In this document: positions 1 through 50,054 of the stretch, piece by piece
Position numbering within the stretch: the stretch's first letter is position 1
Layout of the letters: each line of letters opens with the position of its first letter
Source of the DNA: Promethearchaeota archaeon
GTDB taxonomy: Archaea; Asgardarchaeota; Lokiarchaeia; Sigyniarchaeales; SOKP01
Reading direction: 5' to 3'
Length of the DNA stretch: 50,054 nucleotides
NCBI GenBank assembly: GCA_019894975.1
Contig: JAGXNO010000027.1
Coordinates: forward strand, 1 to 50,054
Notes under the pieces: model-generated
Database searches by the model: none
The model's input: the letters and a program-made list of their open reading frames with translations, nothing else
What the model was told of the DNA's origin: nothing
Program-made: the position numbers and the translations under genes

Positions 1-961
1 GAATTATCGGTTCATCCAAGTCTGCTTCTTTTTTAGGAGGTTTCAAATACACTCGAATTAATTTCAATTCTTGGAAAATACGATGGCGTAGTGCATTTAT
101 ATTTTCATTATTTTTTGCTGAAATCGTGACCCAATGATTATGTCCTATAGATTCCGTGATTTCTTCTGGGGAGAGTGGATTCCTCATCAAATCTACTTTA
201 TTTATTACAATAAATTCTTTGGTATAAATCCGATTTCCCATTATAAAATCAATTAATTGATCTGGTGTAGTATTTGGTTCAGGAAAATGTACACCAGCAC
301 TATTTAGACCCAATTCGTTTAATAAAGCTTTAACCTCATTTTTATCCATTAATTGATGACCTTTTGAGGTGAAGTGAACCCCACCTCGAGTTTGTTCTTT
401 AATAATAATACGTGGTGGTTGAATATTTAACCTGATTCCTGCATTATAAAGTTCATTTCTAATATTTTTTAAATCTTGAAAATTGATAGTCCCATCTTCT
501 CGAAAACATATAATTATTAGAATTAATTCAGATGACCGTACAGTACCCAAGACTTCCTTACCTTTACCTTTTCCAGTTGCTGCCCCTAATACGATACCAG
601 GTAAATCAATCAACTGAATCTTAGCGTCTTCAATATCCATCATACCAGGAATGGCGGTTACGGTAGTAAAATCGTATGCGGCGACCTTGGAATGAGTATC
701 ACCTTCGGTTAAAAGGTTAAGCAATGACGATTTTCCAACTGACGGAAATCCAATAAAAGCCACTTGAGCATCACCTGATTTTTTAATCCCAAATCCTCCA
801 CCACCTCCTTTTTTAGAACTTACAATTTTAATCATAGTTTCTCGGAGTTTTGCTAACTGGGCTTTAATATAATTTATACTACGCTGAGTGGCCTTATTTG
901 GGATAGTCGATGCTAAACGTTCCTCAAGCTCCTTTATTCGATCTTCAATTTTTTCACTCAT
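1..961 (-). CDS. drg: DRG/Rbg1-family (OBG superfamily) GTPase, truncated by window edge
   Basis: Not in ORF track. Manual translation from ATG at 961 gives MSEKIEDRIKELEERLASTIPNKATQRS...GFGIKKSGDAQVAFIGFPSVGKSSLL...AAYDFTT...IQLIDLPG, matching the DRG N-terminus and G1/G2/G3 motifs. Confidence 0.93.
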   Translation of the reverse strand, partial: MSEKIEDRIKELEERLASTIPNKATQRSINYIKAQLAKLRETMIKIVSSKKGGGGGFGIKKSGDAQVAFIGFPSVGKSSLLNLLTEGDTHSKVAAYDFTTVTAIPGMMDIEDAKIQLIDLPGIVLGAATGKGKGKEVLGTVRSSELILIIICFREDGTINFQDLKNIRNELYNAGIRLNIQPPRIIIKEQTRGGVHFTSKGHQLMDKNEVKALLNELGLNSAGVHFPEPNTTPDQLIDFIMGNRIYTKEFIVINKVDLMRNPLSPEEITESIGHNHWVTISAKNNENINALRHRIFQELKLIRVYLKPPKKEADLDEPII

Positions 962-1084
962 TCCGAGTATAAAAATTTACGATAGCCAAAATATTTTTCT
1001 AAAAAGATCTTATTTGTTAAATCAAGTTGAATTTAAATGAATGAGAAGATTTCAATATATAATAATCAAGAGAAGTAATGAAAA

Positions 1085-2017
1085 ATGATTCGTAATTTAT
1101 TAAAAGTCTCAGATTTTTCAAAAGAAGAGTGTGAGAGAGTTATAAATAAATCAATTGAGGTTAAAAAAAATCCTAAGAAATTTCGCTCAAGTTTAGAAGG
1201 GGAAACCCTATTAATGCTATTTGAAAAACCATCCTTGAGGACTCGAATTTCTTTTGAAACTGGGATGCAGCAACTAGGCGGTCATGCCATTTTTTATTCG
1301 ATTAAGGATTCACCTTTAGGCAAAAAAGAAAATATAAGTGATACCGCGAAAGTTGCTTCAAGGTTTGTCAATATAATAGCAGCACGTGTTTATAAAAGGC
1401 AGGATGTATGGAATCTAGCTAAGTATGCGGATGTGCCTGTTATCAATATGCTTGATGATTACGCACACCCGTGTCAGATTCTTGGAGACTTTCAAACAAT
1501 AAAAGAAAAAAGAGGAAGTCTTGAAAACTTTAAATTAGCATATTTTGGCGATGGATTTAACAACGTGACTTATGAACTAATGAGAATGTGTGCGATATAT
1601 GGTTTGAGAATGGACGTAGCCTGTCCTAATAATCCTGAATATTCACCAGAACAATCTGTTATAGATGAAGTATTAGAACTGTCGAAAAATAATGGAGCTA
1701 AGGTAAAAGTAGTCAACAATGCATTAGAAGCAGCTAAAGATGCTGACGTTATATATACAGACAGTTGGATGAGTTATGGGATCCCAAAAGAACAAGAAGA
1801 GGAGAGAAAAAAAGCATTTATGCCCTATCAAGTTACTTCCTCAATTATGGAAGCAGCAAAGTCAGACGCAATATTCATGAATTGCTTACCTGCAATGAGA
1901 GAATATGAACAAACTGCGGAAGTTATAGATGGTCCTCAATCAGTAGTTTTTGATCAAGCAGAAAATCGGTTACATATTCAAAAAGCAATAATGTTATTCT
2001 TACGAGACAAATTCTAG
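1085..2017 (+). CDS. argF: Ornithine carbamoyltransferase, probably catabolic
   Basis: FEKPSLRT carbamoyl-P motif, HPCQ, YTDSWMSY, FMNCLP, DQAENRLH; carbamate kinase lies nearby. Confidence 0.92.
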   Translation: MIRNLLKVSDFSKEECERVINKSIEVKKNPKKFRSSLEGETLLMLFEKPSLRTRISFETGMQQLGGHAIFYSIKDSPLGKKENISDTAKVASRFVNIIAARVYKRQDVWNLAKYADVPVINMLDDYAHPCQILGDFQTIKEKRGSLENFKLAYFGDGFNNVTYELMRMCAIYGLRMDVACPNNPEYSPEQSVIDEVLELSKNNGAKVKVVNNALEAAKDADVIYTDSWMSYGIPKEQEEERKKAFMPYQVTSSIMEAAKSDAIFMNCLPAMREYEQTAEVIDGPQSVVFDQAENRLHIQKAIMLFLRDKF

Positions 2018-2052
2018 ATTAATTAAATGTTAATATTCTCTGAGGTATTTAG

Positions 2053-3276
2053 TTGAAAGAAGAAGATAATACCAGTCGTGAAAAGAGAAATATTACTAAG
2101 GATGATATATTTCTTAAAGCAAGAATTCTTTCAGAAGGAATTCGAGTAAAGGTGAAGAAACAACCTGAAACAGGGTCACCCTATCGACCTATAGTTTTGG
2201 AGGGTTGTGATCTAGTGGTTATGCCTTTACCAAATCAATATTCTCGTCTGGAAGCTATCGTTAATGGTGAAGATGTAGTTATTTCTGATATGGGTAAGGT
2301 TTTAAGCCCAGGAAAATTTGAAGTACGACGTTCCTGGCATGATGAAAAGATGAGTGATGGAATGTCAGCAGGAACTATTTATTCATATTCGGCTAGCTCA
2401 ACAAGTATTATAAATATTATTATGAATTTTCGATGTTATAATTATGATTCAGGACAAGGTTGCAAGTATTGTGGGTTATTTGCCTCCCCACGCACTAAAG
2501 GGCTTCCAATTAATGTTACTCAGAAGATGACTCGCTCCCATGTAGAACTTGCTGTAATCGCTGCCAAGAATGGTTGGCGTGGTACACTCTCCATAACTGG
2601 AGGAGCCTATCCACCATCACAACGCAGTCGCACGATTCATGATCTTGAAAGCGTGATGGATCAATTAACTAAATCTCTTGATGATGATATACTCTCAGAA
2701 CTCCACGTGGCACCTAATGTGTATCCCCCAAAAGATTTAGAGGAATTGTATAAATGGAAGGAAATGGGGATCAATGCTGCTGAATTTGATCTTGAAGTAA
2801 TGGATCCAGCATATTTCAAAGCCATCTGTCCTGGCAAAAGTAAAGCTTGGCCTCAGGAATACTGGAAAGAAGCCCAAGAGGTAGCAGTTGAGGTATTTGG
2901 AAGAGGGCGTGGTTCCTTTCAAAGCATGGTTACAGGAATCGAGCCAATGGATTCACTAGTTGAGGGCATAGAAGAACGGATTTCAAAAGGAGTCTATAGC
3001 GCCCCTCTAATAATGGTTCCCACAACTGGTTCTCCTTATGAACAATTTCGTCCGCCTAACGCTAACTGGTATGTAGAAGCAGCCGAAAAGATATCCGATA
3101 TTTATTTTAAATATGCAGACACTCTCGATGTTAATCTTCTAACCGATAATCGCCCTGGTTTCACACGTGTGGGTCTGTCTTATCCCAATATACTCGTTCG
3201 TGATGAAATGATGCGCCGTTTGCAGGAACAAGGCAGGTATCCTCCGGGGTTGCCTAGTCAAGATTTCATCGCGTAA
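2053..3276 (+). CDS. Radical SAM protein with non-canonical CX8CX2C motif, function unknown
   Basis: CYNYDSGQGCKYC, ITGG, 'DLEVMDPAYFKAICPGK' and 'MVTGIEPMDS' segments resemble BioB/HydE-like barrels; TTG start after GAGGT. Confidence 0.8.
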   Translation: MKEEDNTSREKRNITKDDIFLKARILSEGIRVKVKKQPETGSPYRPIVLEGCDLVVMPLPNQYSRLEAIVNGEDVVISDMGKVLSPGKFEVRRSWHDEKMSDGMSAGTIYSYSASSTSIINIIMNFRCYNYDSGQGCKYCGLFASPRTKGLPINVTQKMTRSHVELAVIAAKNGWRGTLSITGGAYPPSQRSRTIHDLESVMDQLTKSLDDDILSELHVAPNVYPPKDLEELYKWKEMGINAAEFDLEVMDPAYFKAICPGKSKAWPQEYWKEAQEVAVEVFGRGRGSFQSMVTGIEPMDSLVEGIEERISKGVYSAPLIMVPTTGSPYEQFRPPNANWYVEAAEKISDIYFKYADTLDVNLLTDNRPGFTRVGLSYPNILVRDEMMRRLQEQGRYPPGLPSQDFIA

Positions 3277-3307
3277 CCATATGAAGTTTCAGATTTTTCA
3301 ATCATTC

Positions 3308-3703
3308 TTATAAAGGGATATTCTTTTTTATTTTCACGGCGGCAAAAATTGAAATAATATTTCCTCCGCCTAATATTGCTCCGATTAATATTATAATCCA
3401 CGCTATTTTTGCTGTCTTAGATGTATCCACTCCTAAGAATACGATCGTACCAATAATTGTTAGGACCCCACCTGAAATCAAAATAAATTGAAAAATTGTA
3501 ACAAATAATCTTCCTAAAATTAGGAATTCAGGATACAAAACTAACATCAGTGACCCAATAAGTATTGAAACAGCTCCTCCGAGAATCCCCAAAACGCTTC
3601 CTCCTGTCTTTGATGTTGATTTAATTTTTGACTCGTCTAGACAATAGGGACAAACATTTTCCCCTGGGGGGATATCATTCTTACAATATATACATTTTAC
3701 CAT
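3308..3703 (-). CDS. Zinc-ribbon membrane protein (CxxC-x10-CxxC plus about 3 TM helices)
   Basis: CIYC...CPYC at the N-terminus followed by Gly-rich hydrophobic segments. Confidence 0.75.
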   Translation of the reverse strand: MVKCIYCKNDIPPGENVCPYCLDESKIKSTSKTGGSVLGILGGAVSILIGSLMLVLYPEFLILGRLFVTIFQFILISGGVLTIIGTIVFLGVDTSKTAKIAWIIILIGAILGGGNIISIFAAVKIKKNIPL

Positions 3704-4067
3704 TTGAATATTTCCTTTTTTTTGGAGTTCAATTTTTATCTCATGTTGTTAGATACTATCCTCTTTTTCACATAAAGACATTTATGGGAAAAATTAGATT
3801 TCAATTATATAATAGGATTTAATCACTTTTAAATATATAAATAAAACAAGCAAACAAGATTTTGTTGGGTATTGTGCTTCTATAGGATTTAATATTCACA
3901 CATTTACCTAAGGTTTTACTTTATATTTTGGTATGTGTGCGAGTTTGCAAACCGAAATCTGAAATAATAAGAAAGACACCAAATCCTCTCAACAAATTTT
4001 AAATAATAAGGTTAATATTATCTATTTTTCATTTACATTGATGTAATTTTACTTAGAGGTTTATTAA

Positions 4068-4976
4068 TTGAAAACAATAATAATAGCTTTAGGCGGGAAT
4101 GCATTAATCAAATTTGGAGATGAGGGTACAACCGAAGAGCAATTCAGAAATCTAAGAGTACCCATTAGTCAGATTGCAGAATTAGCAAAGAAATATAATA
4201 TTATAATAACTCACGGTAATGGTCCTCAAGTAGGGAATTTATTACTGCAACAAGAAGCCACTAAAGCAGTTTCAAAGAGACCATTACAAATTTTAGTTGC
4301 TGAAACACAAGGTCAGATTGGGTTTATGATTGAATCCACCCTTGATGAAGAACTAATGAAAATTGGCCTTGATGAAGAGAAATTATTTCTTACAATCCTT
4401 ACTTATGTTAAAGTAGATGCTGAAGATCCAGCATTCTTAAATCCTACTAAACCTATTGGTCCTGCTTATTCCGTTCCAAAACCCGGATATATAAAAACGG
4501 CAAAGGGTTATCGTCGTGTTGTTCCCTCACCAAAACCTATTAAAATTTATCAGTGGCGTGAAATAAAAAAATTAATGGAATTAGGTAGTTGGATTGTAAT
4601 CGCCTGCGGTGGCGGGGGTATTGCGGTGATAAAAGAGAAGAAAAGACTATATGGAGTCGAGGCGGTTATTGATAAGGATCTTGCGAGTGCTAAATTAGCA
4701 GAGCAAATTGAAGCAGATATCTTATTGATAGCTACAGATGTTAATAAAGTTTCCCTTAACTATGGAACCCCAAGTCAACAAGAATTATCTAAATTATCAA
4801 CCTCAGAGGCAAAGAAATATCTAGAAGAAGGTCAATTTCCCCCAGGAAGTATGGGACCAAAAATTCAAGCAGTTGTTAATTTTCTGGAATCAGGTGGGGA
4901 AAGAGCAATAATAACTTCAATTGATAAAATTATCGATGCATTAGAAGGAAATGCAGGAACACAAGTATATAGATGA
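4068..4976 (+). CDS. arcC: Carbamate kinase
   Basis: IALGGNA, THGNGPQVG, PTKPIGP, RRVVPSP, GVEAVIDKD, GSMGPK. Confidence 0.96.
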   Translation: MKTIIIALGGNALIKFGDEGTTEEQFRNLRVPISQIAELAKKYNIIITHGNGPQVGNLLLQQEATKAVSKRPLQILVAETQGQIGFMIESTLDEELMKIGLDEEKLFLTILTYVKVDAEDPAFLNPTKPIGPAYSVPKPGYIKTAKGYRRVVPSPKPIKIYQWREIKKLMELGSWIVIACGGGGIAVIKEKKRLYGVEAVIDKDLASAKLAEQIEADILLIATDVNKVSLNYGTPSQQELSKLSTSEAKKYLEEGQFPPGSMGPKIQAVVNFLESGGERAIITSIDKIIDALEGNAGTQVYR

Positions 4977-4997
4977 AATAAATTGCACTATATTCTT

Positions 4998-5945
4998 TTA
5001 ATCTTTTTCCTCTCTTACGATAATAAATATTGAAAAAATAATGATGAGAGTTCCAAATAGGTGGAATACTGTAAAGATATCTCCAAGAATTAACCAAGCA
5101 AAAAAAGCCGACACAATAGGTGTTAAAGAATTAATGATACTTGCTTTCCCTATTTCTATATATGTCAGGGTTTTATACCAGAGGAATAAACTGAAACCAT
5201 AGTCAACACCCATTAATATAAAGAATATATAATTTTCAAAATCTAAAATTAACAACAGATTTTCAATAGGAAAAATAATTATATACAATATAAACAAGAT
5301 TATTCCACTCATCAAGTTTCTGATAAAAACAACTTGAGTAGGGAATATTTCATTTCTATCAAACCCGGATTTTGTAAATGTATGAAAAAACGTAAATAGA
5401 ACAACACAGATTATTAAAATCATCACGCCCATGTTAAATTCAATTAGATTGAATGAGCCCTCAGATATGGCAAGTAATAAACCGAGAAAAAGGACAATAC
5501 AAAAGATAATTTGTATTTTAGAAATTCTTTTTTCTTTAAGAAATATCACCCCAAATACTAAAGCAAAAATTATCTCACTTTTTAAGGTTAAGGAACTATT
5601 TATTGCCCCTGCTATGTCAAAACCTATATATAATAATATGGGAACAACACTGAATATTAATCCTATTGTAATAAGAAGATTCAAATTTTTCTTTTTCTTC
5701 CAACCATTCAATAATGAATCTCTGATTTGCAGATCAAAAGCGTTGTTCTTGTTTTGGAACAATCTTCTTCTTTCTATTAGATACAATGGTAAGAAGATTA
5801 ATGCTTCAACTAAAGCTGTCATAGTAGCAAACATAAAGGGATCAATAATCGATGGTCTTGCAATCGAAATTACTGGCTGTAAACCTATTAAAAAGACTCC
5901 AATTGACCCAAAAGTTATTCCTTTTTTAAAATTATAATTGCTCAC
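4998..5945 (-). CDS. DMT/EamA family transporter
   Basis: About 10 hydrophobic segments with a two-repeat EamA pattern (LFGVIFLKE; FAWLILGD); GTG start. Confidence 0.85.
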   Translation of the reverse strand: MSNYNFKKGITFGSIGVFLIGLQPVISIARPSIIDPFMFATMTALVEALIFLPLYLIERRRLFQNKNNAFDLQIRDSLLNGWKKKKNLNLLITIGLIFSVVPILLYIGFDIAGAINSSLTLKSEIIFALVFGVIFLKEKRISKIQIIFCIVLFLGLLLAISEGSFNLIEFNMGVMILIICVVLFTFFHTFTKSGFDRNEIFPTQVVFIRNLMSGIILFILYIIIFPIENLLLILDFENYIFFILMGVDYGFSLFLWYKTLTYIEIGKASIINSLTPIVSAFFAWLILGDIFTVFHLFGTLIIIFSIFIIVREEKD

Positions 5946-6006
5946 GCTAAGATGAGAAAATTAAAAAAGAATTAAAAAGTTAGGAATAAATCTTAATGGT
6001 TGAAAT

Positions 6007-7266
6007 TTACTGAATCAAAACTTTCTCAATTACTTCAATCGCCCAATCAATTTCTTCCCGAGTGATGACCAGTGGTGGGGCAAATCTGATGGTCGTTGAA
6101 TGAGTATCTTTTGCTAGGATTCCGTTATCTTTTAGTTCCTCAACTATTTGTCTAGCATCCTCCATGAATTCCACAGCTATTAATAATCCTTTCCCCCTTA
6201 TTTCCTTAATTGGAATCTTTGTTCTTTTTTCAGCAACTTCTTTAAGTCTTTTCATAAAATAAGCGCCCATTTCTTTTGATCGTTCAGCAAGGTTTTCACG
6301 TAAATGAATGTCTATTGATTTCATAGCAACGGCACATGCAAGTGGATTGCCACCAAAAGTACTACCATGTGTTCCAGGTTTAATTACATCTGGACCCACA
6401 ATATCTTTAGTGGATACAACTGCAGAAACAGGATATACTCCTCCCCCAAGAGCCTTGCCTAATAACATCATATCGGGTTTCACGTCCTCATGATCACACG
6501 CAAAAAATTCTCCAGTTCTACAAAATCCGGTTTGAATTTCATCTAAGACCATAAGGATATTATATTTAGTGCAAATTTCTCTTACCTTCTTTAGATATCC
6601 TTCTGGAGGAACGTTCACACCTGCTTCTCCTTGAATAGGTTCCAATAAAAATGCTGTAATTTTTTCAGGTCCCGTTTCTAGAATAATATTTTCTAACTCT
6701 TCAGCATCCCCATAAGGAATTATTATAAATCCGGGAGTATATGGGCCAAAGTTTCCGTAATAACGGACTGCTGAAATATCTGAGCTAAATCCCGCAATTG
6801 TGATTGTTCTCCCATGAAAATTATTCCTACATACAATTATTTTCGCTTCATTTTTGGGTATCTTTTTTTTAATATATCCCCATGCTCTAGCTACTTTTAA
6901 TCCTGTAGAGACTGCTTCTGTACCTGTATTCATAGGAAGACTCATTATACCTGCATTTTTCGGGTCGTTAATGTGTGGTCCTACAACCTCGGCTAACATC
7001 TTAAGGAAAGGACCCATTAAATCATTATGAAATGCTCGAGATGTAAGGGTAACGGTATCTGCTTGCTCTTTTAAAGCAGCTATAATTTCAGGGTGACAAT
7101 GACCAGTATTTTGGCTGGAATAAGCAGATAGACAATCTAAGTATTTTTTACCTTCAGGATCATACACCCACACCCCGTTTGCCTTCGATATTACAACGGG
7201 GATAGGATGATAATTGTGAGCGCAATATTCATTATCCATATCGATAAAATCTTTTGAACTTGGCAT
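6007..7266 (-). CDS. rocD: Ornithine--oxo-acid aminotransferase (class III PLP)
   Basis: AHNYHPIPVVI, LSAYSSQNTGHCHP, LTSRAF, EPIQGEAGV, DEIQTG, LGKALGGG, HGSTFGGNP. Start placed at ATG 7266; the ORF track begins at 7281. Confidence 0.93.
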   Translation of the reverse strand: MPSSKDFIDMDNEYCAHNYHPIPVVISKANGVWVYDPEGKKYLDCLSAYSSQNTGHCHPEIIAALKEQADTVTLTSRAFHNDLMGPFLKMLAEVVGPHINDPKNAGIMSLPMNTGTEAVSTGLKVARAWGYIKKKIPKNEAKIIVCRNNFHGRTITIAGFSSDISAVRYYGNFGPYTPGFIIIPYGDAEELENIILETGPEKITAFLLEPIQGEAGVNVPPEGYLKKVREICTKYNILMVLDEIQTGFCRTGEFFACDHEDVKPDMMLLGKALGGGVYPVSAVVSTKDIVGPDVIKPGTHGSTFGGNPLACAVAMKSIDIHLRENLAERSKEMGAYFMKRLKEVAEKRTKIPIKEIRGKGLLIAVEFMEDARQIVEELKDNGILAKDTHSTTIRFAPPLVITREEIDWAIEVIEKVLIQ

Positions 7267-7526
7267 GATTTTCAATATCAAACTTATATTAATCGATTAC
7301 TATGAAACGAAATGAAAAGGTTCATTAAACTTTTTTCAAATTTATATGAAATTACCTTTTTTTATAAAAATTATGAAATCCGTCAATTTCCATAAGGATT
7401 AGTGAGATATTATTAAAAATTCAAGCTCAATTTATGAAAAACTAAAATTTATATACAAATGGAAGAAGAGTAACATTGGCAAAATTTATATAAAAAAATA
7501 AATCCAAAAAAAAGTGATCTAAAAAA

Positions 7527-9977
7527 ATGAGAAAAAAAATAACAATAACTACTATTGTTTTAATTATTTTGTTTCTATTTATTCCATTAACTCCTGTATA
7601 TGCATGTAGAAGTTGGAATCGTAAAAGAATTACAATTATTAGAGACGATTATGGTGTTCCTCATGTTTTTGCCAAAACTAAAGAGGATTTGGGTTTTGGT
7701 GCAGGATATGCTATGGCTCAAGATAGATTATGGCAAGCAGATATCTACAGGAGATCTGCTTTCGGAAATCTAGCAGAATTTGGTATGGCCTCAATTAATC
7801 AAGATTATGAGGCAAGGAAAATAGGATATAGTAAAGAAGAATTAACAGAAATCTTTAATAAATGGGAGCCTGTTAACCCAAAAGCAAAGCTAAAAGAAAT
7901 GAATTTAGCATATATTGATGGTATTAATCAATATATTACTGAAGCTTTGACAGCATATTCCACGGGTGACCCTTCTCTTATGCCCGTAGAATATCTTCCA
8001 GGAGTAATTAGTCCAACCGGTTTCCCCCTTGAACCATTCACTATCGCTGATTGTGCAGCCATTACAGTAATGATGGCGTGGAGATTTGGTGGAACGGGAG
8101 GTAATGAGCTTAGCTACATGTCAGCTCTTCAAGCTTTGCAAATGGAACACGGAGATGTGTTAGGATGGTCAATGTTTAATGATCTTTATCCTCAACAAGA
8201 TCCAGGTGCTGAGGTTACAATTCCTGGTACTGGTTGTAAATTTGATAATTCTAAATTATCTGATCCTATGATGGAACTACCTGGTAATTTAGGAACGCTA
8301 TATAATGAATACCAGCAAATACAAATGGGACAAACTCAATTATTGGAATCTCTTGGGATACCGACTAAATTTGGAAGTAACGCTTGGGTAGTTCATCCCA
8401 AAAAGACAACTACTAAAAACGCAATGGAACTGGGAGGACCTCAGATGGGTCATTCAATTCCTCAGATTGTTCTAGAAATAGGCTTACATGGTGCGGGTAT
8501 TGATGCTGTAGGTATGATGATGCCCCAGGCCCCTTCAATATTAATTGGTGTGAGCAGAGATGGTGCTTGGACATCGACAACTGGTGGTTCAGATGCAATG
8601 GATACCTACATTGAAGTTTTGAATGAAGATGATCATACTCAATACTGGTATAATGGTGGTGTTGTAGACATGGAAGTCAGAAATGAAACATTTTATTCGG
8701 CTTTAGAACCTACTCAAGTAATTCCCATTTATCGTACTATACATGGACCTATCCTTTTTATTGATGAGGCTAACCATCTTGCTTTTACAGTAAAATCACC
8801 ATATTATAAAAATGAGTTTGCTGCAGAAGAGGGATGGTCACTCTTTCAACAAGCAAGAAACATCTGGGATATGCAAGACGCGGTTAAGACCATACAACCA
8901 TCTCATAATTTCTTGTGGGCAGATCGACGGGGAAATGTAGGATATTGGCATGCTGGGACATATCCAATCAAACCAGAAACAGGTAAAGATGGTCGACTTA
9001 TTGATGATAGATTACCTTTATGGGGTACTGGAGAAGAAGAATGGGTTGGTCTTACAGGCTTCAATGAAATGCCTAAATGTATAAATCCAAAACAAGGATT
9101 CCTTACTAATTGGAACAATAAACCCATAGCAGATTGGCCTTACGCAGAAGCAGATTGGGGTGAAGGACATCGGATTAAAAGAATACAAGATCTACTAGCA
9201 TCCGATGATAAGATTTCTTTTGAAGATATGAACAGAATAAATATGGATGCGGGATATAATCATATAGCTGCGATGAGTTTTCTTGATGACCTAATTGAAG
9301 CAGCAAGTATATCTATGGATCCTGATATTCAAGCAGCCTTACCATATTTGGAAGAATGGAATCTTCATTACAATGATGTAGAAAATCCAAGATATCCTGA
9401 TCCAACAGCCACTTATGATGATCCTGGACTTACAATCTTTGATAAATGGTATCAGAAAATTGATAATGAAGTTTTTGATGATGATATTCCTTCTGGTGCT
9501 AGAGCAGGATCCAGTACTCTAATACACGTGTTTGATGGTGTTGATTCAAAGTTGCCATTATCCTATGATTATTTAAATGGTGAAAAGAAAAGTGAAGTTA
9601 TAAATCGAGTTCTTAAAGAGGCAATCACAGACTTACAATCGATAATTGGACCAGATATGTCAACTTGGCTTACTCCAGTCCAGGTAGTATGGTTTAGTCA
9701 ACAAGGTGCTTTGCCATCACCAGTCATGCATGCTATGAATCGTGGTACCTACAATCAGATTGCAGAAATGGTAAAAGGAAAACGGTGGTGGAAACCTGCA
9801 CCACATGCTGTTAATGTAATTCCACCAGGACAAAGTGGTTTCATGAACTACTTAGGTGAATATAATCATGCTTACGACCAGCTTGAATTATATGAAACTT
9901 GGACTTATAAACCAATGCGATATTACTTCTGGGATATATGGAGTGTTAAAGAATCAGTTTTATATCTTAACTATTAA
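7527..9977 (+). CDS. Penicillin acylase family (Ntn-hydrolase, S45) exported protein
   Basis: IIRDDYGVPHVFA, YAMAQDRLWQ, GSNAW autocleavage nucleophile, NWNNKP, PPGQSG; N-terminal basic plus hydrophobic signal ending VYAC. Confidence 0.92.
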   Translation: MRKKITITTIVLIILFLFIPLTPVYACRSWNRKRITIIRDDYGVPHVFAKTKEDLGFGAGYAMAQDRLWQADIYRRSAFGNLAEFGMASINQDYEARKIGYSKEELTEIFNKWEPVNPKAKLKEMNLAYIDGINQYITEALTAYSTGDPSLMPVEYLPGVISPTGFPLEPFTIADCAAITVMMAWRFGGTGGNELSYMSALQALQMEHGDVLGWSMFNDLYPQQDPGAEVTIPGTGCKFDNSKLSDPMMELPGNLGTLYNEYQQIQMGQTQLLESLGIPTKFGSNAWVVHPKKTTTKNAMELGGPQMGHSIPQIVLEIGLHGAGIDAVGMMMPQAPSILIGVSRDGAWTSTTGGSDAMDTYIEVLNEDDHTQYWYNGGVVDMEVRNETFYSALEPTQVIPIYRTIHGPILFIDEANHLAFTVKSPYYKNEFAAEEGWSLFQQARNIWDMQDAVKTIQPSHNFLWADRRGNVGYWHAGTYPIKPETGKDGRLIDDRLPLWGTGEEEWVGLTGFNEMPKCINPKQGFLTNWNNKPIADWPYAEADWGEGHRIKRIQDLLASDDKISFEDMNRINMDAGYNHIAAMSFLDDLIEAASISMDPDIQAALPYLEEWNLHYNDVENPRYPDPTATYDDPGLTIFDKWYQKIDNEVFDDDIPSGARAGSSTLIHVFDGVDSKLPLSYDYLNGEKKSEVINRVLKEAITDLQSIIGPDMSTWLTPVQVVWFSQQGALPSPVMHAMNRGTYNQIAEMVKGKRWWKPAPHAVNVIPPGQSGFMNYLGEYNHAYDQLELYETWTYKPMRYYFWDIWSVKESVLYLNY

Positions 9978-10013
9978 AGAGTGTAAAAATAATAATCAAA
10001 TATTAAATAATAA

Positions 10014-10038
10014 TTTCTTTTTTTTTTGTTCTTGGTTT
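10014..10038 (+). terminator. Oligo-T tract, probable archaeal intrinsic terminator
   Basis: TTTCTTTTTTTTTTGTTCTT run shortly downstream of the acylase stop, between convergent genes. Confidence 0.45.
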
Positions 10039-20168: not shown

Positions 20169-20345
20169 ATGTCAAAAGTGGGAGAAAAATTAGTCTGTAG
20201 TGTTTGCGGTAGAGAACAAGAGGTCCCGACCTGCTGTGAAAAGTCGATGATAGTTAAAAATGGGTATTTATTGTGTTGCTGTTCAGATGAATGTGGGTAT
20301 CAACCAATTCCTGACTGTTGTGGTCAAAAGATGGTATATACTTAA
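20169..20345 (+). CDS. 58-aa Cys-rich small metalloprotein (tandem desulforedoxin-like or metallothionein-like)
   Basis: Not in ORF track. ATG 20169 overlaps an AGGTGA; translation is MSKVGEKLVCSVCGREQEVPTCCEKSMIVKNGYLLCCCSDECGYQPIPDCCGQKMVYT*, with 10 Cys. Confidence 0.82.
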   Translation: MSKVGEKLVCSVCGREQEVPTCCEKSMIVKNGYLLCCCSDECGYQPIPDCCGQKMVYT

Positions 20346-20386
20346 CAATAAGAAAATAAAAGAAGAAAAATTCATAAAAAAAAAAT

Positions 20387-21964
20387 TTACCACATTAAGT
20401 TTGCAATTACGTCTTTTGCAGTTTCTGCTTGTTTCTTACCTAATATTTTACGAATTCTCAAGTCATTTATCGAATCCTCTAAGCGAGTATCAAGATTTTT
20501 CATTTCCATTAGGTTATTCTTATCTCCCTGAGTTTCTACTAAGTCAATCATCGCATTATCTTTATTCATTAAATCTCTGATTTTCTGCCTAAAACTTGCT
20601 TTGACCTTTGTTCTCACAGGCTTACCCTTTTCAATTAGTATAGGTAATATTGGTGCTCTTTCAGTACTACTATTAGTATTGGGATTGGTGAAATAAAAAA
20701 TGTAAATCGGAATTCCAACCACAACATTTTGCGTTTTTAACTCGAGAGTATAGTTACTAAAAAAGTTTTGAACACCAGTCATTTCTACGTCCTTAATACT
20801 TTCAATATTATCTAAGGATGATTGTTTTTCAGTTTTAATTTGAGCAACAGTTCCTTCAGCTGAACTTAAATCTTTACTTAACCCAGAGTGCTTTGCATCA
20901 ATTTGCTTCTCAACTTCAGATTTTTTGCGCTCCAATTCCCTAATTTTCTGCTGTTTTGTCTTTTCCAGATCAGAAATTTCACGTTGCACATTTTTCCTCA
21001 GTTGATCAATTTCATTCTTGTAACGTGTTATCGAATTCCCTAAATCTCGATATTTACTATCAATATCTTTTAAAGCTTCTTCGGATAGAAAAAGATCTCT
21101 TTGATTTAATGCATTCCTCATACTATCAACACTGCCTTTAAGATCACTAATATTATTGTTTAATTCACCAGTTTTATCGTTGATTTTATACTTCCCACTC
21201 TTTACTAATTCTTCAGGAGATGATTCGATCTCTCGTTCTTTCTCTGCTTGTAGCTCTTTATTAAGTACTGCTAATTGTTTTTCTTCTTCACCAGTATCAA
21301 CTTTAGTATCTCTAATTTTATCAGCGTCTTTACCTCCTTTTTGGATCCATTTTTCACATAATTTTGTAATGGCATCTCCAAAAGTCTCAAGAAGTTGAAC
21401 ATCTTTTTGAGATACATATTCAGGGATGTCGTTTACAATTCTAGTTTGATTTACGCTTTTAGAGATAGGACCTCCTTCGAGAAGAAAGTAAGGCGAGGGG
21501 TGAGCACTTAAATTGTATTGGTTGAGGAAGAAATTCTGAAAATAGCCAATTTCATTAATATTGAAGAGAGCTTCCTGGATTACCAGCCCTCTTTTAAAGT
21601 TCTTGGATCTTTTTAAATAAGTAGTATTATATTGCTGTAATGAACTAAGAAAACTTTCTGGATCTGCTCCTTTAATTACTGCTTCGGGTCTAGGGGGCAT
21701 TTGTGAAAATTTTCCTATGTTTAATTTTTCTTGCTTGTTATAAAGATAACTCATTACACAGGTTCTAGTATCAGATAAAGGACTTAATCGAACTGGCCAA
21801 ATTGCCATTGAAATCTTTGACAATTTTCCCATCTTTTTAAGACTTTTACTATAGATTCCAACACATTCAATTAAAGCCATTGCCAATTCATTTAATATCG
21901 CAGCTTGGCTTCTTGCAGAAGTTATTTCGTCTAAATTTATTAAGAAAGGACATACTTTATCCAT
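20387..21964 (-). CDS. Hypothetical protein with long central coiled coil
   Basis: 525-aa ORF; about residues 225-390 are E/K/Q-rich and heptad-like, flanked by globular-looking ends. Confidence 0.75.
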   Translation of the reverse strand: MDKVCPFLINLDEITSARSQAAILNELAMALIECVGIYSKSLKKMGKLSKISMAIWPVRLSPLSDTRTCVMSYLYNKQEKLNIGKFSQMPPRPEAVIKGADPESFLSSLQQYNTTYLKRSKNFKRGLVIQEALFNINEIGYFQNFFLNQYNLSAHPSPYFLLEGGPISKSVNQTRIVNDIPEYVSQKDVQLLETFGDAITKLCEKWIQKGGKDADKIRDTKVDTGEEEKQLAVLNKELQAEKEREIESSPEELVKSGKYKINDKTGELNNNISDLKGSVDSMRNALNQRDLFLSEEALKDIDSKYRDLGNSITRYKNEIDQLRKNVQREISDLEKTKQQKIRELERKKSEVEKQIDAKHSGLSKDLSSAEGTVAQIKTEKQSSLDNIESIKDVEMTGVQNFFSNYTLELKTQNVVVGIPIYIFYFTNPNTNSSTERAPILPILIEKGKPVRTKVKASFRQKIRDLMNKDNAMIDLVETQGDKNNLMEMKNLDTRLEDSINDLRIRKILGKKQAETAKDVIANLMW

Positions 21965-22127
21965 TTTTGAATCACTTGATATTTCTATATTATTTCTATA
22001 TTTTGTTTTAATAATTAAAGTTTTGGTTTTAACTCAACTATAGGGGGTCTTTATTATAATTTTAAATAGAGTGAAAGAAAATTATAATCATTAACAAAAT
22101 GATAATATTAAATATTAATATTGGTGT

Positions 22128-22943
22128 ATGGTAATGGAAAGATTTTTAGAAGGAAAAGGCTGCCTTATAACAGGAGGTGCATCTGGTTTTGGGAGAGCAG
22201 TGGCCTATGAATTTGGTAAAATTGGAGCAGATTTAATTTTAGTTGACATAAATGAAGAATTGCTTTATGAAACAAGTAAAAATGTAGAAAAAGAAACGAA
22301 CCAAAAAGTAATCCCTATAGTATGTGATGTATCAGATGCTAAGCAGGTTAAGCAAATGACAGAACAATCTTTTACTGAATTAGATAATGTATATATCTTA
22401 TTTAATAATGCAGGGACTGGAACAAGTTATGGTGTCGATATACTAAAAATAGGGGAAAAAGCATATGATTTAACCATGAACGTTAATCTTAAGGGACAAT
22501 GGTTGATTGATAAATTTGTATGCCGAAAGATGAATAGACAGAAATTTGAGCCATTGAAAGGTAAGGTTATACATACAACATCGATTGCGGGTAATATAGT
22601 AGACCCCCTTCTTCCTGTTTATAGCTTAAGCAAGATAGGAGTAATAGGATTGACTCAACTTGTAGCCAAAAGCCTTGCTCCATATATTACTTCTAATGCA
22701 ATAGCACCTGGTTTTCATGTCACAGGTATTTATGGAAATAGAGAGGATATAATGATTCAGACTATGAAAGATGCCAATGTTAAAACTCCATTAAATAGAA
22801 TAGGAATGGTACAAGATGTTGTCGATTTGATGATCTTTTTAGCTTCCCATAGGAGTAACTTTATCACGGGTCATATTTTTCCTATCGATGGAGGTATTGC
22901 TGATGTCGGTGTTGCACCAAATACATTAAAATCGGATATTTAA
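22128..22943 (+). CDS. Classical SDR oxidoreductase
   Basis: TGGASGFG, NNAG, YSLSK, IAPG, ITGHIFPIDGG. Confidence 0.92.
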   Translation: MVMERFLEGKGCLITGGASGFGRAVAYEFGKIGADLILVDINEELLYETSKNVEKETNQKVIPIVCDVSDAKQVKQMTEQSFTELDNVYILFNNAGTGTSYGVDILKIGEKAYDLTMNVNLKGQWLIDKFVCRKMNRQKFEPLKGKVIHTTSIAGNIVDPLLPVYSLSKIGVIGLTQLVAKSLAPYITSNAIAPGFHVTGIYGNREDIMIQTMKDANVKTPLNRIGMVQDVVDLMIFLASHRSNFITGHIFPIDGGIADVGVAPNTLKSDI

Positions 22944-22980
22944 TTCATTTTGGAAATAATAGTTTAAAAATCATAATGAG

Positions 22981-23382
22981 TTGAATTTTATGAATATAAT
23001 AATAGCAGGATTACAGATTTTTATTGCGGTCGGTTTTATTGGATTTTGGATTTATTTTTTCATCTTTGAAAATAAAAAACCTGATCAAAGAGAGGGATAT
23101 CTTGAATTCGAAAGATCTTTCCCATTGGCAGATTTAGGATGGGCTGTGCCTGTTTTAATTATAAGTGCGATAGGCCTAATTATGGAAAATAAGATTGGTG
23201 AGATTTTCTCTATTGCGGGAGGAAGTGCCTTAATTTTCTTGGGATTGCTTGATATTTCACATAATTTACAATTTGGAGGGTATACGGGGAATAAGTTTGA
23301 TATAGCTTTAAACCTCATAGTGAATTTATTTTGTATTATTTTTGGTCCAATTTTTATGATTTATGGTTGGTTGAATATATAA
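22981..23382 (+). CDS. Small 4-TM membrane protein
   Basis: Four hydrophobic segments and a FERSFPLAD motif; co-oriented between two SDRs. Confidence 0.75.
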   Translation: MNFMNIIIAGLQIFIAVGFIGFWIYFFIFENKKPDQREGYLEFERSFPLADLGWAVPVLIISAIGLIMENKIGEIFSIAGGSALIFLGLLDISHNLQFGGYTGNKFDIALNLIVNLFCIIFGPIFMIYGWLNI

Positions 23383-23400
23383 AACTAAAGGAGGATTAAA

Positions 23401-24255
23401 ATGTTTAAAGAAAAATTGATAAAAAAACAGCCTTTTAAAAACAAGTGGGCATTAATATGTGGAGGTTCAAAAGGAATCGGAAAAGCTGTAGCTAAAGAGA
23501 TTGTCCGATTAGGAGGAAACGTATGTGTTTTAGCCAGAGATTTAGTGTTTTTAAAAAGAGCAGTTGATGATATAAGTGAATTCAAAGCTAATTCTGAGCA
23601 AAAGATTGAGATAATTTCTTGCGATACAAGAGATATGGAAAAGTTAAAAGTATTAATTGTTGAATTTATTGATATAAACGGTATTCCCGATTACCTTTTA
23701 AATTTTGTAGGGATTTCTTTTCCAGATTATCTAGAAAATCTTACAATAGATGATTTCAAAAAACATATGAATACAAATTTCTATGGTCAGTTAAATCCTA
23801 TCCTAATACTATTACCTTTTTTTAAAGAAAACAAAGGAGGTTACATTGTTAACGCTTCCTCTGTTTCGGGCTATATCGGTCAAATGGGATACGCTGCTTA
23901 TACACCCACCAAATTTGCAATCCTAGGACTTTCTGAATCTTTAAGACATGAATTAAAACCTTATAATATCAATATATCTGTCATATGTCCTCCTGACACA
24001 GACACGCCAGGGCTCCAAGAAGAATTAGCAACTAGACCTGAAGAATTAAATATAATTTCAGAAAGTTGGGGCGGATTGTTGAGTCCTGAAAAGGTAGCAG
24101 AGAAATACATAAAAGAATTATTAAAGAAAGAATTTTACATAATGCCTGGATCCTCAAAATTCTTATGGAGAATTATGAGATTATTCCCAAAATTGGTTCA
24201 TAGGATTAGTGATAGAGATCTTAGGAAAGCAAGAAAAAAGCTAGGGAAAAATTAA
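23401..24255 (+). CDS. SDR oxidoreductase, KDSR/TSC10-like subgroup
   Basis: GGSKGIG, YTPTKFA, ELKPYNI, PPDTDTPG. Confidence 0.85.
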   Translation: MFKEKLIKKQPFKNKWALICGGSKGIGKAVAKEIVRLGGNVCVLARDLVFLKRAVDDISEFKANSEQKIEIISCDTRDMEKLKVLIVEFIDINGIPDYLLNFVGISFPDYLENLTIDDFKKHMNTNFYGQLNPILILLPFFKENKGGYIVNASSVSGYIGQMGYAAYTPTKFAILGLSESLRHELKPYNINISVICPPDTDTPGLQEELATRPEELNIISESWGGLLSPEKVAEKYIKELLKKEFYIMPGSSKFLWRIMRLFPKLVHRISDRDLRKARKKLGKN

Positions 24256-24257
24256 TA

Positions 24258-25364
24258 ATGAGAAAGATAGGATTCATCATCAATCCAATTGCAGGAATGG
24301 GAGGCAGTGTTGGTCTTAAAGGAACGGATGGAGATATCTATAAGGAGGCTTTAAAGAGGGGTGCTAAACCAATAACTCCAAAAAGAGTAAGTGAGTTATT
24401 ATCCTATTTAATTCACAAGGAAAGAATTTTTATGTTAGTAGCACCTGGAAACATGGGTGCGGATGTTATCGAAGGTAAAAGCATCAAATTTAAGATTATA
24501 GGTGATATTGGTGAGACAACATCGGCAAATGATACAAAAAGAATAGCAAAGCAGATGGTTAAAGAGGGAATAGAACTACTAATTTTTTGTGGTGGAGATG
24601 GGACTGCAAGAGATATCTATGACGCAATTGGATTAGAAAGACCAGTAGTTGCTGTACCTGGAGGTGTTAAAATGTACAGTTCGGTTTTTACATTTAATCC
24701 TAAAGCAGCCGCTCAAATCATTGATGGATTTCTAGAGGATTTTATTGAGACTGAAGATAGAGAGATTTTAGATATTGATGAGGAGCTTGTAAGAAAAGAC
24801 ATGCTAAAAGCAACCATGTATGGCTATTTAAAAGTGCTTACATTCAGAAACTTAATCCAAGCAGGGAAAGAAGGTTCAAAATTAGGAAGGACAATTGAAG
24901 AAAATAAGCAAGAAATTGCTCAATGGATAATTGAAGATATGAAAGAAGATACACTCTATTTGTTAGGACCAGGAACTACAGTAAAAGCTATTACAGACAA
25001 TCTAGGGTTACCCAAAACTCTACTTGGTATCGATGCAATTATCAATAAGAAATTTAAAGGAAAAGATTTGAATGAAAAAGGTATTCTTAAATTGCTAGAG
25101 GCGTTCGATGATGCTGAGATTATAATTTCTCCTATAGGAGGTCAAGGTTTTATTTTTGGGAGAGGAAATAAACAATTTACTTCAAAAGTTATTAAAAAAG
25201 TAGGGAAAAAGAATATTAAAATAATTTCTACTGATAATAAAATAAGAAATCTACGTTGTTTAAGAGTAGACACAGGGGATGCTAATTTTGATACAGAACT
25301 TAAAGGACTTGTAAAAGTAATAAAAGGCTATAAAGAAGTATCAGTTATACAAATTGAATGTTAA
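24258..25364 (+). CDS. ATP-NAD kinase-like protein (COG3199 type)
   Basis: INPIAGMGGSVGLKGTDG, GGDGTARD, GVKMYSSVF, GQGFIFGRGN, LRVDTGD. Confidence 0.88.
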   Translation: MRKIGFIINPIAGMGGSVGLKGTDGDIYKEALKRGAKPITPKRVSELLSYLIHKERIFMLVAPGNMGADVIEGKSIKFKIIGDIGETTSANDTKRIAKQMVKEGIELLIFCGGDGTARDIYDAIGLERPVVAVPGGVKMYSSVFTFNPKAAAQIIDGFLEDFIETEDREILDIDEELVRKDMLKATMYGYLKVLTFRNLIQAGKEGSKLGRTIEENKQEIAQWIIEDMKEDTLYLLGPGTTVKAITDNLGLPKTLLGIDAIINKKFKGKDLNEKGILKLLEAFDDAEIIISPIGGQGFIFGRGNKQFTSKVIKKVGKKNIKIISTDNKIRNLRCLRVDTGDANFDTELKGLVKVIKGYKEVSVIQIEC

Positions 25365-25447
25365 GATCAAATTACAAATTATATTTAGAAGGACTTAACT
25401 TATAAAATGATTATAGATTTTTAGAGATCGTATTAATAAAATCTTAA

Positions 25448-26572
25448 TTGGTTCTCATGGATAAAATAGATGTAATTAATAAAGCATTAGAATTGGGATT
25501 CGAAGACATCGGATTTACAACAGTTGAACCATTTGATTCCCAAAAAGAAATCCTTGATTCTAGACGAGAGGAATATGCATGGACGATGAAGAAAGGATTT
25601 GACCTTAGAAAAGGACTTGATCCGAAAAATATTTTACATGATGGTAAATCGATAATTGTATTAATTGATGTTTATTTTAAAGAAGCCTTTCCAACTCAGA
25701 TGGAGGGATATTTTGGGAGGTGTTATCAAGATGATGACCGCATTACAAAAGGTCAACTATATCAACGTATTAAAGCTTTCCGTGTGTTCTTGCGGGATAA
25801 TGGAATTGATTCTAGGGCACCATTTAATATTCCACACCGACTAACTGCAACTAGGGCAGGAGTGGGAACATTCGGTAAGAATAACTTTCTCTATTCACGA
25901 AAAGTAGCAAAAAAGAGTTCTTGGATTTCCCCTATTCCTTTAATTGTAGACTATGTTTTCGAGCCAGATCAGCCTACAGTTGAAGTGGGATGTCCAAAAT
26001 GGTGCAAAAATACTTGTATAGCTTCTTGTCCTACTGGAGCCCTTAGTTCGCCAAATAAGATTGACCCTCGGAAATGTATCTCTTATCTCAGTTATTATCA
26101 AGAAGGAATTACTCCGGTAGACATTCGTGAACAGTTAGGAACTTGGATCTATGGATGTGATCGATGCCAAGAAGTCTGCCCCCGCAATAGACTGTGGCTT
26201 TCTCAATCCTTACCTACTAATGAAAGAGTTGCTGCTAAAGAAACGGATTTCGATTTAATACAATTACTTCATATGAACCGAGATTATTATAAAACAAATA
26301 TTTGGCCTCATATGTTTTATATGTCCTTAAATGAGATATGGCGCTGGAAAATGAATGTAGCAAGGGCTATGGGTAACTCTATAGACATCAAGTATATCCC
26401 CGAGTTAATTAAAGCTTTTGAAGAAAATGATGACGAAAGGGTTAAAGGAATGATAGCTTGGGCTCTTGCACGCCTTGGAGGTGCCGAATCTAAGTTGGCT
26501 TTAGAAAGGTTTCTCCCGAGTAGCAATGGTTTAGTTAAAGATGAAATATTGAATGCACTAAACCAATTTTGA
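25448..26572 (+). CDS. QueG-like cobalamin/2x[4Fe-4S] reductase with C-terminal HEAT-like repeats
   Basis: AGVGTFGKNN, CPKWCKNTCIASCP, CISY, YGCDRCQEVCP, NVARAMGN...AWAL. Confidence 0.82.
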   Translation: MVLMDKIDVINKALELGFEDIGFTTVEPFDSQKEILDSRREEYAWTMKKGFDLRKGLDPKNILHDGKSIIVLIDVYFKEAFPTQMEGYFGRCYQDDDRITKGQLYQRIKAFRVFLRDNGIDSRAPFNIPHRLTATRAGVGTFGKNNFLYSRKVAKKSSWISPIPLIVDYVFEPDQPTVEVGCPKWCKNTCIASCPTGALSSPNKIDPRKCISYLSYYQEGITPVDIREQLGTWIYGCDRCQEVCPRNRLWLSQSLPTNERVAAKETDFDLIQLLHMNRDYYKTNIWPHMFYMSLNEIWRWKMNVARAMGNSIDIKYIPELIKAFEENDDERVKGMIAWALARLGGAESKLALERFLPSSNGLVKDEILNALNQF

Positions 26573-27547
26573 TTAAATCTTCTTATGCTCCTTTAATATT
26601 TTTATAAGTAGTTTATCCCTGAACATTCTTAAAGATTCATTGGTTCTCCCAAACTCAGGAGATCTATTTTCCATTTCTTTATCTACCTCTCCTTGAATAA
26701 AATCAGCATACACTTCCAATTCTTTAACTGCTTCCTCACTTTTATCTTCTAGGTTTGCTTTCCCGATATGCAATGTTAGACCTTTAATTCCGTCTGCTCC
26801 TCCTCCTAATTGAAAAATTAAATAGGGTCCCATAGTAGCCCATCTTAAACCTGGTCCAAAACTAACAGCTTTATCAATATCTTCTACCGTGCACACCTCA
26901 TTTTCTAGTAACTCAGAGCATTTTTCTGATACAGCTTTTTGAATTTGATTTGCTACAAAACCGGGAACATCTTTTTTCAAGAGTATAGGAACCTTACCTA
27001 TTGATTCATAGAATTCCTTAGCGATTTCTGCTGATTTTACAGATCCCTTATTTCCTTCTGGAATTGTAATTTCTACCAAAGGTATAAGATGAGGAGGATT
27101 AAAGGGATGAGCTCCAATGCATCTTTTTGAAAGATTAGAAAACTTAGCGATTTCGCTTATTAAAAGATATGAAGTACTACTTGCATAAATTGCTTCAGGC
27201 TTAGCATAGGTATCAATTTCAGTTAGATACTTTTGTTTTACCTCTAAATCTTCTATCATCGCTTCTTGAATAAATTCTACATCTTTTACAGCGTCCTCAA
27301 TGTATGTTGTGTAAGTAACCAGTTCTAGCATTTGAGGTATCTCTTCTTTCCTAAATATACTGTTATCCGCTAAACCCTCAAGATGCTTTTCAATTGATTG
27401 TTTTGCTGACTCTTCTTCTTCACCCGTGTACAACCATAAGTTCACGGGATAACCCTTCCAAATAAAATTAGCTACCCAACTATTCCCAACAACGCCTGCT
27501 CCAAGAACGGCGATTTTCTTAATATCTTCTGCTTCCATTTTTAACAT
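26573..27547 (-). CDS. 3-hydroxyacyl-CoA dehydrogenase family (carnitine/L-gulonate dehydrogenase-like)
   Basis: GAGVVG, QEAMIE, ASSTS, AHPFNPPHLIPLVE, PGFVANQIQ, GPGLRWA. Confidence 0.88.
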   Translation of the reverse strand: MLKMEAEDIKKIAVLGAGVVGNSWVANFIWKGYPVNLWLYTGEEEESAKQSIEKHLEGLADNSIFRKEEIPQMLELVTYTTYIEDAVKDVEFIQEAMIEDLEVKQKYLTEIDTYAKPEAIYASSTSYLLISEIAKFSNLSKRCIGAHPFNPPHLIPLVEITIPEGNKGSVKSAEIAKEFYESIGKVPILLKKDVPGFVANQIQKAVSEKCSELLENEVCTVEDIDKAVSFGPGLRWATMGPYLIFQLGGGADGIKGLTLHIGKANLEDKSEEAVKELEVYADFIQGEVDKEMENRSPEFGRTNESLRMFRDKLLIKILKEHKKI

Positions 27548-27644
27548 TACTTCCTAGTGAATTAACTATCTAATGTAAAATAATATTAATTAAATATTCT
27601 TCATAAAAGTTATTTATCCAATCAATAATATAAGGAGAATTTTA

Positions 27645-28487
27645 ATGGTAAAGAAAATAAATGACATTTCTGTAATAGGAGCCGGTTATTTGGGTAAGCA
27701 GATAATAGAGAAATCTCTTTTATACAATTATAATATTAAAGTCTTTGATACCAACACCAGAGATTTAAAACAGTTTATAGAAGAGATGAGAAAAAAAATA
27801 ACTGAAAAAAAACTGAAAGCAACTATAACACCTTATCCTTCAATTTCTGAAGCTGTAAAAGAGGTTGATCTTGTGATTGAAGCTGTACCCGAACAACTTG
27901 AGTTAAAAAAAGAAGTTTTTTCAGAGATCGAGAAAGAAGCTTTACCTAATACAATAATAGCTACAAATAGTTCTTCAATACCGGTCTCAAAAATAGAAGA
28001 TGCTGTTAAGAGAAAAGATAAAGTCATAAATATTCACTTTTATGATCTGTTTAGAATGCCACTTGCAGACATTATGCGAGGAACTCAGACTAGCGACGAA
28101 ACATTTGAAAAAGGAAAGAAATGGTTAGAAAGTATTGACATTACTCCTCTTGAAGTAAAAAAGGAATGCTATGGTTTTGTAATGAATAGGATATGGAGAG
28201 CTATTAAAAAGGATTGCCTTAAGATATGGGCGGGAGGGCATGCTGATATCGAAACAGTTGATAAAGCATGGAAAACTTTTTGTCAATTTTTCGTTAATAC
28301 AAATTTTGGACCCTTCTATTTCATGGATCGAATTGGATTAGACGTCGTTTACGATATCGAAATGTCTTATTTTAAAAATAGTGGTATCCCTGATGACAAA
28401 CCCCCAGATAAACTGAAGGAAATGGTTGAAAGAGGAGAAATGGGTGTAAAATCTGGTAAAGGTTTCTATAATTACAAGATTAAATAA
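27645..28487 (+). CDS. 3-hydroxyacyl(butyryl)-CoA dehydrogenase family
   Basis: GAGYLG, IEAVPEQLELK, ATNSSS, GFVMNR, GPF..MDRIGLD, GVKSGKGFY. Confidence 0.9.
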   Translation: MVKKINDISVIGAGYLGKQIIEKSLLYNYNIKVFDTNTRDLKQFIEEMRKKITEKKLKATITPYPSISEAVKEVDLVIEAVPEQLELKKEVFSEIEKEALPNTIIATNSSSIPVSKIEDAVKRKDKVINIHFYDLFRMPLADIMRGTQTSDETFEKGKKWLESIDITPLEVKKECYGFVMNRIWRAIKKDCLKIWAGGHADIETVDKAWKTFCQFFVNTNFGPFYFMDRIGLDVVYDIEMSYFKNSGIPDDKPPDKLKEMVERGEMGVKSGKGFYNYKIK

Positions 28488-28553
28488 GTTTTTTTTCTAT
28501 TTTTAATTTAAAAAAGTAATCCTTATAGTCTTATTTTTTAGTTACTATCACAA

Positions 28554-29270
28554 ATGTCAGAAAAAAGAAAAAAAGATATATCACGAATCAAAGAACTGGA
28601 AAGCATTAATTTAGCTACTGAAGAGAACAGAGATCTTGTAGTACAAACTAAAAGAGAAGTGGAAAAAGATAACGAACTTTTGGCTCAACAGAATAACGAA
28701 GAATTGAAGGAATATAATATTAAATCAATAGATATTGTCGGTGCTATTGGTGCCGGTAAGACATTATTAATTGAAAAAATTGTTGAAGCATTATCAAAAA
28801 AATATAGAATTTTAGTAATTTGTGGTGATATTACAACTAGAATTGATGCAGATAGGATACAAGCACATAATGCAGAGACAATTCAAATAAATACTGGAAG
28901 GGAATGTGCATTAAATGCATATCACATTCACCAGATTATTGAAAATAAGGATTTAAATAGTTTTGATTTGTTGTTTGTTGAAAATGTTGGAAATTTAATA
29001 TGTCCATCAGACTTTACTCTTGGTACTGATAAACGCATAACTGTAGTTTCCACAACTGAGGGTGAATGGGTAATAGAAAAACACCCTATGCTTTTTAAAA
29101 TGTCGCATGTAGCAGTAATTAACAAAATCGATTTAGCAGAAAGACTAGGGACTAATATCCAAAAAATGATAGATGATGCTAAGGAAATAAATCCTGATAT
29201 CGAAGTTATTACTACGAGTGCTAAAACCGGAAAAAATATTGATAAATTAATTGAAATATTAGAATTGTAA
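28554..29270 (+). CDS. hypB: Hydrogenase nickel incorporation GTPase HypB
   Basis: GAIGAGKT, QINTGREC, ENVGNLICP, NKID, SAKTG. Confidence 0.9.
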   Translation: MSEKRKKDISRIKELESINLATEENRDLVVQTKREVEKDNELLAQQNNEELKEYNIKSIDIVGAIGAGKTLLIEKIVEALSKKYRILVICGDITTRIDADRIQAHNAETIQINTGRECALNAYHIHQIIENKDLNSFDLLFVENVGNLICPSDFTLGTDKRITVVSTTEGEWVIEKHPMLFKMSHVAVINKIDLAERLGTNIQKMIDDAKEINPDIEVITTSAKTGKNIDKLIEILEL

Positions 29271-29283
29271 AATCCTATTCGAA

Positions 29284-29715
29284 TTGATAAAAATGAAAGA
29301 TGAATTAAAGCAATTAGAGCATTTACTTAATAATGAAAATTTAGATCTTCGAAAAATTCAAGAATTTAAAACTTATCTCTTACAAGATCATATTAAGGGG
29401 TTAAAAATTGAAAATTATATAGGAGATTATCCTACGTTCTTGGAACCCGTTATTCTTGGCGATTGTGTCAAGATTGGAGATGATGTTCTTATTGGCCCAA
29501 AGGTTTACATAGGAGATAACTCAGAAATTCAAGATTATGCAGAAATTTCAAATTCAATTATATTTAATGATGTAAAGATTGGAAAAAATTTCAAATTAGA
29601 TAATTGTATAATTCTAAAAGATAGTCACCTAAATTTTGATAATTTTAGTGGTACTAATTGTATTTTAAAAGGAAATGCAGAAACTAAAGATTCTCTGGAA
29701 ATCATTCCACTTTAA
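29284..29715 (+). CDS. Left-handed beta-helix (hexapeptide repeat) protein resembling NDP-sugar synthase C-terminus
   Basis: PVILGDCVKIGDDVLIGPKVYIGDNSEIQDYAEISNSII repeats. Confidence 0.78.
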   Translation: MIKMKDELKQLEHLLNNENLDLRKIQEFKTYLLQDHIKGLKIENYIGDYPTFLEPVILGDCVKIGDDVLIGPKVYIGDNSEIQDYAEISNSIIFNDVKIGKNFKLDNCIILKDSHLNFDNFSGTNCILKGNAETKDSLEIIPL

Positions 29716-29732
29716 GTTAAAGAAATTCTCTT

Positions 29733-30377
29733 TTATTTTAGTTTTTGGGCATAAATGTATCTAAGCAGATGTGTATGCGGTCCACTATCACCATGATTTT
29801 CTGGTTCATCGATTATACCTATTTCTAAAAGATGAAAATCTTTAAAATGATCTATTAGATCAGCTTCTGTGAAATAATGAGTTGGTCTCCCTGGCTTACT
29901 TTCAAATGTATATTTTTCAATTTCTTTCCCATTACCAAAACTTGTTTCTTTATCTGAAAACACAGTAAAAAAGCAAACACCTCCAGGAGATAGCTGATTA
30001 TAACAGATTTTTAAGAAATTTATGCGATCATTAATAGTAAATAGATGTAAAACATTAAAACAAAAAATAGCGTCAATATTTTCTGTCCATTCGTCTACTT
30101 CAAGGACAGAACTATTTATAAATTTAGTTTTAGGGTCAAACTGTTTGCTAAGTTCGAAAGCTGCTTCAGATATCTCGATTCCTACAACCTGATACGTATT
30201 AGTTGAGAATAATTTTGTATGTCTCCCATATCCTGAACCAGGTACTAATACATTTTTAATTTTCTGCTTTTTAAATAAATCTAGGCAATGCAACGCAGAT
30301 TTGCTAGGTAAATTCCCCCAAATCTTACCTCCTTTTGAAAACCTATCATCCCAATAAGTTTTCTGGTCGATTTTCAT
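29733..30377 (-). CDS. Class I SAM-dependent methyltransferase
   Basis: YWDDRF, LVPGSGYGR motif I, GIEIS, LSPGG. Start placed at ATG 30377 to reduce overlap with the upstream gene. Confidence 0.88.
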   Translation of the reverse strand: MKIDQKTYWDDRFSKGGKIWGNLPSKSALHCLDLFKKQKIKNVLVPGSGYGRHTKLFSTNTYQVVGIEISEAAFELSKQFDPKTKFINSSVLEVDEWTENIDAIFCFNVLHLFTINDRINFLKICYNQLSPGGVCFFTVFSDKETSFGNGKEIEKYTFESKPGRPTHYFTEADLIDHFKDFHLLEIGIIDEPENHGDSGPHTHLLRYIYAQKLK

Positions 30378-31773
30378 GAGTATACGCTTGTAGTTTTTTT
30401 TTATAATTGTATAAATTAAGGAAAGCTTTAGCGGCTCTTTCAAAACTCGGAAAAACTGGAACTCCTGTTTCTAAGATTTTCTTTCTGTACTCTTCTCTAT
30501 CTTGATAATCAGTAAAAGGCAAAGAAAGAAAAAATGGTTTTCTTTGTTTGTTGCATAAATCTTTTAGAAATAATAGGTTTTCAAAATAGTTATCCCAAGC
30601 ATCCTTATCAAAAGGTTGATATGTTTCTGCTAACACACCACCTATATATGGTTCTTCTATTGCAATTTGAGCAATTTTTGAATATTCATCTGAGAAATTT
30701 TTCCAAGGAAGATCTAACGGATTTACCACACCCCCAAACCGTATTAATTTTTTCAATTTCGTCTTAGTTTTAGTACTGAATTCAGGTACAGTTGCTCCAA
30801 GTTGTGTAATTAAGTCAGAGGCAATGGTTGCATTACCACCTGACCAGGTTATTAATAAAATTCCTTTTTCTTCAGGGAGTAAATCTTTATAACGATTAAA
30901 CGCGAGAGTTGAGTCTATTAATTCTTCGAATGATCGAACTTGAATTGTGTTTGTTTGAGAAAAAACTGCATTCCAGATTTGATTGGAAGTTGTTAAACTA
31001 CCTGTATGAGATTCTGCAGATCTTTTTCCTGCATCTGTTTTTCCAGTCCTTAAAAAAATAATGGGTTTACTTACCTTCTTTAATAATTCATACAATTTCC
31101 TTCCTTCTTTAAGATGATATCTTGAAAAACCCTCGAAATAGATACTTATAATCTCAGTCCCATCGTCATCATTTAAATACTGAATAAGATCTGTTATGTT
31201 TAATGAAATTGAATTGCCGATGCTTGCACCAACTGAAAAATCAACACCGAGATAGTTTAAATTATTAACAAACCTTTCTGTAAGATCTCCAGATTGAGAA
31301 ATAATTGCGACCTTACCAATAGGATCTGCTTTGAAAGAAGCATTAAAGGTAAAACGTCCACCAGTTGAATATAATCCCATACAATTAGGTCCTATTGCTC
31401 GAGTGGAACTATTTTTTAATAAATTGTATATTTCATCTTCGATTTTTCTTCCCTCTTCATCAAATTCACCTGTTCCCGCTGAAAAAATATGAATAGTAGC
31501 AAAGTTCTTACTTATACATTTTTTTACAATATCAATTAATTGACTTCGATTAACTGCTATTATAGCGTGATCAATACCATCAGGAAGGTCACTCACATCT
31601 TTAACACAATCAATATCATAGATTTTATCACTTCCTTTGGAAATAAAATACAATTTTCCTTGATAATTCCTGTCAACATATCCTCTTAGCTGCCACATTC
31701 TCTTCTCTGAAGCACCTATAAAGGCTATAGTTTTCGGATAGAATAATTTTTCAAAATAATTTATCTGTGCCAC
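30346..31773 (-). CDS. ADP-forming acyl-CoA synthetase alpha-type subunit (CoA-binding)
   Basis: PKTIAFIGAS, IGPNCMG, SQSG, SHTGSL phospho-His, SGG, NPLD; GTG start. Confidence 0.88.
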   Translation of the reverse strand: MAQINYFEKLFYPKTIAFIGASEKRMWQLRGYVDRNYQGKLYFISKGSDKIYDIDCVKDVSDLPDGIDHAIIAVNRSQLIDIVKKCISKNFATIHIFSAGTGEFDEEGRKIEDEIYNLLKNSSTRAIGPNCMGLYSTGGRFTFNASFKADPIGKVAIISQSGDLTERFVNNLNYLGVDFSVGASIGNSISLNITDLIQYLNDDDGTEIISIYFEGFSRYHLKEGRKLYELLKKVSKPIIFLRTGKTDAGKRSAESHTGSLTTSNQIWNAVFSQTNTIQVRSFEELIDSTLAFNRYKDLLPEEKGILLITWSGGNATIASDLITQLGATVPEFSTKTKTKLKKLIRFGGVVNPLDLPWKNFSDEYSKIAQIAIEEPYIGGVLAETYQPFDKDAWDNYFENLLFLKDLCNKQRKPFFLSLPFTDYQDREEYRKKILETGVPVFPSFERAAKAFLNLYNYKKKLQAYTHENRPENLLG

Positions 31774-31906
31774 GCGTGTAAAAATATATTTTCGAAATTA
31801 AGTTTAATGAATGAAATATAAAAAGAAAAGAAACACTCCAAAATCATATTAAAAATACAATCAAGTTGATAAGTTATTCATTTATAACATAATATGCATA
31901 AGAAAA

Positions 31907-33220
31907 TTGGATAGTGATCAAATGAATTCAAACGAATCAGACCCGATAACTTGGTTAAGAAATAATCAAGATAAGCTTGTATCATTCATACAAGACATAG
32001 TTCGGATTCCCAGTGTTTCTGGAAAGGAAGAAGAAGTCCAAAAAGCAATTTTTAAAAAGCTTTCTGAATTGAATCTTGAACCTAAATATGTATATCCAGA
32101 TATCGAAGAATTACGGAAAAGTGATGCTTTTTTCGAAACAACTTCTTTTACTAAGTATGGTTATAAGGATCGACCTAATGTAGCCGGAATCCTTAAAGGA
32201 ACTGGAGATGGTCGATCAATATGTCTTAATGGGCATGTTGATGTAGTTAGCCCAGAACCGATAGAACACTGGACTTATGATCCATGGGGTGGTGAGAAGG
32301 TAGATGACTTTATTTATGGTCGAGGCGCGGGAGACATGAAAGCAGGTGTTGCATCCATAATTTTTGCTCTTCAAGCTCTTAAGGAAACGAATACTAAATT
32401 AAAAGGTGATGTTTTTATAGAAACTACTATTGACGAAGAAGATGGTGGTATAGGAGGGTGTCTTTATATGCGTTTAACTCAACCAAAAACAGATGCTGCA
32501 ATAATACCTGAGCCTGGTGGTAATGCTATTGGTGTTGCTAGTGCAGGAGTCATGTATTTTCGTGTTATTGTTACTGGTATTCCCGCACATGCAGCTACAG
32601 CACATTTCGGTGTAAACGCAATTGTTAAGATGGTCCCTATAATAGAAGCTCTTAAATCTTTAAACATTAAAAGGCAGAAGGAAATTACGTACAAATATGC
32701 AGAAGCAGATCCAACCATGAAGGGGAAAGCGACGACTATCAACATTGGTGTCATAAAAGCAGGAGATTGGCCTTCAACAGTACCAGCTCTTTCTATTCTT
32801 GAATGTCGAATTGGATTCCCTCCTGGTGAAACCCGAGAAATGGTTATCAATCAAATTGAGGAAACTATTAAAAATGTTTCAAACAGAGATCCATGGCTAA
32901 AGGATAATCCCCCTAAAATTGAATGGTTTGGTTGGAAAGCAAGTCCTCATGAACAGAATCCTGAACACCCTTTCGTAAGATTATTAAAAAAAAATACAAA
33001 ACAAATAGCTGGGATTGATCCTACTTACTATGGTGGTACAGCAGGGCTTGATGTTCGATTCTTTGTGCATTATGGTACACCTGCTGTAACATTTGGACCA
33101 TTTGCAGAAAAAATCCACTCAATTGACGAAAGAGTTTCTATTAGTTCAACCTTAAAAACAACAGAAATAATTCTTAGCACAATTATGGATTGGTGTGAAG
33201 TTGAAAAAAAGAATAAATAG
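31907..33220 (+). CDS. M20 ArgE/DapE-family deacylase
   Basis: LNGHVDVV, YGRGAGDMKAG, DEE, PEP, HSIDE. Confidence 0.9.
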   Translation: MDSDQMNSNESDPITWLRNNQDKLVSFIQDIVRIPSVSGKEEEVQKAIFKKLSELNLEPKYVYPDIEELRKSDAFFETTSFTKYGYKDRPNVAGILKGTGDGRSICLNGHVDVVSPEPIEHWTYDPWGGEKVDDFIYGRGAGDMKAGVASIIFALQALKETNTKLKGDVFIETTIDEEDGGIGGCLYMRLTQPKTDAAIIPEPGGNAIGVASAGVMYFRVIVTGIPAHAATAHFGVNAIVKMVPIIEALKSLNIKRQKEITYKYAEADPTMKGKATTINIGVIKAGDWPSTVPALSILECRIGFPPGETREMVINQIEETIKNVSNRDPWLKDNPPKIEWFGWKASPHEQNPEHPFVRLLKKNTKQIAGIDPTYYGGTAGLDVRFFVHYGTPAVTFGPFAEKIHSIDERVSISSTLKTTEIILSTIMDWCEVEKKNK

Positions 33221-33234
33221 ATTTTAATTATTCT

Positions 33235-34506
33235 CTAATTTCTTTTTTCTAAAATTTGAAGGTTTTCTTCAATAATCTTAAAGCCTTGTTCTAACTCTTC
33301 ATCTTGTATTATAAGGGGCATAAGTAACCTTATTGTATTCCCATATTTTCCACAGGTTAGAATTACTAAGCCTTTTTTGTGGCATAAATTGACTAATTCT
33401 ATAGCTTTTTCTTTATCTGGTTTATTAGCTTCAGGATCAATTATTTCAAATGCTAACATTGAACCTATACCGTGAATAGTTCCAACGATATCATATTTAT
33501 TTTGCCAGATCTCAAGTTGTTTTTTCAATTTCTCACCTAAAACTTCAGCTTTGTGTAATAAATCATCTTCTTTAAATATATCAAGAACCGCTAAAGCAGC
33601 TCTACAAGCAACGGGATTACCACCAAAAGTTCCGCCTAGTCCACCTATATGAGGAGAATCCATAATTTCTTTACGACCGATTATTGCACTCAATGGTAAT
33701 CCTGCAGCTAGACTTTTTGCCAAAAGAATAATGTCAGGAACTACATTCCAATGTTCTATCGCAAACATTTTTCCAGTTCGTCCCATTCCAGATTGAATTT
33801 CATCGGCAATCAGCAAAATTCCATATTCCTGACAAATCTCGGCAATTTGAGGGAAAAATTCTGGGGGCGGAGTAATAAAACCACCTTCCCCTTGAACTGG
33901 CTCTGCAATAATTGCGGCGACGTTTTCTGGAGCAACATGGTCAATAAGAAAAGTCTCAAATAATTTAACGTCACCAAATGGGATTCGATAGATCTCCGGA
34001 GCAAATGGTCCAAAACCTAATTTATAGGGTTTTACCTTGCTCGTTAGACTCATACCCATAAGCGTCCTTCCATGGAATGCATTTTCAAAAGTAATTATAC
34101 CTGATCGTTTCGTGTAATATCTGGCAATTTTAATTGCATTTTCTACGGCTTCAGCTCCACTATTAGCAAAGAAAGCCATTTTAGGGAAATCTCCGGGTGC
34201 AATTTCACAGAGTCTTTTTGCCAATTCTATATATGGTTCATACATTGCGACATGAAAGCACGTATGTATATATTTTTCTGCTTGATCTTTAATAGCTCGT
34301 ACAACTTTAGGATGACAATGGCCTACATTGACTGTTGCTATTCCACCTGCAAAATCTATCATTTCAAAGCCTTCAACATCAGTCATTTTAGAGCCATTAG
34401 CTTTGCTGATGAAGGATGGAATAGTATTGTAAACAGCTTTAGGAACATATTTTTTTCTTATTTCAAGCAGATTTCTATTATTTTTCGTGTTTTCTTCTTC
34501 TTTCAT
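33235..34506 (-). CDS. gabT: 4-aminobutyrate/5-aminovalerate aminotransferase
   Basis: IDFAGGI, HTCFHV, NSGAEAVENAIKIAR, EPVQGEGGF, DEIQSG, AKSLAAG, GGTFGGNP. Confidence 0.88.
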   Translation of the reverse strand: MKEEENTKNNRNLLEIRKKYVPKAVYNTIPSFISKANGSKMTDVEGFEMIDFAGGIATVNVGHCHPKVVRAIKDQAEKYIHTCFHVAMYEPYIELAKRLCEIAPGDFPKMAFFANSGAEAVENAIKIARYYTKRSGIITFENAFHGRTLMGMSLTSKVKPYKLGFGPFAPEIYRIPFGDVKLFETFLIDHVAPENVAAIIAEPVQGEGGFITPPPEFFPQIAEICQEYGILLIADEIQSGMGRTGKMFAIEHWNVVPDIILLAKSLAAGLPLSAIIGRKEIMDSPHIGGLGGTFGGNPVACRAALAVLDIFKEDDLLHKAEVLGEKLKKQLEIWQNKYDIVGTIHGIGSMLAFEIIDPEANKPDKEKAIELVNLCHKKGLVILTCGKYGNTIRLLMPLIIQDEELEQGFKIIEENLQILEKRN

Positions 34507-34559
34507 TATATTGCTCGTTTATTTAATTCAGATTATTATCTTCTTTTTACTGTTCAAGT

Positions 34560-35408
34560 TTATCTAAATGATGGGATTATTTCTTCTGCAAATTTTTTTA
34601 CTGTATCCGTTAATTTTGTAGTTCGTTGAAAACTCGCTAGAAAATAACCGGCACCGGAATCGACAGCTTTTTCCACTTTTGTAAGGTATTCTCCTATATC
34701 CGTAGGCATCATTTCTCCCGCCATAAATGCTACTTTATCAACACGATTATGAAGTTTTGCTGCATCTATAACAGTTTGCTTCATTTCCTCGGGATTCTTT
34801 CCAGGCCAAGGAGGAATAAAACAGATATCTCCATATTGTCCTGCTAATTTTAGCATTCGAGTCCCTTGACTACCAAAGATAAGTTTTGGATAGGGCTTTT
34901 GTAAGGGTTTTGGATCCAATATAGCTCCTTTGGCTTGATAATACTTACCTTCAAAATCTACCTTAGTTTTTGTCCATAATTGGATCATCAAATCAAGGCC
35001 TTCATATGTTTTATCCACTCTAATGCTTGGACTACTCCATTCACTATATCCTTCAAACTCTATTTGAGACCATCCAGCACCTACTCCAACCATTGTTCGT
35101 CCACCAGATAATACGTCCGCTGTCGAAATCATTTTAGCTAATACACCTGGAGGTCGAAAGGGAATTGGGGTAACTAGTGTACCAATTTTAATTTTTTCTG
35201 TTTTTCCTAATAAATGTGATATTGTCATCCATGTTTCAAGTGTTCTATTACTATCTTCTCTTTGGTGCCATGGCAATTCCCCCCACATATAATGATCGGG
35301 TAGTATTGCCCCATCAAAACCACATTTATCTGCTTCTATTATGGCTTCTTTAATAAGTGTATAATCATTATACCAATTTCCTAGTCCACCTAAAATGAAT
35401 TTCATCAT
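34560..35408 (-). CDS. LLM-class flavin/F420-dependent oxidoreductase
   Basis: PDH, GTLVTPIPFRPPGVLAK, DVLSGGR, GVGAGW, PKPLQKPYP. Confidence 0.88.
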   Translation of the reverse strand: MMKFILGGLGNWYNDYTLIKEAIIEADKCGFDGAILPDHYMWGELPWHQREDSNRTLETWMTISHLLGKTEKIKIGTLVTPIPFRPPGVLAKMISTADVLSGGRTMVGVGAGWSQIEFEGYSEWSSPSIRVDKTYEGLDLMIQLWTKTKVDFEGKYYQAKGAILDPKPLQKPYPKLIFGSQGTRMLKLAGQYGDICFIPPWPGKNPEEMKQTVIDAAKLHNRVDKVAFMAGEMMPTDIGEYLTKVEKAVDSGAGYFLASFQRTTKLTDTVKKFAEEIIPSFR

Positions 35409-35554
35409 AATACTATTTTATTCCTCAAGTAATATTAATTTATATATTGAATCCCAATCTTGGATGTGATATAATTGTAGATCGTGAAACAGACCTTTCA
35501 AGAACAAATGTATATCTCATAGTATTACAGGCATAATATGGAGATATTATTTTT

Positions 35555-35995
35555 TTACCCTCTGAATTCCCCAAATTGAATATGTTCTTTTCCTTCTTCA
35601 AAACCGTTCTTTCTATAGAATTTTAATGTCTTTTTATTTAATTTTGGAGCATAGAGAATAATGAATCCCAAGTTTTTTTCATCGCACCTCTTTCTAAAAG
35701 CTTGGATTAACTTAGTTCCAATACCTTGTCCTCTATTTTTTTGCTCCACAGCTAATAATGATAAGTTTGCATTATTACCTTTCATAGGTTCCCCAAGAAT
35801 ATATCCTTTAACTTCACTGTTTATTTCCGCGACTAAAAACATCTCATCATCATCAATACATGCTTTGAAATAATCTTCAGGTATATAACTACCCCCTGCT
35901 GGTTTTAATTCCTTTATTTTACTTAATTCTACACAGATTTTGCAATCTCTAATTTCAGCGGGTCTTATTGTAATCAAATTATTATTAATATCCAT
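35555..35995 (-). CDS. GNAT N-acetyltransferase
   Basis: LAVEQKNRGQGIG acetyl-CoA motif; KFYRKNGF. Confidence 0.88.
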   Translation of the reverse strand: MDINNNLITIRPAEIRDCKICVELSKIKELKPAGGSYIPEDYFKACIDDDEMFLVAEINSEVKGYILGEPMKGNNANLSLLAVEQKNRGQGIGTKLIQAFRKRCDEKNLGFIILYAPKLNKKTLKFYRKNGFEEGKEHIQFGEFRG

Positions 35996-36003
35996 TTAAT
36001 ACA

Positions 36004-36384
36004 CTAATCTCCTTTCTTTACATTTCCCTTAAAAGATGAAAATTGTAAAAACATTTTAGCATCTCCTTCAATTCTAGCAAAAATGTTTACTGGAGAAGCT
36101 GCTTTTGGTTTATCATCTTTACTTGCAGGTGTAGGTCCAAAAAAGATACAAAAACCATTACCACTGGGCCAATATCCAATATCCCCTACTTCACAGTCAA
36201 CTTGGGAATTTTCTTCCCCCTGTGAAACAGGAATCTCACCATAAAGTTCCTCACCCCATCGACTCAGATTAACTTCAAACGGTAACGCATTCCATATCGC
36301 TTCACATGTTTTGGGATTCTTATCAGCGAGTAACTTCGCTCTGATCTGTCCTAATTTTTCATTTTCAATTATTATATATTCCAT
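36004..36384 (-). CDS. Cyclophilin-like fold protein (DUF369 type)
   Basis: NPKTCEAIWNALP, RWGEELY, VGDIGYWP, FCIFFGPTP. Confidence 0.85.
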   Translation of the reverse strand: MEYIIIENEKLGQIRAKLLADKNPKTCEAIWNALPFEVNLSRWGEELYGEIPVSQGEENSQVDCEVGDIGYWPSGNGFCIFFGPTPASKDDKPKAASPVNIFARIEGDAKMFLQFSSFKGNVKKGD

Positions 36385-36466
36385 TTCGAACTCATATCCA
36401 AAATATTTTTTTATATGAAATTAAGCAATTTTATTATTTAAACGATATTGATATTAAATTGAGCAT

Positions 36467-37279
36467 ATGATTTTAGAAAAAACTCTTGAACATATTAAGC
36501 AAATCTTCCAAATCCATGAAATTATTCCCCCAAAAGTAACTAAAATTGTAATAGGATTAGGCTACACGGGGGTCAGAGTTTCTGCTTATGGCTCAGAGTC
36601 TGTTATAGGACTTGCTTCTACCCTATCTAGCCTTATTACTAGTGATGAATGTAGCAAAGTTAACTTTGCGGGAGATCTTACAAACAAGAACCTATTAGAA
36701 TTATTGGAATGGTCATATCTTCCCCCCAGCTTAAAAAGAATTATAGGTATCGCTACTCTAAACGCGGTGTCTCAGTATATTTTAAAAATACAAAATCCTT
36801 ACTTCAAGGTAGAAGAAGATCTAGTCGATTATTTAGGGTTAAATCTGGATACGAAAATAACGATCATTGGACTGATGAAACCCCTTATTCGAAAGTTAAG
36901 CAAAAAAACATTGAATATTACCTTGGTAGAGGATAGAATTAAAAAACCACTGGAATTCAATAAATTTGATTTTCACTCAAATATCGATGAATTAAATGAG
37001 GAGGATCTCTCTACTGATATTTTGTTTTGTACGGGAACTGTTTTAATAAATAATACAATTGAAAAAATATTAGATCTTTTTAGAGGAATAGCTCGAAAAA
37101 TAATAGTAATAGGACCGTCTGTTGGTCTTTTACCAGATATTTTGTTTGAATATGGGGTAGATATAGTAGGGGGAATGGAAATTTTAGATACGAAGGCAAC
37201 CTTGAAAGTATTGCAAGAAGGAGGAGGGACACAAATGTTTAAAAATTTTGGCAAAAAGTACAATTTATTAAATAAATAA
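36467..37279 (+). CDS. DUF364 / Rossmann-like domain protein
   Basis: IGLGYTGV, IGIATLNA, TGTVLINNT, GPS..LLPD.LF..GV..VGG. Confidence 0.8.
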   Translation: MILEKTLEHIKQIFQIHEIIPPKVTKIVIGLGYTGVRVSAYGSESVIGLASTLSSLITSDECSKVNFAGDLTNKNLLELLEWSYLPPSLKRIIGIATLNAVSQYILKIQNPYFKVEEDLVDYLGLNLDTKITIIGLMKPLIRKLSKKTLNITLVEDRIKKPLEFNKFDFHSNIDELNEEDLSTDILFCTGTVLINNTIEKILDLFRGIARKIIVIGPSVGLLPDILFEYGVDIVGGMEILDTKATLKVLQEGGGTQMFKNFGKKYNLLNK

Positions 37280-37331
37280 ACTAATATTGTTTTAACCCCC
37301 TATTTTTAAAAACCATTCTAACTAGTTCAAT

Positions 37332-37859
37332 ATGATAGCGGATTATACATTTAAGTTAATTGTCATTGGACCTGCTGCGGTTGGCAAAACAAGCCTTATT
37401 AGAAGGTTTGTCGAGAATAGATTCTCGTTTAACTATAAATCTACAATTGGTGTAGATTTTTTAGCTAAGACAATGCGATTAAAAGGAGATAAAATCGTTA
37501 AATTAGCGATCTGGGACGTAGGGGGTCAAGCGCGCTTTAGATTCTTACGACGCAATTTCTATGAAGGAACTCATGGTGCTATATTGGTGTTTGATCTCTC
37601 AAGAGCCAATACATCCCCCAAAATGAAAGATTGGCTTATCGATATGCGTAGTATAATTGAGTATAAAATTCCTCTATTAATATTGGGTAATAAGTCTGAT
37701 TTACTCTCTGAAGTTGGCGAAGTTATCGATAGAGAGGAACCGAAAAGGTTTGCTGAACAAGAAGAAAGTTTTTACCTTGAAACATCGGCAAAAACCGGCA
37801 ATAATGTTGAACAAGCGTTTAATGAATTTACCAAACAAATGTTAAAATCTAATTCTTGA
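37332..37859 (+). CDS. Rab-like small GTPase
   Basis: GPAAVGKT, STIGVDF, WDVGGQ, NKSD, ETSAK. Confidence 0.93.
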   Translation: MIADYTFKLIVIGPAAVGKTSLIRRFVENRFSFNYKSTIGVDFLAKTMRLKGDKIVKLAIWDVGGQARFRFLRRNFYEGTHGAILVFDLSRANTSPKMKDWLIDMRSIIEYKIPLLILGNKSDLLSEVGEVIDREEPKRFAEQEESFYLETSAKTGNNVEQAFNEFTKQMLKSNS

Positions 37860-38007
37860 TGAAATTCTTTTAAAAAGTAAAATCATAAATTATTGGGGAT
37901 TTTACTGTTTTTTATTGCTCCTATTTATATCAATCGTTTTTGTAAATGTTTAAATATATGACTTAGATTATTTATTAGAGTCGTATAATATTATCAAAGT
38001 TATTTCG

Positions 38008-38532
38008 ATGCCGTTATTTGTTTTTAAAGTAATTATCATTGGAGCAGGTGCAGTAGGAAAAACCAGTCTACTGCATAGATTTGTAGAAAAGAGTTTTAAC
38101 TTTAGATACAAGCTTACAATCGGAGCTGATTTTTTATCAAAAGTAATTGAAGGATTTCCGGACAGCGATACTACATGTAAATTACAAATATGGGATATTG
38201 GGGGCCAGGAAAGATATAAATTTCTACGTTCGAGTTTTTTTGATGGGGCAAATGGAGCATTAATAGTTTTTGATATTTCTAGATGGCATACATTTGAAGA
38301 ATTAACTGAATGGCTTTCAGATTTACAAGAATTTGCGGGAAAAGGTGTCCCTTTTATCTTAATAGGGAACAAACTTGATTTGATTAAAGATGTTTATGGT
38401 GATTATGACAAAAAAGAAGTTGAAGAGTTTGCCAATAAGGAGAATGGTTATTATATAGAAACGTCGGCTAAAACAGGTGAAAATGTAGAAACTGCATTTT
38501 ACGATCTAACTCAAAAAATGATTAAAAATTAG
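38008..38532 (+). CDS. Rab-like small GTPase
   Basis: GAGAVGKT, TIGADF, WDIGGQERY, NKLD, ETSAK. Confidence 0.93.
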   Translation: MPLFVFKVIIIGAGAVGKTSLLHRFVEKSFNFRYKLTIGADFLSKVIEGFPDSDTTCKLQIWDIGGQERYKFLRSSFFDGANGALIVFDISRWHTFEELTEWLSDLQEFAGKGVPFILIGNKLDLIKDVYGDYDKKEVEEFANKENGYYIETSAKTGENVETAFYDLTQKMIKN

Positions 38533-38572
38533 CACTTGCAATAACAATTTTAAAGATTTTTATATCTACTTA

Positions 38573-41500
38573 CTAATCAATGATTCTAATAAATGCAAAA
38601 GATAATAAATTCGTATAGAACTTAGCTAAGTTACGTCTTTTCATTTCATTTGTTAGATCTTCATGTTCAAAAGCGAGATCATCTAATTTTTTCGTTATAA
38701 TAGTTATATCTTTCTTAATAAACCTGATTTCTTCCTCTAAATCTTGCATATCTTGTAACCTTTGCTTTTTCCTTTCCTCATCTTTTAAGCTATTAATATT
38801 CTGTAGTTGTCGTTGTGTTGGTCTATTCTTTTCTTTTTGTTCTAACCTTTGTTTTAAAGAGCTAATCCTTAAATTTAGTGTTTTTTTGTTATTTTCATGC
38901 ATTTTCTTTTTTTTTACTCTTTCTGAATTATAGATTTTATCATTTAACCTCTTTATTTCTCCTTTCCATATTGAAGTTTTAGACTTAACGATTTTTTTTG
39001 CACTATTTTGAAGATTTAGTATCAGATCTATGTCCAGATTTAGTTTTTCTTTCCCTCTGTTGAATTGAAACAATTTATCATAGCTTTGTATATCAGATAG
39101 AGTACTTTCAAAATTTTCTAATTCTGTTCCTTCCTTGTCCAATATTATGGATAAAATCTGACTTTCTATAATGTATCCTTGAAATTTAACAACGAAGATA
39201 AAGAGATAGAACTCCTTTCTTGCGGCTAAGTCAATAATAAGATGATATGGTAAGTTTTCTTTTTTCATTTCAAGTATAGTATAATTACCTTTAAAAGAAT
39301 CATTCCTACAAAAATCTATAACAGCATTAATGAGGGGATGACCTAAAGCAAAAAAATCAATTTCTTCTCTCTCCTTAGCAAATTCTAAGTCAAATGTGCC
39401 AGTATATTCATTCGATAGATTAAATCTTGTTTTTCTCAGAAAACTATCAGTAAGTTTAATCTTAGATAAAATAGTTTCTTGTAATTTTTCTTGGACGAGG
39501 TCTGACTTAATATTTTTTATGAAACCATATTTATTGTTAAATAAGCTTAAGAAATAATTAATAAGAAAATAAAGCTCATTATGAGTTAACTTTACATCAA
39601 CACAAGAGGCTAAAGAGCCAATAAGACCTTCCATTTGGAATGATTTTTTGTCAATCATTAAATCATCTAATTGCATTTCGATTTCTTTTGCCTTTTTTAT
39701 CTCGTCGTCTAAAGTACGATAAAATTCATTCAAATTCTTCCTCTTTTTGCCGTCATCCTCGGCAAAGATTACATTTTTAAGATCTTTTTCAACTTTACCT
39801 ATAATAGGTTCTAAAATTCCTATGGATTCTTCAAATAAATCAATCCTTTTGATTAGAGCATAAACAACATCCGTTTCTACAGTTCCTTCCATATAAAAAT
39901 TATAAATAAAAATTTCACGTGATTCTTGCCCAATTCTATCAACACGACCGATTCTTTGCTCAAGTTTCATAGGATTCCAGGGTAAATCATAATTAATAAT
40001 TGTTCTACAGAACTGAAAATTACGGCCTTCACCACCAATTTCGGTTGATAACAATATTGCAAAACCTTTTTGATTACGAAATCGCTCAATTGCCTCATCC
40101 TTCTGTTGCTTGTCTAATCCTCCAAAAAAGGTTTCTACATAATACTTATTTACCTGTTTCTTTATTAAATCCTTTAAGAATTTAAGCGTGTCTACAAATT
40201 GGGTAAATACTATTACTTTCTCATTGACATTATGAGAATATATATTATTAAGGATGTCAATTAATTTATCAGATTTCGAATCATAAGGAATGTTATTTAA
40301 TTTATCGTAAAACTCTTTTAAAATCTTTTCCTGATTGAAGATAGTAATACTTTCTTCAATTTGTTTTTCTGTTAATTTATCTTTAAGGTTATCAAATGAT
40401 TCAGAATCGAGGAACTCTTCTTCAAGCTCCAGTTCAAAAAATTCAGGATTTTCTTCTTTTATAACATCTAAATTTAGAAAAATACCCTTATAACGAGTAA
40501 TCTGTTCTAACCTTCTCTCTAGACTCTTGAGGATTGCATATTTAGAGCTTGTCAATAACTTCTGTAGGGTAGTAATTACAAATCCCAGTCCTACATTTTC
40601 TTTACTTATAGAAGAATTATAGATTTGCGCAAGATATAACCGAATTTCATTGTAGACATCTAGTTCTTCTTTAGTTGGATTAACAATGATCGTATTGACA
40701 ATCCTTTTATTAATAAATTCTTCTGTAAAAACGTTTTTTTTTCGATTTCTAATGATTAATTTAGATAGAGTATGATCTTCCTCAATTCTTCTAAACAATT
40801 TGGATTTAAATGACTCATCACTTAGTTCATCTAGAATTTGTTTATTATTCTTAGTTTTATCAATGTAGTGCAGATCTCTTAACAGTTTTATGGTGTTTTT
40901 TACTTCAAAATTATTTAATTTACCAATATGATTTATATTAGCTATAAGGAGATTAATAAAAGGTAGATTCTTCCTAAAATGTTCAAATTCGCTAAAAGAA
41001 GCAAAGACTTCAGGGTGAATAAGTTCAATTAAAGAAAATAACTCAAATGAATGAAGTTGCAACGGTGTTGCTGTTAATAATAACATACTTTCAGAAACAG
41101 TACTTAAATTTCGAGCTAATTCATAATTTAGCGTTTCTCTATATCTCCCCGTAGTTGCATTTATTAGGTATCGTCGTAAATGGTGTGCTTCATCAAAAAT
41201 CACAATATCCCATGAAATCCTTGACAATAGTTCTATATACTTTCGACTTCGTGCAAATTGAAGTGAACAGATAATTAAATTATCATAATAAAAGGGATTT
41301 CGCAGTAAATCCCCACTCTTATAATAACCATTCCGTTCCAGTTCCTTTACTTTTTTTCCATCATAGATGGTAAATCTAATATGGAATTTATTTTCTAGCT
41401 CGAACTTCCATTGCTGAACAAGTGATGCAGGTACGATAATTAAAATTTTCTCGGCAAGATTCCGAGCCATCATCTCTTTCATATATATTCCTGCTTCTAT

Positions 41501-42181
41501 GGTCTTTCCTAATCCCACTTCATCTGCAAGAAGTATACGCGGAAAATGTTCTTCAGATAAACGATGAGTGACATTTATCTGGTGAGGCATCAAATTTAAA
41601 CGAGAATTTGTAATACATTTGATTTGATAAGATGTATAATATGAATGAAATAGATATGCCCAATATTTAAGTAAAAAATTTTGAGGGGGATCAATTTCCT
41701 GTTTAATAATTAAACTTTCTACTGGGGTTACAAACTTAGAATATATTTCATCTTCGTATATTTGAACCTTTTTGCCATTTTCCTTTAAAAATTCATAAGA
41801 AATTAATCCATCCTTAACCAAGAACTCTTTAGAATTGATTATGCCGATACCTTGCTTACTTTCAATCTTTTCATTTACATCAAAAATGAAATGAATCAAA
41901 TCAATAGGATGAATAATTTTAATAATATTATTCTTAAAAAGTACCTTAAATTTGATGAGAAATTTAGTATCTTCATCATCTAAAGATTTAGAAATGGGAA
42001 TTTCTATTACTTTTATAATCTTACCTAAACCTAAATCCGGATTTAGCCTATAAACTACTAAATTTCCTAAATTGAACTTCTGTCCTTGACAATATACATT
42101 GAAGCATTTGGTAAATCTTGACTTTAATTCATTACCGCAAAAAGGACATACAAATTTCTGCGATTTTATCTTTGTAACCAT
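38573..42181 (-). CDS. SNF2-family ATPase, RapA/HepA-like, with N-terminal Zn ribbon
   Basis: [52 protein letters not shown], TFD...ALGHPL. Confidence 0.9.
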   Translation of the reverse strand: [1202 protein letters not shown]

Positions 42182-42245
42182 TATCTTTATATTGTACTTA
42201 ATATGAGAAGAAGTAAAAATTTTAGTATTTTAAGAAAAGATTGAT

Positions 42246-43127
42246 TTGAAAATGTCAGAAGTAGGAATAGAACCAACATATATTGGCAAAAACGAGAAAT
42301 TAAAGTTTATAGTACCACAAGAACTCTTTAGAATGAAATTACAGTCGAATGAGAAAATCGATCCTGAAATCTCCAAAATTTACAATACTTATATTCAAGA
42401 AACTTTCATTGGATTCCAAGAAGCTAGAAAGACCAAGTATGGAAATGAAAAAAATATTAAAACAATAACAACGTCTGAATTTTGGCAGGAGTTTGAAAAG
42501 GAATCAAAAGAATTAGGAATTGATCTTATTGGATATACACCTCTTATTGAAGATTTTATGTTTTATAATCTTAAAGTGTATGGACGCAATCTAGTGATAT
42601 TAGGGATGGAAATGTTATGGGATGAAATCAAAACTGCCCCGAGCATTCACTGTGGTGTTGAGGCATTTCGAGTATATTCTAAATTAGGAGAAGTTACCAT
42701 TCAATTAACTGAATATTTAAAAGAACGTGGATATAAGAGTGAGGCTCATCATCCATTTGGAGGTAAATTTCTATTCCCCCCTCAAGTGGTTGCTGCGGGA
42801 TTGGGAATTATGGGTAGGAATGGTCTTGTAATCACACCTGAGTTTGGACCTCGTCAAAGATGGGCTATAATTTCCACGGATGCTGAACTACCTACTCCTG
42901 TTAAGAGTGATTTAATCCATATGGAAGAATATTGTAAAGATTGTGGGGCTTGCATTAGGGGATGTAAAGGAGGTGCTGCGTATGAAACTCCAATTTATCA
43001 TGAAGAATCTCCAGTTATAACTCACATTGACCGTTCCAAGTGTATTGATAGCTTAATCAACAATAATTATTGCAGTTACTGTCTTAAAGTATGCCCACAG
43101 GGACATCCCCAAAAAAAACCAATATAA
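42246..43127 (+). CDS. Reductive dehalogenase/QueG-superfamily cobalamin-Fe-S protein
   Basis: AAGLGIMGRNGLVITPEFGPRQR, CKDCGACIRGC, CSYCLKVCP. Confidence 0.82.
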   Translation: MKMSEVGIEPTYIGKNEKLKFIVPQELFRMKLQSNEKIDPEISKIYNTYIQETFIGFQEARKTKYGNEKNIKTITTSEFWQEFEKESKELGIDLIGYTPLIEDFMFYNLKVYGRNLVILGMEMLWDEIKTAPSIHCGVEAFRVYSKLGEVTIQLTEYLKERGYKSEAHHPFGGKFLFPPQVVAAGLGIMGRNGLVITPEFGPRQRWAIISTDAELPTPVKSDLIHMEEYCKDCGACIRGCKGGAAYETPIYHEESPVITHIDRSKCIDSLINNNYCSYCLKVCPQGHPQKKPI

Positions 43128-43216
43128 ATTTTACATAATCAAATTATAAACGTTATATTCAAAATAAAAACACTATTTCTAATTAATAGTTTATAACATT
43201 TTTTTCTTGATATAAT

Positions 43217-45979
43217 ATGACTGAGTCTAATGAAATGGTTGTTGGTGAAAAAATCAAGAGTGTTACTTCAATAGAAATCTTGAAAAAGGTAAATACCGCC
43301 GCTAATTATTGCTATAACTGTAATAAGTGTAATAACGTGTGTCCTACTGCTTTTCTCGACATTTTTTATCCTCGTAGTCTAATTACAGACTTGACTTTTC
43401 TAACACCCGAAGAAGCGTTGGAAAATAATGATATTTGGAAATGTTTAACGTGCGGGTTATGTTCAGTCTACTGTCCAATGACTAAAGAAAATTTAGGTGT
43501 TAATTTTACTCAAATAATTAAGGATCTTCGCTCACTCGCTTCAGATTATGAACCATTGATAGAAGGATTACTGAGTTGCAATCATGAAAGAGTATATTCA
43601 AGTTTGCCTAAATTAATGGCTGAAGATAAAATTAAATTTACAAACAAAATTGGCTTTTTAGAGGAGACAGGATTAAAAGTATCTGATAAAGGTGAAATTG
43701 GTTACTTTATGGGGTGCGTTCCCTTTTTAACTGGTGCTGCTCCTTGTGTTGTAGGATGTCCTGCAGGAGTGGATGTTCAAGGGTATGTTTCGCTAATATC
43801 AGAAGGAAAATATCAAGAATCTATTGATTTAATAAGAGATAAAAATCCTTTACCATATTTATGTGGTAGAATTTGCACTGCCCAATGTGCATTAAACTGT
43901 AATCGTCAAAATTTTGATGATCCCGTTGCTATTCGTGAACTAAAACGGTTCGTTTCTGATTGGGAAGCAGACCACCCAAATCAAAGCAAAATAAGACCTG
44001 TACCACAAACAAAGGAAAAAGTTGCAATTATAGGTGCGGGACCTGGAGGATTATCTGCCGCGTACTTTCTTGCAAGAATGGGCTATAAACCAACGATCTT
44101 CGAAAAAGGTGATAAAACCGGTGGCGTAGTCAGATATGGTGTGCCCCAATACAGACTTTCTGATGAAGCACTTGATCATGATGTAGATTTTATAAGAAGT
44201 ATGGGTGTAGAAATAGTTCTAAATAAAGAGTTCGGCCCTAATTTCACATTAGAAGATATTTGGAAAGAGGGATATAAAGCAGTTTTTATTGCTGTAGGGT
44301 TATACGTGCCAAAAACATTAAGACTCGAAGGTGAAGATTTACCTAATGTACATGTGGCTCTCGATTTTCTTTTAGATCGAAAATATAAATGTTCAGAAAA
44401 TCCTGAAGAATTTAAAGGAAAAACATTCGGTATTATTGGGGGTGGAGCCGTTGCGGTGGATTCAGGTGAAACAGCTATTCGTTTAGGAGCATCTAAAGCT
44501 GATCTTGTTGATATTTTAACTGAAGATGCCTTAAAAAATGTACTTAAAGACTTGCATGAAGCTGAAAGAGAAGTAATGGAGTATCATTTTGAAACATCGA
44601 CCGCAAACATAACAAAGGAACCTAATGGTAAATTAGCTTTGAATTGTTATAAGATTAAGTGGGGTGATCCTGATCCTGAAACAGGGAGGAGACCTTTAAA
44701 TAAAATTGAAGGTTCGGATTATAAAATTGTAGTTGATCATATTGTTATTGCTATTGGTCAAGGACTTGACCCAGAACCACTGAACGCTGCAACCGATAAT
44801 CAATTAACGATTGAGCGAGGAAAGATTGTGGTTGATGATTTAACTTATGAAACTGGCATTCCCGGAGTTTTTGCGGGTGGAGATATAATTTATAACTCTT
44901 TGATGTGTGCTGTCGATGCTATTGGAAATGGGAGAGAAACAGCCTTTACAATTGATCGCTATATTCGGGGTCTTGATTTAAAAGCAGGAAGAATAAGGAA
45001 AAACGACTTAAAACGGTCTACCATTCCTAAAAAATATATCCAAACAAATTCATGCCAAGAAATGAACTTTATGCCTGGTTCCGAAAGGTTAGTTTGTTTT
45101 GATGAAATGGAATTAGGGTTTTCAGAGGAACAAGCAAAAAAAGAAGCTAATCGGTGTTTAAATTGTAATTGTTGCTGCAACTCAGATCAAATCCCTGAAG
45201 ATTTTGAAAATGCACTTGATGATTCTGGTGTTATGATATGTGATTATGGGAGCCAAGATAATTGGCGATCACTCAATGCTTCTGATTATTTAGATATTCC
45301 GAGAAGGGTAATAGGTATATTAAACCAAAATGATATCGTTCCAGTAGTTTTACCAGAGGAAAAATGCTGTGGACATGATGCACTTTGGCGTGGGGATGTA
45401 GATACATTTAAAAAGCTAGCTGAGTACAATGTAAAATTATTTAAAGAAGCAGGAGTCAAAACCTTGATTTTTAATTGCGCAGAAGGATATTATACCTGGA
45501 AAAAAGAATACAAGAAACTATTCAAGAAACCTGAAGAATTTGATTTCGAGATTTATCACATAACTGAGTATATTTTAAAAGAGAAACTCTTGGAAGATGT
45601 CTCATATCCAAATTTAGAAAAAATTAAAGTCACCTACCATGATCCCTGTAGACTCGGAAGGATGAGTAAGGTTTTTGACGCACCCCGTGAGGTTTTGAAA
45701 CAAATCCCTGCCGTAGAATTGATTGAAATGGAAGAAACTATGGAAGATGCTGAATGCTGTGGAGTATCTGCTTACATTTCATGCAATCAGGATTCAAAAA
45801 AGCTTCAAGAGAAAAAAATCCTTCAAGCAATAGAAACAGGAGCAGAATATCTAATAACCGCATGTCCAAAATGTATCGCTCATTTAAATTGTTATTTAAA
45901 TGAAAATAGAGAGTTAAAAGCACAAATAAAAGTAAGGGATATTGTAAGCTTTTTAGGACAACTGTTATTCTTAATTTAG
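43217..45979 (+). CDS. HdrD/GlpC-like (dicluster plus 2 CCG) protein with nested GltD/NfnB-like FAD/NAD(P) oxidoreductase
   Basis: CYNCNKCNNVCP/CLTCGLCSVYCP, YFMGC, then PCVVGCP...CGRIC, GAGPGG, GGGAVA, FAGGD, RCLNC, then EKCCG, CAEG, YHDPC, ECCG, ACPKC. Confidence 0.88.
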   Translation: MTESNEMVVGEKIKSVTSIEILKKVNTAANYCYNCNKCNNVCPTAFLDIFYPRSLITDLTFLTPEEALENNDIWKCLTCGLCSVYCPMTKENLGVNFTQIIKDLRSLASDYEPLIEGLLSCNHERVYSSLPKLMAEDKIKFTNKIGFLEETGLKVSDKGEIGYFMGCVPFLTGAAPCVVGCPAGVDVQGYVSLISEGKYQESIDLIRDKNPLPYLCGRICTAQCALNCNRQNFDDPVAIRELKRFVSDWEADHPNQSKIRPVPQTKEKVAIIGAGPGGLSAAYFLARMGYKPTIFEKGDKTGGVVRYGVPQYRLSDEALDHDVDFIRSMGVEIVLNKEFGPNFTLEDIWKEGYKAVFIAVGLYVPKTLRLEGEDLPNVHVALDFLLDRKYKCSENPEEFKGKTFGIIGGGAVAVDSGETAIRLGASKADLVDILTEDALKNVLKDLHEAEREVMEYHFETSTANITKEPNGKLALNCYKIKWGDPDPETGRRPLNKIEGSDYKIVVDHIVIAIGQGLDPEPLNAATDNQLTIERGKIVVDDLTYETGIPGVFAGGDIIYNSLMCAVDAIGNGRETAFTIDRYIRGLDLKAGRIRKNDLKRSTIPKKYIQTNSCQEMNFMPGSERLVCFDEMELGFSEEQAKKEANRCLNCNCCCNSDQIPEDFENALDDSGVMICDYGSQDNWRSLNASDYLDIPRRVIGILNQNDIVPVVLPEEKCCGHDALWRGDVDTFKKLAEYNVKLFKEAGVKTLIFNCAEGYYTWKKEYKKLFKKPEEFDFEIYHITEYILKEKLLEDVSYPNLEKIKVTYHDPCRLGRMSKVFDAPREVLKQIPAVELIEMEETMEDAECCGVSAYISCNQDSKKLQEKKILQAIETGAEYLITACPKCIAHLNCYLNENRELKAQIKVRDIVSFLGQLLFLI

Positions 45980-46145
45980 TTAATTTTCATTTCTTTCTAA
46001 CAAATTAATTATCACCAATTTTCCAAAATTAAGTTAACACATTTTAAAGAAGGAGATTTTTAGAGTTAACAAGTAACCTTTAAAATTTTGGTATTTTATT
46101 TTTAATAACTACAATCAAATCATAATTTAAAAACTAAATATAATA

Positions 46146-48080
46146 GTGAAAAACATGAGTAAAACTAAGGAAATACCAATTCCTGATCAAGTTAAAGGTT
46201 TTACCCAAGTAAGACTTGACGTCAATCTCTCTGATGGAAAAATTAGTAAATCCAAGTTATCTAACGAATTTTGCCGTGATTGGATTGGGGGATATGGTTT
46301 TGGAGCAAAAGTCCTATGGGATGAATGCCCTGCGGGAGTAGATCCATTAAGCCCTGAAAATGTTTTTATATATGCACATGGCCCCTTTCCTGGAACAATC
46401 CTACCTACCTCCAGTAAATATGGAGTATTTGCTAAATCTCCTTTAACTGGTCAGTTTGGAATGGCAATATCTTCTGGATCTGTTGGTGCTCAGGCACGTC
46501 GTGCGGGTATCAATATGCTTGTATTCAAGGGTAAAGCCCCAGAACCTGTTTATATGGTTGTTGATGACGATGATCATTATTTAGTTCCATGTAAAGATAC
46601 GTTTTGGGGTAAAGGATGTTGGGAAACAGAAGAAATTTTGAGAGAAGAATTTCAAGATCAACGCCTTGGAGTGATGAGTATTGGCCCAGGAGGAGAACGT
46701 GGAGGCTTTATGGGATGTATTACTAATGATCGCAATAGACAAGCTGGAAGAACTGGAATGGGTGGTGTTATGGGATCTAAAAACCTTAAAGCAGTGTGTT
46801 TTCGAGGTACTAAGGGAATCAGTGTAGCCCAACCAGTCGAGTTTTTTAAGTTAGCTAAGAAACTAATAAAAGTTGCAAATGGACCTGCTACAGCTAAATA
46901 TCGTGATTTAGGCACTCCAGCAGGGATAACTAGCTATAATAAACTCGGGATGATGCCAACTTTCAATCATCGTGAAGGTACATGGGATAAAGTTGATGAT
47001 GGAACTTTTACTGGTGATATACTCAATCAAGATTGGGTTGTGAAGAAAGTTGCGTGCTCTCAATGTTCTATAGGATGTGATCATATCACAAAAATACCCA
47101 AGGATCACCCCCACTGGCCTAATCTCTACTCTAGTATTGACCAAGAATTATGTTATAGTTTTGGATCTGCAACTGGTAATTTTGATTGGCCAACTGTATT
47201 TAAATGTGTATCATTAACTGATGATCTTGGAATTGATGCTATCAGCGGGGGTGTAACCGCTGCGATGGCGTCTGAGTGCTATGAAGAGGGAATTATCACC
47301 AAAGAAGATTTAGGCTATGAATTACCTTTTGGATCAACAGTTAACCTCGTCAAATTTACTGAAGAAATGATTCTTGGAAAAGGATTTGCCGGAAAGATTT
47401 TTGGTGATGGAACAAGGGAAGCTGGAAAGCGATTAGAAGAAATGGGCAGAACAAATGCAAGTTATTATGCAATGCATATTAAAGGTCTAGAAATGCCTGC
47501 TTTTGATGTCCATGGGATGAGTTCATTTGCTGTTGGGGTAAGTGTTTCTATTCGTGGAGCATGTCACTTACGTAATGGCTCATACGGACTTGATGCTAAG
47601 GGAAAGTTCGATAGATTCGGTTATGAAAAACCACTCGAAAGGGGTAAAGCAATCAAAGAATTAGAGGACATTTATGCAATCATCGACTCATATATAGTCT
47701 GTAAATTTACAAGAGGTATTTATGAAAATGATGCTGAAATGGCGAAAGTATTTGAATTAGTAACAGGAATTCCTGTGACTGAACAATTTATACAGCATCG
47801 AGGTGAAGCAATTCTTAACCTCTCAAAATGCTTTAATATACGAGAAGGATGGAAACGCGAGGATGATCACCCTCCAGAAAGATTCTTTAAGCAACCTCAC
47901 ACAAGAGGACCCGCTAAAGGCGTCGTCTTAAAAGAAGATGGATATCAAAAGGTTCTAAGCGGATATTTTGAAGCTCGTGGCTGGGATACTAAGACTGGAA
48001 TTCCAACTGATGAAACTTTAAAGAATCTTGGATTAGATTTTGTTATTGGTAAATTAACTCCTTCAGGAGGTAAAAAATAG
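46146..48080 (+). CDS. aor: Tungsten aldehyde:ferredoxin oxidoreductase family
   Basis: IGGYGFGAK, KSPLTG, AGRTGMGGVMGSKNLKA, CSQCSIGC, DDLGIDAIS, RGACH, RGWD..TGIP; alternative ATG start at 46155. Confidence 0.93.
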   Translation: MKNMSKTKEIPIPDQVKGFTQVRLDVNLSDGKISKSKLSNEFCRDWIGGYGFGAKVLWDECPAGVDPLSPENVFIYAHGPFPGTILPTSSKYGVFAKSPLTGQFGMAISSGSVGAQARRAGINMLVFKGKAPEPVYMVVDDDDHYLVPCKDTFWGKGCWETEEILREEFQDQRLGVMSIGPGGERGGFMGCITNDRNRQAGRTGMGGVMGSKNLKAVCFRGTKGISVAQPVEFFKLAKKLIKVANGPATAKYRDLGTPAGITSYNKLGMMPTFNHREGTWDKVDDGTFTGDILNQDWVVKKVACSQCSIGCDHITKIPKDHPHWPNLYSSIDQELCYSFGSATGNFDWPTVFKCVSLTDDLGIDAISGGVTAAMASECYEEGIITKEDLGYELPFGSTVNLVKFTEEMILGKGFAGKIFGDGTREAGKRLEEMGRTNASYYAMHIKGLEMPAFDVHGMSSFAVGVSVSIRGACHLRNGSYGLDAKGKFDRFGYEKPLERGKAIKELEDIYAIIDSYIVCKFTRGIYENDAEMAKVFELVTGIPVTEQFIQHRGEAILNLSKCFNIREGWKREDDHPPERFFKQPHTRGPAKGVVLKEDGYQKVLSGYFEARGWDTKTGIPTDETLKNLGLDFVIGKLTPSGGKK

Positions 48081-48638
48081 ATGTCAAAAATAGGAACCAA
48101 GAAAAGAGGCGGAGTTGTTCATCAATTTATTATTGTAGACCCAAACTTATGCACTGGATGTGAAACATGTGAATCTGTATGCTCTTTCGTACATGATGGC
48201 GAATTTAATCCAATAAACACAAGAATTCATAGAGTAAGAATTGAACCCATTTTAAATGTCGCATTGGCGTGTCAAAAATGCGATGACGCCCCATGTGTTC
48301 GCAGTTGCCCTGAAAAAGCTTTAGAACAGGATAAAGAAACAGGTTCAATTATTGTTGATGATGATAAGTGTAATGGGTGTGCTTTTTGCATCAGAGCATG
48401 TGATTTTGGTGTTCTAAGTTTACACATTCAATCTCAAAAAGCTCTTATTTGTGATCTTTGCGAAACTATGAAGGATGATTACATAAATGAAGAAAGAGGG
48501 GAAAAATACCCTGCATGTATAGATGTATGTCCAAAGGAAGCTATTTCATTAAAGGATGTCGAGCAAATAGGAGAAGAAAAGCGGATTGATGCTGTAAAAA
48601 GACTTTTTGGCGATCTCTTGAAAGAATCAGAAGCTTAA
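48081..48638 (+). CDS. 4x[4Fe-4S] polyferredoxin (DmsB/CooF/AorA-like) subunit
   Basis: CTGCETCESVC, CQKCDDAPCVRSCP, CNGCAFCIRAC, CDLC...PACIDVCP; starts immediately after the aor stop, preceded by AGGAGG. Confidence 0.92.
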   Translation: MSKIGTKKRGGVVHQFIIVDPNLCTGCETCESVCSFVHDGEFNPINTRIHRVRIEPILNVALACQKCDDAPCVRSCPEKALEQDKETGSIIVDDDKCNGCAFCIRACDFGVLSLHIQSQKALICDLCETMKDDYINEERGEKYPACIDVCPKEAISLKDVEQIGEEKRIDAVKRLFGDLLKESEA

Positions 48639-48772
48639 TTTTTTTTATTATTTATTATTTTTTTCTTTCATTTTTATAGCTGAAAAATTTGAATAAATTT
48701 TTTACTATTACTTAAGTGCTCTAAGTGGCGAACTTAAAATGACAAAATAAAAAAATAAAATAAATAAAATTC
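48639..48772. terminator. T-rich then A-rich tracts between convergent genes, probable bidirectional terminator
   Basis: T-tracts follow the + strand stop at 48638; A-tracts (T on the minus strand) follow the minus-strand stop at 48780. Confidence 0.45.
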
Positions 48773-48779
48773 AATTGAT

Positions 48780-49379
48780 CTAAATCAAATCTTCTAGTTT
48801 AAAATGTTCTATTAGAAAATCCTTATCGGCATCAGTAAACAAATAAGATAGATCATATTCATTATAAAGCATTAGAAAGGCACTTATAGTCTCTTTTGCA
48901 TAATCCCAGTACCTATCTATAATGAGACTCTCCCCATTACTCAATTTAAAGCTTTCGAGAAAAAATTCTAAGTAGCTGATCTTTTTTGTTCGGATAAATT
49001 CCCGATCTAAATTCCATGAACTTAACAAGTTGTTAAAATCAAGATTACCTATCCACCAATCGGCTACTTTCTTATTAAAAATGGTAAGACCTCCAAAAAC
49101 TCTTCTGATATCTCTTTCATCAATATCTCTATTAATACTTATTAATTCTAAAACGCCATCTCTTAGCTCTTTTTGTAAACTAATTCCTAAATCTATTATA
49201 GATAAAGCGTTAAACCGACCGTGCCACATTGGATCAAAAATAAGAATTGCATTGAAGCAAAAATTTAATGAAGAGTCAATATGATATGGTTGATATAGAC
49301 CTGTATTCCTATCCCCGTCAAAAAATTCTGGGCTTAACCGCTCAAATGTGAGAGGATTTATGCCACCAAATCTTATCAA
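48780..49379 (-). CDS. Hypothetical protein, possibly a 5'-eroded fragment
   Basis: 199-aa ORF with TTG start and no recognisable family; upstream frames are broken by stops. Confidence 0.45.
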   Translation of the reverse strand: MIRFGGINPLTFERLSPEFFDGDRNTGLYQPYHIDSSLNFCFNAILIFDPMWHGRFNALSIIDLGISLQKELRDGVLELISINRDIDERDIRRVFGGLTIFNKKVADWWIGNLDFNNLLSSWNLDREFIRTKKISYLEFFLESFKLSNGESLIIDRYWDYAKETISAFLMLYNEYDLSYLFTDADKDFLIEHFKLEDLI

Positions 49380-49637
49380 ATTAGGACTATGAGAGTTGCT
49401 TTATGCCAATCTTGGCTAAACATTGGACTATAGCTACCAGGATTTGGTTTATTAACCTATGTGAGAATAAAAAATATGATATTTCTTCTATAGATAATAA
49501 TTCTCGTGATGGTAATGAGTTTTTTCTCTCTTTTATCTTATTGTTTTGAAATCATTAAATGTAGATAAGTATTTTATAAATAACAGTTTAGTTATAATTC
49601 GTATCATTATATTTTAAAAAAATCCATAGAGTGTTGA

Positions 49638-50054
49638 AGAACAATAAAAAATAAAATATTAAATATAAAGCTGATTATAGTACTAATTTCAGCGTTAATC
49701 ATTATTCCAAATATAGTAGTAAGTAATCAGAGAGATATCGAAGTTTACTTTGACGAAAATGATACCAATGAAGATTTTACCCTACATCCCCCCAGAGAAT
49801 CTTCTGTTTATTACGAACCCACGACCGGATATGCATATGACGTTTACGTGAGCGGAGATTATGCCTATGTGGCTGATGGACTTTCGGGCTTGGCGGTCAT
49901 TGACATTTCCGACCCGACCAACCCGGGAATACCCGTCTACGAACCCACGACCGGAGACGCATGGGGCGTGTACGTGAGCGGAGATTACGCCTATGTGGCT
50001 GATGGACCTTCGGGCTTGCGGTCATTGACATTTCCAACCCGACCAACCCTGGAA
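49638..50054 (+). CDS. LVIVD-repeat (beta-propeller) exported protein, partial, start uncertain
   Basis: Not in ORF track. Open frame reads ...KILNIKLIIVLISALIIIPNIVV...YYEPTTGYAYDVYVSGDYAYVADGLSGLAVIDISDPTNPG; no in-frame ATG/GTG/TTG before the signal-like segment. Confidence 0.75.
49812..50054 (+). repeat. 126-bp (42-aa) tandem coding repeat, about 2 copies visible
   Basis: TACGAACCCACGACCGGA occurs at 49812 and 49938; the units are near-identical. Confidence 0.92.

Follow-up and report, generated by a model that had tools for sequence, protein, structure and literature searches.

The protein P0001, encoded by an open reading frame of 920 amino acids at positions 43217..45979 of the 50,054-nucleotide stretch of archaeal DNA analyzed here (the window), is an HdrD-type protein with a nested GltD-type cassette (HdrD::GltD), the cassette being inserted in the loop that directly follows the first cysteine in its first CCG domain (CCG1). 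P0001 is one soluble polypeptide on an HdrD-type scaffold, which comprises an HdrC-like 2×[4Fe-4S] domain and two CCG domains. As the best overall explanation, which we regard as evenly balanced between right and wrong, we propose that this scaffold with its nested and permuted cassette would pass electrons from NADH to a disulfide and that the cassette would replace HdrA. All features described below lie on the forward strand and are given in positions of the window.

Gene, distribution, and domain organization

The reading frame of P0001 is intact and uninterrupted. Frames of 918–922 amino acids were seen in 82 other species genomes, and more than 110 clusters of homologous proteins of about 920 amino acids (NCBI, JGI, ENA, and Logan) have the same frame. 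Contigs from an independent study cover positions 43576–45178 and 45151–46175 and so run across both junctions, one with 1 difference and the other with 3. The source is a metagenome-assembled genome with an estimated contamination of 8.6%. That P0001 might be a mis-assembly of HdrD and GltD or a decaying pseudogene is extremely improbable, and the chimeric assembly against which the initial annotation had cautioned is ruled out by the independent contigs over both junctions, the 82 other species genomes, and the conserved cofactor residues. Of 134 genomes surveyed from one Asgard family, 82 had the gene, as against none of 266 genomes from 32 other families; among the genomes surveyed, the architecture was therefore found only in a single GTDB family, a narrower scope than the Asgard archaea at large to which it had been referred. 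A literature search with incomplete coverage found no description of an HdrD protein with nested GltD wiring, in agreement with the earlier statement that this architecture was not known to have been characterized.

From the N to the C terminus, P0001 consists of an HdrC-like dicluster, the start of CCG1, a GltD/NfnB-type cassette of about 485 amino acids, the rest of CCG1, and CCG2. The HdrC-like ferredoxin domain (aa 29–88, 43301..43480; Pfam Fer4_8) matches the HdrC chains 5odc_C and 9sfi_E and contains two CxxCxxCxxxC motifs (C32/35/38/42 and C76/79/82/86), all eight cysteines of which are invariant. The first strand of CCG1 (aa 159–171, 43691..43729), with C167 in the motif GYFMGC, was predicted with a pLDDT of 90–93 and aligns to the contiguous CCG1 start of the uninserted paralog P0123. 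Part 1 of the cassette (aa 174–252, 43736..43972) matches Pfam Fer4_20 from profile position 29 onward and contains the invariant cysteines C177 and C181 (PCVVGCP), C216 and C220 (CGRIC), C224, and C228. Part 2 (aa 268–572, 44018..44932; Pfam Pyr_redox_2 and VIA matches) comprises the FAD and NAD(P)H Rossmann domains, in which the GxGxxG, GxGxxA, and GGD motifs of GltD/NfnB (NfnL) were found as GAGPGG (273–278), GGGAVA (408–413), and FAGGD (552–556), and part 3 (aa 628–654, 45098..45178; Pfam E 1.5e-4) contains C647 and C650 (RCLNC) and C653. A linker with few conserved columns and a pLDDT of 70–79 (aa 657–690, 45185..45286) leads back into CCG1, which resumes at aa 691–755 (45287..45481) with C717 and C718 (KCCG) and C754 (NCAEG), as seen from the CCG profile and the P0123 alignment. 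CCG2 (aa 805–890, 45629..45886) is complete, covers Pfam CCG positions 1–84 as the best of the two CCG matches, and contains the invariant C811 (YHDPC), C847 and C848 (ECCG), and C883 and C886 (ACPKC). Every motif quoted in the initial annotation was found in the translated frame, and the Pfam domains it had named, Fer4_8, Fer4_20, Pyr_redox_2, and two copies of CCG, were all recovered. NCBIfam assigns residues 172–658 to PRK12771 and residues 695–914 to TfrB. All 22 cluster cysteines checked were invariant in 47 homologs with 49–92% identity, as were the glycine motifs for FAD and NAD.

Insertion of the cassette into CCG1

The nature of the fusion is evident from the comparison with P0123, a protein of 409 amino acids from the same genome, which aligns to residues 1–171 plus 690–920 of P0001 with 52% identity and has about 18 residues at the insertion point, whereas P0001 has 518. 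When scanned alone, residues 691–755 match only positions 14–78 of the CCG profile, and positions 1–13, with strand 1 and the first cysteine, must consequently correspond to residues 159–171 upstream of the insert. The CCG profile is thus broken at position 13/14, and C167 is 550 residues away in sequence from its CCG1 partners. In an AlphaFold model of P0001 (pLDDT 85.7, pTM 0.86), HdrB (8rvu_B) superposes with a Z score of 20.9 and an rmsd of 2.5 Å over 234 of 284 residues (model 159..920 versus chain 1..271; VIA-align), so that in the predicted structure the split CCG1 refolds and the CCG pair has an HdrB-like fold. The best match to the whole scaffold is mycobacterial EtfD (9ojn_A; Z 24.3, 363 residues, model 14..920). 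Both the HdrB and the EtfD matches came from a VIA-wide search, and Foldseek on the whole model gave GltD-type matches only. Together, the alignment with P0123, the superposition on HdrB, and the split CCG profile bear out the earlier claim of a nested insertion rather than an end-to-end fusion. The reverse view, an HdrD inserted into a GltD, was rejected, as the permuted cassette has many other hosts and the HdrD flanks are contiguous in the sister family. In a tree of the host part, all nested proteins form one group beside the plain family (SH-aLRT 93).

P0001 resembles HdrD and HdrBC in having an HdrC-like domain with two CxxCxxCxxxC motifs ahead of two CCG domains with an HdrB-like fold, but differs from them, and also from the P0123 family, in that its CCG1 is interrupted by the cassette of about 485 amino acids plus the linker. 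It also differs from HdrD and HdrBC in its cysteines: of the 10 cysteines expected over two CCG domains one is missing, as the fifth canonical cysteine of CCG1 is replaced by Gly757, at a place where EtfD has a CxxC, and two additional invariant cysteines, C856 and C892, occur beyond the CCG2 set. The fifth CCG1 cysteine has been lost in the uninserted sister family too. In view of Gly757 and the extra cysteines, the chemistry of the site may differ from that of HdrB. To our knowledge, EtfD, GlpC, and similar CCG proteins are not disulfide reductases.

Permutation and nucleotide specificity of the cassette

The canonical N-terminal Fer4_20 domain of GltD/NfnB is present in the cassette in circularly permuted order: profile positions 29–110 lie at residues 174–252 and positions 5–32 at residues 628–654. 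The RCLNC region aligns locally to the N-terminus of an unpermuted GltD, and the initial annotation was mistaken in taking it for a ferredoxin motif at the C-terminal end of the module, because it represents the displaced start of Fer4_20. The profile matches thus show a circularly permuted GltD, which is complete, with the cysteines for two [4Fe-4S] clusters, and is predicted to hold FAD and a site for NAD(P)H. One cluster motif is divided between the two ends of the cassette, one half (PCxxxCP) being N-terminal and the other (RCxxC) C-terminal, and these ends are therefore expected to meet in space. Such a meeting of the ends would explain how the cassette fits into a loop without breaking the fold of its host, and would give a straightforward structural rationale for the recurrent nesting of one NAD(P)H module in HdrA, NuoG-like, HdrD-like, and FrhB-like hosts.

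In the stretch relevant to nucleotide specificity (GGGAVAVD ... LVDIL, aa 408–434, 44438..44518), DIL of the motif LVDIL (430–434) aligns with YRR of NfnB (4ylf_B) and NfnA (9bov_A). The replacement of YRR noted in the initial annotation is thus real for P0001, but it does not extend to the whole family, as DIL was found in 24 of 47 aligned family members and YRR in the other 23. The acidic DIL fits a preference for NADH in the clade of P0001, and with half of the family carrying YRR such use of NADH would be specific to the DIL clade. As DIL and YRR versions both occur naturally, they permit a comparison of NADH-type and NADPH-type proteins.

Proposed electron path and genomic neighborhood

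P0001 probably links NADH to a disulfide. NADH, the likely donor in the DIL clade because the NADPH-type YRR is replaced there by DIL, would reduce the FAD of the cassette, and electrons would then move singly from FAD via the two cassette clusters to the CCG cluster site, in an order that we infer. The CCG site would act as a reductase of a disulfide or a related sulfur compound, an activity that we infer for P0001 by analogy with its family. The cassette would stand in for HdrA, which serves the closest uninserted paralog; the earlier suggestion that HdrA is replaced fits, since this paralog is located in an HdrD-HdrA-MvhD-FrhB operon. P0001 differs from HdrD and HdrBC in that no HdrA, MvhD, or membrane HdrE is encoded nearby in the window. 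Archaea of this group are not known to make CoM or CoB. More tentatively, the HdrC-like dicluster, which is left free in such a path, might provide a second port that docks the polyferredoxin of an adjacent tungsten-type aldehyde:ferredoxin oxidoreductase (AOR), much as AorAB and WorSL plug into flavoprotein modules, and through docking of this kind NAD(H) and the CCG site could be coupled with the oxidation of aldehydes or with the pool of ferredoxin.

The AOR gene (46146..48080; Pfam AFOR_N and AFOR_C) codes for an AorB/WorL-like possible partner, with AorB (8c0z_A, 1.8e-100) as best PDB match. It is abutted by a gene for a WorS/AorA-like polyferredoxin (48081..48638; Pfam Fer4_11; PDB matches 9mqx_E, 6e-25, and 8c0z_C, 1.5e-21), a possible electron wire. 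The pair was found within 6 kb of the gene not only in the window but also at 9 of 14 related loci, which represent at least three genera, both subclades, and two different orientations, while the other 5 of the 14 have no AOR within 6 kb. As a 166-bp AT-rich spacer separates the P0001 gene from the AOR gene here, their co-transcription is only putative; contigs from a metatranscriptome run fell on the AOR gene only, with many differences, and none on the P0001 gene. Upstream of P0001, a 293-aa Fe-S protein with a C-terminal dicluster is encoded (42246..43127; weak Fer4 matches), which by eye resembles the RdhA/QueG type; its link to P0001 is uncertain, and it was rejected as an obligate partner because such a gene occurs near the P0001 gene in only 4 of the 14 related loci.

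The conserved adjacency of AOR and polyferredoxin could also be taken to mean that P0001 is an AorC-like, NAD+-reducing plug for the AOR-polyferredoxin pair, in which aldehyde-derived electrons would enter at the HdrC-like dicluster and be released as NADH at the FAD of the cassette; the CCG clusters would be only relays or structural remnants without a disulfide substrate. This function would suit the fact that EtfD, the best scaffold match, is an electron relay, and the pair most resembles AorAB and WorSL, which are known to feed NAD-linked flavoprotein modules (PMC12318220; 10.1101/2023.01.23.525143). We consider it rather unlikely, as all nine CCG cysteines as well as C856 and C892 are invariant over 49–92% identity, two CCG domains would be superfluous for a simple NAD plug, the sister family is paired with HdrA in an operon of the Hdr type, and an AOR is not always nearby.

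Comparison with known systems

The nearest structural relatives of the cassette are the Bfu-type NfnA (9n5v_A, Z 44) and StnC (Z 43), whereas the match to NfnB (4ylf_B) has a Z score of 36. Sequence matches to Bfu-type NfnA and StnC (E about 1e-83) extend over residues 175–653 and include the trailing RCxxC. The NfnA proteins from T. sibiricus (9n5v_A) and C. saccharolyticus (9bov_A) and StnC from S. ovata (8oh5_C) possess a cassette of the same type as P0001, likewise set within a different Fe-S protein; in StnC it occupies aa 102–565 and is flanked by a [2Fe-2S] domain and a NuoG/FdhF-like part (PMC10482914). In these enzymes the scaffold around the cassette is NuoG/FdhF-like and supplies a bifurcating module of the HydBC type, and they use NADPH (YRR), whereas the host in P0001 is a CCG protein, without molybdopterin or NuoG domains in Pfam, and the motif is DIL.

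These relationships bear on whether P0001 might be a bifurcating or confurcating enzyme equivalent to HdrABC in a single chain, in which electrons of NADH would be split at the cassette FAD between a high-potential disulfide at the CCG site and low-potential ferredoxin or polyferredoxin, reached via the HdrC-like dicluster, or would flow in reverse. The FAD of NfnB, a homolog of the cassette, bifurcates, P0001 has two separate Fe-S arms in the cassette clusters and the HdrC-like dicluster, its gene adjoins a low-potential AOR-polyferredoxin system, and HdrA, the partner of the sister protein, is by family a bifurcating flavoprotein. However, the nearer relatives are NfnA and StnC, and the GltD FAD of StnC is reported to be non-bifurcating and to feed one linear chain (PMC10482914). 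Furthermore, no NfnA/NfnS-type [2Fe-2S]/FAD partner gene was found beside the frame in the window. The bifurcation that the initial annotation had considered possible is weakened by these findings, and we judge such an enzyme to be quite unlikely. In some other genera the ortholog of P0001 is followed by an NfnA-like gene, whose immediate neighbor is, however, a linear FrhB-GltD gene.

In the type III HdrA or HdrA-NfnB proteins of ANME-1 and Bathyarchaeota, a GltD/NfnB module of about 500 amino acids within an Hdr subunit was proposed to bring NAD(P)H into the Hdr system (PMC12054007, PMC9012536). In these proteins the module is housed by the flavoprotein HdrA, at its ferredoxin domain, whereas in P0001 the catalytic CCG subunit houses it and HdrA is missing. 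The linear GltD-HdrD fusions P0126 (Syntropharchaeia), P0129 ('Ca. Methanoxibalbensis'), and P0130 are made of the same parts as P0001, namely a permuted GltD cassette, Fer4_8, and two CCG domains, but are joined end to end with the cassette first. As no close relationship was seen between the cassettes of these fusions and the Asgard cassette, the combination of HdrD with GltD arose independently. In the AorABC and WorABCSL 'nanowires', whose AorB/AorA and WorL/WorS are the best matches of the neighboring AOR and polyferredoxin, AOR-polyferredoxin units feed different flavoprotein plugs (PMC12318220). The acceptor is AorC or BfuABC in those systems and the HdrD::GltD protein is the candidate acceptor here; if this link is true, it would add a third type to the acceptor modules for the polyferredoxin wires of tungsten enzymes.

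Relatives of Lokiarchaeia possess many Hdr-like genes, and we know of no heterodisulfide in them. How they balance NADH, ferredoxin, and thiols bears on syntrophy models for the origin of eukaryotes, and P0001 offers for its study a single gene that can be expressed and that connects an NAD(H) site directly with a catalytic site of the Hdr type.

The identical type of cassette is also nested in an FrhB-like paralog, P0124; an AlphaFold model of this FrhB::GltD protein, built with 10 sequences, reached a pLDDT of 53 and was left out of the analysis. P0001 might be a one-chain equivalent of bifurcating Hdr, in which the cassette flavin or the junction of three Fe-S arms would couple NADH, a high-potential disulfide at the CCG site, and low-potential electrons exchanged with the AOR-polyferredoxin wire, and with a transplantable NAD(P)H port, which would be the permuted GltD cassette, moved between HdrD and FrhB scaffolds by this archaeal family; this combination, too, we hold to be improbable. 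An AU test on the exchange of the cassette between hosts gave p = 1.6e-5 with all columns and p = 0.035 after removal of the NAD subdomain and three long-branch rows.

An HdrD-like protein with a GltD-type cassette inside its first CCG domain

The uninterrupted frame 43217-45979 (+) encodes P0001, a protein of 920 residues, and all sequence motifs quoted for it in the initial annotation were found. Pfam profiles matched Fer4_8 (residues 29-88), Fer4_20 (174-252), Pyr_redox_2 (268-572) and, twice, CCG (best match 805-890), and among NCBIfam models PRK12771 covered 172-658 and TfrB, with its CCG half, 695-914. P0123, an HdrD-like paralog of 409 residues from the same genome that has no insert, aligned with residues 1-171 and 690-920 at 52% identity, and the 518 residues between these flanks correspond to about 18 in P0123. 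When scanned alone, residues 691-755 matched only positions 14-78 of the CCG profile, and residues 159-171 supply the absent first strand and first cysteine of CCG1. The claim of a nested insertion is thus borne out, as P0123 covers both flanks and the CCG profile is split.

In an AlphaFold2 model of P0001 based on 47 homologs (mean pLDDT 85.7, pTM 0.86), the orphan CCG1 strand reached a pLDDT of 90-93. An all-against-representatives structural search superposed HdrB (8rvu_B) on the model (Z 20.9, rmsd 2.5 Å, 234 residues aligned; model 159..920 against chain 1..271), and in it mycobacterial EtfD (9ojn_A) spanned the whole HdrD scaffold (Z 24.3, 363 aligned residues, model 14..920). Because both structures superpose across the insert, the question of whether the divided CCG1 refolds is answered positively in the model. 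CCG1 of P0001 is missing its fifth cysteine, and CCG2 has two additional cysteines, C856 (45782-45784) and C892 (45890-45892), which are invariant in nested and plain families alike and have no cysteine counterparts at the aligned places in EtfD. For these reasons, the chemistry of the CCG site may differ from that of HdrB. C856 and C892 could be a stand-in ligand for the absent CCG1 cysteine or a redox pair.

Contigs from a different study cover 43576-45178 and 45151-46175 and cross both junctions, at 43730 and at 45284; they show 1 and 3 differences. As homologs are also widespread in the family, an assembly artefact was rejected. Homologs of about 920 residues form more than 110 protein clusters (48-92% identity; NCBI, JGI, ENA, Logan) and are labelled Promethearchaeota or Lokiarchaeota in public records; the window itself, which also encodes Ras-family GTPases, is Asgard archaeal DNA. 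When 400 species genomes from the phylum were surveyed, full-length matches were detected in 82 of the 134 genomes of the window's GTDB family and in none of the 266 genomes from 32 other families. Among 1.84 billion representatives of 50% identity clusters, one only displayed this architecture.

The cassette is a circular permutant

Positions 29-110 of the Fer4_20 profile correspond to residues 174-252 of P0001, and positions 5-32 to residues 628-654, beyond the flavoprotein domains; the latter residues also align with the N-terminal end of a GltD without permutation, encoded in a related genome. Judged from these alignments, the cassette is a circular permutant of GltD. The canonical C-x2-C-x4-C-x3-C-P motif is thus divided, with PCVVGCP (C177, C181) opening and RCLNC (C647, C650) closing the cassette. 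The two ends would come together at a single cluster, so that the module would suit insertion into a loop. It is in this permuted arrangement that the cassette matches StnC and Bfu-type NfnA (P0001 coverage 175-653), and the GltD part of StnC (residues 102-565) has other domains on either side (PMC10482914). HdrA proteins with an inserted NfnB/GltD module have been described (PMC9012536, PMC12054007). The insertion principle and the component parts are already known. In the searchable literature we found no characterisation of the architecture, as the initial annotation had supposed, and no report of an HdrD-type host, an insertion point within a CCG domain, the FrhB parallel or the association with aldehyde:ferredoxin oxidoreductase (AOR).

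The parallel is P0124, an FrhB::GltD paralog of 822 residues from the same genome (L002:1099-3567 (-), contig C77). Its cassette, 52-53% identical to that of P0001, interrupts an FrhB_C domain (profile positions 3-49 before, 65-116 after) and likewise carries the displaced Fer4_20 start at its end. Its operon also encodes an HdrB-like protein, a 676-residue Fe-S protein, MvhD and an MvhG-like protein.

Nucleotide motif and history of host and cassette

Residues DIL (432-434) of P0001 aligned to YRR in T. maritima NfnB and C. saccharolyticus NfnA. In Rossmann folds, an acidic residue at the strand end together with loss of both arginines indicates NADH, and the P0001 motif points to this nucleotide. 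The replacement of YRR by LVDIL was confirmed in P0001 and applies to 24 of 47 nested family members, the other 23 having YRR. In two-copy genomes of the 400-genome survey both copies were of the same type, and FrhB-nested cassettes with a readable motif were all acidic (VDIM or VEIR).

In a tree of the HdrD flanks, all nested proteins grouped together (SH-aLRT 93) and divided into clades with DIL (97) and with YRR (87), the plain P0123-like family adjoining. The grouping is compatible with one insertion event behind all of them. In the cassette tree, all Asgard cassettes formed one clade (support 100), within which DIL cassettes were sister to FrhB-nested cassettes (99) and YRR cassettes stood apart. 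Forcing the HdrD cassettes together, a grouping chosen only after the first tree was seen, cost 102 log-likelihood units (AU test, p = 1.6e-5), and 40 units (p 0.035) when the NAD subdomain and three long-branch rows were left out. There is moderate support that the cassette, or at least its NAD subdomain, was exchanged between HdrD and FrhB hosts. Syntropharchaeia and 'Ca. Methanoxibalbensis' differ in having linear GltD-HdrD fusions, whose cassettes are unrelated to the Asgard one.

Gene neighbourhood and proposed electron path

In the window, the order is SNF2 helicase (-), RdhA/QueG-like Fe-S protein, P0001, AOR (46146-48080 (+)) and polyferredoxin (48081-48638 (+)), and P0001 is separated from its neighbours by AT-rich spacers, 89 and 166 bp long. 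Among 14 related loci from 6 genera, 9, with both subclades represented, have an orthologous AOR-polyferredoxin pair no more than 6 kb away, in some downstream and co-oriented, in others upstream and divergent. The AOR matches AorB (8c0z_A, 1.8e-100), and the polyferredoxin matches WorS (9mqx_E) and AorA (8c0z_C); AorAB/WorSL-type units are Fe-S wires supplying differing flavoprotein modules (PMC12318220). In several other genera, an NfnA-like gene (294 residues) and a gene for a linear ferredoxin-FrhB-unpermuted GltD/NfnB protein (905-916 residues) lie downstream of the P0001 ortholog (L023:8900-12518 (+), also L020, L026, L030 and L033), and look like an Nfn-like enzyme with FrhB input.

The window's genome encodes at least 14 HdrD-like paralogs. 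P0123 is the first gene of an operon (L034:3050-9074 (-), contig C109) followed by a double-flavin HdrA of 1037 residues, MvhD and an FrhB-like protein, predicted to form a soluble Hdr-type complex; its host organism is not known to synthesise CoM or CoB. Because this uninserted sister is co-encoded with HdrA, the suggestion that the cassette replaced HdrA as electron input fits.

The closest structural relatives of the cassette are NfnA and StnC (Z 44 and 43), and in StnC/Bfu-type relatives the GltD flavin is a simple NADPH entry point (PMC10482914). Since, in addition, no NfnA-like gene adjoins P0001 in the window, flavin-based bifurcation, which had been considered possible, is not favoured. 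The cofactor-binding residues and the fold of P0001 are evident from sequence and model, and an electron path, substrate and partner may be proposed as the favoured reading: NADH would reduce the cassette FAD, the two clusters of the cassette would relay electrons to the CCG site and a putative disulfide would be reduced there, with the HdrC-like dicluster as a possible second port toward the polyferredoxin.

The RdhA/QueG-like protein (293 residues, 42246-43127 (+); core assigned by eye, C-terminal dicluster) was called from a TTG start, an ATG two codons inward being likelier, and 4 of the 14 loci have its gene close to that of the HdrD::GltD protein. Further upstream, tandem Ras-family small GTPases (37332-37859 and 38008-38532 (+)) adjoin the SNF2-type helicase (1202 residues, RapA_C-like tail, 38573-42181 (-)), an arrangement kept in related genomes (L028, L029, L031). 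In one genus, Kelch-repeat beta-propeller genes lie between AOR and the HdrD::GltD ortholog (L023:4753-5943 (-), L033:3558-5837 (-)).
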